Assembly: GCA_036705045.1 (NCBI GenBank) | Contig: JAUBTR010000019.1 | Strand: one strand, 5' to 3' | Length of the DNA: 64,000 nucleotides | Source: Microcoleus sp. BR0-C5 | Lineage (GTDB): Bacteria > Cyanobacteriota > Cyanobacteriia > Cyanobacteriales > Microcoleaceae | In this document: positions 1-64,000 of the stretch, in pieces | Layout: each line of letters begins with the position of its first letter | Position numbering within the stretch: the first letter of the stretch is position 1 | Translations under genes and position numbers: made by a program | The notes under the pieces: model-generated | What the model was told of the DNA's origin: nothing | What the model saw: only the letters and a program-made list of their open reading frames with translations | Databases searched by the model: none

Positions 1-77
1 TTCTTCCTTCTTCCTTCTTCCTTCTTCCTTCTTCCTTCTTCCTTCTTCCTTCTTCCTTCTTCCTTCTTCCTTCTTCC
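1..77. repeat. Heptamer tandem repeat (TTCTTCC)n, about 11 copies, STRR-like, truncated by the window edge
   Basis: Perfect 7-bp periodicity can be read directly at the window start. Confidence 0.9.
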
Positions 78-79
78 CT

Positions 80-1339
80 CTAAAACACAGTGCCGTCACT
101 TTCAATCTGAATTGGCGGCACTCCACCGGGCCTCAATTCGCCCGCAATTTTCCGCCCCGCCGTCCAAGTTCCTCCTTGCAAAATCTTCACCAGCGGCAAT
201 TGATCCGCACTCAAATGCAGCTTTTCTCGAATAGCTGCGGCAATTTTATCTAAAAGATTGACAGTGAGCGATCGCCATTCCACTATAACTTCCGAACCAG
301 GCAAGTAACTCTGTTCAAAAATAGCCGAATCTTTTGCCTGCAGCAGCCCGATATCCAAACACAAACCGCCGTTGCGGTACTCCGGCAATCCCGTTAACTC
401 ATCCAATCCAGTCACTTCTAAACCAAGTTCCTGCAGCGGTTCCAACAGCGAATAAGTCAACCACTGCGAGAGTTTGTGAAACGGCACCAAGTCATCGCCG
501 AGATTTTCTCCTGTTAAAGCCGGATGCCGCCAAACATCGCCTAAATTAACACCACCAATTGCATATCTTCCCGGCCAAATTTCCCCAAAACCTGTCAAAA
601 TAGCGCTCAATACTTCAGCAGCCTTCACAGTGTTGACTCCCGAAACCCCACTGTCGAGCAAGTATTTTGCTAAATTACCGGAACGCGGGTTTTCGCTGCC
701 AAATAATAATGGATGCTGGCAAATCGCATTTCCCAAACGCTGCAATAATTCTAATCTGCCTGTTAAACCAACTAGCGGATTGTCTCGACTTACCTGAAAT
801 CCCGCCGCTAAGCTTTCTAGTTTTAATTTAGAAAGTCCCTGAGAATCAGCTTGCCAAGGAAAATCGGGATTGCTGGAAAAAACACCTTGACAAAACATCC
901 GCAAGCTGGCTATTGCTAACCCTTCAGAACGGCGGTAAACCTGCCCGGTTTCTTGTTCACAATACTGCCAATCTGCACCAGCACCGGCATCAAGCAAAAC
1001 GCTGACAATTGCTAAATCAAATTTGATCTTAGCTTGCTCTATGAGTGCAAATTCTGCTAAAGCTGCATTCAATTCGGCGAGTCGCGACAAGTTGCCAGCT
1101 TCAAAATGTCGCCAGCGACTGTGAAAGGGAATGTTAAAATCGGGATACTGTTGGCGCGTTGTGTCAATTACATAATTTGCTGCTTTGTCGAGTTGGGATA
1201 AATCGACGCGGAAGTAGCGGAGTTTGTCCTGGCTGGCTAAATCAAAAAGCCGATCGCACTTTTGGCGAATAGCAGCCGGCGTTCTCAGATATTCTACAGT
1301 CTCAAGTTCAATATTGTGCAACTTCATACTACCAAACAT
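80..1339 (-). CDS. DUF1688-family protein (URC4-like, uracil-catabolism-associated)
   Basis: 419-aa ORF. Its overall composition and motifs resemble the DUF1688/URC4 family. It lies near a GTP-cyclohydrolase-II-like gene, as in URC modules. Confidence 0.5.
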   Translation of the reverse strand: MFGSMKLHNIELETVEYLRTPAAIRQKCDRLFDLASQDKLRYFRVDLSQLDKAANYVIDTTRQQYPDFNIPFHSRWRHFEAGNLSRLAELNAALAEFALIEQAKIKFDLAIVSVLLDAGAGADWQYCEQETGQVYRRSEGLAIASLRMFCQGVFSSNPDFPWQADSQGLSKLKLESLAAGFQVSRDNPLVGLTGRLELLQRLGNAICQHPLLFGSENPRSGNLAKYLLDSGVSGVNTVKAAEVLSAILTGFGEIWPGRYAIGGVNLGDVWRHPALTGENLGDDLVPFHKLSQWLTYSLLEPLQELGLEVTGLDELTGLPEYRNGGLCLDIGLLQAKDSAIFEQSYLPGSEVIVEWRSLTVNLLDKIAAAIREKLHLSADQLPLVKILQGGTWTAGRKIAGELRPGGVPPIQIESDGTVF

Positions 1340-2406
1340 CGGTAAACATCGTTTTCTTGAAAAAAGTCAAACTGACTGTAATCTAAAAGATTATCTAAAA
1401 TCGCATTTTTATCGATTTTGATCAGCTTATATTCCCACTTCGACCCGCTGACTTCGCGTTTTATGTGATCGGAAACTATCACCGAGTTTTTTTCTTTTCC
1501 CGGAGACACTATTTTACTTAAATCTTCCAGCCTGTCCGCGATGTGAATATCTTTTCCGTAAGTGCAAGACCTAAATATATATAAATTTCCCTTAGCAACT
1601 CCCACCGACAAGCCACAAGGTATTTGATTGGCGTTAATAAAAAGTTTCCAATTCTCGCACAGACTTTCCATTGCCGCTAAGGCTGAGTGAGCTTCCGGGA
1701 AAGTCAACAAATGCGAATCACCAACAATACTCCGAATTGTGCCACCGTATTCTTCGCAAATTGTTTTTTCAAAAGTATCAAAGTTTGTGAGCAAATATTC
1801 AACGTCTTTGATAGAATTAGATTCTTGATAAGCTATAAAACCTCTCAAATCTGCTTTAATTATTGCTTGATTCTTGATGATTCGCGTTTTGTAACTTTGG
1901 TCAACTTTGTAGACTTTTTCAGGTTCGCTCATCCCTTTCAAAGAAAACTCGTTGACAAAAGACGTTTGCACTTCTGCTTTGTTGAGCGCCAGCCATGCTG
2001 CTTGGGACAAATATATTTCATCCGGCGGAGTTACTGATTCTATGCGCGCTGTTAAATTCACCGTATCGCCAAAGATATCTTTATCTTGATGCAAGACATC
2101 TCCTAATGTAATCGACACGCGAATAGCCAATCGTTCGTCGTTCGCCTTGCTAGATTGTTGCGCTCTCAATTCTTGCTGCATTTCTATGGCGGCTACAGCC
2201 GCTGCTGTGACGCTAGGAAAAATTATCCAAAATGAATCACCTTCCCCTTTAATCACGCTGCCTTCATTTCGGGCGCTAATATCTGAAACAAAAGTTTTAT
2301 GCTCGTTTAACAAACTACTTAAGTCCGACTGAGATAATTTTTTGACTCTGGCGGTATATCCACAAATATCTGTTTTTACGATCACACTAGAACGCAAATT
2401 AGCCAT
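1324..2406 (-). CDS. Class III adenylate/guanylate cyclase with two tandem cyclase-homology domains
   Basis: Motifs GDSFWIIF and GDTVNLTARIES mark a CYC catalytic core in the first half. A second, degenerate cyclase-like domain (VGDSHLLTF) follows. Confidence 0.65.
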   Translation of the reverse strand: MANLRSSVIVKTDICGYTARVKKLSQSDLSSLLNEHKTFVSDISARNEGSVIKGEGDSFWIIFPSVTAAAVAAIEMQQELRAQQSSKANDERLAIRVSITLGDVLHQDKDIFGDTVNLTARIESVTPPDEIYLSQAAWLALNKAEVQTSFVNEFSLKGMSEPEKVYKVDQSYKTRIIKNQAIIKADLRGFIAYQESNSIKDVEYLLTNFDTFEKTICEEYGGTIRSIVGDSHLLTFPEAHSALAAMESLCENWKLFINANQIPCGLSVGVAKGNLYIFRSCTYGKDIHIADRLEDLSKIVSPGKEKNSVIVSDHIKREVSGSKWEYKLIKIDKNAILDNLLDYSQFDFFQENDVYRCLVV

Positions 2407-2495
2407 AACCTACCCTGACTGATCAAAAACCAGCAATAAATTTTATGTAGCAAAGACGCGATTGTTCGCGTCCCATCGGTCGCGTCTTTGCCCTC

Positions 2496-3743
2496 TTAAT
2501 CTCCTAAATCGCGTCCGATCGCTTCTGCAAGAATTGTAGCATCTGGCACAGGGTCAGGCGTGTAGTAGCCGGCGGCTTTTTTGGCGACGATTTCGACTTG
2601 TGCGTCTGCGGGAATCCAATCTTCAGGAATGGGGATGCGATCGACCACATGAATGCCAGAATTGATAATCGCATTGTATTTCATATCGCTCATAGAAACT
2701 AAACTGTCAATGCGAGAGATCCCCAACCAGTGCAGCACGTCTGGCATTAGTTCTTGAAACCGCATATCTTGAACTCCCGCCACGCATTCAGTGCGAGCAA
2801 AATAGGCATCAGCTCGATCGCCGCCTTCCTGCCGTTTTCTGGCATTGTACACCAAAAACTTAGTCACTTCCCCCAAAGCTCTCCCTTCCTTGCGGAAGTA
2901 AACTATTACCCCAGAACCGCCGGCTTGTGCCGTTTGGATGCAAATTTCCATCCCGTGTACCAAATAAGGGCGACAAGTGCAGATATCGGAACTGAACACA
3001 TCAGAACCGTTACATTCATCGTGTACCCGTACCGCCAACTGCTTATCCGGGTCAGAAATATTCGCGACATCGCCAATAATATAAACCGTAGTTCCGCCAA
3101 TTGGTGGCAAGAAAACCTGTAAGTCTGGCCGCGTCACTAAATCCGAGAACATTCCCCCTGTTTGCTCAAACAGGACACGGCGGAGGACGCTTTCTTGGGC
3201 GCCGATACGCCGAGCAATTCCCGGCAAATACCATACCGGGTCGATCGCAATTTTAGTTACTGCTAAATTGCCACCTGCTTTGACTATTTTGCCATCAATT
3301 TGCACTCGCCCCTTAGCGATGGCATCTTGCAATTCTGGCATATTCATGTGAGCTTTAGTGACAGCAATTGTCGGTCGAATATCATATCCCTGCTGGATAA
3401 ATGAAGTATAAATTTCGCTGACCAAACCCCCAAACGGATCGAGAGAAACAATCAAATTGCGATCGCCCCAACTCGCGTGCGGCCCGATGTGTGCGGCCGG
3501 AGAGGTGTTGGTAAAATCGGGGCGGTGATCTGCTTGGAGTGCGCCGGAAGCAACTGCTAGCGCGCGATAAACAGAGTAGGAACCCGAATGAGTGCCGATC
3601 GCATTCCGGTGAGACGATTTGGTAAGGCTGCCAATCACAGGCCCCCGTTTCAGCGGATCGATTTCTCCCCAGTGGATGGGATGAGGTTTTGTGCCGGATC
3701 TGTCGGGATGGGATGTTAAAACTATATGCTTGGGTTTTGACAC
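2496..3743 (-). CDS. GTP cyclohydrolase II-like protein (URC1-like)
   Basis: VHDECNGSDVFSSDICTCRPYL matches the RibA zinc-binding block VHSEC..D.FSLRCDCG. A long N-terminal extension is present, as in URC1 proteins. Confidence 0.6.
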   Translation of the reverse strand: MSKPKHIVLTSHPDRSGTKPHPIHWGEIDPLKRGPVIGSLTKSSHRNAIGTHSGSYSVYRALAVASGALQADHRPDFTNTSPAAHIGPHASWGDRNLIVSLDPFGGLVSEIYTSFIQQGYDIRPTIAVTKAHMNMPELQDAIAKGRVQIDGKIVKAGGNLAVTKIAIDPVWYLPGIARRIGAQESVLRRVLFEQTGGMFSDLVTRPDLQVFLPPIGGTTVYIIGDVANISDPDKQLAVRVHDECNGSDVFSSDICTCRPYLVHGMEICIQTAQAGGSGVIVYFRKEGRALGEVTKFLVYNARKRQEGGDRADAYFARTECVAGVQDMRFQELMPDVLHWLGISRIDSLVSMSDMKYNAIINSGIHVVDRIPIPEDWIPADAQVEIVAKKAAGYYTPDPVPDATILAEAIGRDLGD

Positions 3744-4224
3744 AGTTGTTTTTGGCTCTTGCTATGGATGCTGCTGTTAGTTGAAAGTGAAATTGCAATG
3801 TGAAGCAGTGATTTATGATAGCAAAAGGATTCAGGCTCTGGAAGTATCCGGCATAGCCAAACTCGTGAAGCTGACTTGCGCGGTTTCTTCAAAAATATAA
3901 AAATTTTATATTTGTGCTTCAGTGATCGGGGCTGCACTACCAACAACAAAGCTACATATTTAATTCAAGTTTCTTTAGCGATTCTATTTCATTTGTGCAT
4001 GAGATTTTTTTGAACTAACCACAGAGGGCGCAGAGGACGCAGAGCCTATATAAAATATAGAAAGAGGAAAATAGAGATGTTCACAATTCCTGCAAGGGTT
4101 GCTATAGTTACAACTGGTAGTTCTGAATTATCAAGAAAATACATACTACCTCACAAAATTAATGTTGCCAAGTACATCTAATTATTTGCTCAAAAATGGT
4201 CGCGTACCCGCCTCTCTTCTAGAG

Positions 4225-5496
4225 ATGAAATCGATCGCCCCGTCAGCTTCTACTGTGGCGACAAGGGGGAGTGAGAACAATTTTTGTTTGGTGGATTTGG
4301 AAATTGCAGCAGGGGCGATTGTCCAAATTATCCCAGCAGGTACAAAACCTGTATCCTCCTCTGGAGATATCCCAGTTATAGATTTGCAGGGCGGCTTAGT
4401 TTGGCCTTGTTTTGTGGATATGCACACCCATTTAGACAAAGGCCACATTTGGGAACGATCGCCCAATCCCGATGGAACTTTTGCCAGCGCGATCGAAGCG
4501 GTAGGCGCTGATGCCAAAAAAAACTGGAATGCAGAGGATGTTTACCGGCGAATGGAGTTTGGCCTCAAGTGCAGCTACGCCCACGGAACCAAGGCTATCC
4601 GCACTCACATCGACAGCGCGGGCGAACAGGGAACCGTGAGTTTAGAAGTATTTGAAGCGCTGCAAGCCGCATGGGGCGATCGGCTGATATTGCAAGCAGT
4701 TTCCCTAGTTTCCCTCGACTATTTCCTGACACCAGCCGGCGAAAAATTAGCCGATCGCATGGCCCAAACCGGCAGCATTCTCGGCGGCTTCGCCTATATG
4801 AATCCCGACTTAGACAAACAACTCGATCGAGTTTTTGCCTTAGCCAAAGAACGAAATTTAAACCTCGACTTCCACACCGACGAAAACGACGATCCAGAAT
4901 CAGTAACACTGCGGGAAGTCGCAAAAACCGCCATCCGCCATCAATTTTCCGGTCAAATTATCTGCGGACACTGCTGTAGTTTAGCCGTACAACCCTCAGA
5001 TTTAGTAACAGAAACTCTGGAATTAGTCAAGCAAGCAAATATCGGCATTGTCAGCTTGCCGATGTGCAACCTTTACCTGCAAGACCGAGAATCTCAGCAT
5101 ACACCGCGCTGGCGGGGAGTGACACTGCTGCACGAACTCAAAGCAGCCGGAATTCCCGTTGCAGTTGCTAGCGACAATTGTCGCGATCCGTTTTACGGAT
5201 TTGGCGATCATGATGTTTTGGAAGTTTTTAATATGGCAGTCCGCATCGCTCATTTAGATAGGCCTTATGGAGACTGGCCCTGTGCAGTGACAAAGACTCC
5301 AGCCGATTTAATGGGATTGCCGAATTTAGGACGAATTGCAGTTGGTTTACCAGCAGATTTGATTTTGTTTAAGGCGCGGAATTTCAGCGAATTGTTATCT
5401 AGAGCGCAGGGCGATCGCACAGTTTTGCGGCAGGGCATTAAAATTGATACAGCTTTGCCAGATTACCGCGAACTAGACGAATTGTTAGCAACTTAA
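4225..5496 (+). CDS. codA: Cytosine deaminase-like amidohydrolase
   Basis: Motif FVDMHTHLDKGH and HTDE...D.. metal ligands fit the CodA family. The ORF track begins at 4162, but alignment to CodA N-termini favours the ATG at 4225. Confidence 0.65.
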   Translation: MKSIAPSASTVATRGSENNFCLVDLEIAAGAIVQIIPAGTKPVSSSGDIPVIDLQGGLVWPCFVDMHTHLDKGHIWERSPNPDGTFASAIEAVGADAKKNWNAEDVYRRMEFGLKCSYAHGTKAIRTHIDSAGEQGTVSLEVFEALQAAWGDRLILQAVSLVSLDYFLTPAGEKLADRMAQTGSILGGFAYMNPDLDKQLDRVFALAKERNLNLDFHTDENDDPESVTLREVAKTAIRHQFSGQIICGHCCSLAVQPSDLVTETLELVKQANIGIVSLPMCNLYLQDRESQHTPRWRGVTLLHELKAAGIPVAVASDNCRDPFYGFGDHDVLEVFNMAVRIAHLDRPYGDWPCAVTKTPADLMGLPNLGRIAVGLPADLILFKARNFSELLSRAQGDRTVLRQGIKIDTALPDYRELDELLAT

Positions 5497-5521
5497 ATGT
5501 GACATTTTGCACCAATATAAA

Positions 5522-5563
5522 GAACAGGCAAGATGCCTGTTCCACAAAGATGAATTTTCTTTC
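5522..5563. repeat. Copy of a dispersed hairpin element (GAACAGGCAAGATGCCTGTTCCACAA-AGATGAATTTTCTTTC)
   Basis: Same core as at 9107-9227, 19316-19500, 57609-57722 and the intragenic copies in nadE and ureC. Confidence 0.8.
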
Positions 5564-5742
5564 TACTCGTTACTAGGCAGAGCCGGGGAACCAGTTAATT
5601 GAGTTTTGTGGAACGGGCATATTGCACGTTCTTGACAATGGTGTAATATGTAGGTTTTAAAAAGCATTTAGCATTGGTATATTGTCAATTCGCCACTATT
5701 TTGATATAAATATAAAAGCTAATTCTAGTGAGGATGTTTTAA

Positions 5743-6417
5743 GTGAAAGCAGTTATTTTATTATCAGGAGGGCTGGATTCCTCAACTGTTTTGTATCAAG
5801 CCAAAGCCGACGGCTGCGAGTGTTATGCTATTTCCTTTGACTACAAGCAAAGACATCGGCGGGAGTTGGAATCAGCGCGGGCGATCGCACTTTCGGCAGC
5901 GGTTAAGGCACATCAGATAGTAAACTTTGACCTCACACTGTGGGGCGGTTCGGCTTTGACGGATAATCAGATGGAATTGCCGATCGATCGCAATCTGGCA
6001 GAAATGTCCCAAAACATCCCTATTACCTACGTTCCAGCTAGAAATACGATCTTTCTCAGCTTTGCCCTCGCCTACGCAGAAACTCTAGAAGCCGATCGCA
6101 TTTACATCGGTGTCAACGCTTTAGATTATTCGGGATATCCCGACTGCCGCCTCGATTACATCCAAGCAATGCAGGAAGTATTTCGGTTAGGAACAAAGCA
6201 GGGAAGGGAAGGAGAAGCTATTAATATTATAACACCTTTGATCGAACTTAAAAAAACAGAAATTATTCAATTAGGCAACAAGTTGGGAGTGCCTTGGGAG
6301 CAAACTTGGTCTTGCTACGCAGGCGGCGAAAATGCGTGCGGCGTTTGCGATTCTTGTCGGTTGCGGCTGGCTGCTTTTGAGGAATTGGGGCTGAAAGATC
6401 CGGTGCCTTATGCTTAA
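5743..6417 (+). CDS. queC: 7-cyano-7-deazaguanine synthase
   Basis: N-terminal SGGLDSS PP-loop and a C-terminal Cys cluster (CGVCDSC) are typical of QueC. 224 aa. Confidence 0.9.
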   Translation: MKAVILLSGGLDSSTVLYQAKADGCECYAISFDYKQRHRRELESARAIALSAAVKAHQIVNFDLTLWGGSALTDNQMELPIDRNLAEMSQNIPITYVPARNTIFLSFALAYAETLEADRIYIGVNALDYSGYPDCRLDYIQAMQEVFRLGTKQGREGEAINIITPLIELKKTEIIQLGNKLGVPWEQTWSCYAGGENACGVCDSCRLRLAAFEELGLKDPVPYA

Positions 6418-6557
6418 ACAGTATTCCGATTCGGCGGTTGAAAGCGCTCCTCCATAAACTCTGCTCGCTCTCTAAGAGACTAAAGAATAAACGGGGTTGC
6501 CCACTCAGATTTGGTATAAAAAGTTGCGCTATTTTGCTCGCCCTTTTCATCAAAATC

Positions 6558-8066
6558 TCAACTAGAAAATTTCGCCACACTACTCACCCCGCTATTCTTT
6601 CGCCCTTTCCCCACAACTTCCTCATCCGCTGCTGCAACTTCATCTAAAGCTCGATCGCCCGCCGCCCCTGACAACAAGTGAATTTGAAGTTGCTCCAACC
6701 GCGGCCCGGACACAGAAACAACCGTAAGTTCCACATTTTCGCAGCGCCAAACTTCCCCCACAGCCGGCATTCTTTGCAACTGATAGCTCAGAAAACCTCC
6801 GATTGTCTGATATTCGTCAGTTACTGGCAAATCCAAATTCAATATTTGATTCACATCATCTAAATTTAACTGCGCTTGCACTAAATAAGTGCGATCGTCC
6901 AATACTTGCAAAGCAATTTCTTTACTGTCGGGTGACTCGTAGCTGCGGCCGATAATTTCGGCTATCAAATCCCGCAATGTCACTAACCCGGAAATGCCGC
7001 CAAATTCATCAACTACGATCGCAATTTCTTCCGACGAACTCTGCATCAAAGGCAGCAGTTCCCCCAGCAGCATCATCTCCGGCACAAACCTCACCGAACC
7101 CATCCAAGTTACAATTGGCGTGTCGGGAGATAGCAAACCTTCAGCTAGGGGTTTTGCAAGTTGTTTGAAGCCAATAATGCCGATAATGTCGTCGAAAGAA
7201 TCTCCCGTCACGGGATAGCGGGAATGGTTAGAAATCGCCATTTCGTCGAGCAAATTTTGAAAAGTTGCCGTCTTGGGAAGTGCGACAATGCTAGGCCTCG
7301 GCACCATTACTTCTTCTACCCAAACTTCGCCGAATTCAAACACGTTGTTGAGCAATTCTCGCTTTTCTGCTTCCAAGCCGCTGGATTCGCTGGAAGTAGC
7401 TATAATTAATTGCAGTTCTTCGGGAGTAACCGGCCGATGTCTTAGATCGTATTCGATGCCAGCAAACCGCAAAAGCGAGCGAGTAGATTGATTGAGAAAC
7501 GACACAAAGGGCTTGAACAAACGGGCAATCAATAAACTCGGAGGCCCTAAACTTCTGGCTAGCTGTTCGGAATGCAGCAACGCTACAGATTTGGGAAAGA
7601 GTTCGCCCAGTACGATTTGCAGGTAAGCTAGCAACAAAAAAGTTACTATTGATATGCTAAAAGAATGGGCGATCGCCGACTTGATGTAAATTGGCAGTGG
7701 CAAATAGCCGATCGACATTCTCACTAGCACGGCGATCGTACTTTCCCCAATCCAGCCGAGAGCTAAACTAGAAAGAGTGATTCCCAACTGCATTGTCGAG
7801 AGCAATCGCTCAATACTTTGCTGCAAAGATTGCACAGTTAAAGCTGCAACGTCGCCAGCTTCCACTAACTGATTGATGCGCGATCGGCGTACCGTCACCA
7901 TCGAAAACTCAGCCGCCACAAAAAAAGCATTAATCGCAATCAGCAACAGCACTGACAGCAACCGCGACAGCACCTCTGTCAAACTCATCGCGGGTAAATC
8001 AGATATCTCCTGCACTCTCGCCCCTAAAAGTGACACAATGCTCCCTAAAAAAACTTTCTCGATCAA
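6558..8066 (-). CDS. CNNM/HlyC-CorC family transporter (DUF21 - CBS pair - CorC_HlyC)
   Basis: N-terminal multi-TM DUF21 region, then CBS domains and a C-terminal CorC/HlyC transporter-associated domain. The real start may be the internal Met near 7988. Confidence 0.7.
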   Translation of the reverse strand: MIEKVFLGSIVSLLGARVQEISDLPAMSLTEVLSRLLSVLLLIAINAFFVAAEFSMVTVRRSRINQLVEAGDVAALTVQSLQQSIERLLSTMQLGITLSSLALGWIGESTIAVLVRMSIGYLPLPIYIKSAIAHSFSISIVTFLLLAYLQIVLGELFPKSVALLHSEQLARSLGPPSLLIARLFKPFVSFLNQSTRSLLRFAGIEYDLRHRPVTPEELQLIIATSSESSGLEAEKRELLNNVFEFGEVWVEEVMVPRPSIVALPKTATFQNLLDEMAISNHSRYPVTGDSFDDIIGIIGFKQLAKPLAEGLLSPDTPIVTWMGSVRFVPEMMLLGELLPLMQSSSEEIAIVVDEFGGISGLVTLRDLIAEIIGRSYESPDSKEIALQVLDDRTYLVQAQLNLDDVNQILNLDLPVTDEYQTIGGFLSYQLQRMPAVGEVWRCENVELTVVSVSGPRLEQLQIHLLSGAAGDRALDEVAAADEEVVGKGRKNSGVSSVAKFSS

Positions 8067-8104
8067 ACCTGAGAATCCGTCTGCAGGTTTGGTCTTCTTT
8101 TATT

Positions 8105-8794
8105 TTACTTCGCCACTGGAATGCCAGATATTTGCAACTGAAGTTTTTGACCTGGATAATCTGTCAGCGTCAGCGAAACTTCCTTAGCATTTTCCAGCAA
8201 AGCTGTGGGAATACTCACCGTACCGTAAAACACCTGCCCGTTGGGGGGGAGTTCCGACGGCAAATCCTCGGCAGTCGCGCTCAGGGCCCGGCCACGATCG
8301 TCAGTGACGTTCAAGAAACTGTAGAGAAACCTCACAGCTTGGGAACCTTCATTTTTCATGCTCACGTCTAGCAGCATGGAATTGTTGCGCTGACTGGCCG
8401 CGCTCACTTCCAGGGTTATTCCCCCGTCGCGACTGTTCAGGGGAAACTTGGCGCTGGTATTTTGTGCAGCCGGTTTTTTGGCCGCGGCTGGTTTAGAGCT
8501 TGCCTTCTCTGTTTTAGTATTTGCCCCGGCCGTTTTTTCGGGATCGCGACCTTCTACCCGTGCTTTGACGGTTGTGAGAATGTCTTTTTCTTTCAAAATG
8601 CTTACTTGGTCTTTGCTAGCCTGAGTTCCCTGCTTGCCGCTACCAGCATTGTTGCTGGGGCGAATATCGGGTTGAGTCGTTCCTTGCAAGGCTTCGCGAC
8701 CTATAGTAAATCCCCAAACAGAACTCGTCACGCCTGCTCCAAACATCAGAGCCAGCAGAATTAGAGTCAGCACTACCGTCGAATTCACTGCCAT
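8105..8794 (-). CDS. Hypothetical membrane-anchored/secreted protein with a low-complexity Ala/Lys-rich linker
   Basis: N-terminal hydrophobic segment; no recognisable catalytic motifs. Confidence 0.35.
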   Translation of the reverse strand: MAVNSTVVLTLILLALMFGAGVTSSVWGFTIGREALQGTTQPDIRPSNNAGSGKQGTQASKDQVSILKEKDILTTVKARVEGRDPEKTAGANTKTEKASSKPAAAKKPAAQNTSAKFPLNSRDGGITLEVSAASQRNNSMLLDVSMKNEGSQAVRFLYSFLNVTDDRGRALSATAEDLPSELPPNGQVFYGTVSIPTALLENAKEVSLTLTDYPGQKLQLQISGIPVAK

Positions 8795-8979
8795 TGCCTA
8801 TAAGTTTATGCCGAGTCCTAGAAACTGCTTTGTCCGGTCGATCGGCTCCAGCACATTGGCTAACAGGCGATCGGGGACTCAGCAGATCTAAAGATTTTGA
8901 TTTTTGTTCTCTAGTTCTAGCACGGACTGAGAAATTATGTTATAATTCATTTTGAGTTAGGTCGAAGAAATCGACTTAA

Positions 8980-9052
8980 CGGCAGTTGGCCGAGCGGTTT
9001 AGGCAGCGAACTCATAATTCGCCCCAGGCAGGTTCAACTCCTGCACTGCCGA
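8980..9052 (+). tRNA. tRNA-Met (anticodon CAU); an elongator Met type or Ile2/lysidine type
   Basis: Cloverleaf folded by hand: acceptor CGGCAGT/ACTGCCG, D-stem GCCG/AGGC, anticodon stem GCGAA/TTCGC with loop CTCATAA, T-stem GCAGG/CCTGC with loop TTCAACT. Discriminator is A and CCA is not encoded. Confidence 0.85.
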
Positions 9053-9106
9053 TTTAAAATTAATCATGACGCTCCAAGCGCGCAAAACCAGGTTTCTTCC
9101 TACTGA

Positions 9107-9227
9107 TATGTTGCACCATTCTCAAGAACAGGCTTTTCGGCCTGTTCCACAAAGAGTGAATTTTCTTGTGGAACAGGCCGAAAAGCCTGTCCCTAAAAAG
9201 CTTATTGAGAATGGTGCAACATTTGAG
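9107..9227. repeat. About 120-bp nested palindromic MITE-like element with outer arms ATGTTGCACCATTCTC/GAGAATGGTGCAACAT
   Basis: Long, nearly perfect inverted repeat immediately 3' of tRNA-Met. It belongs to the GAACAGGC..GCCTGTTC hairpin family. Confidence 0.8.
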
Positions 9228-9494
9228 TTCCTAGGTACTTGGTTGCTCAAGCCAATATTCTCGTAGAAACCTGGTTTATTTGGCCAAAAATTCGCTAAGG
9301 ACACTAAAAAGCCGGTTTCTGCCGGCTGTGACTCTGATAAATCGGCTTTTTTTACCGTTTCTGCAGGCGTCACCCAAGTATTGCTGTGAAATAACCCGGT
9401 GGATGACCACCCGTGCGTCAAAGACTCTCAATCTTTTTGGGGGGCGTTGCTCCTAGCCCGCCCAAAATATACTAATTTAGTCGAACAGTCAATC

Positions 9495-9533
9495 GATTTT
9501 AGATTTTAGATTTTAGATTTTAGATTTTAGAAT
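9495..9533. repeat. STRR heptamer array (GATTTTA)n; related arrays lie at 9652-9676, 10258-10291, 13725-13755, 36939-36985 and 47908-47935
   Basis: 7-bp periodic tandem repeats, read directly. Confidence 0.9.
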
Positions 9534-9678
9534 TGAAGCATTGACCCCACGGATAAATTCGGGGGCTCCTTTATCGGATACAGGTTTTTTATTTCTGGAC
9601 GGATGAATCCGGGGGCTTGTATCCCGGATGCTTGATTGTCAGTTTTGCCCAATCTAAAATCTCAAATCTCAAATCGTA

Positions 9679-10212
9679 TTATCCCTTAATTAACTCCACT
9701 CCGTCGCGCCCGTCGAGTTCTTGAACGTAAACCTTAACTTGTTCTTCCTTTGCAGTCGGCAACTTTTTACCCGTAAAATCCGGCTGAATCGGTACTTCTC
9801 GGTGGCCACGATCGACTAATACCGCTAACCAAATTTTCTCCGGCCGCCCATAATCGTTGACCGCATTCAAAGCCGCTCGAATCGTTCTGCCTTTATATAT
9901 AACGTCATCTACCAACACCACAGTTTTGCCCGTCAAATCGAAAGGAATTTCTGTTTTAGCCGGTGTCCGCATCGCAACTCGATCCAAGTCATCTCGGTAA
10001 AAGGTAATATCCAAAGCGCCCACGGGTACTTTGACTTGTTCGAGGACTTCAATTTGATCTGCCAAAATTTGAGCTAAAGGCACTCCTCTACTATGAATGC
10101 CCAACAGCACTAACTCCGAGGGATTCCCTGATTTTTCGACAATCTGGGAAGCGACGCGGGTGAGAGTGCGCCTCACTTCATCAGGCGATAAAATTTGGAT
10201 AATTTTAGTCAT
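9679..10212 (-). CDS. pyrR: Bifunctional pyrimidine operon regulator / uracil phosphoribosyltransferase PyrR
   Basis: [21 protein letters not shown]-binding motif; about 178 aa from the internal Met MTKIIQIL. The ORF-track extension to 10437 runs through an STRR array and is probably not coding. Confidence 0.85.
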
Positions 10213-10485
10213 TGGTTGCTGCGAGCTAATTGTTGGCTGTTGGCATATCGAACAATTTGAGATTTGAGATTTGAGATTTGAGATTTGAGATTGACTTGAC
10301 AGATGAATCTGGGGGTTTGAACAAAGGTCAAAACTTTTTTTGCTGCTGTCGGTGGCGGATCTCTGTCTTCTGCAGGACTTACCCCGAACGGATGAAAAGC
10401 AGATGCTGCGATTGCTTGGCTGAGCGCGAACAATCACAGAAATACGTTATTTATGCCTCCTGGACTGTTCTAGTGAGGTCATAAG

Positions 10486-11580
10486 TTAGCGGCTCAAACC
10501 TAATAAGGTATAAAAAAGCAATGATAGTCCCAACCAAATCAGAAAGCAATACCGAGTTAATTGCAATGCTTGGCAAATTAGCGGCGCTGTGATAGGGTGA
10601 ACCGGCTCGCCTAACAGCGGTTTGTGTTTGAGAACTCCGCGATAGGAATTAGTACCTCCTAGTTGCACTCCCAAGATGGCGGCGTAAACGCACTCGCTCC
10701 AACCGGAATTGGGACTGGCATCTTTAACAGCATCTCTCTGACAAATCTGCCAAATGTAAATCGGTTTGCCCGATATAACGGCTAAAGTAATCACTGTTAG
10801 CCGGCAAGGAATCCACGTCAGCACGTCTTCTAGTTTGGCGCTAAACCATCCTAAATCTGTGTATGGCGCTTCTTTGTAGCCGATCGTAGAATCTAATGTG
10901 CTGGCTGCTTTGTAAGCGATCGCCAAGGGGACTATAGCACTCGCCCACATCGAGTTAGGATCGATCGGCGCAGCGGTAACAGTTAATAATAGATGCGGCA
11001 GAGCGAACCCAAGTAAGGCATAAAATAGCGGTGCTGTCACACCATCGACTGCATTCTCTGTTACAGTTTCTAACAATGCTCGCAGAATTTCTGGCTCGGA
11101 TAAGTTTTCGGTATCCCGGCCGACGTAAAGGCTCAACCTTTCTCGCGCCTTGACTAAATCTCCAACATTTAAAGGTGCTAGCACATCCTCTGCTGCTGCC
11201 CTCAAACTGCGACCTGCAAAACAGCTTGCCAGCAAAATGGTCTGTATGGCAATACCTAAAAGAGGATCTACCCAACTAGCAGCTTGGACGCTCGACCAAC
11301 TGACAGTATAACTGCCTACAATCAGCCCGATCGCTAGTATTGTACCAGCACATCGTAGCAGCAGTTTGTGCGGCTCGCCAGCGGGACTATCCTCTGCTTC
11401 AGGCATTTTGCCTGGGGGATTATTCCATATATTAAAGACAAGTCGAGTATAGCGGTCGATCGCCCAACCCATCGCCTGCACCGGATGTGGCCAACCCCAA
11501 GGATCGCCGATCGAATAATCTAATACCGCAGCTAACATCAAAACAGGAAATTCATCCGGCATCATTATATATTGTGTCAA
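10486..11580 (-). CDS. cobD: Adenosylcobinamide-phosphate synthase CobD/CbiB
   Basis: Blocks DPWGWPHPV, NAVDGVTAPLFY, YKAASTLDSTIGYK and SPNSGWSE align with CbiB. Confidence 0.85.
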   Translation of the reverse strand: MTQYIMMPDEFPVLMLAAVLDYSIGDPWGWPHPVQAMGWAIDRYTRLVFNIWNNPPGKMPEAEDSPAGEPHKLLLRCAGTILAIGLIVGSYTVSWSSVQAASWVDPLLGIAIQTILLASCFAGRSLRAAAEDVLAPLNVGDLVKARERLSLYVGRDTENLSEPEILRALLETVTENAVDGVTAPLFYALLGFALPHLLLTVTAAPIDPNSMWASAIVPLAIAYKAASTLDSTIGYKEAPYTDLGWFSAKLEDVLTWIPCRLTVITLAVISGKPIYIWQICQRDAVKDASPNSGWSECVYAAILGVQLGGTNSYRGVLKHKPLLGEPVHPITAPLICQALQLTRYCFLIWLGLSLLFYTLLGLSR

Positions 11581-11674
11581 ACTTGATAGTCCGGCCGAGC
11601 AGGAGCGATCGCAATGGTAGCGCAGGTTTTAACTACTGCTACCCTTGCGGAGGCAAGATTTTTGAGCTGCAATT

Positions 11675-12076
11675 TTAACGGCTGAGATTACTTTCGTCGC
11701 CCAGCAAGTGTACGTTCAGCTCCCAATTAACACCGTCAAAGGGTAGGATCTGAAAGTGTTCAATGGCATAGTCGTCAAGACAGCGGACGTTGACATCGAA
11801 ATGATCGGGATGCGATCGGGGGCGATAGAACGAGTGAATGCCGCAAATTCGGCAGAAAGTATGTTGAGCAGTTCCTGTATTAAATGTATAGGTGGTCAAA
11901 ACATCTTCGCCACTGAGCAAGGTAAAACGTTCCGGTGGCACAATGAGGTGCAAAAATCCCTTCTTTTTACAGATAGAGCAGTTGCAATCAGATGCTTCGT
12001 GTTTGTCAACGGCGACACGGAAGCGGACAGCTCCGCAGTGACAGCCACCAAAGTAAGTAACAAGTGTTGCGTCCAT
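11675..12076 (-). CDS. GFA-family (glutathione-dependent formaldehyde-activating/CENP-V-like) zinc protein
   Basis: CHCGAVRF ... CNCSIC ... C..C spacing typical of the GFA domain. Confidence 0.7.
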   Translation of the reverse strand: MDATLVTYFGGCHCGAVRFRVAVDKHEASDCNCSICKKKGFLHLIVPPERFTLLSGEDVLTTYTFNTGTAQHTFCRICGIHSFYRPRSHPDHFDVNVRCLDDYAIEHFQILPFDGVNWELNVHLLGDESNLSR

Positions 12077-12113
12077 GTGTGCTTGCTGCCGATCGAATGA
12101 ATGAACTTACCAT

Positions 12114-12557
12114 TTAAATGATAAAGCTAGTTTCTTCCCCAAGAGCCGCTTGCCAACTGCGGACATCATAGTATAAGTCTTCGAGGGAAATACTGTACAG
12201 CGCTTCGGCAAGTTTTTTGTGCAATCGGTTCCACAAACTGAATGTTACCCAGTCCTCTGCTTGCGTCGCGTCGGGAAAATGTCGAGGTAAAGGTTCAATA
12301 GTTTCACCTACAGCCTCTAAGATTTGTCCTAAAGAGATTTGAGCGGGCATGCGGGCTAATTGATATCCACCTTGGGAACCCCGAACAGATTGGACTAAAC
12401 CGGCTCGTCGCATTTCAATCAGCAATTTTTCTAGATACGGAGCAGGTAACTCCTGTCGCTTCGCTATCGATTTCACCGATGTCGGGCCAAAGCGAGGTTG
12501 CAAACTTAGATCCAGTAATGCTTTGACACTGTAGTGTCCGCGTGTGGTTAACTTCAT
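12114..12557 (-). CDS. Rrf2-family transcriptional regulator (cysteine-free, so not an Fe-S IscR type)
   Basis: N-terminal winged-HTH of the Rrf2 type (TRGHYSVKALLDLS...). No Cys residues in the whole ORF. Confidence 0.7.
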   Translation of the reverse strand: MKLTTRGHYSVKALLDLSLQPRFGPTSVKSIAKRQELPAPYLEKLLIEMRRAGLVQSVRGSQGGYQLARMPAQISLGQILEAVGETIEPLPRHFPDATQAEDWVTFSLWNRLHKKLAEALYSISLEDLYYDVRSWQAALGEETSFII

Positions 12558-12822
12558 GGGATTTTAAGAGCGGGGCAAATATTTAGCTAGCTGATAGCTG
12601 ATAGCTTATGCTACCGAGTTTAGAGATTGCTCGCACCGGCTGCCGCTACTCCTCAAGAAAGACTGCAGGTTGTTAAAAATATTTAGATAATAGTGGTTAA
12701 CAATTGAGCCGATCGGTGTAATATGGTTTTACGACCAGCTATAAAGCTAAAGTTTCTTGGTCAAACTAAAAACCAACCGAGAAAAAATCCGTACACCAGT
12801 TGAATATTTCAGGACTCAGTAA

Positions 12823-13212
12823 ATGGCTAAAAAGAAAAATATCGAACCCCTTGAAGGCGAAGATCTGATCAAAAAGGTCAAAGACCTAGAGAACCTTACC
12901 AAGGAAGAAAAAGCTAGAGCCTGTGGCTACTACACCGTTACCAAGAACGGCGTAGAACGGGTCAACATGATGAAATTCCTGAATGCGCTGATTGATGCAG
13001 AAGGCATTCAGCTAGACGGGAAGCAAAACGGCAATGGACGCGGCGGACGCTCTGCCAGCTATCGGATTAGCGTTCAATCTAACGGCAACTTACTGATTGG
13101 AGCGGCCTACACCAAACAGATGGAACTCCAGCCAGGAGATGAATTTGAAATCTCTCTGGGACGCAAGCACATTCACCTGCGCCAAATCGATCGAGAAGAA
13201 GAAGAATCCTAG
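12823..13212 (+). CDS. AbrB-family regulator (cyanobacterial cyAbrB-like, C-terminal swapped-hairpin domain)
   Basis: C-terminal ISVQSNGNLLIGAAYTKQMELQPGDEFEISL resembles the AbrB/MazE fold. Transcribed divergently from the Rrf2 gene. Confidence 0.5.
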   Translation: MAKKKNIEPLEGEDLIKKVKDLENLTKEEKARACGYYTVTKNGVERVNMMKFLNALIDAEGIQLDGKQNGNGRGGRSASYRISVQSNGNLLIGAAYTKQMELQPGDEFEISLGRKHIHLRQIDREEEES

Positions 13213-13891
13213 GCTTTTACGACTTGCTTTGACTTCTTGCTTGAACAGGTTGGTTTGGCTTCAAGCATTGACTGCAAGCAGAGAGTTGGCTCTGAAATCT
13301 TTCTGTGAGCCTCAAAAAGTATGGCTTCTATAGATGGCAATGGCTAGACAAAAGCCACTGCCACTACTTTATATTTTCCGAGAATACCTATTCTCGACCC
13401 TCGCTATATCCGTTTGGACAAGCGGGGGATTTTCCGCGTAGCTGTTAAAGAGAAGTTCGGCAACGGATTGTGTACCGGGTGTAACGGATGTAACGCATGG
13501 ATGTTCACCAAGGGATTGTATAGCGGATTTAACGGATGAATGTTGAGTTTCGATGGTCGAGGTTCCAGGCAAGAAGCAGGTTAGGTTGAGCTACGAAACC
13601 GAACAAAGCAAGAAAATGGCAGAGGTATTCTGGGCCAAGAGTGCGTCATACCAGTTTAAAAAAAAGAATGCAACTGTCGGCAAACTCCAAAGCACGAGCT
13701 TCCTCATTCATCGCCAATTATTTAATCTCAAATCTCAAATCTCAAATCTCAAATTGTATAAGTCTCGTGCTTGCTCCTGATTGGTGTGTGTGTGGGAGGG
13801 GTTTTGAGGGCAAGGAAACACCTCGATCGCCCGTGAGTGAAATTACAGGCTAGAACAGTTAAAGTGTTAGGGAGCAATTAGTCACCAGCCT

Positions 13892-16800
13892 ATGCCGTTG
13901 CCCCGATTCGCGAGCAAAACTTCTCAACACCAAATAAAAATCCCCCTGCGTCACCTTCTAGTGGCCTCTTTTGTGCTGCAAATCGTCGCAGCCGTTGGGA
14001 TTGTCGGGTATCTGTCTTTTCGCAACGGAGACAAAGCAGTCGAAGATCTCGCCGAGAAATTGATCGCGGAGACGGGAAAGAGAGTTGAAGAAAAGCTGAT
14101 TTCTTTTCTCGAACCTACCCAGTGGGTAAATCAACTTAACGCCTCGGCGATCGAGGGCGGTGAATTAAACTTACACTTAGAAAAGCCGCAGCCTCGGGGA
14201 GAGAAGTTCCTCTGGCAACAAATGCGATCTTTTAAAAGCATTGAATGGATATCCTTCGGTGCGGAAAAATCAGGAGAATATCTCGGCATTTGGCGCAACC
14301 CTCACGACAACAGCTTGCAAATTGTCGCCGCCTCGAAGTCTAGCAACTTTCAGAGCATGTACTACGCTACAGACGGCAGAGGCACTCGCACCGCTAAATT
14401 AAAGGCAGAACCCAGAACCTACGATGCCCGTCTCCGCCCCTGGTACAAAGAAGCTGTCGCAGCAAACAAACCGATTTGGACGAGCATTTATCCAGGTTTT
14501 ACTCCTGGGACTGTTTTTATTGCTGCCAGCCAACCAATTCGCGATCGAAATGGTAAATTGCTGGGAGTTTGTGCCGTAGACTTTTCACTCTCGGAGCTTG
14601 AGCAATATCTTCATCGCATCAAGTTTAGCAAAACGGGACAAATTTTCGTGATGGAACGATCGGGCTTGCTGGTTGCCAGTTCGAGTCAAGAATCACCCTT
14701 TAGAAAGATGCCGGGAAAGCAGCAACGGCAGCGGCTAAATGTTTTAGACAGCCAAACTCCTGTCATTCGCACCGCAGGTAAATATTTGTACGAACACTTC
14801 GGGGGCTTTGGCGACATTAAGCAGCGGCAGCAACTGAAATTTAGCCGAGACGCGCAGGAATATTTTGTGGAAGTGCTGCCGTTTTCTGATGTTTACGGTT
14901 TGAACTGGGTGATTGCGATCGCAGTTCCCGAATCTGATTTCATGGGGCAAATTAACAAAAATACGCGCACTACAATTTTACTTTGTTGGGGGGCGCTGCT
15001 GCTATCGACAATTGCTGGAGTGCTGACAGCGAGGTGGGTAACGCTGCCGCTGCGGCGGCTCAATGAAGCAGCTAAAGATATTGCCGCCAGAGAGTTCGAT
15101 CGCGCTGTTACTGTCAGTAGGCTTGAGGAAGTCGGCGAATTAGCGCAGTCTTTCAATGAGATGGCAGATCAACTGAAACAGTCTTTTCAAGCTTTGGCAG
15201 AAAGTGAAGAAAAATTTGCCCAACTGGTAGAAAATTTGCCCGTTGGAGTCTCGGCGATCAATCCGGGCGGCGCAGTTATTTTCATGAATTCGGCGGGAGA
15301 GCAAATATTAGGCAGGGGAGAAATGCCCGATGCTACCGCACAAGAGCTACCAGAAGCTTATCAAACTTATATAACAGGCACTAATCAACTGTACCCGGCC
15401 GAGCAAATGCCGTTTGTGCGGGCGTTGAGTGGCTTCGAGGTGATTGCTGAAGATATGGAAATTCGCCGAGACGGGCAAAATATTCGTTTGGAAGTGCGAG
15501 CGCTGCCGGTGTTTGACGGTGCGGACAATATCCTTTATGTTCTTAATGTTTTTACAGATATTACGGCTCGCAAACACGCAGAGCAAATATTGGCTGACTA
15601 CAACCGTACCCTCGAAATTGAAGTAGTCGATCGCACGAGGGAGCTAGCCTCGATCAATGCCCGCTTGCAGCTCGAAATTGAGGAGCGCCAGCAAGCTGAA
15701 AAAATTATCCGTCAAGAGCGCGACTTTAACTTAAAGATTATCGAAAATTCTCCGATTTTTTTTGTGGCGATCGACTCTGAGGGTAAAATCCTGCTGGCGA
15801 ATAACTGTATGCTGGAAGCTGTGGGCTATACTGCCACAGAAGTTGCAGGCAAAGATTACTTAGCTACATTTGTACCCCCAAGCGATCGAGCCGGATTACA
15901 TTCGATTTTTACGGGCGTAACAGCGCGGGAGCAAACGGTTAACGAACATCGCATTCTCACTTCGGACGATCGGACTTTGTTAGTCGAGTGGCACGGCACA
16001 CCGGTGCTCGACGAAGGTGGCAGTCTGGATTTCTTGTTTGGATTTGGGATTGATATTGGCGATCGCAAACAAGCACAATTAGCCTTGCAAAAAAGCGAAG
16101 CTCTGTTTCATAAATTAGCGAACACTGTTCCCGGAGAACTTTACATATTCGTGCAGCATCCCGACGGCTCAGTCAAGATGGAATATATCAGCCCTCTGTG
16201 CCGAGAAATTCAAGAATTAGAGCCGGAGGAAATCCAGAACAACTCTGCTTTACTCTACGAACAAATGCACCCGGACGATCGATCCAGTCACTTCGAGGCA
16301 ATTGTCAAAAGTGCCACTGATCTAGAACTATTTTCCCACGAGTGGCGGATTGTGACAGCATCGGGAAAACTCAAATGGCTGCAAGGTTATTCTCGACCTG
16401 AATTGCGCGAAAATGGAGATATTGTCTGGCACGGCATAATCATTGATATGAGCGATCGTAAACAAGCAGAACAAGAACTCCAACAAGCCAAAGAAGCCGC
16501 AGAAGCTGCCAACAAAACTAAAAGCCTCTTTCTCGCCAACATGAGCCACGAATTGCGAACCCCCCTCAACGCCATTCTCGGCTTCGCTCAATTAATGGAA
16601 CCCAGCGCTAATTTAACTTTGCCGGAAAAAGAAAATATCCAAATTATTCGCCGCAGCGGAGAGCACCTGCTCCAACTGATCAATCAAGTCTTAGACTTAT
16701 CTAAAATAGAAGCTGGGCGCATGACACTAAACGCCAAACTTTTTGACTTGTACCGCTTGCTGGGCGACGTGCAAAATATGTTTAAAATTTCAATAAAAAA

Positions 16801-17557
16801 TAAAAAACTGCAATTAATTATTGACTGCTCTGCCGATGTTCCCCAATACGTAGAAACTGATGATGTTAAGTTGCGACAAGTGCTAATTAATCTATTAGAT
16901 AATGCGGTTAAATTTACCCACAATGGTTCAGTTATAGTCACTGTATGCTCCAAGCAAGGAGGAATAATTCAGCCTATAAAAAAAGATTTTTTAAATATTA
17001 GGGAAACTCAAGAATTTTTTTTTATTACTTTTGAAATAGCCGATACAGGAGTGGGTATTTATCCCGACAAATTAGAAACCATATTTGAATTATTGGTGCA
17101 AACTTCATCAGAAAAAAAAGTTCAAACAGGTACGGGTTTAGGATTAAACATCAGCCGCGAGTTCATAAGATTAATGGGCGGCGACATTACCGTCGAGAGC
17201 GAAGTGGGACAAGGGACTATCTTCAAGTTTGATATTCAAGTTGTTACCGCAGCGGGTGCTGGTGAAGTAATCAATACATATGCTGAAGTCAATGATTTAT
17301 CGCAGAGTTCAAGTATGGTACAAGAAAAAATATCTGATAGTGCTGCAATATTTACACTGGACTCCAAGCCAAAAGTTTCCCCAGAATGGACGAGGAATCT
17401 AAAACAGGCAGTCCGTGAGGCTGACTTCGACTTGATTGCCACAAGTATTGAGGAAATCGGCAGCGATAATGATGTTTTTGCGGAAGTTCTGAGGAATCAT
17501 CTATATAATTTTGATTATCAAAAAATACTAGATTTGATTGATGAAATTGAGCGGTAG
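13892..17557 (+). CDS. Multi-sensor histidine kinase (TM - periplasmic Cache/CHASE-like - TM - HAMP - 3x PAS - HisKA - HATPase_c - C-terminal tail)
   Basis: Two TM helices flank a roughly 330-aa extracytoplasmic domain. H-box is MSHELRTPLNAILGF; N/G boxes (DTGVGI, GTGLGL) are present. Confidence 0.8.
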   Translation: MPLPRFASKTSQHQIKIPLRHLLVASFVLQIVAAVGIVGYLSFRNGDKAVEDLAEKLIAETGKRVEEKLISFLEPTQWVNQLNASAIEGGELNLHLEKPQPRGEKFLWQQMRSFKSIEWISFGAEKSGEYLGIWRNPHDNSLQIVAASKSSNFQSMYYATDGRGTRTAKLKAEPRTYDARLRPWYKEAVAANKPIWTSIYPGFTPGTVFIAASQPIRDRNGKLLGVCAVDFSLSELEQYLHRIKFSKTGQIFVMERSGLLVASSSQESPFRKMPGKQQRQRLNVLDSQTPVIRTAGKYLYEHFGGFGDIKQRQQLKFSRDAQEYFVEVLPFSDVYGLNWVIAIAVPESDFMGQINKNTRTTILLCWGALLLSTIAGVLTARWVTLPLRRLNEAAKDIAAREFDRAVTVSRLEEVGELAQSFNEMADQLKQSFQALAESEEKFAQLVENLPVGVSAINPGGAVIFMNSAGEQILGRGEMPDATAQELPEAYQTYITGTNQLYPAEQMPFVRALSGFEVIAEDMEIRRDGQNIRLEVRALPVFDGADNILYVLNVFTDITARKHAEQILADYNRTLEIEVVDRTRELASINARLQLEIEERQQAEKIIRQERDFNLKIIENSPIFFVAIDSEGKILLANNCMLEAVGYTATEVAGKDYLATFVPPSDRAGLHSIFTGVTAREQTVNEHRILTSDDRTLLVEWHGTPVLDEGGSLDFLFGFGIDIGDRKQAQLALQKSEALFHKLANTVPGELYIFVQHPDGSVKMEYISPLCREIQELEPEEIQNNSALLYEQMHPDDRSSHFEAIVKSATDLELFSHEWRIVTASGKLKWLQGYSRPELRENGDIVWHGIIIDMSDRKQAEQELQQAKEAAEAANKTKSLFLANMSHELRTPLNAILGFAQLMEPSANLTLPEKENIQIIRRSGEHLLQLINQVLDLSKIEAGRMTLNAKLFDLYRLLGDVQNMFKISIKNKKLQLIIDCSADVPQYVETDDVKLRQVLINLLDNAVKFTHNGSVIVTVCSKQGGIIQPIKKDFLNIRETQEFFFITFEIADTGVGIYPDKLETIFELLVQTSSEKKVQTGTGLGLNISREFIRLMGGDITVESEVGQGTIFKFDIQVVTAAGAGEVINTYAEVNDLSQSSSMVQEKISDSAAIFTLDSKPKVSPEWTRNLKQAVREADFDLIATSIEEIGSDNDVFAEVLRNHLYNFDYQKILDLIDEIER

Positions 17558-17873
17558 GGGGCGCAATGTGCATCGGAGCTTTCGGCGGCGGAATGTGCAT
17601 CTTATCCTATAAATTTGCTGTAGGGGTAGTGCCAAGAATGCCTACCCCCGACCTAGACGATTCGTTCGGCAGGTCAGACCAAGAGAGCCGGCACGGGTAC
17701 GGCCCCTAGGTCGAATGAAACAGCCCTCCTCCCCAAACAGTTATTTTAGCTGCGGCCACAATAGTCTTGGGATGGGATAAAATCCTCGCTCAAAGGTCTA
17801 TACACTCTGATAATTATCATGGTTGATTTGCTGCTAATAATTGAGTGTTTGAATTGACTTTTGGGAAGCTAGA

Positions 17874-17923
17874 GTTAACCCCCCCGATCGCCCTTTTGGT
17901 AAGGGGAAATCGAGGGGGTTAAC
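17874..17923. terminator. GC-rich inverted repeat GTTAACCCCCCCGATCG...CGAGGGGGTTAAC between convergent genes; candidate bidirectional terminator
   Basis: Perfect 11-13-bp stem read in sequence, lying between the 3' ends of the HK (+) and M50 protease (-) genes. Confidence 0.4.
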
Positions 17924-17949
17924 TATTATTTGTCAAGTATCTGAGGATA

Positions 17950-19053
17950 TTAAGCAGGGTTCGCTTCGGCTCGTCTTTGTAGCAGGCGGGCAATTTCAGC
18001 TTTTTCTACAAGTCCGACGAGAACGCCGTTTTCGCGAATGACGGGGAGTTCTTGTACTTTGAGTTGTTCTAGGAGGGTGACGACTTCAAGGAGGGATAAT
18101 TCTGGTTTGACGGTGGTGGAAAATTCGATCGGCTTCAGGAGTTCTTTAACTAAAACTTCGGGCCAGCGTCCGGTAGGAATGGTTTTGAGGTCATCAAGGT
18201 CGATCGCCCCTACCAATTGTCCGGCATCATCTGTTGCCAGGAACCTGCGCCAGGTTTGAGTGCTACCGATCACGTAGTTGTTGGCAAATTCTCTGAGGGA
18301 CAAGTCTTGGGAGACGATCGGACTTTCGGGGGTAACAGCATCTGCGGCTGTCAAACCTGCCAGTTGATTTTGGACTGTGGCATATTGTGCGGATTGACCG
18401 GCATTTTGCAGTAAGAACCAACCGATTACTAGATTCCAGATATTGCCGAAAATGCCTGTAGCAATGGCAATCCAACCAATGATTTGACCAACGCGGCTAG
18501 CAAAAATTACACCTTTGTAAGGGTTGCCAGTAATTTTCCAGACGATCGCTTTGAGGATGTTGCCGCCGTCGAGGGGCAAACCGGGAATTAAGTTAAATAA
18601 GGCTAGAACTAAGTTGATGGAAGCTAAAAGTCCGACGATGGCGGCTGCGGGGCCTGTGAGACCAGCACCCATGCCTATGGCTGTTAACAAACCGGACAAA
18701 AATAAGCTAACCAAGGGACCTGCAATTGCTACCCAAAATGCTTCGGCTGGGGTTTTGGATTCTCTTTCTAAATTAGCCAGTCCGCCAAACAGAAATAGCG
18801 AAATCGATTTCACGCCAATTCCCTGTTTAATGGCTACCCAACTGTGTCCTAATTCGTGGGCTAAGACGGAAGCAAATAACAGTAACGCTGTGAATAATCC
18901 CAGCATCCAGGGCGCTACGGGGCCCAATGTGGGAAACAGGGCAGCTAATGCGCCACCGTACTGCCAGGTTACTAAACCCAGAACTAAAAACCAAGATGCG
19001 TTGACAAAGAAGGGAATCCCAAACAGGTTGCCGACGCGAAATGTACCGTTCAT
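17950..19053 (-). CDS. Site-2 protease family zinc metalloprotease (M50) with C-terminal CBS pair
   Basis: HELGHSWV HExxH motif in a polytopic membrane region; CBS-like C-terminus. Confidence 0.75.
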   Translation of the reverse strand: MNGTFRVGNLFGIPFFVNASWFLVLGLVTWQYGGALAALFPTLGPVAPWMLGLFTALLLFASVLAHELGHSWVAIKQGIGVKSISLFLFGGLANLERESKTPAEAFWVAIAGPLVSLFLSGLLTAIGMGAGLTGPAAAIVGLLASINLVLALFNLIPGLPLDGGNILKAIVWKITGNPYKGVIFASRVGQIIGWIAIATGIFGNIWNLVIGWFLLQNAGQSAQYATVQNQLAGLTAADAVTPESPIVSQDLSLREFANNYVIGSTQTWRRFLATDDAGQLVGAIDLDDLKTIPTGRWPEVLVKELLKPIEFSTTVKPELSLLEVVTLLEQLKVQELPVIRENGVLVGLVEKAEIARLLQRRAEANPA

Positions 19054-19315
19054 AATGGCTACCTCTGATTTTACGAATGAGAGGTTTTTCTCTCTGTCTC
19101 CTTATCGTAACGAAAGGTAACGGCGATGTTAATGTTTCAATTAGGGTGTTATCCGTCTGTGGAGGTTCGGTTTGCTGAATAATTACCGCCGACTGCCGTT
19201 TGGCCCGTTAGGGGTTAAAAATCCTTATCCCAAAACGGAAGTTTTTGCTATGAGGCTTGAGGAGGATATCTGTTTGAGTTTTCTGTTTTAATTTTCAGCG
19301 GGTTTTAACTCAAAT

Positions 19316-19500
19316 CTTGCACCATTGTCAGCAACAGGCAAGATGCCTGTTCCACAACAGATGAATTTTCTTTTTGCACCATTGTCAGCAACAGGCAAGA
19401 TGCCTGTTCCACAACAGATGAATTTTCTTTTTGCACCATTGTCAGCAACAGGCAAGATGCCTGTTCCACAACAGATGAATTTTCTTTCTTGTGGGGAGTA
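19316..19500. repeat. Tandem array of 3 x about 60 bp of the GAACAGGCAAGATGCCTGTTCCACAACAGATGAATTTTCTTT hairpin element
   Basis: Three near-identical direct copies. The overlapping six-frame ORFs (19288-19565) encode repetitive peptides and are artefacts. Confidence 0.9.
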
Positions 19501-19617
19501 TGGGTTGGGCACGCGAGCCCGCCCATAAAAGCCTGATTGAGAATGGTGCAACCTATGAGTTTCAAGCAGGTTTAACTATAATGACTTACCCTAAGAATAG
19601 TTTAGATCCTAATAATT

Positions 19618-20694
19618 ATGCCAGAATCCTTTTTGCTCGGCCGGCTGATGCTGCAATTAAACAGCGAAGTCGCTGATATTATTACAGACTTATCCGCTGT
19701 TGCTTTAACTCCCGATGGCCATTTGTGGCTGGGTTCCGATGAAACGACTTCGATCGAGCGTTTGTCGCTTGTCGCGCCTCATATTTTTGGAGAACATCAA
19801 AGATTTGCGATCGCAGATTTTATCGATCTACCTGGAGAATCCGAAATCGATATCGAAGGAATTGATTTCTGCAGCGATTATCTTTGGGTGGTGGGTTCTC
19901 ACAGTACAAAACGCAAAAAAGCTAAAGGCAAAGACCCCGGCAAAGACATTGAAAGATTAGCACAAATCGTGACAGAGGTCAACCGCTATTTACTGGCGCG
20001 CATTCCTATGAAAGACGGGATTTTGTGCGAGTCAATTCCCGATTCAGACAATCCCGAAATTCAACTGACAGTGGGATGCCTTCAGCGGACAGAAACAGGC
20101 AATTTGCTGACAGATGCACTCAAAGATGACAGCCACCTCGGTCTATATTTATCTGTGCCGGTTCCGAGTAAAGAAAATGGGTTTGATATTGAAGGGTTGG
20201 CGGTGCGCGGAAATCGGATTTTTCTTGGTTTGCGGGGGCCTGTGCTGCGGGGTTGGGCGATAATTTTAGAAATAGAAGTTGAAGAGGCCCAAGCGGGAGT
20301 TTTAAGGCTTAAGGCAATTGGGGAAGGAGGGAGATTGTACAAGAAACATTTTGTTGATTTGAACGGTTTGGGCGTGCGAGAATTGTGCTGGAACGGGGAA
20401 AATTTGATTGTTTTAGCGGGGCCGACGATGACTTTATCTGGGGCGATGAGGGTTTTTCGGTTAAAGGGGATTTTAGGGCGATCGGGCGACAGTATTACTG
20501 GACAAGATGGGGGAGATTTGGAGGTATTGTTTGATTTGCCTTTTAAGGTTGGTACGGACAATGCTGAGGGGTTGTCGCTGTTTCCATATTTGGGGGATAA
20601 GAATTCGCTGTTAGTGGTTTACGATTCGCCGGATGCGGGGAGAATGGTTGGGGAAAATGCTATTTTTGCTGATATTTTTAGGTTGGGTTTGTAG
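19618..20694 (+). CDS. Conserved hypothetical protein (DUF3616-like)
   Basis: 358-aa ORF with no catalytic motif recognised. The family assignment is from memory only. Confidence 0.35.
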   Translation: MPESFLLGRLMLQLNSEVADIITDLSAVALTPDGHLWLGSDETTSIERLSLVAPHIFGEHQRFAIADFIDLPGESEIDIEGIDFCSDYLWVVGSHSTKRKKAKGKDPGKDIERLAQIVTEVNRYLLARIPMKDGILCESIPDSDNPEIQLTVGCLQRTETGNLLTDALKDDSHLGLYLSVPVPSKENGFDIEGLAVRGNRIFLGLRGPVLRGWAIILEIEVEEAQAGVLRLKAIGEGGRLYKKHFVDLNGLGVRELCWNGENLIVLAGPTMTLSGAMRVFRLKGILGRSGDSITGQDGGDLEVLFDLPFKVGTDNAEGLSLFPYLGDKNSLLVVYDSPDAGRMVGENAIFADIFRLGL

Positions 20695-20775
20695 TTGCGT
20701 GTGGGAGGGCGGGTGAGTTTTGGTGAATCAGGACTAAAAACTAAAGTCCTCACTACAAACAAATGCTAAATTCGG

Positions 20776-22419
20776 TTAATTGTCGATCGCATCCGCATCC
20801 CTTCGCCGCTGGCTGTAGCGTTTCAATTCATCAATTAAGTGAGTATCGTTAGAAGCTGTTCTCGCGCCCGCTTCCGCCGCCCAGCGCTTCAAATCTTCAA
20901 TTTGCGATCGCGCGATCGCAGCTAATGGTACAGTATCCTCGATCGACCTCAAAATATCCTCCGTCATCAAATCCCGGCGCTGTCCGTTGACAAAAGTGCC
21001 AAAGGCTCGATACAATCCATCTATTACCACTTGTTCAATTTCTGCACCGCTAAAATTCTCAGCGCGTTTCGCCAAAATCTCCAAATCAAACTCGCGCAAT
21101 CTAGTCGGCCGCAAACGCTGCAAATGCACTTTAAAAATATCTTGTCGTTCCGATTCAGAGGGCAAATTCAAGAAGAAAATTTCATCAAACCTGCCCTTTC
21201 TCAGCAACTCTGCCGGCAAAATCCTGACGTTATTTGCAGTTGCGACGATAAACACCGGACTGGTTTTTTCCTGCATCCAAGTTATCAAACTGCCGAATAC
21301 CCGGCGCGAAGTTCCCGAATCGCCGTCGCCACCGCTGATAATGTTGCCGAAGGCTTTATCTATTTCATCGATCCACAAAACGCAAGGTGCGATCGCCTCT
21401 GCTAATTGTATCATTTGCCTGACGCGACTTTCGCTTTCCCCGACCACGCCACCAAACAATCTCCCAGTATCCAATCGTAACAGTGGCAAACGCCATTCGC
21501 AAGCAATAGTTTTCGCAGATAAAGATTTGCCAGTGCCTTGAATTCCTACTAACAAAACGCCTTTAGGATTCGGTATGCCGTAGCGTCGCGCTTCGTCAGT
21601 AAAAGCATCTTGCCGCATCTTTACCCACTGTTTCAAATTCTCCAAGCCGCCCACACTTTTTAGGGATTCTCTGGAGTTGAAAAACTCCAAAATGCCAGTT
21701 TGGCGAATTGCTTGCTGTTTTTCCTCCAAAACTCCGTCAATATCTGACTCGTTAATTTGCTGTTTGGCGGCCAAAGCTTTAGCCAAAACCCGCCCGATTC
21801 TAGCGCGACTCAAACCTTGACAAGCTTTAACCAACTGTTCCCTTGCTAAACCGCTAACTTGCAACTGTTGTGGCTTTTCCACAACGTGGGAAATTAAACT
21901 GTCGATTTCTTGTACGTTGGGCAAAGGAAAATCAATTACAGTTACTTCTTCTTTCAATTCCTCCGGCAATTCCAGCGTGTGAGAAGTCAGAACTATAGTT
22001 TTTTTGCTGCGCTTCAATTCCCGCGTTAAATTCCGCAATTCCCGCACTACCGCCGCATTTTTTTCGGTGTATGGATATTTCAAAATTGGGTGCAAATCCC
22101 GCAGGACAAATATGGTATATTCTTCAACAGCAGTTTTGCTGACGCGATCGAGTGCTGCCATTACCGAACCTTTCCCAGAACCGTTATCCTCCCAGCCGCG
22201 CACGAGATCCCAGAACAATACTCGGCGCGCGGGAGTTACTTGTAGCGCTACTTGGGCAATTACAGCTTCGACTGGTTCCTCCTCCGCGCCGACAATGTAC
22301 AGCAGCGAATAGCGGGCACGAATCATCAAATCTAGTCGTTTTACCAGTGCCTCGAAATGGTTATTTTTACTGCCCTTGACGACATCTAATTCTTGGGATT
22401 TGGGGTAATTTTCGGTCAT
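20776..22419 (-). CDS. AAA+ ATPase, Ycf46-like
   Basis: C-terminal AAA module with Walker A GIQGTGKS, Walker B LWIDEID and arginine finger, plus a roughly 250-aa N-terminal domain as in cyanobacterial/plastid Ycf46. Confidence 0.7.
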   Translation of the reverse strand: MTENYPKSQELDVVKGSKNNHFEALVKRLDLMIRARYSLLYIVGAEEEPVEAVIAQVALQVTPARRVLFWDLVRGWEDNGSGKGSVMAALDRVSKTAVEEYTIFVLRDLHPILKYPYTEKNAAVVRELRNLTRELKRSKKTIVLTSHTLELPEELKEEVTVIDFPLPNVQEIDSLISHVVEKPQQLQVSGLAREQLVKACQGLSRARIGRVLAKALAAKQQINESDIDGVLEEKQQAIRQTGILEFFNSRESLKSVGGLENLKQWVKMRQDAFTDEARRYGIPNPKGVLLVGIQGTGKSLSAKTIACEWRLPLLRLDTGRLFGGVVGESESRVRQMIQLAEAIAPCVLWIDEIDKAFGNIISGGDGDSGTSRRVFGSLITWMQEKTSPVFIVATANNVRILPAELLRKGRFDEIFFLNLPSESERQDIFKVHLQRLRPTRLREFDLEILAKRAENFSGAEIEQVVIDGLYRAFGTFVNGQRRDLMTEDILRSIEDTVPLAAIARSQIEDLKRWAAEAGARTASNDTHLIDELKRYSQRRRDADAIDN

Positions 22420-22464
22420 TTTATTTGATATTTTAGAGTAAAATTAAACTTTATTATTTTTTTT

Positions 22465-22567
22465 GCAGTACGGACTTTAGTCTTTAAAAAAGATTAACCT
22501 AACTAAAGGTTTTTACTAAGAACTTGAGTTCTTAACAACTATTGAACCCGACTAAAGTCCGTACTGC
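22465..22567. repeat. MITE-like element bounded by 18-bp perfect inverted repeats GCAGTACGGACTTTAGTC / GACTAAAGTCCGTACTGC
   Basis: Read directly. The GGACTTTAGTCC core recurs at 20730, 23000, 42880, 57100 and 63665. Confidence 0.75.
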
Positions 22568-22603
22568 AAACGTTAAAATTATAACAAAATAGTACGCAAT
22601 TGG

Positions 22604-22942
22604 CTACTTAGCAACTTTTCGAGCTTGTTTCACCATTTCAATGAGAGTGTGGTGAGCATCTTCGGCGTCTTTTAAAGTGCGATCGAAATTTACTCTGACG
22701 GGCACTGTTTCGTCATTGACTTTAGCGGTTAAATCCATGCCGTTGGCATCAATAGCGAGCATTTGAGCTTCCGTTGCCTCTGGTTGGTGGCCAAATGCTT
22801 GAGCGTACAGCACTACAGCACTAGCGTGGTCTTCGTTCATGTGAGCGCAGATGCGATCGCTAATCTCAGTAGAAAACGGTTCTGACATGGGGAGATTCCT
22901 CAGATGCAATATCGATCGATTGTACTGCGATCGGTAAGACAA
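22604..22942 (-). CDS. DUF2470-like small protein
   Basis: HMNEDHASAV ... IDANGMDL motif pattern recalled for DUF2470. The likely start is the internal MSEPF (about 22888). Confidence 0.45.
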   Translation of the reverse strand: MSYRSQYNRSILHLRNLPMSEPFSTEISDRICAHMNEDHASAVVLYAQAFGHQPEATEAQMLAIDANGMDLTAKVNDETVPVRVNFDRTLKDAEDAHHTLIEMVKQARKVAK

Positions 22943-23186
22943 ATTCGCAGTTGACCAATTACTTCACAATTTGCTAATTTTGAAAAACATATTTTTCTTT
23001 GTAGTAAGGACTTTAGTCCAGAAACCGGGTTTTTACGGTAAGACGCATTGTCACCGAGATATTTTCTAACAACCCGGTTTCTTTAATCGGAGTGCGTAAA
23101 TCCTGAGAAGGCTTCCTTTTTATTGCTTTTTAAAGGCGAGACAGTTTATCATAATTAGCAACTAAATAGAATTTAAACAACCTGCC

Positions 23187-24488
23187 ATGCTGTGGACGCC
23201 CGGACAAATCCTCAAAACTCGCCCCTACCGCATCGACACTATCCTGGGAATGGGGGGATTTGGCATGACTTACAAGGCCACACACTTGCAACTTAACTAT
23301 CAAGTTGTCCTCAAAACACCGAATCTGAGTTTGCAAAATGACGCGGAATACGCCAACTTTGTTCGTAGATTTATCCGCGAAGGGCAAATCTTAGCAAAAT
23401 TTTGCCAAAACGCGCACCCTGGAATTGTCCGCATTAGCGATTTGTTTGAGGAAAAAGGCCTTTACTGTTTGGTAATGGATTTAGTCGTCGGGCAAAGTTT
23501 ATATAATACCGTACAGCAACAGGGACGACTCCCGGATACAGAAGCAGTGGCAATTATCCGCCAAATTGGAGAAGCATTAAGTGATGTTCACCAAGCCGGA
23601 ATTGTCCATCAAGATGCCCATCCGGGTAATATTATGTTGCGTCCCAATGGGCAAGCGGTATTAATTGATTTTGGTCTGGCGAATGAATTAATGCCAACTA
23701 TTATTAGTAGCAGACATCCTCATAACCCTGCTTTTGCTCCTTGGGAACAGCATATCGAAGGTAGTGGTAAACCAACGGTTGATATTTATGCTTTGGCTGC
23801 ATCTTTATATTATGCGGTAACGGGACAAGTGCCAACAGCTTCCATCAATCGGCATTTTAGAAATGAAGCATTGCCACCTGCGAAAAATTTTGGGGTTAAA
23901 GATTGGGTAAGTTTAGCAATAGAAAAAGGGATGGCATCCGATCCGCAAAAACGGCCGCAGTCGATGCAAGATTGGTTGAGTTATCTGCGGGAACCAATTC
24001 CGTCAACGGTTGCCGCTGTTTCGGTACAGCTTAAATCGGCGCGGGGTATTGACTATTCTCATCTGCGGGATTTATTAGCAGCAGGGAAGTGGAAAGAAGC
24101 GCAGCAAGAAACACACCGTTGCTTGCTAGAAAATCCTCAAGAGAAAGGTTACTTAAATGGGGAGTATATCAAGAATTTTCCTTGCGATGATTTACGGACG
24201 ATCGACCAACTTTGGGTAAAATATAGTCAGGGTCGTTTTGGCTTTAGCGTCCAGAAGAAAATTTGGTTAGAAGTGGGGGGTAAACTTGATCGTGAGACGG
24301 AGTGTAAGATAGGCGATCGGATCGGTTGGCGAAAAGGAGGCAAGTGGTTGAATTACACGGATCTGACCTTTAATTTGCAAGCACCAATAGGCCATCTACC
24401 GCTGAGTTTGGATGGTTATGGATCGGACTTGGGGTACTGGTGGGGGCTACCGACTCTTATGAAGACTTGTGTACGCTGTAATATATAA
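23187..24488 (+). CDS. Ser/Thr protein kinase-like protein with atypical catalytic loop and a GUN4-like C-terminal domain
   Basis: Gly-loop GMGGFGMTY, VLK lysine and DFG are present, but the catalytic loop reads HQDAHPGN instead of HRDLKPEN. C-terminal about 160 aa are Trp/Gly-rich and GUN4-like. Confidence 0.6.
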   Translation: MLWTPGQILKTRPYRIDTILGMGGFGMTYKATHLQLNYQVVLKTPNLSLQNDAEYANFVRRFIREGQILAKFCQNAHPGIVRISDLFEEKGLYCLVMDLVVGQSLYNTVQQQGRLPDTEAVAIIRQIGEALSDVHQAGIVHQDAHPGNIMLRPNGQAVLIDFGLANELMPTIISSRHPHNPAFAPWEQHIEGSGKPTVDIYALAASLYYAVTGQVPTASINRHFRNEALPPAKNFGVKDWVSLAIEKGMASDPQKRPQSMQDWLSYLREPIPSTVAAVSVQLKSARGIDYSHLRDLLAAGKWKEAQQETHRCLLENPQEKGYLNGEYIKNFPCDDLRTIDQLWVKYSQGRFGFSVQKKIWLEVGGKLDRETECKIGDRIGWRKGGKWLNYTDLTFNLQAPIGHLPLSLDGYGSDLGYWWGLPTLMKTCVRCNI

Positions 24489-24768
24489 TAACGATTTCAG
24501 CCCCTTGTCAAGTCTTTTTTATCGAACCTTTTTTAACGAAGTTATCGGCTGTTCGTCATTTCATTACCTGTTACACCTTGATATCACTCTTCAAGCACTA
24601 GACTCGCGAAATTCGCGTCATAGCAATTGGCCAACACAAACTGTTTGGGGTTCAGAAACCGGGTTTTTTACGAAATATTTGGTTGTAGTCATCAGATTCG
24701 GTAAAAACCCGGTTTCTTTGGTCAGTGCGTCAATCCTAATCTACTCTAAATTCTAGACTAAATGATGC

Positions 24769-25090
24769 GTTATGCCATTGTCATTGAAAAAACACCCAAT
24801 AACTAAGCTGTTGCGCGTTTAAATTGCATATTCGGGACGGGCTAGAAGCCCATCCCACAATAATTTGAGTGATTTTTGACACACAATTTAAATGGAGAAC
24901 AGCTTATTCAGCTTATGCGCCAGATTTACCCGGATGTGCAGCCACAGGCGCTACCCTTGCAGAAGTACAGCAGCAAATTAAAGAAGCGATCGAATTTCAC
25001 TTAGAAGGGTTGCGAAAAGATGGTTTACTCATTCCCGAACCAACTACTCTATGTGAGTATGTTATCGAACGTTTCTTAGTCAAACAGTAA
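24769..25090 (+). pseudogene. hicB-like (UPF0150) antitoxin gene interrupted by an insertion of about 95 bp
   Basis: MMRYAIVIEKTPNN-stop at 24769-24813; the canonical continuation YSAYAPDLPGC...EAIEFHLEG resumes at about 24905 in another frame. No hicA is visible. Confidence 0.5.
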
Positions 25091-25098
25091 CAATTATA

Positions 25099-25434
25099 TC
25101 ATTCCCAATCCGCAAGAGCGACTTTCAAACAAGCACGAACCTCCTTCCAGTCACGTTGTGACAGATGACCAATTAGAACTAAGTTGGAAGATGGGGGTAG
25201 AGTGACAATAAAACTGCGAAAAACTGAAGCGACTCGTAAACCTGCGGCGGCCCAATCTTGGAGTATATAATCAGTTAAACCTAAAGCAGTTGTCTGTGTA
25301 GTCAGGAGTCCAGCTATTACATCGCGGCGGGTTGTGTTATAGGTAACTGATGATAGAATTACAGCCGGACGACGTTTAATGCCAGTGACACCAGGAAAAT
25401 CAACTGTCACCACATCACCAGGATTAAAAGACAC
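25099..25434 (-). CDS. MazF/PemK-family type II toxin (mRNA interferase)
   Basis: N-terminal GDVVTVDFPGVTGIKRRPAVIL is the characteristic PemK/MazF signature. Confidence 0.75.
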   Translation of the reverse strand: MSFNPGDVVTVDFPGVTGIKRRPAVILSSVTYNTTRRDVIAGLLTTQTTALGLTDYILQDWAAAGLRVASVFRSFIVTLPPSSNLVLIGHLSQRDWKEVRACLKVALADWE

Positions 25435-25436
25435 TA

Positions 25437-25655
25437 TTACATCTCCTCATTTTCAGAAAAAATGGTGGCCGCGTACTGCAAAGAAAATGCCGTCACATCG
25501 AGTTTATCTTCCTCAGTCCAAGTCTCGCTTTCATCGACAACCGACAGATTTTGCTGCACCAAATCGTTGAGAATAAGAGTTGCCAAGCGCAGTCTATCCT
25601 TTGGTGAAAGGGTAGACAGAACGCGATCGTAAACTTCTCGAACAGTAGTTAACAT
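25437..25655 (-). CDS. Putative cognate antitoxin of the MazF-like toxin
   Basis: 72-aa acidic ORF immediately upstream of the toxin on the same strand with a 2-bp gap. Confidence 0.45.
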   Translation of the reverse strand: MLTTVREVYDRVLSTLSPKDRLRLATLILNDLVQQNLSVVDESETWTEEDKLDVTAFSLQYAATIFSENEEM

Positions 25656-25775
25656 AGCAAATCCTCTCGCTTCTTATCTTGTGGAACACTTAGGGCAAGT
25701 TGATTTGATTATAGCTCAAAAAATTAATAAATTTATGCTATACTCAAATTCTAATTTTTAACCCCAGATTCATCT

Positions 25776-26063
25776 ATGCCAACTTTAACTGATATTGGCA
25801 CTCTCATCATTTCTACACCAGAAACCTGTGGAAATCGCCCCCGCATCGCAGGCACTAGAATAACAGTTCAACGAATCGCTGTTTGGTACAAAATGGGGAT
25901 GAAACCAGAAAAAATTATTGCCGAAATTCCCCACTTAAATTTAGCACAAGTTCATGCAGCATTAGCTTACTACTACGCCAATAAAGAGCAAATTGATGCC
26001 GATATTGCGATGGAAGAAGCTGAGTGCGATCGCTTAGCCAATGAACACAAAGTGGGGAGTTAA
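25776..26063 (+). CDS. DUF433-domain protein (antitoxin-like)
   Basis: GNRPRIAGTRITVQRIAVWY matches the DUF433 core. Confidence 0.6.
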   Translation: MPTLTDIGTLIISTPETCGNRPRIAGTRITVQRIAVWYKMGMKPEKIIAEIPHLNLAQVHAALAYYYANKEQIDADIAMEEAECDRLANEHKVGS

Positions 26064-26071
26064 TCGTTAGA

Positions 26072-26100
26072 TACCCTGACTTCTTTAAGAAGTCAGGGTA
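26072..26100. terminator. Perfect hairpin TACCCTGACTTCTT-TAAG-AAGTCAGGGTA between convergent genes
   Basis: Read directly; lies between DUF433 (+) and the flotillin gene (-). Confidence 0.5.
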
Positions 26101-26131
26101 TATGAGTATTCTATCGTACAAACGGCACAGC

Positions 26132-28294
26132 CTAACTAAAAGATCGATCGTCAAACGGCAATTCATCAAACCGCGAATTAATATCAGCCTCAGCATTCGC
26201 AACAGGGGAATTAGGGCGAGATGCCGGCGGCTTAACAGAATTCACCTTGGCTACCGGTAACTTGGATGCAGGTTCCGATATCTGTAGGTTAACGACAGGT
26301 AATTCTCCTCCATTTTCTCCATTTTTGCCCGTTTGATTCCACAACATCATTCCCAGCAAACCGTCCACCAAACCGCCGCCGCTACCGTTGCCGCTAACCG
26401 CAACATCCGGCACAACTCGCACGTTGCGATCGCCTATAATTTGCATTAACTGCAAAGCCGTATAACCAGAACCTCCCAAAGCTACCACACCCGCGCGATA
26501 AGCTTCAGCTTGAGCATTTCCCTTCACCCGAATCGACTCAGCTTCGCCTTGAGCTTGTTTAACCTGAGAATTCGCTTTCAACTCAGAAATCTTCACGCCT
26601 TGTTCGGATTTCACCATCTCTTGTTGAATCTCAGCCAGCGCCGTTTCCCGCACCAATTGTTGCCGCTGAGTTTGTGCTAATTGCTGCACCTCATAAGTCT
26701 TACACTGTTCCTCAGCAATTTTGCGATCGGTTTGAGTTTGCATCAACTCTGCAGGCGGCAAAATATCCCCGATTAAAGTATCAATTGCCTGCACGTCGTA
26801 GGTACGCAAAGCTGCTTTGATATACTCGGCGGCTTCCGCTTGCCTGCCGCTTCTTGCGGAGAGAAAATCTAATACAGAATAAGCTTGAGCCGAATTGCGG
26901 AAATAATTCCCAATTGTCGGCTGCAAAACGTGGTCTACTAAATTCTGCATTGAACCGACGCGAGAGATGACTTTCGGAGCATCCAGAGCTCCAACGTGAA
27001 TAATCTGAGCTACTTCTAAATCAAAGGCAAAACCGTCTTGAGAACGCACGGTTAAAGAGGAAAGTTTAGAATCATAACTGTGCCTTTCTGTTTTGCCAGA
27101 CCAATTCAAAACAATATTTGTGGTCGGCACTAACTCTACTTTCAAAATGCGCGTATTCAGCGGATGTTTGCCTGGATAAAGAGGAGTCACCCACACCCCT
27201 TTGTTGCCGACATTTACTAAATTTCCGTGAGTGAAAGCAGCGCCGCTCACATCTTCCGAGGTTTTGCCAACATAGGAAATAACCGCGCCGACATAGCCGA
27301 TCGGGATTTCGGTCATCGCCACTTGGTCAACCCCGACAAACCAAGGATTTAAGTTCCACGAACCGGAAAGCAAAACCTGTTCCTGCAAACCGCGCCGCCC
27401 GCCGGCGGCGATAAATTTTTGCGCGTTTTGGAAGTTGTCGTGATTCGGGATAATCGGGCCGGCAATTTCGCCATCTTGAATGGGAACGCCGTCAAAAGTT
27501 GTGACAATCCCCACTTTATCTGGGGCAATTTTGTACAGCTTTAATAGTTCGGCTGTCATCCCGTGTTTGGCAGCATTTGCCGCTGTAATTACTGTAAATA
27601 ATGCTGTATTAATTCGATAGCTACCGCCAGTCACGATACCTAGTTGTCTACCTTTTTCGCCGCCGCCTTTGAGGAATTTGCGAGCATCTTGAAAATTGTC
27701 GCATTCTGTGATTTTGCCGAGGATGCGCTGCGGCGGAATTGACTGACCACCTGCTGCGATAATGAGAGCAATTTCACCTTGGGGAACCACAGTCAGAGAC
27801 TCTTTGCGAACGTTGTACTGCAAAGGCCAATAACCCCAATGCCAACCGGGGGGCAAAGTATCAGCTTGATATCCAGCTTCTCCGTTTAAGGCAATTAAAT
27901 CTCCGGGCGGTAAAGACTTGCCGCCGAAGCTAAACTTTTTACTGACAATGCCAACTTCGCGATCGCCAATTACTACCAATCCGCCAAAAAATAATGGCAG
28001 CACCAGAATAATTATCATACCGCCGATCGCGATCGGGATAAATCCACCCGGATCGAGCTGCATTGTCTGCACGGGAACAGTGCTGCGTAACTGCCCTAGC
28101 TGCAAGCTAGAATCAGGTTTTGCGGCTAGCTGAGTCGAAGTTTGATTGGCGGGGGGGATATTGCTAGCTGCTAATACCGGCGAGGGTTTCAAACTGGTTA
28201 TTGCACTAAGAGCTAAAGACGCCGAAATAGCGGCTGCAAACTGTTTTAAAACGCGGACTTTGACTTGAGATTTGGACAAAAATGAATAAAGCAT
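26132..28294 (-). CDS. Flotillin/SPFH (band 7) family membrane protein, YqiK-like
   Basis: N-terminal TM, SPFH domain, then a long Ala/Glu/Gln-rich coiled-coil (flotillin signature). Confidence 0.7.
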   Translation of the reverse strand: MLYSFLSKSQVKVRVLKQFAAAISASLALSAITSLKPSPVLAASNIPPANQTSTQLAAKPDSSLQLGQLRSTVPVQTMQLDPGGFIPIAIGGMIIILVLPLFFGGLVVIGDREVGIVSKKFSFGGKSLPPGDLIALNGEAGYQADTLPPGWHWGYWPLQYNVRKESLTVVPQGEIALIIAAGGQSIPPQRILGKITECDNFQDARKFLKGGGEKGRQLGIVTGGSYRINTALFTVITAANAAKHGMTAELLKLYKIAPDKVGIVTTFDGVPIQDGEIAGPIIPNHDNFQNAQKFIAAGGRRGLQEQVLLSGSWNLNPWFVGVDQVAMTEIPIGYVGAVISYVGKTSEDVSGAAFTHGNLVNVGNKGVWVTPLYPGKHPLNTRILKVELVPTTNIVLNWSGKTERHSYDSKLSSLTVRSQDGFAFDLEVAQIIHVGALDAPKVISRVGSMQNLVDHVLQPTIGNYFRNSAQAYSVLDFLSARSGRQAEAAEYIKAALRTYDVQAIDTLIGDILPPAELMQTQTDRKIAEEQCKTYEVQQLAQTQRQQLVRETALAEIQQEMVKSEQGVKISELKANSQVKQAQGEAESIRVKGNAQAEAYRAGVVALGGSGYTALQLMQIIGDRNVRVVPDVAVSGNGSGGGLVDGLLGMMLWNQTGKNGENGGELPVVNLQISEPASKLPVAKVNSVKPPASRPNSPVANAEADINSRFDELPFDDRSFS

Positions 28295-28394
28295 TTTTTT
28301 TGAGCAGGGCTAATTTGTCCTAGGAGCTCCAGCTTAGCCTTACTAAAAAGTTTTTACATAAAACTTAAGGTCTTATTTATCATTATTTGCAGTC

Positions 28395-28507
28395 ATAATA
28401 GTCATATAGCAATGCTAAATGAGTCGTCAACTTTTTACCCCACCCCAACCCTCCCCTTATCAAGGGGAGGGAGTAAGAAATTCACAAATGATTTAGGATT
28501 CCTATAT
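28395..28507. repeat. About 110-bp MITE copy (TIRs ATATAGCAATCCTAAAT; internal hairpin CCCTCCCC-TTATCAA-GGGGAGGG)
   Basis: About 90% identical to the reverse complement of 29350-29462. The two copies bracket the NarL-type gene in inverted orientation. Confidence 0.8.
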
Positions 28508-28537
28508 TTATGTGTAAAAAAAATACTGCTCATTAAA

Positions 28538-29170
28538 CTACAGGCTGACAATCCCCCGTTTTAAGGCGGAAATTGCTGCCTGCGTGCGATCGCTAACTCC
28601 CATTTTGCTCAAAATATTGTTGATGTGAAACTTGACGGTGCTTTCGCTGATGTGCAGAACTTCACTAATCTCGCTGTTGCTTTTACCCGCGACTATGAGG
28701 CGGATGACTTCTAATTCGCGATCGCTCAATTCAGGCCCACTCAGGCGATCGGCTAACTTAACACCCACTGCCAGCGGAATGTACTTTTTACCCTCAAAAA
28801 CCGCCCGAATTGCTGCTAAAAGCTCCTCTGGTTCCGCATCCTTCAGCAGATAGCCCTTTGCACCAGCTTGCAATCCGCGATAGATGTTTTCATCGCCATC
28901 ATAAGTCGTCAGCACCACAATCCGGGCGTTGGGAAACTCCGCACAAATCGCAGCAATGGCGGCGACTCCATCCATTTGGGGCATCCGCATATCCATCAGC
29001 GTTACATCCGGCTGATATTCGCGAAACATTGTCACAGCTTCCTGCCCGTTGCTTGCTTGCGCCACAACTTTAACATCTGATTCATGATTCAGCAGCGCCA
29101 CTAAACCTTGCCGCACAATATAATGATCGTCGGCAATTAAAACGCGAATAATATTTGATTGGTTAATCAT
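28538..29170 (-). CDS. NarL/FixJ-family response regulator (REC + LuxR-type HTH)
   Basis: LIADDH...D receiver motifs and a C-terminal LuxR HTH (ISESTVKFHINNIL). Confidence 0.85.
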   Translation of the reverse strand: MINQSNIIRVLIADDHYIVRQGLVALLNHESDVKVVAQASNGQEAVTMFREYQPDVTLMDMRMPQMDGVAAIAAICAEFPNARIVVLTTYDGDENIYRGLQAGAKGYLLKDAEPEELLAAIRAVFEGKKYIPLAVGVKLADRLSGPELSDRELEVIRLIVAGKSNSEISEVLHISESTVKFHINNILSKMGVSDRTQAAISALKRGIVSL

Positions 29171-29349
29171 GTTTACCTGTTAATTTTTTTTAAAAAAACT
29201 GAAAATCTCACGACAAACTTACTATCTATAGTCATCCTAAATGATTCAGATAAATTTGTAGGGTAGTGCCTTTCTTTGCCTACCCGCTATCTATCGGGCA
29301 ACCGGGCGTGGGATTGCCCCTACAATAATTATGCAAATGATGCGAGGAT

Positions 29350-29462
29350 TGCTATATAGTCATCCTAAATCATTTGTGAATTTCTTACTCCCTCCCTTTG
29401 GTAAGGGGAGGGTGGGGGTGGGGTAAAAAATTTACTACTTATTTAGGATTGCTATATGGTGC
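29350..29462. repeat. Second, inverted copy of the MITE at 28395-28507, with a partial third copy at about 29215-29245
   Basis: Reverse complement aligns to the left copy over about 105 bp. Confidence 0.8.
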
Positions 29463-29479
29463 GAAATGTGCACCTTACT

Positions 29480-30511
29480 TTACTGGCGATTAACTGAAAC
29501 TATAACTTCTGTTCCGTTTCCGGGGTGGCTGTTTACAGTTAGCTGCGCGTTAATGCGATCGGCGCGTTCTCTCATGCCCAATAAACCAAAGCCATTCCTA
29601 AAACAGATACTTTCTGTATCAAATCCCTTTCCGTTGTCTTTCACCCGCAAAAGGAACTTGGATGTTTCGTAAACCAACTCAATTTTGATCGCTGTAGCTT
29701 TGGCATATTTGAAAATATTTGTTAATGCTTCCTGCCCGATTCGCAACAGGTTATTTTCTACCTCTAATGGTAGGGAATAGGCTGTGCCAACTACTTCTAA
29801 AATAGTGCGCGTATCAGTATCTGATGACATTTGTTTTGCAATTTGGTTGAGAGCGCTATACAAATCGCCATCTTCTAACAGTTGCGGGCGCAAAGATTCT
29901 ACGGATCGCCGTGCTTCAGCAAGTCCAGAACGAGCTAATTCGCAGACTGTTTTCATGTGTGCTTGTGCTTGTTCGGGATTGGCTGCTATTACCCGCTCTG
30001 CTGCTCCCAAATGTATGATAATGCCTGCAAAAGTTTGCGCTAAGGTGTCGTGAATTTCCCGCGCCATACGGTTGCGCTCTTCGAGAATATTTTGGTCTAT
30101 GAGTTGTTTAGACATCCTTTTTATACGTAATTGGTTTTCCACGCGCACTAAAACTTCTTGTTGTTGAAAAGGTTTTGTAATATAGTCTACTCCGCCCAGA
30201 TAAAATGCTTTTACCTTATCGAAAACTTCTTGCAAAGCGCTGATAAAAATTATTGGAATATCTTGAGTTTTCGGAGTAGCTTTGAGCTGCTCGCAGACTT
30301 CGTAGCCATCCATGTGAGGCATCATAATATCGAGTAAAATTAAGTCTGGTAAGTTGGCATTGATAAAGTTTAGAGCTAATTTCCCACTGGGAGCTAGGTG
30401 AACTTTATACCCAGCGACAGATAGTATCCCGCTTAAAAGTTTTAAATTCTCAGGACAATCATCAATAACTAAAATACTTTCTTCGCTGGTAAAACTGAGG
30501 TTTTTGTTCAT
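29480..30511 (-). CDS. Response-receiver-containing histidine kinase (REC - HisKA_3 - HATPase_c, NarL-partner type)
   Basis: N-terminal REC (LVIDD...D), then H-box REIHDTLAQ (HisKA_3) and an ATPase domain. Confidence 0.75.
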   Translation of the reverse strand: MNKNLSFTSEESILVIDDCPENLKLLSGILSVAGYKVHLAPSGKLALNFINANLPDLILLDIMMPHMDGYEVCEQLKATPKTQDIPIIFISALQEVFDKVKAFYLGGVDYITKPFQQQEVLVRVENQLRIKRMSKQLIDQNILEERNRMAREIHDTLAQTFAGIIIHLGAAERVIAANPEQAQAHMKTVCELARSGLAEARRSVESLRPQLLEDGDLYSALNQIAKQMSSDTDTRTILEVVGTAYSLPLEVENNLLRIGQEALTNIFKYAKATAIKIELVYETSKFLLRVKDNGKGFDTESICFRNGFGLLGMRERADRINAQLTVNSHPGNGTEVIVSVNRQ

Positions 30512-33500
30512 GTCTCATCCCTCAATGTGTGTATTAAGTTTAGCAACTGTTCGTACTGAAAATTTTTAATGCAAGCTGCGCTCGCCCTAGCTAAGGGCTG
30601 ATTGATTTCGCGAATTTGATTGATGACTGTTTGCATCTGTTCTAAATCGAGGTTGCTAATGGCTTGCTGGAGATTGGCTACTAACTCTGGAGGTAATTCA
30701 GAAAAAGCAGTTTTTGTCAATACATTCACTTCATTTTCTGTTAAAGTGGGCGCAGCATTTAGTTCTTCAAAAACGAATTTCACCCCGATATATTTGTGCA
30801 GATCATCAAATATGTTTGCTTCTCTAAATGGTTTGCGAATAAAATCATCGCAGCCGATAGAAAGAATCATAGCTTTATCTTCCTCAAAACTACTGGCTGT
30901 TATGGCAATAATTGCTGTTGCTTGACTTTCGATATCCCCGCCGTTAACAATGGTGGATCTTGATGATACTTTGGCTTTAATTTGTTTGGTTGCTTCATAC
31001 CCATCCATCACCGGCATCCGCATATCCATAAAGATTAAGTGCGGCGAATATTGCTCCCACTTTTCTATTGCTTCCATCCCATTTGTGGCTTCGTAGACTT
31101 CAAAACCGATCGCGGAAAGCAGTTTAACTAGCAGTTGGCGGTTGTCAAAAGCGTCGTCTGCAACGAGAATTCGATAGCGGGGTTGATTGGGTGCGATCGC
31201 AATAACTCGTCTGGTTGGCTGTTCCCGTTGGCGATCGGCACTTTCAACTGGATTAACTTTAATGTCAAATTTGAAGATAGTACCGCCTCTAGCACGAGAA
31301 CTGACTGTCATTTCACCGCCCATTAACTGCACAAAAGAACGTGCGATCGTTAAACCTAATCCTGTTCCTTGTTGCGATTCTTCCCCGGTTTTGGTTTGAA
31401 CAAAAGCTTCAAATATCTTGTCTAATTCACTAGCCTCAATTCCATCTCCTGTGTCTTCTATCTCAAACCAGATTTGCTGAGCAAAATCCTGATATTTAAT
31501 TTTTACATAAATGCAGCCTTCGGAGGTAAATTTAATCGCGTTAGAAAGCAAGTTAATCAAGATTTGGCGCAATTTTATTTCATCAGTTTGCACATATTGG
31601 GGAACGTCTGGCATCCGCTCTACTAATAACTGCAATCCCTTATTTTGTGCCGGAAGTTGGAACATATTTTCGATGTCGTCCAGCAGGCGGTGGAGGTCAA
31701 AATTGGTCTGGTTGAGAGTCGTGCGTCCCGCTTCTATTTTGGACAAATCTAATACTTGGTTAATCAGTTCGAGCAAATGTTCTCCGCTGCGGGTGATAAT
31801 ACTCAGGTGTTCTTGCTGTTCCTGCAATAGGTTAGAAGAACGATTCAACAGTTGGGAAAAACCCAGAATTGCATTGAGGGGAGTCCGCAATTCGTGGCTC
31901 ATATTTGCCAGGAATGTGCTTTTTGCTCGGTTGGCTGCTTGTGCTGCGTCTTCGGCTCGTTGTCGCTCGATGATTTCTCGCTGAAGTTCGAGAGTGCGAT
32001 CGCTCACTTGCTGTTCTAAGGTGCGGTTGTAGTCGGCTAGCAGCTTTTCGGCTTGTTTGCGATCGGTGATGTCTTGAAATGTGGCGATCGCATAATTAAT
32101 TTTACCTGTTTCGTCAACAATTGGAGTGCTAGAAACCTCTAAAGAAACAATCTTATCAGGTCGGTGGAACTCGATATCATCTACTTTAACCGTTTCACCC
32201 GCCAAAGAACGCACGATTGGCATTTGTGCGGCGGGATATAACTCGTTAGTTCCCGCGAGATAAAGTTGACAAGCTTCTGCTAATTTCTCAGTATTTGCTT
32301 CGGGTATTGTGGGAATAGCACTTAGTTGATGTGCCGTCTGATTTGCGTAGGTAATTTGTCCGGTGGTGTCATGCACGGCTACCCCAATTGGCATAGCGTC
32401 GATAAATTGAGTCAGTCGGTTTTCGCGTTCCTTGACTTCCGCGTAGAGTTTAGCATTGGTAAGTGCGATCGCTGCTTGTCCAGATAGCAATTGTAATACT
32501 TCCAGGCGATCGGGCGTAAAAGCTTGTGTAGTGAGGTTATTTTCGAGATAAACAATAGCACTGAGTTGACCTTGATTCATCAAAGCGGCACACAAAATAG
32601 ACTTAGGCTGACGTGATTTGATGTAAGGATCATTCGTAAAGTTACCTTCACGAGTGGCATCATTTAACACTAAATTTTCTTTGGTTCTAGCGACATAATT
32701 GATAATAGCTTCGGAAAGTTCCGGGCAATTTTCAACAGGCTCAGATTGCAGCACTGTTATCTGTTCATCATTCATTACACCTTCAGCTTCAATCAGCAAT
32801 TTTTTCTCGGTTTCTAAAATTAAATATGCTTTTTGAGCGCCGACATTTTCAATCAAAATTTTCATCAATCTGGAGAGTAATTTATCCTGTACAATTTCCC
32901 CAGAAATGGCCTCGGAAGCTTTCATGACTGTAGCGATATCCAAGGAAGAAGTAGAACGGCTGCCCCTGGTTAATGTAGTGGTTGAAATGTTTTTATGTGT
33001 AGGTTGCTCGATGGTAAATAATTGCGGATATCGCGTTTCTAAATCTTTAACTTTAGCCACCGCACCCCAGAGTTGATAGCAGTAGCGAGCTTCCTGCATA
33101 TAAGCTTTGGCTGTTAATTCTTTACCCCTGGATAAATAGAACTTGGCAGCGAGTTCGTAAGCGAGGGCGGCTTCGTGGATGTACTCGTTTTCTTTGGCGA
33201 GGGAAATTGCGTGATCGTAATAGTCGATCGCTTCCACAACTTGCCCCAAAACTCGCGCTTTTTCAGCTTCAACTAGATAAAATTTATGTAAGTAATTCAT
33301 GCGAGCGTGATGCGCCCATACCTGCATTTTTTCTTGATTAGCATTAACCCGCTTGAGAGCATTTTCTTTTTCAAAATTTGAATAATCAGCAAATACACTT
33401 AAATGCGCTAGAGCATCATAAAAATGGAAGATAGGTATAGCTGTCATTCCCATCACACCATCTAAATATGGTTCTGCAACTACTGCATTTTTAGCAGCTT

Positions 33501-36500
33501 CCTGGGACTTTCCAAACAAATAGCACAATATCAACTTATTTAGATAAAGCAATAAAAGTCCTTGTCTATCGCTCAATCCTAGCTGAAGTGGCTGAAGTGG
33601 TAGAAATTTCTCTTCGTTATAAAACTCTCCTATTAGCTGAGTTGGATTGTCAGCCTTACCTAATAAGTTAAAAATAATTTGTAAATACATTGCTAACCAA
33701 GTCAAGCAAGTATTGTTTTTTTTATTGGTCGGTATTTCATAAAAATAAATTAACTCTTTTTCTAAGTCTTTAAGTTCACATCCTACTGAGTAGGCATTAA
33801 AACAATAATCAAAAGTAGAATAACCAATAAAATCTATATTCCCTGTTTCAACAGCGCAGAAATAAGCCTCTTTTAAAATTGACAAGCTTCCCTTAAGATG
33901 CTTTTTCCAATGCAATATATGATTGCCAAATATATCTAAAACTCCAGCCTTCAGGTATTTGGCATTTAATTTTTCTACTAACCTTAAACCTAATCTTCCA
34001 TATTTATAGCCACTTTCAATATCTTGTATAGTTGTACACAATATGACTCCGTAACTTGCGTAAGCAAAACTAGACTTAGGAGCATTGCCAAATTTAATAG
34101 ATAAATCAATCTGTGTTAACACAAGTGGCACTAATAATTCTGGAATACCTATATAGCCGATTCCTATCATTCCTCCCAGAATCGACATAGCTGCTAGAGA
34201 TTCTGGATCGGTCATTTTGGGCAGGTTAATTAAGTTGTAAGGTTCCGCTTTTATATATATGTTATTTGGAGATTGTGGCCAAACAACTCCTAGCAAATGT
34301 AGCACTTTTAATCCAAGGTTAAACCCTTCTTTAAACTTGCTTATTCTTATGCAATGTTCAATCTTTAACTCATATATTTGGACTTGCTCTAGAACAGTTT
34401 TAGCATTTTCTAGGACAAGGTTAGCTAAAGCTTCCATTTGCTCAAAATTCCCCAAACGGTAGGCTACCTGTGCGGCTTCTTGATGTAGTTGCAAGCTGAG
34501 CTGGTATTGCAGCAGCCAAGTGTTTACTGTCAGCAAATTTATTCCTGTTTGCAGATAGTTGAAAGCTGGCTGATAAGCAGTTGATGCTTTAGCCTTTTGA
34601 CCTGCTATTAGGTTTAATTCTGCCAGTTCATCTTTTTCTGGCTGAGAAGTAATCAACTCTAAGCCGAAATTTAATTGATTAACAATATCAAATATTTTTT
34701 CGTCTCGCTTGTCGATGGGAGTATTTTGCAGCAGCAGTTGTCCTATTTGTTTGTGGACGATCGGCTTATCCTGTTCATCAATCAGGGAACAAGCGGCTTG
34801 CTGAATTCTGTCATGAACAAACTTGTATTCTACGGATTGCGTACTGGGGAACTTCCCTGCAATTTCTAATTCCACATCTCCCATATTCCCCAGCAACACG
34901 ACTAAATTTTCAGCAACGGCTGCGTACAAATCCTCCGCCGTTTCTCCCACAGAATTTTTGCAAAGTGAGGCTAATGTTTTCAGATCGAATTGATTGCCAA
35001 TGCAGGCTGCTATCTTTAACGTTTCCTGCGTTTTCTCTGACTGCTGTTGAATTTTTTCAGCCATCAACTCGACAACATTATCAGTTAATCCCCTCGCTTG
35101 AATTTCCTCTAAATCCCATTCCCATCTAAAAGCGTTTAAGTCAAATTGTAATAGCCCTTCCGTATAAAGTGATTTGAAAAATTCATTCATAAAGAAAGGA
35201 TTACCGCCCGTTTTGAAAAACACTAACTCGCCAAGGGACTTGACTCTTGCTTCCGGGCAATTCAGGGCATCGCCAATCAGTTGAGTAACCGTGGCTAAAT
35301 CCAAAGGCGACAGAAAAATGCGATCGACACTAGCTCCATTTTTGATAATTTCTTCAATTGTCAAGTTTAACGGATGAGCGGGAGAAACTTCGTTATCCCG
35401 ATACGCGCCAATTAGAAACAAACCAGGTGTCCTACCGCTCATTAACAGTTCGATTAACTTGAGAGAAGCGCCATCAGCCCACTGCAAATCGTCTATAAAT
35501 ACAGTCAGAGGATGTTCTGGTTTAATAAAGACTGTAATGAAATTTTGAAACACTAAATTAAAACGATTTTGGCTCTCGCTCGGCCCTACCTCTGGTACGG
35601 CTGGTTGCTTGCCTATTATTAACTCTACTTCGGAAATTACATCAATTATGACTTGACCGTTTATCCCTAAAGCTGTGAATAATTTTTGCCGCCACTCTTG
35701 GAGTTTTGCTTCACTTTCAGCTAATAGTTGCTTGACTAATTCTCGCAGGGCGATGACAACAGCACTGTAGGGAATATTCCTCTGATATTGGTCGAATTTG
35801 CCGGAAATAAAATAGCCGCGCTTTTGAGTAATCGGTTTATACAGTTCTTGCACGATCGCGCTTTTGCCAATGCCAGAATAACCAGCAATCATAAACATTT
35901 GGCTTTGGTCGGAAGCTCGATCGAAAGCAGTTAAAATAGTTGCAATTTCTCGCTCCCTGCCGTAAAGTTTTTGGGGTATTTGAAACTTGTCGGAAATGTC
36001 TTGACAAGCTAACGGAAAAAGTGATATTGTATTATTGCTGTGCAATTGATTCAAGCATTCTTCTAAATCGGTTTTAATTCCCAAAGCACTTTGATACCGC
36101 TCCTCAGCATTTTTCCCCATCAACTTCATCACAATATCGGAAACAATTTGCGGAATTTCGGGATTCACCTGAGATGGAGATAACGGCTGTTTAGCGAGAT
36201 GACTGTGTACCAATTCCAGCACATCCTGAGTGTCAAAAGGCAATTTGTTTGTCAACAGTTCGTAAAAGGTAGCCCCCAGGGAATAAAAATCCGTGCGGTA
36301 ATCTAAACTTCGGTTCATTCTGCCGGTTTGTTCCGGCGACATATAAGCAAGAGTTCCCTCTAAAATGTTGGGATTTTTGATGGTGTAATTCTCGCGCGTT
36401 AACTGCGTGGAAATGCCAAAATCGATGATTTTGAGTTGTCCGTTAGCTGGATTGAAGACAATATTTGAAGGGTTAATGTCTTTGTGAATGATGTGGGTCC

Positions 36501-36894
36501 TGTGAATTTGTTGTAAACTTTCTGTAGTGGCGATCGCAATTCGCAAGAATTCTGCAATACTAAATTTTTGCTGCTGCATCCAAATTTTCAAGGATTCGCC
36601 GCCAAAATCCTCCACAAACATCACCAGCGTGTTTTGATATGGCTGCAAATCATAGGCTTTTATACAGCCACTCAGATTCAGAGATTGTGTAATTTTATAC
36701 TCTGTGCGATAGCGGGCGAGTTCTTGGGGTGTGGGATAATTTTCTTTGAGGATTTTGAGGACGACGGGGAGACAGTCGGGTTGTCGGAATGCTCGGTAAA
36801 CCAGGGAGTTTGCGCTTTCGTAGATGAGCTCTGTGACTTCAACGCCAGGAAAAGTGAGCATATTCAGCCTGCGGTCAACTTTGCAGTCGAACAT
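30508..36894 (-). CDS. Giant multidomain signalling protein: Ser/Thr kinase - AAA/NACHT-like ATPase - TPR-like - GAF - PAS - HisKA - HATPase_c - REC
   Basis: HKDINPSN catalytic loop and DFG; P-loop GYSGIGKS; H-box MSHELRTPLNAILGF; C-terminal receiver (LVADD...D). Confidence 0.8.
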   Translation of the reverse strand: MFDCKVDRRLNMLTFPGVEVTELIYESANSLVYRAFRQPDCLPVVLKILKENYPTPQELARYRTEYKITQSLNLSGCIKAYDLQPYQNTLVMFVEDFGGESLKIWMQQQKFSIAEFLRIAIATTESLQQIHRTHIIHKDINPSNIVFNPANGQLKIIDFGISTQLTRENYTIKNPNILEGTLAYMSPEQTGRMNRSLDYRTDFYSLGATFYELLTNKLPFDTQDVLELVHSHLAKQPLSPSQVNPEIPQIVSDIVMKLMGKNAEERYQSALGIKTDLEECLNQLHSNNTISLFPLACQDISDKFQIPQKLYGREREIATILTAFDRASDQSQMFMIAGYSGIGKSAIVQELYKPITQKRGYFISGKFDQYQRNIPYSAVVIALRELVKQLLAESEAKLQEWRQKLFTALGINGQVIIDVISEVELIIGKQPAVPEVGPSESQNRFNLVFQNFITVFIKPEHPLTVFIDDLQWADGASLKLIELLMSGRTPGLFLIGAYRDNEVSPAHPLNLTIEEIIKNGASVDRIFLSPLDLATVTQLIGDALNCPEARVKSLGELVFFKTGGNPFFMNEFFKSLYTEGLLQFDLNAFRWEWDLEEIQARGLTDNVVELMAEKIQQQSEKTQETLKIAACIGNQFDLKTLASLCKNSVGETAEDLYAAVAENLVVLLGNMGDVELEIAGKFPSTQSVEYKFVHDRIQQAACSLIDEQDKPIVHKQIGQLLLQNTPIDKRDEKIFDIVNQLNFGLELITSQPEKDELAELNLIAGQKAKASTAYQPAFNYLQTGINLLTVNTWLLQYQLSLQLHQEAAQVAYRLGNFEQMEALANLVLENAKTVLEQVQIYELKIEHCIRISKFKEGFNLGLKVLHLLGVVWPQSPNNIYIKAEPYNLINLPKMTDPESLAAMSILGGMIGIGYIGIPELLVPLVLTQIDLSIKFGNAPKSSFAYASYGVILCTTIQDIESGYKYGRLGLRLVEKLNAKYLKAGVLDIFGNHILHWKKHLKGSLSILKEAYFCAVETGNIDFIGYSTFDYCFNAYSVGCELKDLEKELIYFYEIPTNKKNNTCLTWLAMYLQIIFNLLGKADNPTQLIGEFYNEEKFLPLQPLQLGLSDRQGLLLLYLNKLILCYLFGKSQEAAKNAVVAEPYLDGVMGMTAIPIFHFYDALAHLSVFADYSNFEKENALKRVNANQEKMQVWAHHARMNYLHKFYLVEAEKARVLGQVVEAIDYYDHAISLAKENEYIHEAALAYELAAKFYLSRGKELTAKAYMQEARYCYQLWGAVAKVKDLETRYPQLFTIEQPTHKNISTTTLTRGSRSTSSLDIATVMKASEAISGEIVQDKLLSRLMKILIENVGAQKAYLILETEKKLLIEAEGVMNDEQITVLQSEPVENCPELSEAIINYVARTKENLVLNDATREGNFTNDPYIKSRQPKSILCAALMNQGQLSAIVYLENNLTTQAFTPDRLEVLQLLSGQAAIALTNAKLYAEVKERENRLTQFIDAMPIGVAVHDTTGQITYANQTAHQLSAIPTIPEANTEKLAEACQLYLAGTNELYPAAQMPIVRSLAGETVKVDDIEFHRPDKIVSLEVSSTPIVDETGKINYAIATFQDITDRKQAEKLLADYNRTLEQQVSDRTLELQREIIERQRAEDAAQAANRAKSTFLANMSHELRTPLNAILGFSQLLNRSSNLLQEQQEHLSIITRSGEHLLELINQVLDLSKIEAGRTTLNQTNFDLHRLLDDIENMFQLPAQNKGLQLLVERMPDVPQYVQTDEIKLRQILINLLSNAIKFTSEGCIYVKIKYQDFAQQIWFEIEDTGDGIEASELDKIFEAFVQTKTGEESQQGTGLGLTIARSFVQLMGGEMTVSSRARGGTIFKFDIKVNPVESADRQREQPTRRVIAIAPNQPRYRILVADDAFDNRQLLVKLLSAIGFEVYEATNGMEAIEKWEQYSPHLIFMDMRMPVMDGYEATKQIKAKVSSRSTIVNGGDIESQATAIIAITASSFEEDKAMILSIGCDDFIRKPFREANIFDDLHKYIGVKFVFEELNAAPTLTENEVNVLTKTAFSELPPELVANLQQAISNLDLEQMQTVINQIREINQPLARASAACIKNFQYEQLLNLIHTLRDET

Positions 36895-37177
36895 AGCATA
36901 AATTTGCTCCTCACACCAGAGGTGCGTGAGCCATCAGTCGATTTTAGATTTTAGATTTTAGATTTTAGATTTTAGATTTTAGATTTGACTCCACATCTTA
37001 GATTTTAGAAGCCAAGACAGGCTTCCCAGTCCATACAGCTTGTTCGATAATGTCAGCGGCGCGCTTGACTCCGCCCGATCGCCTCTTGCATCTCGATCGC
37101 CCTTTGTTTATACGACTCTGGGGTTAGGACTTTCACAATTGCCGATCGGACTTTAGAAACGCTCAATCCTCCTATAA

Positions 37178-37567
37178 TTAATACATTAGCTTGCCATCGT
37201 TATTATTAATTCCCAGTAATGTGACAGAAGAATGTCGAGAATCACCGCTAGATGTGCGGCAATTGGCAGAAATTTGAGCTCCATTAATACCGAAGTCTGT
37301 GCAAGTTCGGTTGAACGTACTTGCTTCCCCAATATTGCCTTGTACCAGTTGTCCATTTTTATTATGAACCCCTTGAATGGTAATGGAAGTGCGTTGATTT
37401 GTACCATTTTTTTTCTCACAAGTTGCAGATAATTGAGCGCCATTGATTGAAAAATCCGTGCAACTGGTAGCAAAGGTACTTGCTTTTTGAGCATGGGTCG
37501 GCTGCTGGAAGATGGAGAGCGATAGTACGATTGAAGCAGATAATCCAGACAATTTAATTGAGTTCAT
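37178..37567 (-). CDS. Secreted cyanovirin-N homology (CVNH) lectin
   Basis: Signal peptide, then two tandem repeats (FATSCTDFSINGAQLSATCEKKNG... / FNRTCTDFGINGAQISANCRTSSG...) with the CVNH Cys spacing. Confidence 0.6.
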   Translation of the reverse strand: MNSIKLSGLSASIVLSLSIFQQPTHAQKASTFATSCTDFSINGAQLSATCEKKNGTNQRTSITIQGVHNKNGQLVQGNIGEASTFNRTCTDFGINGAQISANCRTSSGDSRHSSVTLLGINNNDGKLMY

Positions 37568-38021
37568 GGTCTTTTTTATGATTTACTATTTTCAGCGTAA
37601 GATAATAACCCTAAAAAGCTTCTAGCTTTTAGTTGAGTAGAAAATTAGCTAAATAGTCAGCTTGCGACTCAGCCTCTGTGAGAAAAAATCCTAAACTTTT
37701 GGCTAGGTGCCGCCTTAAAATATAGGCTTTGACCGCTTGAATAAGGTCAGGCATGGCACGCAAGCTTTAGTCATTGGAAGAGAGTGTTGCCAGTATATAT
37801 TTGTGTGGATCTTCGATACCTAGCCAAAAGTTCAGGTAATCTCCCCAACTAAAGGTGAGTTAAAGCTCTGTTGTTTTTATAGGTTCAAAACTAAACTTGG
37901 AGCTAGCGACTTTATCCGGGTAATTTCATAAACTAAATTTAGGCCAAGACCAGCACTAGGTTAGCTGGAAGAAAACAAATAAGGAGTTACTTCCTTAACA
38001 ATTAAATCAGGAGCAAATCTC

Positions 38022-38252
38022 ATGTCTTTTGAATTTGAAGGGGTCAATCAGTTTTCTGCAGAAGTTGAGCAAGATTCTGCCGTGCAGCAGCAACAGCCGC
38101 CAGCCAATTCTGTTGCTGAAGAATTGAACGATACGGAATTAGATGCGATTGCAGGCGGTCATATGTTATGGGATTATATGGAGCAGTGGCGTTTAGATAC
38201 AGACAATCCTGATGATACTAAGAACACACCACCTCTGATGGCAGGATTCTGA
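38022..38252 (+). CDS. Double-glycine-leader peptide precursor A (core HMLWDYMEQWRLDTDNPDDTKNTPPLMAGF)
   Basis: Leader ends ...ELNDTELDAIAGG followed by H. This is the classical GG cleavage motif recognised by C39-peptidase ABC transporters. Confidence 0.6.
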   Translation: MSFEFEGVNQFSAEVEQDSAVQQQQPPANSVAEELNDTELDAIAGGHMLWDYMEQWRLDTDNPDDTKNTPPLMAGF

Positions 38253-38478
38253 CAACTCACCACAGTTGAAGTGGACTTAAGAACAATCTGACTTGCAAAG
38301 AATGCCTGTATGGCCTATAAAATCGCGAACGGAAATTCGTCAAAAAGCGTTAAGTCAACCGTATTGAATTTTAACTCAGTAGCGGGTAAAAAGGTTGGAT
38401 AGCAGGCAACTTTGCTAGGAGTTGGTTCGATCGCTTTTGGAAGCAAAATTCACTAATTATGTCAGGAGGAAACATCAA

Positions 38479-38727
38479 ATGGAAACCAACAATCAATTTT
38501 TGCAAGAAGTATCGCCCCTGTTGTCCCAAATCGCAGCATCAGAATCGGTCAACTCAATCGATGAAGAATTGAACGAATTGGAATTAGAGGCGATCGCGGG
38601 TGGCCATTCCAATATGGCCAATCGCGCTCGGGCTGCGGGTATTCCTGTGATCACAGGCAGCGGGCCAAGGCCGAAATTTGCTAGTGGTTTCTCCATGTAC
38701 GGAGAGGATAAAAAGAGCGTCTTCTAA
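38479..38727 (+). CDS. Double-glycine-leader peptide precursor B1 (core HSNMANRARAAGIPVITGSGPRPKFASGFSMYGEDKKSVF)
   Basis: AGGAGG RBS 8 bp upstream of ATG 38479; leader METNNQFLQEV...IDEELNELELEAIAGG. The ORF track's longer 38422 start lacks an RBS. Confidence 0.65.
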   Translation: METNNQFLQEVSPLLSQIAASESVNSIDEELNELELEAIAGGHSNMANRARAAGIPVITGSGPRPKFASGFSMYGEDKKSVF

Positions 38728-38780
38728 CTAGAAGCGATCGAGCTTCTGCTGAGTTCAGCCACATAAGGAGGAAACATCAA

Positions 38781-39041
38781 ATGGAAACCAACAATCAATT
38801 TTTGCAAGAAGTATCGCCCCAGTTGTCCCAAATCGCAGCATCCGAATCGGCCAACTCAATCAATGAAGAATTGGACGAATTGGAATTAGAGGCGATCGCG
38901 GGTGGCCATTCCAATATGGCCAATCGCGCTCGGGCTGCGGGTATCCCTGTGATCACAGTCAGCGGCCCAAGACCTAATTTTGGTCCAGGCCCGGCTATGA
39001 ATAAGGAATTCTTGGAAGCATTAAGGAATTTCGATCGCTAA
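38781..39041 (+). CDS. Double-glycine-leader peptide precursor B2 (tandem paralogue of B1 with a divergent core C-terminus)
   Basis: Near-identical RBS, leader and first 20 core residues to B1. The core tail diverges (…VSGPRPNFGPGPAMNKEFLEALRNFDR). Confidence 0.65.
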   Translation: METNNQFLQEVSPQLSQIAASESANSINEELDELELEAIAGGHSNMANRARAAGIPVITVSGPRPNFGPGPAMNKEFLEALRNFDR

Positions 39042-39123
39042 CAGAAGAAATGATCGGCTTGTAACTAGAAGCGATCGAGCTTCTGCTGAGTTTAAACACT
39101 CAAGGACAAAACATCAATGGAAA

Positions 39124-39155
39124 CCCAGTTTCTTAAATAAACTGGGTTTTTATTT
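39124..39155 (+). terminator. Rho-independent terminator (CCCAGTTT-cttaaata-AACTGGG + TTTTTATTT) after a truncated third precursor start
   Basis: Stem-loop plus T-tract read directly. It is preceded by ATGGAAACCCAGTTTCTTAAATAA (METQFLK-stop), a remnant of another precursor copy. Confidence 0.6.
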
Positions 39156-39301
39156 ACCTCATATCACGTATATTTGAATCGATTATACTTCTTATAAAGG
39201 CGGTTTTTGCCAACCGAAATCGACTAAAAATAATGATTTTATCAACCCGCTTTTACCTCTAGAGCGCATCTAAATTCTGATTATATAAATATTTAAAAAA
39301 T

Positions 39302-39442
39302 ATGGATGCAAGACAGCCATTTTACCTGATGCAGCAAGCTCCCGATATGGGTAACACTACAATATTTAGCGTTGGCTTAGTTATCGCCTGCTTGCTATTG
39401 CTAATTTTGTTGTGGTTGCCCGATTTGCTGACAAAAGAATAA
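39302..39442 (+). CDS. Candidate 46-aa single-pass membrane peptide (MDARQPFYLMQQAPDMGNTTIFSVGLVIACLLLLILLWLPDLLTKE)
   Basis: Short ORF, not in the 60-aa track, between the precursor genes and the exporter. The hydrophobic core is typical of small immunity or accessory proteins. Coding status is unproven. Confidence 0.25.
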   Translation: MDARQPFYLMQQAPDMGNTTIFSVGLVIACLLLLILLWLPDLLTKE

Positions 39443-39682
39443 GCCTCATTCTGCTCGATTCATAGTGATGGCTGTAGGGGCGGGTTCGCCAAAATCTCGA
39501 ACACCGATCGAACAATTCCATAAACCCGCCCTCCCCCGCCTTGATTTACATCAACATTTTATCCTATAAATTAGCAGTTGATTTGTATTGTTGGTGGGTG
39601 GGGGCGGGTTTACGAGCTTGTTGATTTTTACCAGATATTGTTGGTGAACCCGCCCCTAGGGGTGTGTGAAATCGCGCTTACA

Positions 39683-42649
39683 TTACTCTAACTGTCGCTC
39701 AACTAATCTAGCAAACAATCCTCCCTGTTCGATCAATTCCTCAAACGAACCCACCTCCACCAAACGGCCTGCTTCAATTACATAAATGCGATCGGCATTG
39801 CGAACCGTACTCAGGCGGTGGGCGATGACAACTCGCGTCACATTCAACTTATCCAAACTCTCAGTAACGATCGCCTGCGTGCGGTTGTCCAAAGCACTCG
39901 TAGCTTCATCCATCAGGATAACCTTTGGTTTGACAACCATCGCGCGGGCAATTAACAATCTCTGCCGCTGTCCTCCCGAAAGATTCGTGCCGCCCTCGCT
40001 GACAACCGTGTGCATTCCCATCGGCATTTGTTCGATATCGGCGGCTAAACCGGCCATTTGCGCCGCTTCCCAAGCTTCCTCCTGCGTTACCATCGCCCCG
40101 CAGGTAATATTGTCAAACATTGAACCAGCATTAATTCTGCCGTTTTGCAGCACTACTCCTAACTGCCGCCGCACAGCTTGAACGTCGAGGCCTGCTAAAT
40201 CTTGATTGTCGTAATAAACAGTGCCGCTTTGTGCTATTTCAAACCCCAATAACAGCCGAAATAATGTTGATTTGCCACTACCAGACGGCCCGACGATCGC
40301 GATAAATTCCCCCGGTTGAATATTGATGCTGACATCATCTAAAATTGGGGGCCCGTCCTCCCGGTAGCGGAAAGTTGCCCTATCGACAGTAATTTGACCT
40401 TGCAAGCGGCCGGGATCGGCTTTTGTCGGGTCAGATTCCGGGATGCCCTGGACGATCGGTTTGGCTCGCTCCCACAGCGGTACAATTCCTAAAATATCAG
40501 TTAGGGTATTGCTCAAATCTGTGACGCCAGAAAGAAAGGTGCCGAAGGCGGAATTAAAAGCAAGAAAGGTTCCCATATTCAGTCCGCCTCCTCCTGTTTG
40601 AGGAGTTTGCATGAACACAATTGCAAACCAAAACATCAGAATAGAACTTACTAACGGCAGCGCTTCATTAAATACTGAAACACTGTCGTCAATTCGTTTA
40701 ATTCCTGTTCTTAGCTTGATTTGCTGGCTGTATTTTTTCGCCCAAGCTGCAAACGCTCGCCCTTCTGCAGCAGCTACCCGCAGCTTTGATACTCCGTTAA
40801 TTAGTTCTACTGTCAGCCCGTTAATGTCGCCTTCTCCTGTTTCCATCTGCCGCTCTTTTGGGATTAAGAGCAAGCTGGATGTAACTGTTACTATAACCGC
40901 AATAAGAGTTAAACCAATTCCGACTAAAGCCAGTGGCAGGCTGTAAATAAACATCAGCCCCAAATTCAGCAGGGAAAATATCGCGCTCAAAAGTGTCCGC
41001 TGCGTCGTGCCGCTGAGTTGGGCGCGAATTTGATTAACAGCTAATAAGCGAGTTAGCAAGTCGCCAGAAGAATAGGTGCGAAAAAACGCCGGTTTTAATC
41101 TCAGCAATCGATCCCAAACTGCTGGCTGGAGAGTGCCGCTGGCAACATTTTCGATCCGCAGCGTCAGAATGGTTTGGGCGATGCTAAATACAGCCCGTCC
41201 GATCGCCGCAACTAACAATACCAGCCCTAACTGCCACAGTAACAAACGATCGCTGTCAGGAATAGCATCATTGACCAAAATCGAGGTAGCTTGCGGCGTC
41301 ACCATCCCCAGCAGCGTTCCCAATATCCCCAGCCCGAAAGCAGCGATCATGTCTTTTTCGTAGCCCTTCGTCCCGAAGCGAAACAGTTCCGCAGCGTTGC
41401 GAACTAATAGCGGCAGCGGCCGGTAAAACATGAGAGTTTCTGGCGACAACTCTTGGGCGATTGCTTTAGTTACCCGTTGGCGGCTGCGGTCGATCGGATC
41501 GAACAAAGTATAAGGATCGTCCTTACCGGGCAACAAAGCTACAGGTCGATTGTCGGACTTTGTATAAGCCAACAGCGGGCCGCAGTTCTGCCGCCACCAA
41601 TATCCAACCAGCAGCACGCGGCGGGTGCGAAATTGGGACGATCGCGCGATCGCCTCCATCGGATCTTTAACTCGGCTGAAATCTTCGGAACCCGCCGGGG
41701 GATTGACTGTTATCCCTTGTGCCTTACCTACAGCCCCAGCAGCGATTAACAGCGGTGTTCCTTCCTCAGACAACACGATTTTCCGGGGATGCAGCACCTC
41801 GGTTAACTCTCCCAAAGCTGTCTGAGTGACTTGGCAGTTTAGCTGTTCGCGTTCCTGAAAGCGGCGGAATTCCTCGGCTTTTTGCCGGGAAACCAGCAAA
41901 TTCAAGCAGCAGCAGAAATACTCGTGCAGCAAAGCTAAACTCGCGCGCAGCCAGTCGGCATTTTCCACTTCTGCTGTTGAGAAAATTTGCACCTCAACTT
42001 CCCCGGATGCCACCAGCAACATATTCCCAGCCAGGGGAAACGCTGGGGAAGCGGAATTTAACTTCAATTCCCCGACACTCGCATCGCCCGACGAGACGCG
42101 CACCCAGACAACTGTTTCCGGCGGCGATCGCAGAATTTGACCGGGAATTAGCGATATCTGCTGCGAGGCTGCTACAACCCCAGTTTCTGGGGCAACTTTT
42201 TCCTCCGGCACGCGCGGCGGATCTATCCCGTAGGGAATCGCCCGTTCTCCCAAATGCTGTATCCACCCTTCCACAAGGGCGATGTTTTTGCCGTCACCAG
42301 CAGCCACTAAAGCGGCACAATCTGCGATCGCGATCTGTTCCAGTTCCGTTTCCGCGATTGCGATCGCCAGAAGTCCCCAACCTGGTTTTGAAATTTCTCC
42401 CCCCCTTGTAGGGGCGGTGCCCCCGTGCCCGCCCTGGTTGGGCGTGGTAGCAGCGCCAAACAAAGCCTCGCCTGCACTGACGCCGAACAGATAATAGCGG
42501 TTGCCCGCCGGCTTCTCACTTTGTATCTTGGCTGCAAAAACTGCGATCGCGCCCGATCGAACAATCCACACCTGATGCGGGTCATTCAGCAGCAGCGGTT
42601 CATTTCCTTTAATTCGGTGCAGTTTCTTAACAGGATTTAGATCGAGCAT
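39683..42649 (-). CDS. ABC transporter with N-terminal cyclic-nucleotide-binding-like domains (NHLM bacteriocin-system type, permease + ATPase fused)
   Basis: Walker A GPSGSGKST, signature LSGGQRQRL, Walker B ILMDEATSALD, six-TM ABC exporter core, and about 400 aa of N-terminal cNMP-like region. Confidence 0.75.
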   Translation of the reverse strand: MLDLNPVKKLHRIKGNEPLLLNDPHQVWIVRSGAIAVFAAKIQSEKPAGNRYYLFGVSAGEALFGAATTPNQGGHGGTAPTRGGEISKPGWGLLAIAIAETELEQIAIADCAALVAAGDGKNIALVEGWIQHLGERAIPYGIDPPRVPEEKVAPETGVVAASQQISLIPGQILRSPPETVVWVRVSSGDASVGELKLNSASPAFPLAGNMLLVASGEVEVQIFSTAEVENADWLRASLALLHEYFCCCLNLLVSRQKAEEFRRFQEREQLNCQVTQTALGELTEVLHPRKIVLSEEGTPLLIAAGAVGKAQGITVNPPAGSEDFSRVKDPMEAIARSSQFRTRRVLLVGYWWRQNCGPLLAYTKSDNRPVALLPGKDDPYTLFDPIDRSRQRVTKAIAQELSPETLMFYRPLPLLVRNAAELFRFGTKGYEKDMIAAFGLGILGTLLGMVTPQATSILVNDAIPDSDRLLLWQLGLVLLVAAIGRAVFSIAQTILTLRIENVASGTLQPAVWDRLLRLKPAFFRTYSSGDLLTRLLAVNQIRAQLSGTTQRTLLSAIFSLLNLGLMFIYSLPLALVGIGLTLIAVIVTVTSSLLLIPKERQMETGEGDINGLTVELINGVSKLRVAAAEGRAFAAWAKKYSQQIKLRTGIKRIDDSVSVFNEALPLVSSILMFWFAIVFMQTPQTGGGGLNMGTFLAFNSAFGTFLSGVTDLSNTLTDILGIVPLWERAKPIVQGIPESDPTKADPGRLQGQITVDRATFRYREDGPPILDDVSINIQPGEFIAIVGPSGSGKSTLFRLLLGFEIAQSGTVYYDNQDLAGLDVQAVRRQLGVVLQNGRINAGSMFDNITCGAMVTQEEAWEAAQMAGLAADIEQMPMGMHTVVSEGGTNLSGGQRQRLLIARAMVVKPKVILMDEATSALDNRTQAIVTESLDKLNVTRVVIAHRLSTVRNADRIYVIEAGRLVEVGSFEELIEQGGLFARLVERQLE

Positions 42650-42943
42650 AGCTAGTAATTGGCGATTAGTAATATCACGTCGGGCAGGGGTTTAAAGCCT
42701 TGCCTCAAAGAAGACAGTGCGATCGAATCGATCGGGCTAATCCACAGATCCTAGGAGTGATTAAAATCCCCGTCTCATAGCTAAAGTCGGTTAAAACCGA
42801 CTGAATAGCTAAGACTCCATAGCGAACACTGAATAGCCCTATCAAACCATCGCTCATTTCAGTCCTCTTGAGAGGACTTTAGCTATTAGACAGGGAATTC
42901 ATTCCCTGGCGGACTGTCGGGCTGGCTACTGTATTTCTGCTGT

Positions 42944-45154
42944 TTATTGTTCGTTCCCAACCAAAAGAGCATAAGCTCCTCCCAGCTTTTGCAACTCCTC
43001 ATGAGTGCCTCTTTGAACAACTTTCCCCCCTGCGAGCATAATAATTTCATCGCAATCTCGAATCGTACTCAAACGGTGAGCAACCACAATACAAGAAGTA
43101 CCGCGACGCCTTAAATTGCGATCGATAATTAACTCTGTTTCAGCATCCAGAGCACTCGTTGCTTCATCCAGCACCAACACCGCTGGATTCCTCACTAATG
43201 CCCTGGCAATTTCCAAGCGCTGCCGCTGTCCGCCGCTCATATTTGTTCCCCCTTCATTGAGTTGAGCATCGTATCCTCCCGGCATATTCAAGATAAGTTC
43301 GTGAATTGCCGCATCAATGCACGCTTGCACTAAATCTGCTTCCGGTACTGTCGGGTCCCAAAGCGTCAGGTTTTCCCGAACAGTGCCAGCAAATAGAAAT
43401 ATCTCTTGTTCGACCATTGCCAGCGAATTTGCTAGAATAGAACGGGGAATCAATTTGCGAGGAACCCCGTCAAATAAAATTTCGCCATTCATTGGTTCGT
43501 AAAGCCCGGTAACAAGTTTGGCAATAGTAGATTTACCAGAACCGCTGCCCCCCACTAACGCTACCCGCTGACCAGGTTTTACACTTAAGTTTAAGTCTTC
43601 AATTAGCGGCGCTTCCAAGCGGCTGTAGCCAAAACTGACACCGCGCAATTCAATGCTTCCTTGCAGGTAAAAAGCATCTAGTTCGATGGTGATTTGGTTG
43701 TTTTTACTATTAAAAGTATCGCGGTCTGCTTCTGGATCTATCGGGTTTTGCAGAACGTCATCAAGTCGGTTTAAATCGGCTTCTAATTCTTGCAGAGTGC
43801 TGCCAAAATTGACGAGATTGTTAACAGGTCGGAGGAATTGTTGAGTCAGACTTTGATAGGCAATTAACATCCCGATACTCAAACCGCCGTTCATTACCCG
43901 CAAGCCCCCGACAACTAAGATAGCAGTTGCAGCTAATGCCGTTAAAAATGCTGGTAATATTGATAAAATTTGAGTGGGCAAAGCCAATTCTTGCTGGGCG
44001 TTGCTCATTTTGGCATAGTATCCGGCAAACTTAGAAAATAAATCGAATTCTAAACCGCTAGCTTTGACAGTTTCTATAGATTGAATGCCTGCAATTGCAG
44101 CACCGCCAACCTTACCTGTTTCCTGAGCTAATCGGGTGTTAGCATCGACGCGGCTGCGGGATAAAGATTGCAGTGCCAAAAAGTTTAAGGCTGCAAAAAC
44201 GGCCGCAACACTGGTCAATACCCAGTCGTACATAACCATAATTATCGCATAGAAAACCATCATCACCGCGTCGATCGCAGTTGCAGCAAGTTTCCCCGAT
44301 AAAATTTCAGCAACCTTGTCATTAACTTGGCAGCGACTGCTAATTTCACCTGCAAACCGCTGGGCGTAAAATCCCACAGGCAAGCGCAAAGTATGCCAGA
44401 GAAACTGTCCCGACATCGAAATCGCAAGCTTGTTTGCCAGCCGCCGCAAATAGAAAAGTCGCATTCGCGCTAGCAGCCCTTGAATAGCCGCGGCAAACAA
44501 CATTCCTAATATTAAGGATCGCAGCCACTCCTGACGATTTTCGACGAGAATTTCATCTACAAAAATTTGGGTAAATGCCGCCCCAGCTAAACGGGGAACA
44601 GTCAGTAATAAACCAGCAATTAAACAAAATGCGATCGCCCAACGCGAACTTTGCAATCGGGAATCTAAAGCACGGGCAATACTCGGTTTTTTTCCGCCCT
44701 TTTTAAACTCCTGCCCCGGCTCAAAAGTCAAAACAACGCCAGTATAAGCAGACTTAAATTCTTCTAGAGAAACAGTCCTCGGCCCCGATGCGGGGTCGTT
44801 GAGATAAACGCGCTTTTTCTTCATCCCCTCAACCACCAAAAAGTGATTGAAATTCCAAAAAACAATAAAAGGTGGCGGTACAGCTTTCAACTCTTCGACA
44901 GTTTTTTTAAACCCTTTAGCATCTAAGCCGTAAATTCGGGCTGCTTTAAGGATATTAGAAGCTTTACTGCCATCGCGAGAAACGCCACACTCGCTCCGCA
45001 ATTGAGCTAAAGGTACCGGGTGTTCGCAGTAACTCAAAATAATTCCTAAAGCAGCAGCACCGCATTCTACTGCTTCCATTTGTAACAGGGTGGGAGTGCG
45101 AACTCGCCTTAATTTGCGCGGTGTAAAAAAGTTGTGAATCCAGGGTATTTTCAT
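42944..45154 (-). CDS. Peptidase-C39-domain ABC transporter (bacteriocin processing/export, permease + ATPase fused)
   Basis: N-terminal C39 papain-like domain with catalytic Cys in EAVECGAAALGII; Walker A GGSGSGKST; signature MSGGQRQRL. Confidence 0.85.
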   Translation of the reverse strand: MKIPWIHNFFTPRKLRRVRTPTLLQMEAVECGAAALGIILSYCEHPVPLAQLRSECGVSRDGSKASNILKAARIYGLDAKGFKKTVEELKAVPPPFIVFWNFNHFLVVEGMKKKRVYLNDPASGPRTVSLEEFKSAYTGVVLTFEPGQEFKKGGKKPSIARALDSRLQSSRWAIAFCLIAGLLLTVPRLAGAAFTQIFVDEILVENRQEWLRSLILGMLFAAAIQGLLARMRLFYLRRLANKLAISMSGQFLWHTLRLPVGFYAQRFAGEISSRCQVNDKVAEILSGKLAATAIDAVMMVFYAIIMVMYDWVLTSVAAVFAALNFLALQSLSRSRVDANTRLAQETGKVGGAAIAGIQSIETVKASGLEFDLFSKFAGYYAKMSNAQQELALPTQILSILPAFLTALAATAILVVGGLRVMNGGLSIGMLIAYQSLTQQFLRPVNNLVNFGSTLQELEADLNRLDDVLQNPIDPEADRDTFNSKNNQITIELDAFYLQGSIELRGVSFGYSRLEAPLIEDLNLSVKPGQRVALVGGSGSGKSTIAKLVTGLYEPMNGEILFDGVPRKLIPRSILANSLAMVEQEIFLFAGTVRENLTLWDPTVPEADLVQACIDAAIHELILNMPGGYDAQLNEGGTNMSGGQRQRLEIARALVRNPAVLVLDEATSALDAETELIIDRNLRRRGTSCIVVAHRLSTIRDCDEIIMLAGGKVVQRGTHEELQKLGGAYALLVGNEQ

Positions 45155-45213
45155 CGGCTATAAGGCTGAAACCCATAATAAATTTTGCTGGTATTCAAGT
45201 CTCGATCCCCCTA

Positions 45214-45293
45214 AATCCCCCTGATTGTTGGGGAGTAGGGGTTGACTTTGACTGCTCTTGTCCCCCCCTTCTTAAGGGGGGTTAGGGGGGATC
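45214..45293. repeat. MITE-like element with GATCCCCC(T)...GGGGGGATC termini; a second copy lies at 63707-63785
   Basis: Two copies share TCTTGTCCCCCCCTT...GGGGGNTAGGGGGGATCTAGA. Confidence 0.75.
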
Positions 45294-45433
45294 TAGACTT
45301 CGATATAAACAAGAGAGACGGTCGGTTTAATAGTAAGGTGCGTTAGACCCGAAATCCTCGATAATCATTCTAGAACTTCGTCTGACGCACCCTACAAGTC
45401 GATGGGAGTGTGACAGTTGGCCTTAGTCCTAAA

Positions 45434-47221
45434 TTAATAAACTCCTGTCAAAGACCGAAAAATAGGAATCACGTAAGAAATCGGCGCTAACTGCCCGATT
45501 TGAACCCTAACGAGCGCCGTAGTACCGGGGGAAATCTTGAGAGGAGGCCCGTTCGATGAAGACCATTTGTAACCGCTGATAGTGTTCGGATCTTGTTGCA
45601 ATTCCACAAATATTTGCACGGGAGCACCGCCACCAGCTATGTTTTTTGCGATGCTGTCAGCCAAATTTTCATTGCCGATAATTGACGACATATCTTGATT
45701 AGTAACCGGAAAAGGAGAAACTTGGGTTACTTTGCCGACAATGCCGCCGTAGCGTTCCCGCTTGACGACGCTAGGGGTAACTTGTACGGTCATTCCCGGT
45801 TTAATTTGCTTGCCGTCTCTGTCAGCAAAATAAACAAGACTGACCATTTTTTCGCGAGAATTTTTAGATTCAACTGTCCCGATCCTTGTACCGATGTTCA
45901 GCATTTGACCTGCAACGGCGCTAACTTCTAAAACGCGGCCGTCGTATTGGCTGGTAATTTTGCTGTCGGCTGTCAACTGATTCTGCAAGTGGGCAATCTT
46001 GCGTTTAACTTCCTGAATTTGATTTGTTTGGGCGATCGACTTCTCTAAATCTTGTTGAGCTAGTTTGACCGCTTGGGTTCCCATGTCTTTAATCTTAGTT
46101 TTGATTTCATCAATTTTGTTCAGGTTTTGCAGGTACTCCCGTTCGGTGTTACTTTTCTGAACTTTAAGTTCTTGGAGGTTGTTTTTAATTTCGTTAAGGC
46201 GGTTGAGATTTTGCAGGTACTCTCGTTCGGTATTGGTAGCTTCTACCTTGAGTTGCTGCCGGCTGTTTTTGAGGTCGTCAATTTTATTGAGATTTTGCAG
46301 GAATTCGCGATCGCTATTGGTTTTCTGAACGTCGAGTTCCTTTAACTGCGTTTCAATATCCGCCAATTGCATCTGAGAGTCCGCGAATTCCTGTCTCGCT
46401 TGCAGCATTACATCCTCGCTAATCGCCCTCTCTTGTTCGTAAAGAACGCGGCGAGTTTCAAACCGCTGCTGCAAAGTTTCCACCAAAGAAGTGATGTGCT
46501 GTTTTCGCTGCAAAAGACTGTCCCGTTTTTTGGCGATCGCGGCCAGAGTTTGCTGCCGCAATATCGGCGCAACTTGTTCTCGCCGCAAACTTTCTTCCAA
46601 ACTTTGGCGTTTTTCTGCTAATGCTGTCAGAGTTTGCTGCCGCAGTACCGGCGCAATTTGTTCGCGGCGCAAACTTTCTTCCAAACTTTGGCGTTTTTGC
46701 TCTAATGCCGCCATACTTTGCTGGTGCAATATCGGTGCAACTGACTCCCTATTCAAGCTTTCTTGAAGGTCTTTTTGCTGCTGTTCTAGGGTTTTTAATT
46801 CCAGGGCAATTTGCTGTTTTTGCAGCTTATTAGTATCTTTTTTTTGCCCTTGCAGTTGGGCTAACTTTGCTTTTTCTTGCTCTAACTGCTGCTTGAGGTC
46901 TAGTTTATCAATTCTACCGATTTCCTGACCCCGTTTAACAACATCTCCAGGCTTGATATTTAGCTTTACCAATTGACCGGAACTAGCAGCTTGAAATTGC
47001 ACGACTCGGCGGGGCAGAAGCAACACGCCTTGACCGGAAACAGTCAGCGGAATTCGCCCGATCGCACTCCAAACCCCCGCAGCAGCAACTAAACAGCCAA
47101 TTGCAGTTAGTGGCAGCCACGATCGAGGACTAACCACCTGCATCATTTGGTCGAGGCGTTCCGGCGAAGATAAGCGATCGATCGCTTCAGTAGTGAAAAG
47201 TTTGTTTTGTTTTACCTGCAT
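45434..47221 (-). CDS. HlyD-family periplasmic adaptor/secretion protein with expanded coiled-coil
   Basis: N-terminal TM, long coiled-coil with two internal 3x tandem repeat blocks, and a C-terminal beta-barrel HlyD domain. Confidence 0.8.
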   Translation of the reverse strand: MQVKQNKLFTTEAIDRLSSPERLDQMMQVVSPRSWLPLTAIGCLVAAAGVWSAIGRIPLTVSGQGVLLLPRRVVQFQAASSGQLVKLNIKPGDVVKRGQEIGRIDKLDLKQQLEQEKAKLAQLQGQKKDTNKLQKQQIALELKTLEQQQKDLQESLNRESVAPILHQQSMAALEQKRQSLEESLRREQIAPVLRQQTLTALAEKRQSLEESLRREQVAPILRQQTLAAIAKKRDSLLQRKQHITSLVETLQQRFETRRVLYEQERAISEDVMLQARQEFADSQMQLADIETQLKELDVQKTNSDREFLQNLNKIDDLKNSRQQLKVEATNTEREYLQNLNRLNEIKNNLQELKVQKSNTEREYLQNLNKIDEIKTKIKDMGTQAVKLAQQDLEKSIAQTNQIQEVKRKIAHLQNQLTADSKITSQYDGRVLEVSAVAGQMLNIGTRIGTVESKNSREKMVSLVYFADRDGKQIKPGMTVQVTPSVVKRERYGGIVGKVTQVSPFPVTNQDMSSIIGNENLADSIAKNIAGGGAPVQIFVELQQDPNTISGYKWSSSNGPPLKISPGTTALVRVQIGQLAPISYVIPIFRSLTGVY

Positions 47222-48082
47222 CAGCTATTCCTTTCGAGAGTGCGATCGCGGCTGTAAGCAGGGGTGTATTTGAAGGGGAAATTCCTTGCAAGTCAATTGA
47301 GGCACAAACAATTTCCCAACAAACGTTCAAAGCTTCCGTGCAATTACTTGAATGTTCTCACTCCTGTTTGCAGCTTGCCTGTAAAATCACTTTACGACAA
47401 TTAACCCTCGTAAGACCTAACTAACAGTAGAGTTTTCAGCTAACAAAAAGACCAGCTTACAGCCAGTCTTCCGACGGGGGAATGACCCGAACTTTTGGCT
47501 AGGTATCGCCCGCAGCCAGGGCCTACACATTGGTCACCAGTTAAGCTAAAAACACTTTTGTCAATGAGTAGAATTACTCTAAGGTATTGAAGTACCAACT
47601 TAAAATGTGCTGCGATTTGTTCAATGAGGTGGGTAAAACATTTACGACACCTGCAAGGATTGCTATATAGTTTGATTTTTGATAAAATTACTGAACCAAC
47701 CCTAGTGCAACAAAAGGTTCTAGCTTTGCTTGTGTTTCTCTAACTTATACGCAGTAAACCGGGCGCCCGAATCTTTCTTTAAAAAGCTTACTCTACACTG
47801 AATATACCTTTTGTCTAGTGGGGAAGTTCAGTGTAATTGGTGATTGGTAATTGTAGGTTGGGTAGAACGAAGAGAAACCGCACCTACAATTACTATTAAC
47901 AGTCAATCGATTTTAGATTTTAGATTTTAGATTAAAGAATTGAAGCATTGACTTGCGCGAGATAAATTCGGGGGCTTGCTTATCGGATACAGGTTTTTGA
48001 TTTCTGGGTCCTGAGTCTGCTTTCGGAATGAATCACGTGGCGGGTATCCTGGATGCTTTCGGTCAAAATCAAAAGTCAAAAG

Positions 48083-48121
48083 TTAACAGTCAACGGTTAA
48101 TTGTTAACCGTTGACTGTTAA
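48083..48121. other. 18-bp-stem perfect palindrome TTAACAGTCAACGGTTAA-TTG-TTAACCGTTGACTGTTAA built from STRR-like heptamers
   Basis: Read directly. It is followed on the minus strand by a T-rich tract, so it is a possible terminator for the small minus-strand ORF at 48168-48317. Confidence 0.4.
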
Positions 48122-48167
48122 ACGGAATGCCTGTGCCGAACTCGCTATAAACTGCCGGAATGGCTGT

Positions 48168-48317
48168 TCATTCTTTGGATTTAGAACTTTTGGAAAGCTT
48201 ACCCTCAAAAGGTTGAACTCCACTATTTGGATAGTTGTCATCGCTGGGGCTAAAAATCCGCACCGCTGCTTCCGAAACGTAACGCATTGCGTTTGCCAAA
48301 GATTTAGAAAGATTCAT
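48168..48317 (-). CDS. Candidate 49-aa small protein (MNLSKSLANAMRYVSEAAVRIFSPSDDNYPNSGVQPFEGKLSKSSKSKE)
   Basis: Short ORF below the track cut-off. No family recognised; coding status unproven. Confidence 0.2.
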   Translation of the reverse strand: MNLSKSLANAMRYVSEAAVRIFSPSDDNYPNSGVQPFEGKLSKSSKSKE

Positions 48318-48632
48318 AGAATCTGCCTCTCTTGTCTGAGTTCTGATACTTTTAATATTACTCGGATTTTTGGGCTGTAGATGAGTTTAGCAATATTTAT
48401 TTGAATTACTTATTGGTCTGCAACAATAAAGCAAGCTGAAGGTTTAAGAAATTACGCATTTTTGGACGATCGACCTTTTGGTGGTAGATTTTTCCTTGCT
48501 CAACTCAAGCAGTCGCGATCGCCCTCCGACGCTCAGAAACCGGGTTGTCTAACTCTATTCAAGGGCTGCAAGGAAATATTTTCGCAAAAAACCCCGAACG
48601 CTTGAGTGTTTGTGCTTAATTCCTGAGTTTGT

Positions 48633-48658
48633 TAAATTCAATATTTATATTGAATTTA
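48633..48658. promoter_or_regulatory. Perfect 12-2-12 palindrome TAAATTCAATAT-TT-ATATTGAATTTA about 160 bp upstream of pncB; candidate operator (NrtR?)
   Basis: Read directly. Located in the promoter region of the NAD salvage cluster that encodes a Nudix-wHTH NrtR-type regulator. Confidence 0.35.
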
Positions 48659-48816
48659 CCATAATATTAATGTACAAATTAACCGAAATTCGCTATCAAA
48701 GGGCATTATAAGCGAATTTATCCGACAAATATCTGCAATCTTCATCAAATATTTACAAAAAGATATGGTGTTTGTCACTATAATTAAGAAAAAGAAGTTT
48801 GTCCGGGGTTTTTTTT

Positions 48817-50241
48817 ATGAAAACTACCACAGAAAGCCTGCAGCTCACAGGTTTTGAAGAAATCTTAGAAGACCAGGAACTAACGGTTTCTTCAGCAGAT
48901 TACAGCCTTTTGACCGATCTCTACCAGCTAACGATGGCCGCTTGTTACGTCGGGGAAGGGCTCGACGGGCGGGCCGCGAGTTTTGAGTTGTTCGCGCGCA
49001 GGCTGCCAGAAGGTTTTGGCTACGCGATCGCGATGGGTTTGGCCCAAGTGCTCGACTATCTGGAGAAATTTCGGTTTTCTCAGTCGCAAATTCAGGCTTT
49101 GCAGTCCACTGGGATTTTTGCCGGCGCAGGAGAGCGATTTTGGACTTTACTCGCCACAGCCCGTTTTACTGGCGATGTTTGGGCGGTGCCGGAGGGGACG
49201 GCGGTGTTTGCCAATGAGCCACTGCTGCGAATTGAGGCTCCTCTGTGGCAGGCTCAGTTAGTGGAAACTTATTTATTGAATGCGATAAATTATCAAACTT
49301 TGATTGCGACGCGGGCCGCGCGGCTGCGCGATGTGGCGGGCCCGGAGGCTAAGTTGCTGGAATTCGGGACGCGCAGGGCTTTTGGGCCTCAAGCTGCTGT
49401 TTGGGCGGCTAGGGCTGCCCTGGCTGCGGGCTTCGATGGAACTTCTAATGTTTTGGCTGCTTTGAAGTTGGGCCGCAAGCCTGTCGGTACGATCGCCCAT
49501 GCTTTGGTAATGGCTGTGGCTGCCCTCGAAGGCACCGAGAATCAGGCGTTTGCAGCTTTTCACCGCTATTTTCCGGGGGCGCCGCTGCTGATCGATACTT
49601 ATGATACTGTGGCGGCGGCGCGGATGTTGGCCGATCAAGTAAACAGCGGTGAAATGCAGTTGGAAGGCGTGCGGCTGGATTCGGGCGATTTGGCGGTGCT
49701 GTCTCGGGAAGTTCGATCGATCCTTCCGGGCGTTCCAATTTTTGCTAGTGGTGATTTGGACGATCGAGAAATTGCTAAATTAAAAAGTAGCGGTGCTTGC
49801 ATTGACGGTTACGGTTTGGGAACCAAGTTGGTCAGCGGTTCCCCTGTGAACGGTGTTTATAAGTTGGTGGAAATTGACGGAATTCCGGTGATGAAAGAGG
49901 CAAGCGGCAAGGTAACATATCCAGGAAGAAAGCAAATTTTTAGACATATTGAAAATGGGCAAATTCTCGGAGATTGTTTGGGATTGTCGGGAGAAACTAT
50001 TAAAAATAGCGATGATTACGTACCATTAATGGAGTTGGTTGTCAAGGATGGTAAACAAGTCCAGAACCAGGAAAGTTTGGAGGAGATCGCCAAACGCACT
50101 GCTGCTTCTGTCGCCAGTCTTCGACCCGAAACTCGCCAACTTGACAACCCGATTTCGCCGTCAGTGGAAATTTCAACAGATTTGCAGACTCTCACCCAAA
50201 AAACGAAAAAGAGTCAATCGATTTTAGATTTTAGATTTTAG
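48817..50241 (+). CDS. pncB: Nicotinate phosphoribosyltransferase
   Basis: LTDLYQLTMAACY and GTRRA motifs are conserved NAPRTase blocks. The ORF track starts at 48799; the 3' end reads through into an STRR array. Confidence 0.8.
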   Translation: MKTTTESLQLTGFEEILEDQELTVSSADYSLLTDLYQLTMAACYVGEGLDGRAASFELFARRLPEGFGYAIAMGLAQVLDYLEKFRFSQSQIQALQSTGIFAGAGERFWTLLATARFTGDVWAVPEGTAVFANEPLLRIEAPLWQAQLVETYLLNAINYQTLIATRAARLRDVAGPEAKLLEFGTRRAFGPQAAVWAARAALAAGFDGTSNVLAALKLGRKPVGTIAHALVMAVAALEGTENQAFAAFHRYFPGAPLLIDTYDTVAAARMLADQVNSGEMQLEGVRLDSGDLAVLSREVRSILPGVPIFASGDLDDREIAKLKSSGACIDGYGLGTKLVSGSPVNGVYKLVEIDGIPVMKEASGKVTYPGRKQIFRHIENGQILGDCLGLSGETIKNSDDYVPLMELVVKDGKQVQNQESLEEIAKRTAASVASLRPETRQLDNPISPSVEISTDLQTLTQKTKKSQSILDFRF

Positions 50242-50351
50242 ATTTTAGATTGAAGTCAGTAGTCAGTAGTCAGTAGTCAGTAGTCAACAGTCAACAGTCA
50301 ACAGTCAACAGTCAACAGTCAACAGTCAACAGTCAACAGTCAACAGTCAAC
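50216..50351. repeat. Compound STRR array (GATTTTA)4-(AGTCAGT)4-(CAACAGT)n
   Basis: Three consecutive heptamer repeat types, overlapping the pncB stop region. Confidence 0.9.
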
Positions 50352-50366
50352 AATTACCGATTCCCT

Positions 50367-50966
50367 ATGCAGAAAATTGCTCTTTTTGGAACAAGTGCCG
50401 ATCCACCCACAGCAGGACATAAAACAATTCTGAGTTGGCTTTCGCAACATTTTGATTGGGTCGCTGTTTGGGCGTCGGACAATCCTTTTAAGTCGCACCA
50501 AACTTCTCTAGAACACCGATCGGCAATGCTGCTGTTAATGATTCAAGAAATTAATTCGCCCAGACACAATCTTTGCTTGCATCCAGAACTCAGCAGTCCG
50601 AGGACGGTGGAAACTGTGGAACAAGCAAGATTGCTGTGGCCGAATGCAGATTTGACGCTGGTAATAGGTTCGGACTTGGTGGGGCAACTGTCTCGCTGGT
50701 ACAAATTTGAACAATTGTTAAAACAAGTGGACTTGCTGATAGTACCGCGACCGGGTTATCCGTCAGAACAATTAGATTTGTGGCAGTTGAGGCGCATGGG
50801 TGCAGACGTGGCGATCGCATCTTTGAATGGTCCCAATGTTTCTTCTACCTTCTATCGGGAAACAGGAGACACCCAAGCCCTGACTCCGACCATCGAAGAT
50901 TACATAAATAGGGAGCATTTGTACGCATGGCACGAGGCACGAAAAAGGGCGAAGGTTGCTCATTAG
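50367..50966 (+). CDS. nadD: Nicotinate-nucleotide adenylyltransferase
   Basis: N-terminal GTSADPPTAGH (HxGH-type nucleotidyltransferase motif); about 199 aa. Confidence 0.8.
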   Translation: MQKIALFGTSADPPTAGHKTILSWLSQHFDWVAVWASDNPFKSHQTSLEHRSAMLLLMIQEINSPRHNLCLHPELSSPRTVETVEQARLLWPNADLTLVIGSDLVGQLSRWYKFEQLLKQVDLLIVPRPGYPSEQLDLWQLRRMGADVAIASLNGPNVSSTFYRETGDTQALTPTIEDYINREHLYAWHEARKRAKVAH

Positions 50967-51676
50967 CTGACTTTAAAGTAGGAGTAGATAATGTGATTTT
51001 TTCCGTCGATGCCGTGCAGAACCGCTTGTTGGTACTGTTGGTAATGCGGCAAGACGAACCGTTTATCGATTCTTGGAGTCTTCCCGGTACTTTGGTGCGG
51101 CAGGGAGAGTCTCTTGAAAATGCGGCTTACCGAATTTTGTCTGAGAAAATTCGGGTAAAAAATTTGTATCTGGAGCAATTGTATACTTTCGGAGAACCGG
51201 GGCGCGATCCTCGGGAAATTACCAGGGGCGATCGCTATCTTTCGGTGAGTTATTTTGCTTTGGTTCGCTTTGAGGAAGCTGAGTTAATTGCTGGGAGTGT
51301 AGTGGCGGGTGTGGGCCACCGCGTCGGCGGCATTGCTTGGTATCCCGTGCAACAAGTTCCTAAGCTGGCCTTCGATCACAATCAAATTCTCGAATACGGA
51401 TACCGGCGACTGCGTAACAAACTTGAATACAGTCCGGTAGCTTTTGAAGTTTTGCCGGATGTTTTTACTTTGAGCGATTTGTATCAGCTTTATACAACTA
51501 TTTTGGGGGAAAGTTTTTCTGATTATTCTAATTTTAGATCTCGATTGTTAAAATTGGGTTTTTTGTGCGATACCGGTGTTAAGGTTTCGCGGGGGGCTGG
51601 CCGCCCTGCTAGTTTGTACCGCTTTGATGCGGCCGCTTTTGCTCCTTTCAAAAATAAACCACTGGTGTTTATCTAG
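50927..51676 (+). CDS. nrtR: Nudix hydrolase fused to C-terminal winged-helix domain (NrtR-type regulator of NAD metabolism / ADP-ribose pyrophosphatase)
   Basis: Nudix fold region followed by a wHTH-like C-terminal about 90 aa; located in the pncB-nadD-nadE cluster. The start may lie downstream of the 40-bp overlap with nadD. Confidence 0.6.
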   Translation: MARGTKKGEGCSLADFKVGVDNVIFSVDAVQNRLLVLLVMRQDEPFIDSWSLPGTLVRQGESLENAAYRILSEKIRVKNLYLEQLYTFGEPGRDPREITRGDRYLSVSYFALVRFEEAELIAGSVVAGVGHRVGGIAWYPVQQVPKLAFDHNQILEYGYRRLRNKLEYSPVAFEVLPDVFTLSDLYQLYTTILGESFSDYSNFRSRLLKLGFLCDTGVKVSRGAGRPASLYRFDAAAFAPFKNKPLVFI

Positions 51677-51737
51677 CTGTTACTTGGATGACATTCTGGG
51701 ATCAATTTAGTAACATTAGAATAGAAGCTATTAAGGA

Positions 51738-52040
51738 TTGCAGACGATGAAAGACCCTGATGAATGCGCTAATATTCACGAAGTGCGGGAGGAAATTGAT
51801 ATCATCGATCGAGAAGTGATCGAGGCTTTGAGCAAGAGATTTCAATACGTCATCGCGGCAGCAAGGTTCAAAACGAGTGAAGCTAGCGTTAAATCCTTCG
51901 ATCGCTTTCACGATATGTTACAGCAGCGGCGCGAGTGGGCTCAAGAATCGGGTTTGAATCCTGATGTGGTTGAAAATATTTACCGGGATTTGGTAAATTA
52001 TTATATTGAGGAAGAGTTGAAACATTACAAATCCAAGTAA
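51738..52040 (+). CDS. Chorismate mutase-like (AroQ class) small protein
   Basis: About 100-aa all-helical ORF; REEIDIIDREVIEALSKRF resembles the AroQ helix-1 signature. Confidence 0.5.
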   Translation: MQTMKDPDECANIHEVREEIDIIDREVIEALSKRFQYVIAAARFKTSEASVKSFDRFHDMLQQRREWAQESGLNPDVVENIYRDLVNYYIEEELKHYKSK

Positions 52041-52127
52041 TCTTTCGCTACATTCAAATCTAGGACTATAGGAAAGTGAGTCCGCGCGGGCGGACTGTTA
52101 GCAATATTTATTAGGTGATTTGGTGAG

Positions 52128-53981
52128 ATGAAAATTGCGATCGCACAACTCAACCCTACTATTGGTGATATCTTTGGCAACTCCAACCTAATTCTGGAGG
52201 CTGCGAAAAAAGCTGAGGTTGAGGGCGCAAACTTATTGCTAACACCGGAACTTTCCCTGATCGGTTATCCGCCGCGCGATTTGTTAATCAATCCGAGTTT
52301 CATTGCAGATGCAGGTGCACAGTTGCTGCAACTAGCGCAAGCTTTGCCACCGGAGTTGGCACTCATAGTCGGCACTGCCTTACCTAATGCTAATGCTGTT
52401 AAACTCGGCGGAAAATCATTGTTTAATAGCGCTGTTTTGTTGCAAAATGGCGTGGTCAAACAAGTTTTTCATAAACGCTTGTTGCCTACTTATGATGTAT
52501 TTGACGAAGATAGATATTTTGAACCGGGACAAAACAGCCATTATTTTACTATTGGCAAAGTCAAAATCGGCGTGACAATTTGTGAAGATTTGTGGAACAA
52601 TGAGGAGTTTTGGGGTAAACGCAGTTACGCGGGCGATCCTGTTTCCGATTTGGCAAAATTGGGTGTAGATTTAGTGGTGAATTTGTCGGCATCGCCTTAT
52701 TCTGCGGGGAAGCGGGGAGTGCGATCGGCTATGTTGCAGCACAGCGCCATCCGCTGCGGAATACCGATTGTTTACGCTAATCAGGTAGGCGGAAATGACG
52801 ATATTATTTTTGACGGCAGCAGTTTTGCTGTGAATCGAAAGGGTGATTTAATTCAGGTATTGGCTTCTTTTGAAACTGATTTGGCGCTGCTGGAATATGA
52901 CCCAGCTAAACAAGATTTAGTTGGCAGCGGGAACGGGCAAGATGCCCGTTCCACAACAGATTTGGGATTATGTGAAGGACGACAAAAACTAGGTTCGATC
53001 GGCAGTGGCGTTGGCAGCGGCGGGAACGGGCAAGATGCCCGTTCCACAACAGATTTGAGTTTTCATCCGGCAGAAGGAGATGCCGAAATTTGGGCGGCTT
53101 TGGTTTTGGGAGTGCGAGATTATGTTCGCAAGTGCGGTTTTTCTAAGGTTGTACTCGGTTTGAGTGGCGGGATAGATTCGGCTTTGGTGGCTGCGATCGC
53201 CAGTTGCGCGATCGGGGCCGAAAATGTTCTAGGGGTGTTGATGCCTTCTCCTTACAGTTCGGATCATTCTGTTAACGATGCTTTGGAATTAGCCCGAAAT
53301 CTGGGCATCGCGATCGAACTCTTGCCGATCGGCGATTTGATGAAAACTTACGATCGCACTCTAGCCAATTTGTTTGTCAACACAACTTTCGGGATTGCTG
53401 AGGAAAATATTCAATCGCGGATTCGAGGCAATCTGTTGATGGCAATTTCTAACAAGTTCGGACATTTGCTGCTTTCGACGGGCAATAAGTCGGAAATGGC
53501 GGTGGGTTACTGCACTCTCTACGGCGATATGAATGGGGGATTGGCGGTGATTTCCGATGTGCCGAAAACTCGCGTTTATTCGCTTTGTCGGTGGCTGAAT
53601 TCTGGCGGATATGTAGGGGCGGTGCCCCCGTGCCCGCCCTCTCCGTACCCACACCCGTGCCCGCCCCTGGGAAAGGAAATTATTCCGGTTAATATTATTA
53701 GTAAAGCGCCGAGTGCTGAACTGAAACCGGGTCAAATTGACCAAGATTCTTTGCCTGCATACGATGTTTTGGATGACATCTTGTATCGGTTGATAGAACA
53801 TCACGAATCTGCCCAAAAAATTGTCGCTGCAGGACACGATGAAGCGGTGGTTAAACGGGTAGTAAAATTAGTGAGGCAAGCGGAGTTTAAACGGCGGCAA
53901 GCAGCCCCTGGTTTGAAAATTAGCGATCGAGCTTTTGGTACCGGTTGGCGGATGCCGATCGCCAAATCTTCCTTCTATTAA
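52128..53981 (+). CDS. nadE: Glutamine-dependent NAD+ synthetase (CN-hydrolase + NAD synthetase domains), carrying in-frame repeat insertions
   Basis: N-terminal nitrilase-like domain (MKIAIAQLNP...), C-terminal PP-loop SGGIDSA. 617 aa, about 60 aa longer than usual because of the insertions at 52918-53060 and 53624-53672. Confidence 0.85.
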   Translation: MKIAIAQLNPTIGDIFGNSNLILEAAKKAEVEGANLLLTPELSLIGYPPRDLLINPSFIADAGAQLLQLAQALPPELALIVGTALPNANAVKLGGKSLFNSAVLLQNGVVKQVFHKRLLPTYDVFDEDRYFEPGQNSHYFTIGKVKIGVTICEDLWNNEEFWGKRSYAGDPVSDLAKLGVDLVVNLSASPYSAGKRGVRSAMLQHSAIRCGIPIVYANQVGGNDDIIFDGSSFAVNRKGDLIQVLASFETDLALLEYDPAKQDLVGSGNGQDARSTTDLGLCEGRQKLGSIGSGVGSGGNGQDARSTTDLSFHPAEGDAEIWAALVLGVRDYVRKCGFSKVVLGLSGGIDSALVAAIASCAIGAENVLGVLMPSPYSSDHSVNDALELARNLGIAIELLPIGDLMKTYDRTLANLFVNTTFGIAEENIQSRIRGNLLMAISNKFGHLLLSTGNKSEMAVGYCTLYGDMNGGLAVISDVPKTRVYSLCRWLNSGGYVGAVPPCPPSPYPHPCPPLGKEIIPVNIISKAPSAELKPGQIDQDSLPAYDVLDDILYRLIEHHESAQKIVAAGHDEAVVKRVVKLVRQAEFKRRQAAPGLKISDRAFGTGWRMPIAKSSFY

Positions 53982-54000
53982 ACGCATCATTAAACGCAAA

Positions 54001-54930
54001 ATGGTTAACATCGACGGTACTTTCGGCTTCGATTTTCTCGCGGGAACTCTCAGCAACGATACGATGAGAGGATTTGCGGGTAATGATACTATTCAAGGTT
54101 TGGGGGGAAATGACCGGATTTTTGGCGATCGGGAAAATGACTTGCTAGCAGGAAATGAAGGCGCTGATACGCTGTCTGGTGGGCAGGGAAGCGATACAAT
54201 CTATGGAGGACAAGGTGAAGATGGGATTTTTGGCGATCGGGGTCACGATTTGCTAATAGGCGGCGAAGGCAGGGATATCTTAACAGGAGGGGCAGGCGAT
54301 GATTTATTTGTCATGGAAAAAACCGCCGCCGCATCTACTATTACTCAAGCCGATATAATTACAGATTTTGGCAACGGCAATGATAAAATTGTCTTGACAG
54401 AAGGCATGAAGTTTAGCGATTTAGAGCTTTCTGTTGCCGACAACCAAACTATTATGAAAGATAAAAAGTCTGGGAATTATTTAGGAGTTGTTCCGGGAAA
54501 CCCAAATCTGACTGAATCCAACTTTATGTCGCTGTTTGGGGGGATAGATATGGGTCAGCTTTTGCCAATTTCTGTTAACACGATTATAGCCGATCGCGCG
54601 ATCGCACTAGAAGTGGCGCAAACTCCCCAAGAACAAGCGACAGGTTTAATGTTTCGCACAGAATTGCCAGACGACAGAGGAATGCTTTTCCCGATCGATC
54701 CCGCGCGAAACGTGCGTTTTTGGATGAAAAACGTGTTGATTGAGCTGGATATGGTTTTTCTGCGGGAAGGCGTCGTGCAGGCGATAATTCCTAACGTACC
54801 GCCGTGTTTGAGCGAAACCTGCCCCAACTACGGCCCGGATGTTCCCGTTGACGGAGTTATTGAACTCAGAGGCGGAAGGGCGGCCCAATTGGGACTCAAA
54901 GTTGGCGATCGGATTCCCAATTTACCCTAA
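54001..54930 (+). CDS. Calcium-binding RTX-type repeat protein with C-terminal DUF192 domain
   Basis: Repeated GGxGxDxL nonapeptides (GGNDRIFGD, GGQGSDTIYGG, GGEGRDILTGG, and others). The C-terminal about 110 aa match DUF192. The ORF track start at 53935 overlaps nadE. Confidence 0.55.
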   Translation: MVNIDGTFGFDFLAGTLSNDTMRGFAGNDTIQGLGGNDRIFGDRENDLLAGNEGADTLSGGQGSDTIYGGQGEDGIFGDRGHDLLIGGEGRDILTGGAGDDLFVMEKTAAASTITQADIITDFGNGNDKIVLTEGMKFSDLELSVADNQTIMKDKKSGNYLGVVPGNPNLTESNFMSLFGGIDMGQLLPISVNTIIADRAIALEVAQTPQEQATGLMFRTELPDDRGMLFPIDPARNVRFWMKNVLIELDMVFLREGVVQAIIPNVPPCLSETCPNYGPDVPVDGVIELRGGRAAQLGLKVGDRIPNLP

Positions 54931-55092
54931 AAAGGTAGATGAAATCATGTCTGTTTGATTCGGACTTGTATGATGTTAAATTTGGTAGGGGCCCGTGAGC
55001 CAACAATAATTGCCCATAATCTACAATATAATAAACCCGCCCCCGCCCATACTACCGGACATGATATGATTTGATCGCAGCATTAACCATTT

Positions 55093-55434
55093 GTGCATCC
55101 AATGAATCCTATTGAATTAAAAATAATCCCCCATCAAACTCAAGACGGTTTAGCTTACCAACATTTGCGCTTGCGAATTACCACTCAAGACGGTATCATC
55201 ACACCCGATGATTTACAAGGTTTGAAACTTCCTCAAGACGTTCAATTAAGCCAAGGAATTGTCATTGAAGGTAGAGGAGCAATTTGGCTCTATGGGTATT
55301 TAGTGCACGAATGTCATCCTGCCGCGTGGGTGGGATGTTACGATCCGCGATTAGAAGGTGCCGTGGTAGTAGCGACGCACAAGCACGAGGTATCAGTTGG
55401 ACAGGTATTAAAATTGAGTTTACCAAGCGATTAA
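55093..55434 (+). CDS. Csx3-like small protein (possible cyclic-oligoadenylate deadenylase/Crn3 family), orphan
   Basis: 113 aa with GRGAIWLYGYLVHECHPAAWVGCYDPRLEGAVVVATH, which I recall as the Csx3 core pattern. No CRISPR array or other cas genes are in the window. Confidence 0.4.
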   Translation: MHPMNPIELKIIPHQTQDGLAYQHLRLRITTQDGIITPDDLQGLKLPQDVQLSQGIVIEGRGAIWLYGYLVHECHPAAWVGCYDPRLEGAVVVATHKHEVSVGQVLKLSLPSD

Positions 55435-55580
55435 GACTCTCCTGAGTTTTAGGTGATAATAAATAAAAATAAAACTTGCCTTGGTGGCGGAATCTTAAGA
55501 TCCAGGAGAGTGGTGATTAAATTAGAGCGTTTTGGGTTGAGGGGGTGACAATCCCGTCAGTGCTTTCTGTTCATTGACAC

Positions 55581-56913
55581 TCAAGCGGGCTGAAGCCACT
55601 GAGATTCTGCGGACAAAGCAGCTTTAGGTAACACCCAAAGTTTTACTCTCGCTACGGTGGTCAAGCACCGTCTACACAGTCGGTCAAGCTTTACAACTAA
55701 CTTACTGGCTACTTTTCTTAGAATATTGGCAGCGCCGTTTAGATCTGCATTGATTACAGTTCCATCGGCAGAGCGATACAATCCACGTTTAATTCGTTTC
55801 CCAGATGCTTTCCACTCAGGCGGTTTTTCACCGTACTTGGGTAGGGAGTCTCCATCAAGAAAACTACTTTTAGACGTATAGGCTTCTTCTGTTTCAGTGA
55901 ATTTAATGCCGTACAAATTACACAACTGGCTCAGCCGATCTTTTAATTTTCCTAACGGCATCTGAACAAACTTTTGATTATTCAGTTTACCCATATCGAC
56001 ATTGGATTTGAAACCCTGATTCCATCCAATTACTAGATTTCCAATACCATGCTTTAAGCAGTGGGAGACGATTAACTTCGCAGCTTTATTAATTCCATCG
56101 CGCATTTGGTGATTCCGCTTGCGGGTTACGCGGTCTAGCCAGCTATCCCAGTAGCCCGTGGGCTTTCCTTCCTTTCTAGTTGCTATTTTTTTGTTCCAAA
56201 GTTGATTCATCGCTTTCATGGCGCGAGCATCAATCAAAAAGGAATTTCCGAGCGTATCAACGCAAGCTGCTAAATTATCAGCAGTCCCCAAATCGATTGA
56301 TAACGCTTGGCTATAATCTAAAGCGTGCTGCTGACATTCTACTTCGTAAGACATTTCTAAGTAGAAAGCACCATTCTTCGGAAGAATTGTGAATTCTTTA
56401 ACCTTTGAGTAGTCAATGTTTGACGGCATGGGTAGAAAGAATTCAGAAACCCCTGCGCCAGCGCCGTACTGTTAAACCCAGGGAAAATCTCAACTGGTCG
56501 CCGACAAGCGCTGGCTTTAATCCACCAGAATTTGGATAGGCAACTTTAAACAACTTAGAACCTGTTAAATAGCTCGGAGGCTTGGGTCTAAAATGCAATT
56601 GACCTTTGCCGTACAAAGCTTTTAGCTCTTTGAAACTTTTGAACGCTTCTGTTACCGACATCAAGGTTTGCTGCATGGGTGTTGAAGGCAACGACTTGGC
56701 AACCATCGACTTAGAAATTGACGGTTCAAAAGATAAATCAAACTTCCCTGTCAGCAGTTTTCCTGTTTTAAAAAATGTCTGACGAGTAAAATAAACGGCG
56801 CTATTGTATAACTTTCCAGATTGCCGACAGAGATATTGCAACACGGCTTCAACTTCTTTGGTAGGAGACAGTAATACTTGCTGTACTCCCATTGTTTTTT
56901 TGATTCTAGCCAC
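55581..56913 (-). pseudogene. tnpB: IS200/IS605-family tnpB (RNA-guided nuclease lineage), split by a frameshift and lacking zinc-finger cysteines
   Basis: N-terminal part is ORF 56443-56913 and the RuvC part is ORF 55581-56429, in different frames. RuvC motifs are present (IDLG, E, DLNGAANI) but the C-terminal CxxC pairs are absent. No tnpA. A subterminal hairpin GGGGACTTCAGTCCCC lies at about 57075. Confidence 0.6.
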
Positions 56914-57189
56914 CTCTTTTTCCGATAAATTAGTTGATTTATTTAGTTGAGAGAATTATAGTGGACAAGTCAAGCCACAACAACAAAACTTTATGTTGCC
57001 ACTTCCAGAGTACCAAACCAATAACCACGTCAAGTTCTTGCTTAACTACCATATCATTCTGCTAACTAAGAAAGACACGGGGACTTCAGTCCCCCGAGTC
57101 GCTTTCCTCTCAGGACTAAAGTCACGCTCGTTTCCCGCTTCCCGTATTACTTTTATGAAGTTTTTCGCACCCAAGTTCATCTGGGAGGT

Positions 57190-57480
57190 TTGGGTTTCCC
57201 GAAAGTGACAATTGTCATATTTTACGCCTGGGTGGCAATTGCATACGGATTAGCTTTTAGGAGACAACTTCGCTCGACTCCCTATCCTTTACTGCTGAGT
57301 GGCGTTGGTTTGTTATTTGTTGCCTTTTTTGTAGAAGCGCTGCCTTTAAAAAACGAGATAGTTTCGAGCTTGCTGGAGGGAATACCGAAGCTGTTGAGCG
57401 GGATTAATATTGCACTTTATTTTTGGTTTGTGTCTCAGGGTTTGATAGTCCGATCGCTCAATTTTTCTCACAGGAAATGA
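57190..57480 (+). CDS. Hypothetical small membrane protein
   Basis: Three predicted hydrophobic helices; no homology recognised. Confidence 0.25.
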   Translation: MGFPKVTIVIFYAWVAIAYGLAFRRQLRSTPYPLLLSGVGLLFVAFFVEALPLKNEIVSSLLEGIPKLLSGINIALYFWFVSQGLIVRSLNFSHRK

Positions 57481-57608
57481 AATCCATAATGAAGTAAGAT
57501 GAAGATTTGCCGTTGGGTGGGGGCGGGTTTTTGAGATTGTCTATTTTGGGAAAATATTGTTTGTAAAACCCGCCCCTACATGATTGTATAATCTGTTAAA
57601 ACAGAGAT

Positions 57609-57722
57609 ATTGCACCATTGTCAATTAGCCTTTTATGAACAGGCAAGATGCCTGTTCCACAAAATATAAATTTTCTTGTGGAACAGGCATCTTGCCTGTT
57701 GCTGAAAATAGTGCAAGATATC
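57609..57722. repeat. Nested palindromic hairpin element (same family as 9107-9227) immediately 3' of ureC
   Basis: ATTGCACCATTGTCA...GAACAGGCAAGATGCCTGTTCCACAAAATATAAATTTTCTTGTGGAACAGGCATCTTGCCTGTT...AGTGCAAGAT. Confidence 0.85.
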
Positions 57723-57724
57723 AG

Positions 57725-59482
57725 TTAAAACAAAAAGTATCGCTGCGCCATTGGCAAAACTGTTGCCGGTTCGCAAGTTAACAATTCCCCATCCGCCCTG
57801 ACTTCATAAGTTTCTGGATCGACTTCCATTTGTGGCAAATAATCGTTTAGTTTCATGTCTCTTTTACTAATTTGTCGTGTCCCGGAAACTGCTACAGTGG
57901 GCTTTTGCAAACCGAGCTGTGCTGCAATACCTCGATCGCGCGCAGCTTGGGAAACAAACGTCAGACAAGTCGCCCCAATCGCCCCGCCAAAACTGCCAAA
58001 CATCGGCCTCATGTGCACTGGTTGCGGCGTAGGAATGCTGGCGTTAGCATCTCCCATCTGCCCATAGGCGATCGCCCCTCCTTTAATTACCAGTTCCGGT
58101 TTCACCCCAAAAAAAGCCGGTCGCCACAAACACAAATCCGCCAATTTTCCCTCTTCCACCGAACCGACATACTGACTAATTCCGTGAGTAATTGCCGGAT
58201 TAATTGTATATTTCGCAATGTACCGCTTCACCCGAAAATTGTCATTTTCTCCCCCTGTGGAACGGGCATCTTGCCCGCCCAAACCCCCTGTGGAACGGGC
58301 ATCTGGTCCGTTCAAATTCCCCCTTTGAACCTTCATTTTATGTGCCGTTTGCCAAGTCCGAATAATCACCTCTCCAACTCTTCCCATCGCCTGAGAATCA
58401 GAAGAAATCATACTAAACGCGCCTAAATCGTGGAGAATATCCTCAGCAGCAATAGTTTCCCTTCTAATTCTCGATTCAGCAAAAGCCACATCTTCAGGAA
58501 TGCCCCGATCCAAATGGTGGCAAACCATCAACATATCTAAATGTTCTTCTAAAGTATTGACAGTGTAAGGGCGAGTCGGGTTAGTTGACGAGGGCAAAAC
58601 ATTAGCTTGACCGCACACTTTAATAATATCCGGCGCGTGTCCGCCGCCAGCACCTTCGGTGTGGTAAGTGTGAATAGCGCGATTTTTAAATGCGGCAATT
58701 GTAGCTTCCACAAATCCCGCTTCATTGAGAGTATCGGTGTGAATTGCAACTTGCACATCGTACTCGTCAGCTACACTCAAACAAGTGTCGATCGTTGCTG
58801 GTGTAGTTCCCCAATCTTCATGGAGTTTCAAACCCATTGCACCGGCAAAGATTTGTTCAATTAATCCTTGGGGTTGACTGCTATTTCCTTTACCTAAAAA
58901 TCCTAGATTTACGGGGAAAGCGTCAGCAGCTTGCAGCATTCGGTACATATGCCAAGGCCCTGGAGTGCAAGTTGTGGCGTTTGTACCCGTTGCCGGGCCA
59001 GTGCCGCCGCCGATCATTGTCGTGATGCCGGAGGCGATCGCCACTTCTATTTGCTGCGGACAAATAAAGTGAATGTGAGTATCAATTCCCCCAGCGGTGA
59101 GAATCATTCCTTCACCGGCAATCACTTCTGTACCGGGCCCGATAATAATATCTACCCTATCTTGAATATAAGGATTTCCGGCTTTACCAATTTTGTAAAT
59201 TTTGCCGTCTTTAATGCCCACATCTGCTTTAACAATTCCCCACCAGTCTAATATTAAAGCATTAGTAATCACCGTGTCAACAGCGCCGTCTGCATTAGAA
59301 ATAGGCGACTGTCCCATGCCGTCGCGAATAACTTTGCCACCGCCAAACTTAACTTCATCCCCGTAGGTTGTGAAGTCTTTTTCAACTTCTATGAATAATT
59401 CTGTATCGGCTAACCGGACGCGATCGCCCACAGTCGGCCCGAAGGTTTCCGCGTAGGCGCGGCGATCCATTCTGTAACTCAT
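57725..59482 (-). CDS. ureC: Urease alpha subunit, with an in-frame repeat insertion
   Basis: Amidohydrolase metal ligands ([13 protein letters not shown], carbamylated-Lys region); 585 aa. The insert [24 protein letters not shown] is encoded by two copies of the GAACGGGCAAGATGCCCGTTCCACA repeat. Confidence 0.9.
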
Positions 59483-59487
59483 ATTAA

Positions 59488-60492
59488 TTAGCTCCTTACT
59501 TGATTTAATTTTCCCACAAACTGGTTCACCTGTTCTTCTGTTTTAAAGAATCCTTCACCAATTGAACCAAAGAAATCATCTTGTGCTATTTCTTGATAGT
59601 TAGGTAACAAATTAGCCAACTCTTCTACATCAATGTTTAAATAGTTTGACAATCTATCTATGTATACCTTAAACTTTAGACCCTCCCTAGGCGTGCTTTC
59701 AGTTAACAAAAGATTGAAAATAACTTGGCTATTTTGACTTGTTCCTCTCAATGCCAGACCTCTTGTTGTTGTATTTATCCAAAATATTTGTGGTATGATT
59801 TCGTTGTAAAGTAGTCTATACACTTTTCCAACTTCCTTGCTCTCTGCTATTTCAATTAATTCTTCCAGGGTCAAGTTGGGCTTTCTTTTTGATATTATAT
59901 TTACAGGTTTAATTTCAGCCTCAATCAAGAATTTTATTGCTAGTAACTCTCTACCACTAGAGTCACAGAAATACTGGAATGTTGCGACATTGATTCTCAC
60001 ACCATAAGTTTCTAATAAGTATTTAATAATCCTTTCAGAACTACTATCTATCTGTGCAGCTACAATTATAATTTTGTGCTGAGCATTCAAAATATCAGGG
60101 AATTCTGAGCTAAATTTCTCACAGAAAGCCTTTTCTAAGTTACTGCCATTTTTAGTCAGTAAATAAGCATTGGCAATTTCTCTAACTCTCTCGTTTGACA
60201 AATCCTTAACCCATGAGGCGTAATCCAAGGCTTGTGCTGTTACTTCTCTTGCTGTTTTGTCCTTCTTTAACTCAACAATGACTAAATCTCCGTTCCTATC
60301 TATACATAAAAGGTCAAGTTGTCCACCATAATCAGTAATCACTTGCCGACCAATTACCAAGAGATCATCTGCTAGGATTGAAATATCATTATCTAGCCAG
60401 GTTTCTAAACGAGATTCTAAGTCTAACTTAGATTGGGTAATTTCCTTCAAGTGAGCCTTTGATATTTTCCACAATCTAATTTGATCGGGCAT
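59488..60492 (-). CDS. PD-(D/E)XK nuclease-like protein (NucS/DUF91-like N-terminal domain) inserted between ureB and ureC
   Basis: [24 protein letters not shown] fits the D...(D/E)xK restriction-endonuclease-like core. The C-terminal about 200 aa are uncharacterised. Confidence 0.35.
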
Positions 60493-60559
60493 ATCGAATT
60501 ATACTCCTACTAATTATTGTTTTTAAGTTCGGCAAAAAAGTCTCTTCCATCTAAAAATC

Positions 60560-60871
60560 TCATTCATCTAATATACCGTTCACTTTTCCATTAAAACCGT
60601 AGACTTGACGACTACCAACAAACGGCACTAATTGAACTTCCCTTTCATCTCCGGGTTCAAACCTGACTGCTGTACCTGCGGGGATATCCAACCGCATTCC
60701 TTTTGCTTGTTCTCGATTAAATTCTAAGGCTTCGTTTGCCTCATAAAAGTGATAGTGGGAACCGATTTGAATGGGTCGATCGCCTTTATTTCCTACCAGC
60801 AACCGCACCGTTGGGCGAGCGGCATTTAATTCTATTTCGCCTGCTGAAACAATCATTTCTCCGGGAATCAT
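60560..60871 (-). CDS. ureB: Urease beta subunit
   Basis: MIPGE...IELNAGR...GSHYHFYE, the classical UreB sequence. Confidence 0.9.
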
Positions 60872-60904
60872 CTTTTCCTCCTCTGAGTATCTGTGGTTGA
60901 TTTT

Positions 60905-61207
60905 TTAACGTATCGGATCGTGGACTGTTACCAACTTAGTTCCATCGGGGAAAGTCGCCTCAACCTGGACTTCATGCACCATTTCTGCTATCCCTTCCAT
61001 CACATCTTCCCGCGTCAGGAGAGTTGTTCCGTAACTCATTAAATCGGCGACGGTGAGGCCATCTCTTGCTCCTTCTAAAATGGCGGCGGAAATGTAAGCT
61101 AGTGCTTCTGGATAGTTTAATTTTAAACCTCTTTGTTTCCGGCGCTCTGCTACCAAGGCAGCGGTGAAAATCAGCAGTTTGTCTTTTTCTTGGGGGGTGA
61201 GTTGCAT
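60905..61207 (-). CDS. ureA: Urease gamma subunit
   Basis: [35 protein letters not shown], the classical UreA sequence. Confidence 0.9.
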
Positions 61208-61369
61208 TTTTATTCGGGTAAGTGCGATCGCATTATTTGATTATGATATCGTTTACGGTGGTTTCTGAATGATTTAACCGCAAAGGGCGCTGAGGGCGCT
61301 GAGTCAGAGAACAGAGAGATGAATAATCTAGTTAGGAGGGCAACTATACATTGAAACTCAAAGATCATC

Positions 61370-62245
61370 CTATTTTATCCAAACTCTGGGCAAACAGCAA
61401 GGGCGTTCTGAAAAAGATAAGCGCAGCAAGTGCCAAATGTTGACAAACCAGTCTCTAGCTGCGGTTGTCGATGTACCGCGATATCGGCACAGCAAACCGT
61501 TAGGAATACGAGTCACGCCGACGGTGGAATTACCAGGATAAATTGTTGCCTCACAAGGCAAATCTCGCACTTTTTCCACGATTTCTGTGGTTACGGGTTC
61601 GCCTACCCAAGCGAGGGTGGCGACTACGGGTTTTCCTGCGAGACCGTGAGGACTTTCGAGCATTTTTTCTCCACCTTTTAGCAATTGTCTGTCAATCCAT
61701 AAAGGGCTATTTTGTTGCCAGACTTCGGTGTGCGATCGCCATTCTCCAAACAAAAACTTTTCGCCCCTAGCACTGCGTCCAAATCGGGTAATTTCCCACA
61801 GTAAAATCCTCGCTGTTGGTGCTAATTCTACCCGCAAATTTTGCCGATATATTGCGCCGTCAAAAACTATAGTTTCCTGTGGTAGCCATTCTACATTAGC
61901 ACCGGGTTCTAGTTTGATGTCAATATTTTGTTGTGATTCTAGTCCGCTGCTGCGATAGATTTTACCAGCGGCAGCCGTGGTAATCAAGACTTTGGCGTTG
62001 GGTTGGAGGTGAAAATGGCTGGAAAGTCGATCGCCCCCGACAACTCCCCCAGCCGTGTGCAAGATGACGCTGTGACAAACGTCTTTCCCTTCAGGATAAA
62101 ACGGACGCTGCACCTTTAGGGGCGCTTGCATTTGATTGTGAATGATTTGAGTTGAGCCGCTGCGGTTAGCGTAGACTAAATTGAGGTAGCCGTGCCATCC
62201 ATTTTCAACTTGATCTATATGTTGTTTGGTCAAATTTTCAGTCAC
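61370..62245 (-). CDS. ureD: Urease accessory protein UreD/UreH
   Basis: About 290 aa, positioned upstream of ureA on the same strand; UreD-like composition. Confidence 0.7.
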   Translation of the reverse strand: MTENLTKQHIDQVENGWHGYLNLVYANRSGSTQIIHNQMQAPLKVQRPFYPEGKDVCHSVILHTAGGVVGGDRLSSHFHLQPNAKVLITTAAAGKIYRSSGLESQQNIDIKLEPGANVEWLPQETIVFDGAIYRQNLRVELAPTARILLWEITRFGRSARGEKFLFGEWRSHTEVWQQNSPLWIDRQLLKGGEKMLESPHGLAGKPVVATLAWVGEPVTTEIVEKVRDLPCEATIYPGNSTVGVTRIPNGLLCRYRGTSTTAARDWFVNIWHLLRLSFSERPCCLPRVWIK

Positions 62246-62439
62246 TAATTTTTTAATTTAAAAACATTCACTATCAAAAACATACCACGACTGCGGCGCT
62301 TCCCTGCAATTAGTTAAATAATGATAATCGTTATCGGAAATATTTTTGGTTTCTGCACTTATTAGTATAATAATTTACATTTATCAACCATCAGATCGGC
62401 GAAGATGCGCGTACAATGTAAAAATCAGTAACTAGAGGA

Positions 62440-63624
62440 GTGCAGAATATGCCTCAAGTTCTCTTCAAAGTTGACTTGACCAAACCGATGTCTGAACAGG
62501 AATTAGTCGGTCACAATCGCTGGCATCCAGATATTCCAGCAGTAGTTTCCGTCAATCCCGGCGATGTATTTCGCATCGAGTGCAAAGACTGGACAGACGG
62601 ACAAATTAAAAATGACGACAGTCCCGACGACATTCGCGATGTAGACTTAACAGTAGTTCACGTTTTGAGCGGGCCAATTTACGTTAACGGCGCGCAGCCA
62701 GGGGATATTTTAGTAGTCGATATCCTCGATATCGGGGCTTTGCAAGGGGATGAATGGGGTTTTACGGGAATTTTTGCTAAAGAAAACGGTGGCGGTTTCT
62801 TGACCGAACATTTTCCGACTGCTGCTAAAGCAATTTGGGATTTTCAGGGAATTTATACCGCTTCCCGACACATACCAAAAGTCAGGTTTGCTGGGATTAC
62901 TCATCCGGGTTTAATCGGCTGCGCTCCTTCTCAGGAATTGTTGAATAAATGGAACAAACGGGAAGCGGAATTAGTAGCAACAGATCCCGATCGAGTGCCG
63001 CCTTTAGCAGCACTGCCGAACCCCAAAAATGCTGTTTTGGGGTCGCTGCAAGGGGCAGAATTCGATCGAGTTGCGGCAGAAGCGGCGCGCACTGTTCCTC
63101 CCCGCGAACACGGCGGCAATTGCGATATTAAAAACCTGTCGCGGGGTTCGAGAATTTACTTCCCGGTTTATGTCGAAGGCGCGAAACTTTCGATGGGAGA
63201 TATTCACTTTTCTCAAGGAGACGGGGAAATTTCATTCTGCGGGGCAATTGAAATGTCGGGGTACATTGACCTCCACGTTGATATTATCAAAGGTGGGATG
63301 GATAAATACGCGATGGTCAACCCGATTTTCAAACCCGGGCCGGTGGAACCCCGCTATTCTGAGTACCTCGTTTTTGAAGGGATTTCTGTTGATGAATTTA
63401 CGGGTCAGCAGTATTATATGGATGCCCACGTTGCTTATCGCCGAGCTTGTTTGAATGCGATCGAATATTTGAAAAAGTTTGGTTTTACCGGAGAACAAGC
63501 GTATTTGCTCTTAAGTTGTGCTCCGGTTGAGGGTCGCATCAGCGGCATTGTGGATATTCCCAATGCTTGCTGCACGATTGCTTTACCGACAGAAATTTTC
63601 CAGATGGATATTCTGCCATCTTAA
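62440..63624 (+). CDS. Formamidase (FmdA/AmdA acetamidase-formamidase family)
   Basis: N-terminus KVDLTKP...HNRWHPDIP...NDDSPDDIRDVDL...VHVLSGP closely parallels characterised formamidases. Confidence 0.85.
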   Translation: MQNMPQVLFKVDLTKPMSEQELVGHNRWHPDIPAVVSVNPGDVFRIECKDWTDGQIKNDDSPDDIRDVDLTVVHVLSGPIYVNGAQPGDILVVDILDIGALQGDEWGFTGIFAKENGGGFLTEHFPTAAKAIWDFQGIYTASRHIPKVRFAGITHPGLIGCAPSQELLNKWNKREAELVATDPDRVPPLAALPNPKNAVLGSLQGAEFDRVAAEAARTVPPREHGGNCDIKNLSRGSRIYFPVYVEGAKLSMGDIHFSQGDGEISFCGAIEMSGYIDLHVDIIKGGMDKYAMVNPIFKPGPVEPRYSEYLVFEGISVDEFTGQQYYMDAHVAYRRACLNAIEYLKKFGFTGEQAYLLLSCAPVEGRISGIVDIPNACCTIALPTEIFQMDILPS

Positions 63625-63706
63625 TTAGTAGGGCGGGCCGGGCCAGTCAAGGGGGTGTGAACTTAAGACTAAAGTCCTCTGTATCTCTCGCTTTTATCCG
63701 AGTCTA

Positions 63707-63785
63707 GATCCCCCTAAATCCCCCTTAAAAAGGGGGACTTTGAGCGCTCTTGTCCCCCCCTTTTTAATGGGGGCTAGGGGGGATC
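63707..63785. repeat. Second copy of the GATCCCCCTAAATCCCCC...GGGGGATC MITE-like element
   Basis: Matches 45214-45293. Confidence 0.75.
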
Positions 63786-63905
63786 TAGAGGAATGTGACT
63801 CAGACAGGAGACTGATACTAACTTTGACCTTAAGTTGAACTTAAATTAACACAAATGCGCGGCCCGCCCTAGTCATTACATCCAAATTTACCCTCAAAAA
63901 TTGAT

Positions 63906-64000
63906 ATGCCTCTTTACGATTTTAAGTGTGAAACTTGCGGCATTTTTGATAAGTGGCGCCCTCTTGCAGAAGCAGATACACCGGTGCTTTGCCCGAGTTG
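63906..64000 (+). CDS. FmdB-family zinc-ribbon putative regulatory protein (5' partial, runs off the window)
   Basis: MPLYDFKCETCGIFDKW... is the FmdB N-terminal CxxC signature; it lies downstream of the formamidase gene. Confidence 0.55.
   Translation, partial: MPLYDFKCETCGIFDKWRPLAEADTPVLCPS

Follow-up and report, generated by a model that had tools for sequence, protein, structure and literature searches.

A two-module NucS-like gene in a variable slot between ureB and ureC of filamentous cyanobacteria, probably a defence cargo

Modification defence gene A (MdgA), which combines a NucS module with DUF4268, is a single-gene antiphage nuclease that is both required and enough on its own for activity against T4; in vitro it degrades modified T4 DNA, and the substitution E77A abolishes its effect (bioRxiv 10.1101/2025.02.28.640651). 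PDC-S11 is a computational candidate class of PADLOC for which the sole functional hint that we found in the literature is a correlation in haloarchaea. Shedu SduA (DUF4263, PDB 8ps5) is a stand-alone defence protein with variable accessory domains, and NucS/EndoMS (PDB 2vld, 5gke) is a mismatch endonuclease. Defence and other cargo genes can also sit between conserved genes in variable slots with alternative occupants, as in type I restriction-modification (R-M) operons, PADLOC ‘HEC’ loci and hotspots flanked by core genes. Free-standing homing endonuclease genes lie between conserved genes as well, one being mobE of phage T4 between nrdA and nrdB, and I-Ssp6803I is a homing enzyme of the PD-(D/E)XK type.

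Here we compare these systems with gene X, the ORF between ureB and ureC of Microcoleus sp. BR0-C5, in a stretch of 64,000 nt that we call the window. The genes concerned are as follows.

57725..59482, minus strand: ureC, encodes the alpha subunit of urease and bounds the slot on the right (ORF list; Pfam Urease_alpha/Amidohydro_1 in the orthologous locus L001)
59488..60492 (stop codon included), minus strand: gene X, a two-module NucS-like nuclease ORF of 334 aa with an ATG start (ORF list, homologues, Pfam, PADLOC)
60560..60871, minus strand: ureB, encodes the beta subunit of urease and bounds the slot on the left (ORF list; Pfam Urease_beta in L001)
60905..61207, minus strand: ureA (ORF list, same strand as X)
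61370..62245, minus strand: ureD (ORF list, same strand as X)

The original prediction placed a 334-aa ORF between ureB and ureC, on their strand and 5 bp from the ureC start, and the ORF list and the sequence bear this out: the TAA stop of X occupies 59488-59490, the ureC ATG is at 59482, and 67 nt separate the ureB stop from the X ATG. A protein search returned 3309 homologues at E<=1e-3, the best being a Microcoleus protein at 97% identity annotated ‘DUF91 domain-containing protein’. Among representatives of 50%-identity clusters there were 3596 matches at E<=1e-3 and 342 at E<=1e-30. X is a genuine gene and no chance reading frame, because it has thousands of homologues, a Pfam NucS_C match above the gathering score and a long-range pN/pS of 0.17-0.49. 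Its GC content (0.33-0.37, against 0.44-0.52 for the ure genes) might suggest a recent one-off insertion. We rejected that idea, since X is more AT-rich than its neighbours in every ure-linked lineage and the gene is an old clade. X is probably co-transcribed with the ure genes. Promoter and terminator scans of the region stayed at background level, with no terminator-like site on the minus strand in the ureB-X or X-ureC interval. The sole Rfam match above threshold in a structured RNA scan, 5_ureB_sRNA antisense to ureC, was read as coding-sequence conservation, and a structured RNA was rejected.

The protein divides into two modules.

59923..60492, minus strand: N-module, residues 1-190, PD-(D/E)XK nuclease domain (AF2 model, Foldseek, family matches)
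60220..60315, minus strand: catalytic signature D60 ... E74-x-K76 ... Q87 ... Y91 (conservation, NucS alignment)
59884..59922, minus strand: inter-module linker, residues 191-203 (low pLDDT, variable alignment)
59491..59883, minus strand: C-module, residues 204-334, an alpha/beta domain and putative DNA- or target-recognition module, without a Pfam family

AlphaFold2 modelled the N-module with a pLDDT of about 85-93 and an alpha-beta-beta-beta-alpha-beta core (H25-35, E44-52, E58-65, E70-75, H81-96, E139-145), to which a helical insert at residues 100-127 and a C-terminal beta-alpha-beta-beta extension are added. Foldseek matched the model of X to NucS 2vld (E=1e-4), EndoMS 5gke, Shedu SduA 8ps5 and Nt.BspD6I, with a probability of 1.00 for 2vld and 5gke. 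Pfam NucS_C (PF01939) scored 25.6 bits on the whole protein and 27.0 bits on the N-half alone, against a gathering score of 24. In the alignment of 27 homologues at 49-97% identity, D60, E74, K76, Q87 and Y91 are invariant. A profile alignment paired X residues 57-107 with residues 156-206 of P. abyssi NucS, whose catalytic residues we take, from our reading of the alignment, to be D160, E174, K176, Q187 and Y191. A restriction-endonuclease-like core of the NucS/DUF91 type had been proposed from a motif that corresponds to residues 56-79. Sequence, profile, predicted fold and catalytic residues agree on it and support the assignment of X to the PD-(D/E)XK nuclease superfamily with a NucS_C-type domain; the structure prediction suggested as a check returned a nuclease fold. 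We infer that X is active as a nuclease.

The remainder of the protein had been called unassigned. This still holds for Pfam, where a search of residues 204-334 at E<=10 gave no match, but the model shows a separate, well-folded C-terminal module (pLDDT 90), and family alignments show that this module is swapped among relatives. Residues 192-203 of the linker have a pLDDT below 50, the region is gappy and variable in the homologue alignment, and the match of many relatives ends at about residue 195. DUF4268 (PF14088) was considered for the C-module and found no support at the sequence level, as there was no Pfam match and hhalign gave a probability of 0.3% against a DUF4268 protein. Most likely the C-module recognises the DNA target. 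The N-module is the only part common to many family members, the plasmid DUF91/DUF4268 proteins and the PDC-S11 HMM.

MdgA and X resemble each other in several respects. Both are single ORFs of similar size with an N-terminal NucS-type PD-(D/E)XK module, a C-terminal accessory domain and no methyltransferase partner. The catalytic Glu is the same E-x-K Glu, E77 in MdgA (VIVENKLDD; the published mutagenic primer encodes VIV(E>A)NKLDD) and E74 in X (VIVELKKDK). An E. coli plasmid protein of MdgA architecture, with DUF4268 at 238-372, is homologous to the nuclease module of X and shares 27% identity with it over X residues 9-254 (E=1e-17), and it is through this protein, not the MdgA sequence itself, that the two were compared. 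Unlike MdgA, X carries a C-module that by sequence is not DUF4268, and X is embedded in a metabolic operon. PDC-S11 is likewise a single-gene system of patchy distribution, and its HMM PDLC04916 matches X residues 1-200 at E=4.8e-68, though only over HMM positions 1-194 of 358 (54% of its length). The C-module of X falls outside this match, the C-terminal halves differ, and four further PDC-S11 HMMs match X more weakly.

NucS/EndoMS has the same nuclease-domain fold and catalytic residues, but X has its domains in the opposite order and no NucS N-terminal domain (no Pfam match to NucS_N; the nuclease begins at about residue 26), a further C-terminal module is present, and the distribution is accessory and not core. 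X is no NucS orthologue: NF003270 and NF002876 give it 28.1 and 20.4 bits, about a tenth of their cut-offs (216 and 252), and these NCBIfam models match its nuclease part only. Shedu SduA belongs to the same broad fold class (Foldseek E=7e-3), yet its nuclease is C-terminal, as the Pfam model name SduA_C indicates. We rejected X as a Shedu protein: SduA_C scores 13.2-14.7 bits against a cut-off of 27, and no PADLOC Shedu model was among the 11 families listed at E<=1. A classical type II R-M system was also rejected, since the ure-linked loci have no adjoining methyltransferase: ure or other cargo genes are the immediate neighbours of X on either side.

Across bacteria and archaea, the family occurs patchily at 39-55% identity, in unrelated neighbourhoods and with no fixed partner. 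No constant partner gene emerged among the 107 ORFs flanking non-ure homologues; methyltransferases account for 3/107, and recognisable defence genes were few. Homologues outside the ure-linked clade are never ure-linked, and other cyanobacterial copies too are in unrelated, non-conserved contexts. The N-module matched 343 plasmid records and, weakly, one of 50,697 phage records. Plasmid relatives lie inside or adjoin type I R-M genes; on one E. coli plasmid, a DUF4268 relative is flanked by hsdS and hsdR. By analogy with these relatives and with MdgA, X is probably a defence gene against foreign DNA.

The slot itself is variable. Of the genome loci fetched, 25 have X between ureB and ureC (Microcoleus, Tychonema, Kamptonema, Phormidium, Phormidesmis, Nostoc, Desmonostoc, Calothrix and a Leptolyngbyaceae MAG), and its frame is intact in 25/25. 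These ure-linked copies form one clade in the tree. Defence genes turn over fast, and it is unusual for them that a single clade stays at the same place in an operon in deep lineages of cyanobacteria. X is absent from intact ureABC clusters of close relatives: where UreC is 90-99% identical, the slot may be empty or hold HEC-01, an ATPase/DUF4276 pair with ureA, ureB and ureC intact, or a GT61 gene. More distant cyanobacteria have Coq4-like, cupin or DUF1349 genes there, and most bacterial ure loci fetched are without X, with a ureB-ureC gap of 3-90 nt. The original prediction named a selfish insertion as one possibility; X is no unique insertion but a recurrent occupant of a variable slot across filamentous cyanobacteria. 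The comparison of relatives that it proposed found X present, absent or replaced, and no named non-nuclease function for the ORF.

Empty sites are of two types. Type-1 empty sites and HEC-01 sites keep terminal codons of X (NEVRS, MRS or NLMRSALK, each followed by a stop) and nest within the X-bearing flank tree, whereas type-2 empty sites bear no trace of X and branch as the sister of the X-bearing Microcoleus/Tychonema group. Judged by sequence, the type-1 sites are deletion derivatives, that is, cases of X loss. On the same comparison, X is dispensable for urease because near-identical Microcoleus-like operons are empty or carry HEC-01. A urease structural or accessory gene was rejected, X being missing from close relatives’ intact clusters and having no similarity to ure families in Pfam or NCBIfam.

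The 3' end of X is joined closely to ureC.

59483..59487, minus strand: spacer TTAAT, 5 nt, from the X stop to the ureC ATG (read from sequence)
59492..59497, minus strand: ureC Shine-Dalgarno AAGGAG, made of the Arg-Ser codons that end X (read from sequence)

The AGG AGY codons ahead of ureC are conserved in most X-bearing lineages examined, the exception being Phormidesmis L007, and relatives that lack X or bear HEC-01 still keep them as a remnant. The X frame of Tychonema, Kamptonema, Phormidium and Nostoc continues as far as a TGA that shares bases with the ureC start codon (ATGA). In alleles of the window type (the window, L001, L008 and L090), a TAA three codons earlier leaves a 5-nt gap before ureC. 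On the basis of the ATGA overlap or the 5-nt gap with a Shine-Dalgarno sequence inside X, we propose that X is translationally coupled to ureC.

Our preferred reading, to which we give a probability of roughly 0.55, is that X is an accessory, stand-alone, probably defensive DNA endonuclease carried as cargo in a permissive ureB-ureC slot and co-expressed with urease. A flexible linker would tie the NucS-type catalytic module at the N-terminus to an exchangeable module at the C-terminus, which most likely picks the DNA target, possibly a base modification or a like feature of foreign DNA, by analogy with the NucS and DUF4268 pair of MdgA. X would act with no constantly associated methyltransferase partner. 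It would be transcribed with the ure genes, its last Arg-Ser codons serving as the ureC ribosome-binding site, and would not be part of urease function. Entry into the slot would have been a single event in a common ancestor of several lineages of filamentous cyanobacteria. X has since been kept, lost or replaced, for example by the HEC-01 ATPase/DUF4276 pair, and alleles have probably been exchanged again where homologous recombination could use the ure flanks, which are highly conserved. Like other cargo slots, this one is variable and has alternative occupants, but its flanks are structural subunits of one metabolic enzyme and the 3' end of the cargo has become a downstream ribosome-binding site. 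Against the preferred reading stand the HMM match over 54% of PDLC04916 and the candidate status of PDC-S11, the scarcity of recognisable defence genes beside non-ure homologues, the long stay of one clade in one operon slot, and a pN/pS of 0.5-1.0 within Microcoleus. Among the options first offered for the gene, selfish-like, accessory or defence cargo is favoured and a role needed for urease is disfavoured, natural operons having lost X.

Divergence patterns bear on how X moves. Among Microcoleus/Tychonema strains and between Microcoleus and Kamptonema, the synonymous divergence of X is 2-6x below that of ureB and ureC; in one example, 4/89 four-fold sites differ in X against 69/267 in the flanks (Fisher p across comparisons from 7e-4 to 5e-11). 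Low GC3 was rejected as the cause, as four-fold divergence is highest in ureB, a gene of similar GC3. High-identity tracts reach from X to ~150 nt inside ureC. The low synonymous divergence hints at allele exchange. Within Kamptonema, and likewise between distant Nostoc, X and its flanks have diverged to the same degree, a pattern that fits vertical descent.

These observations could also be explained if X were a selfish, homing-type free-standing endonuclease (‘intronless homing’): it would cleave ureB-ureC junctions that lack X, recombinational repair would then copy the gene into them, and it would therefore stay between two very conserved genes. Occupancy polymorphic at exactly one such site, a single ure-linked clade, alleles that look as if they coalesce more recently than their flanks, the tracts reaching into ureC and the persistent AT-richness would all suit this explanation, as would the general likeness to homing genes. 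We nonetheless consider it unlikely. Most family members, including the other cyanobacterial copies, are off conserved sites; the type-1 empty alleles are deletion scars with the X 3' end and not naive targets; the Kamptonema and distant Nostoc pairs show no deficit of divergence; the whole protein is under long-term purifying selection; and sequence-specific cleavage of the empty allele is purely hypothetical. Equally doubtful is a broader form, in which X is an operon-lodged selfish nuclease spreading by homing or recombination with ureB and ureC as homology arms, and made hard to delete by the ureC ribosome-binding site (positional addiction). If it were true, the urease structural operon of filamentous cyanobacteria would be a hotspot at which defence cassettes (X, HEC-01, MNT/HepT) are exchanged, and these would be expressed along with transcription for nitrogen metabolism.

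It is very unlikely that X has been domesticated for a task linked to urease or to nitrogen metabolism, for instance as a regulator that binds DNA or RNA, a processor of the ure transcript or a repair factor under urea or ammonia stress. The same operon position in several deep lineages, the stop/start overlap with ureC and purifying selection on the protein would fit. However, near-identical Microcoleus-like operons lack X or carry HEC-01 with ureA, ureB and ureC intact, unrelated genes fill the slot in other cyanobacteria, homologues outside the clade are never ure-linked, and the DNA-nuclease catalytic residues are invariant.

We give very little credence to a housekeeping NucS/EndoMS-like repair endonuclease acting on mismatches or branched DNA. 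X finds its best sequence and fold matches in the NucS/EndoMS nuclease domain and shares the catalytic residues of that domain, but the equivalog scores far under cut-off, the N-terminal position of the nuclease, the patchy and strain-variable distribution, and a C-terminus (...KLNQVRS) with no clamp-binding peptide apparent by eye all argue against it. Just as improbable is an inert passenger whose frame stays open only because nonsense mutations would disturb ureC translation: pN/pS within Microcoleus/Tychonema is 0.5-1.05, which could be relaxed constraint, the window allele stops slightly earlier and relatives have lost X repeatedly, but long-range pN/pS (N-module 0.17-0.26, C-module 0.21-0.49) shows long-term purifying selection on the whole protein, catalytic and many structural residues are invariant and all 25 frames are intact.

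These findings identify a nuclease gene in cyanobacterial urease clusters and supply a mechanism for it that can be tested. They show that a core metabolic operon can serve as a variable slot for defence-type genes, with alternative cassettes in near-identical strains, and the fixation of a cargo’s last codons as a downstream translation signal is an example of accessory genes entangled with host expression. They also add a distinct C-terminal module to the family of NucS-type single-gene nucleases, of which MdgA is a member recently shown to restrict modified phage DNA. This highlights the need for care in urease engineering or knockout in cyanobacteria, since careless deletion of X removes the ureC ribosome-binding site.

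A review mentions an ‘unknown gene’ at the ureB-ureC position in Nostoc PCC 7120 (PMC6737895). It may be a different cargo; its identity with X is not supported, as no PCC 7120 protein was among the 120 best matches to the X of Nostoc PCC 7524, and a literature search for alr3669 found nothing.

The upstream junction has a few features of its own.

60493..60559, minus strand: ureB-X intergenic region, 67 nt (sequence)

A GGAG lies 11 nt ahead of the X ATG. The promoter-like TTAAAA-17-TATAAT at 60526..60498 is not statistically meaningful (13 sites found vs 10 expected). A 17-nt tandem duplication lies across the ureB stop (60536-60571); it is absent from Tychonema and Kamptonema.

The 334-aa ORF between ureB and ureC, here called X, comes from the ORF list and lies on the same strand as the urease genes around it.

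Positions of X and the urease genes in the window
61370..62245, minus strand, ureD, upstream of X
60905..61207, minus strand, ureA, upstream of X
60560..60871, minus strand, ureB, upstream of X
59488..60492, minus strand, X, 334-aa ORF
57725..59482, minus strand, ureC, downstream of X

Reading of the sequence gave 67 nt from the ureB stop to the X ATG and, at the other end, the junction ...GTA AGG AGC TAA ttaat ATG, in which the 5-nt spacing before ureC that had been proposed is plainly present. GC content across X is 0.33-0.37 vs. 0.44-0.52 in the window's ure genes. The terminator scan found no terminator-like site between the genes on the X strand, and promoter and terminator scans both gave background levels. 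A 17-nt tandem duplication (2.1 copies, window 60536-60571) runs across the stop codon of ureB. The window shares it with L001 (the closest Microcoleus genome to the window), locus L008 and metagenome locus L090, and Tychonema and Kamptonema lack it; it may be a scar left by recombination at the left boundary of the ureB-ureC interval (the slot). Divergent from ureD is an FmdA_AmdA formamidase/acetamidase gene (window 62440-63624, plus strand, E=4e-194), a neighbor also seen in Kamptonema and P. nigroviride; L001 has an MmeI-type R-M gene instead.

We are confident that X belongs to a nuclease family. Pfam NucS_C matched residues 26-119 at 25.6 bits, just above the gathering score of 24 (27 bits with the N-terminal half alone), while the NCBIfam NucS equivalogs matched only within the NucS_C stretch and fell far below their cut-off (28 bits vs. 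216). Residues D60, E74, K76, Q87 and Y91 are invariant in an alignment of 27 homologs (49-97% identity), and the profile of that alignment matches P. abyssi NucS (2vld), pairing X 57-107 with the catalytic block, NucS 156-206. AlphaFold2, run with the same alignment, predicted two modules (residues 1-190 and 209-334; pLDDT 84.5) with a disordered linker at residues 192-203, and the nearest Foldseek matches to the model were NucS (2vld, E=1e-4), EndoMS (5gke), Shedu SduA (8ps5) and Nt.BspD6I. The NucS_C match, the invariant catalytic residues and the predicted fold thus bear out the nuclease-like core of the original prediction. Structure prediction of both halves, which had been proposed as a check, gave a nuclease fold for the N-module and a confident separate fold for the C-module (pLDDT 90.3 and pTM 0.86 when folded alone). 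The C-module matched no Pfam family even at E<=10, and nothing significant in the PDB by Foldseek; its weak fold resemblance and its position in the architecture suggest that it may be a DNA-recognition module.

Homologs of X number 3309 at E<=1e-3. A search of 50%-identity cluster representatives gave 3596 matches at E<=1e-3, with 342 of them reaching E<=1e-30; many matches cover only residues 1 to ~195 before a different C-terminus begins. PADLOC placed residues 1-200 in PDC-S11, a single-gene candidate (E=4.8e-68), over HMM positions 1-194 of 358 only. Relatives that match over the full length, at 39-55% identity, come from Methanothrix, Thermoplasmata, Bathyarchaeia, Chloroflexota, CPR bacteria, Acidobacteriota and others. 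The N-module was found in 343 plasmid records, most of them from enterobacteria and with the annotation DUF91 or DUF4268; of 50,697 phage records, just one has it. E. coli plasmid CP058032 carries, between hsdS and hsdR, a 387-aa relative that has DUF4268 at residues 238-372 and aligns with X 9-254 (27% identity, E=1e-17); on a Deinococcus plasmid, a relative is flanked by an SNF2 gene and type I R-M genes. Among 107 ORFs flanking the 62 non-ure homolog loci scanned, there was no constant partner gene, and defence-type genes were few (3 methyltransferases, plus NurA, DUF433 and AbiEii-like ATPases).

MdgA, a single-gene antiphage nuclease composed of NucS and DUF4268, is necessary and sufficient for defence against T4 but gives none against T4-GT7, which is unmodified; the protein breaks down T4 DNA in vitro, and E77A inactivates it (bioRxiv 10.1101/2025.02.28.640651). 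The mutagenic primer encodes VIV(E>A)NKLDD, and the Glu that it changes is the same E-x-K Glu found in VIVE74LK76K of X. Unlike in MdgA, DUF4268 is not detectable in the C-module of X. We therefore regard X as a variant of the MdgA-type nuclease architecture with another C-terminal module.

Whether relatives' ure operons contain X had been posed with the original prediction. They do, at 25 ure-linked loci among the genome loci fetched, so X is not a private insertion. Exact-protein look-ups found the order ureB-X-ureC in L001, Phormidium nigroviride (L002), Kamptonema (L003/L004), Nostoc PCC 7524 (L005), Phormidium sp. R1S1 (L006) and a Phormidesmis MAG (L007), and a genome scan added ure-linked copies in Microcoleus, Tychonema, Kamptonema, lichen-type Nostoc, Desmonostoc, Calothrix and a Leptolyngbyaceae MAG. 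None of the 62 non-ure loci, which include seven other cyanobacterial copies, showed ure linkage. The ure-linked copies form a single clade in an NJ tree, with an internal order approximating taxonomy. In every ure-linked lineage, X has a GC content of 0.30-0.39 vs. 0.44-0.53 for ureC, which makes the contrast a stable trait of the gene rather than evidence that it arrived recently.

A UreB metagenome scan yielded operons almost identical to that of the window (UreA 95-100%, UreC 90-99%) with different slot contents: X (L090), a 54-70-nt gap (L091-L093), a 96-97-nt gap (L095-L100), a GT61 glycosyltransferase (L094), or, in L088 and L089, a 2.05-kb insert encoding an AAA_21 ATPase and a DUF4276 protein, which PADLOC names HEC-01A/B (E=5e-61 and 8e-14). 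The slot holds Coq4-like, cupin or DUF1349 genes in more distant cyanobacterial operons, and L006 and L007 carry Coq4/DUF1349 or GST upstream of X. A second cargo slot, between ureD and ureA, holds an MNT/HepT pair in Kamptonema and P. nigroviride.

Cassettes in the two slots
L088 2909-4785 and L089 404-2283, HEC-01A/B (AAA_21/AAA_15 ATPase + DUF4276), replacing X in Microcoleus-like metagenome contigs
L002 3617-4313 and L003/L004 3657-4311, nucleotidyltransferase/HepT pair (MNT-HepT type toxin-antitoxin), between ureD and ureA

X ends in ...KLNE(V/M/A/Y)RS.. in Tychonema, Kamptonema, P. nigroviride, Phormidium R1S1 and Nostoc. In all of these and in Phormidesmis, where the C-terminal sequence differs (...KLNQLGKEL-stop), its TGA overlaps the ureC ATG (ATGA). 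Except in Phormidesmis, the Shine-Dalgarno of ureC consists of the X Arg-Ser codons AGG AGY; in the window-type alleles (window, L001, L008, L090), a TAA three codons earlier produces the 5-bp gap. The empty L091 and L092 still encode N-E-V-R-S-stop in the terminal frame of X, and the empty L093 encodes M-R-S-stop. The HEC-01 loci keep ~8 X codons before ureC, N-L-M-R-S-A-L-K-stop, nearly identical to the P. nigroviride X end. Since the 27-homolog alignment shows the LNxxR(S) ending to be a feature of the family itself, these sequences are X remnants and not a pre-existing leader. We infer from the junctions that X is ancestral at sites of the L088/L089 and L091-L093 type and that its deletion or replacement came later, sparing the last 5-8 codons because these are the ureC RBS. 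In a tree of the ureB+ureC flanks, from which L091 was left out, the HEC-01 loci and the empty L092/L093 are nested inside the X-bearing Microcoleus clade, the second empty type is sister to that clade, and X-bearing Kamptonema falls outside; this topology requires at least three losses or replacements of X. The remnants in X-less operons also mean that urease operons do without X. That X is cargo, and not a urease component, is well supported (probability about 0.8).

Between distant pairs, pN/pS was 0.17-0.26 for the N-module and 0.21-0.49 for the C-module, low values which indicate that the protein is maintained. The comparison of X with its flanks used the window, L001, L008-L013, L003, L014 and L019/L020. 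Among Microcoleus/Tychonema strains, X has pN/pS of ~0.5-1.05 and non-synonymous divergence above that of the flanks; its synonymous divergence is 2-6x below the ureC value, with a still larger deficit against ureB (four-fold sites, window vs. L008: 4/89 in X against 69/267 in ureC; Fisher p 7e-4 to 5e-11 for pS, X vs. flanks). The same deficit appears between Microcoleus and Kamptonema (0.23 vs. about 0.5) and in one close Nostoc pair, and is absent within Kamptonema and between distant Nostoc. Most simply, the deficit would mean that X alleles were recently exchanged, with the conserved flanks serving for homologous recombination. Identity profiles contain mosaic tracts; between the window and L001, for example, identity is 97-100% over X plus the initial ~150 nt of ureC and only 86-90% over ureB. 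Homing-like drive, or selection or constraint on silent sites, is a possible cause of the low synonymous divergence. Base composition is not the explanation, since ureB has GC3 similar to that of X yet the highest four-fold divergence.

We propose that X would be an accessory nuclease made from the ure transcript and translationally coupled to ureC, with the C-module picking the DNA target and the NucS-type module doing the cutting. Its role would be of a defence type, possibly type IV-like. Such a role is plausible, and is favored by the lack of a methyltransferase partner, the plasmid and R-M-adjacent relatives, module swapping, the patchy inter-domain distribution, the replacement of X in the slot by another defence candidate and the MdgA precedent. 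Modification dependence of X would be an analogy drawn from MdgA, and we regard it as doubtful.

Our literature search found no report of ure operons that contain a NucS-like nuclease. Both the protein family and the concept of embedded defence genes were known before; the ure-specific X clade, the turnover of the slot (X, HEC-01, empty with scar) and the co-option of X 3' codons as the ureC RBS appear to be new. In Nostoc PCC 7120, an 'unknown gene' separates ureDAB and ureC (review of cyanobacterial urea genes; PMC6737895). This is probably not an X ortholog, since the 120 best matches to Nostoc PCC 7524 X include no protein of PCC 7120. It may be a different cargo, which, if true, would itself fit the variable-slot picture.

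The window's ureC carries an in-frame insert (58219-58309, minus strand) of two repeat copies, GPDARSTGG and GQDARSTGG, between conserved QRGNL and NDNF. In relatives' UreC proteins (579-603 aa), this point is occupied by different repeat-derived inserts (PPLTPPYQGGET, 1-3 copies), and in that of Nostoc PCC 7524 (569 aa) by none; the pattern suggests an enzyme gene with an internal hotspot for small dispersed repeats. The 20-mer GGCAAGATGCCYGTTCCACA represents the same element as the window's ureC insert and occurs 11 times in the window vs. 0.01 expected.

Copies of GGCAAGATGCCYGTTCCACA in the window
57626-57712, just after the ureC stop
5527
5607
19337-19470
52936-53048

Directly downstream of ureC, two inverted copies pair into a perfect hairpin of 27 bp (RNA fold -62 kcal/mol, z = -11). 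This hairpin matched Rfam miRNA-precursor models below threshold and may be a terminator. Antisense to the 5' part of ureC (59041-59327, plus strand), Rfam 5_ureB_sRNA (RF02514) scored 108 bits vs. a gathering score of 40. The family represents an antisense RNA of Helicobacter, directed at the gene for the large subunit of urease, so conservation of the coding sequence, and not an sRNA of cyanobacteria, is the most likely cause of the match. A stand-alone Csx3 gene (55093-55434, plus strand; Pfam Cas_csx3, E=3e-34) is adjoined by a TnpB/OrfB_IS605-like gene (55581-56429 and 56443-56913, minus strand), whose RuvC/TNB part (282 aa) is separate from a 156-aa upstream ORF; the split ORFs are probably a frameshifted TnpB.
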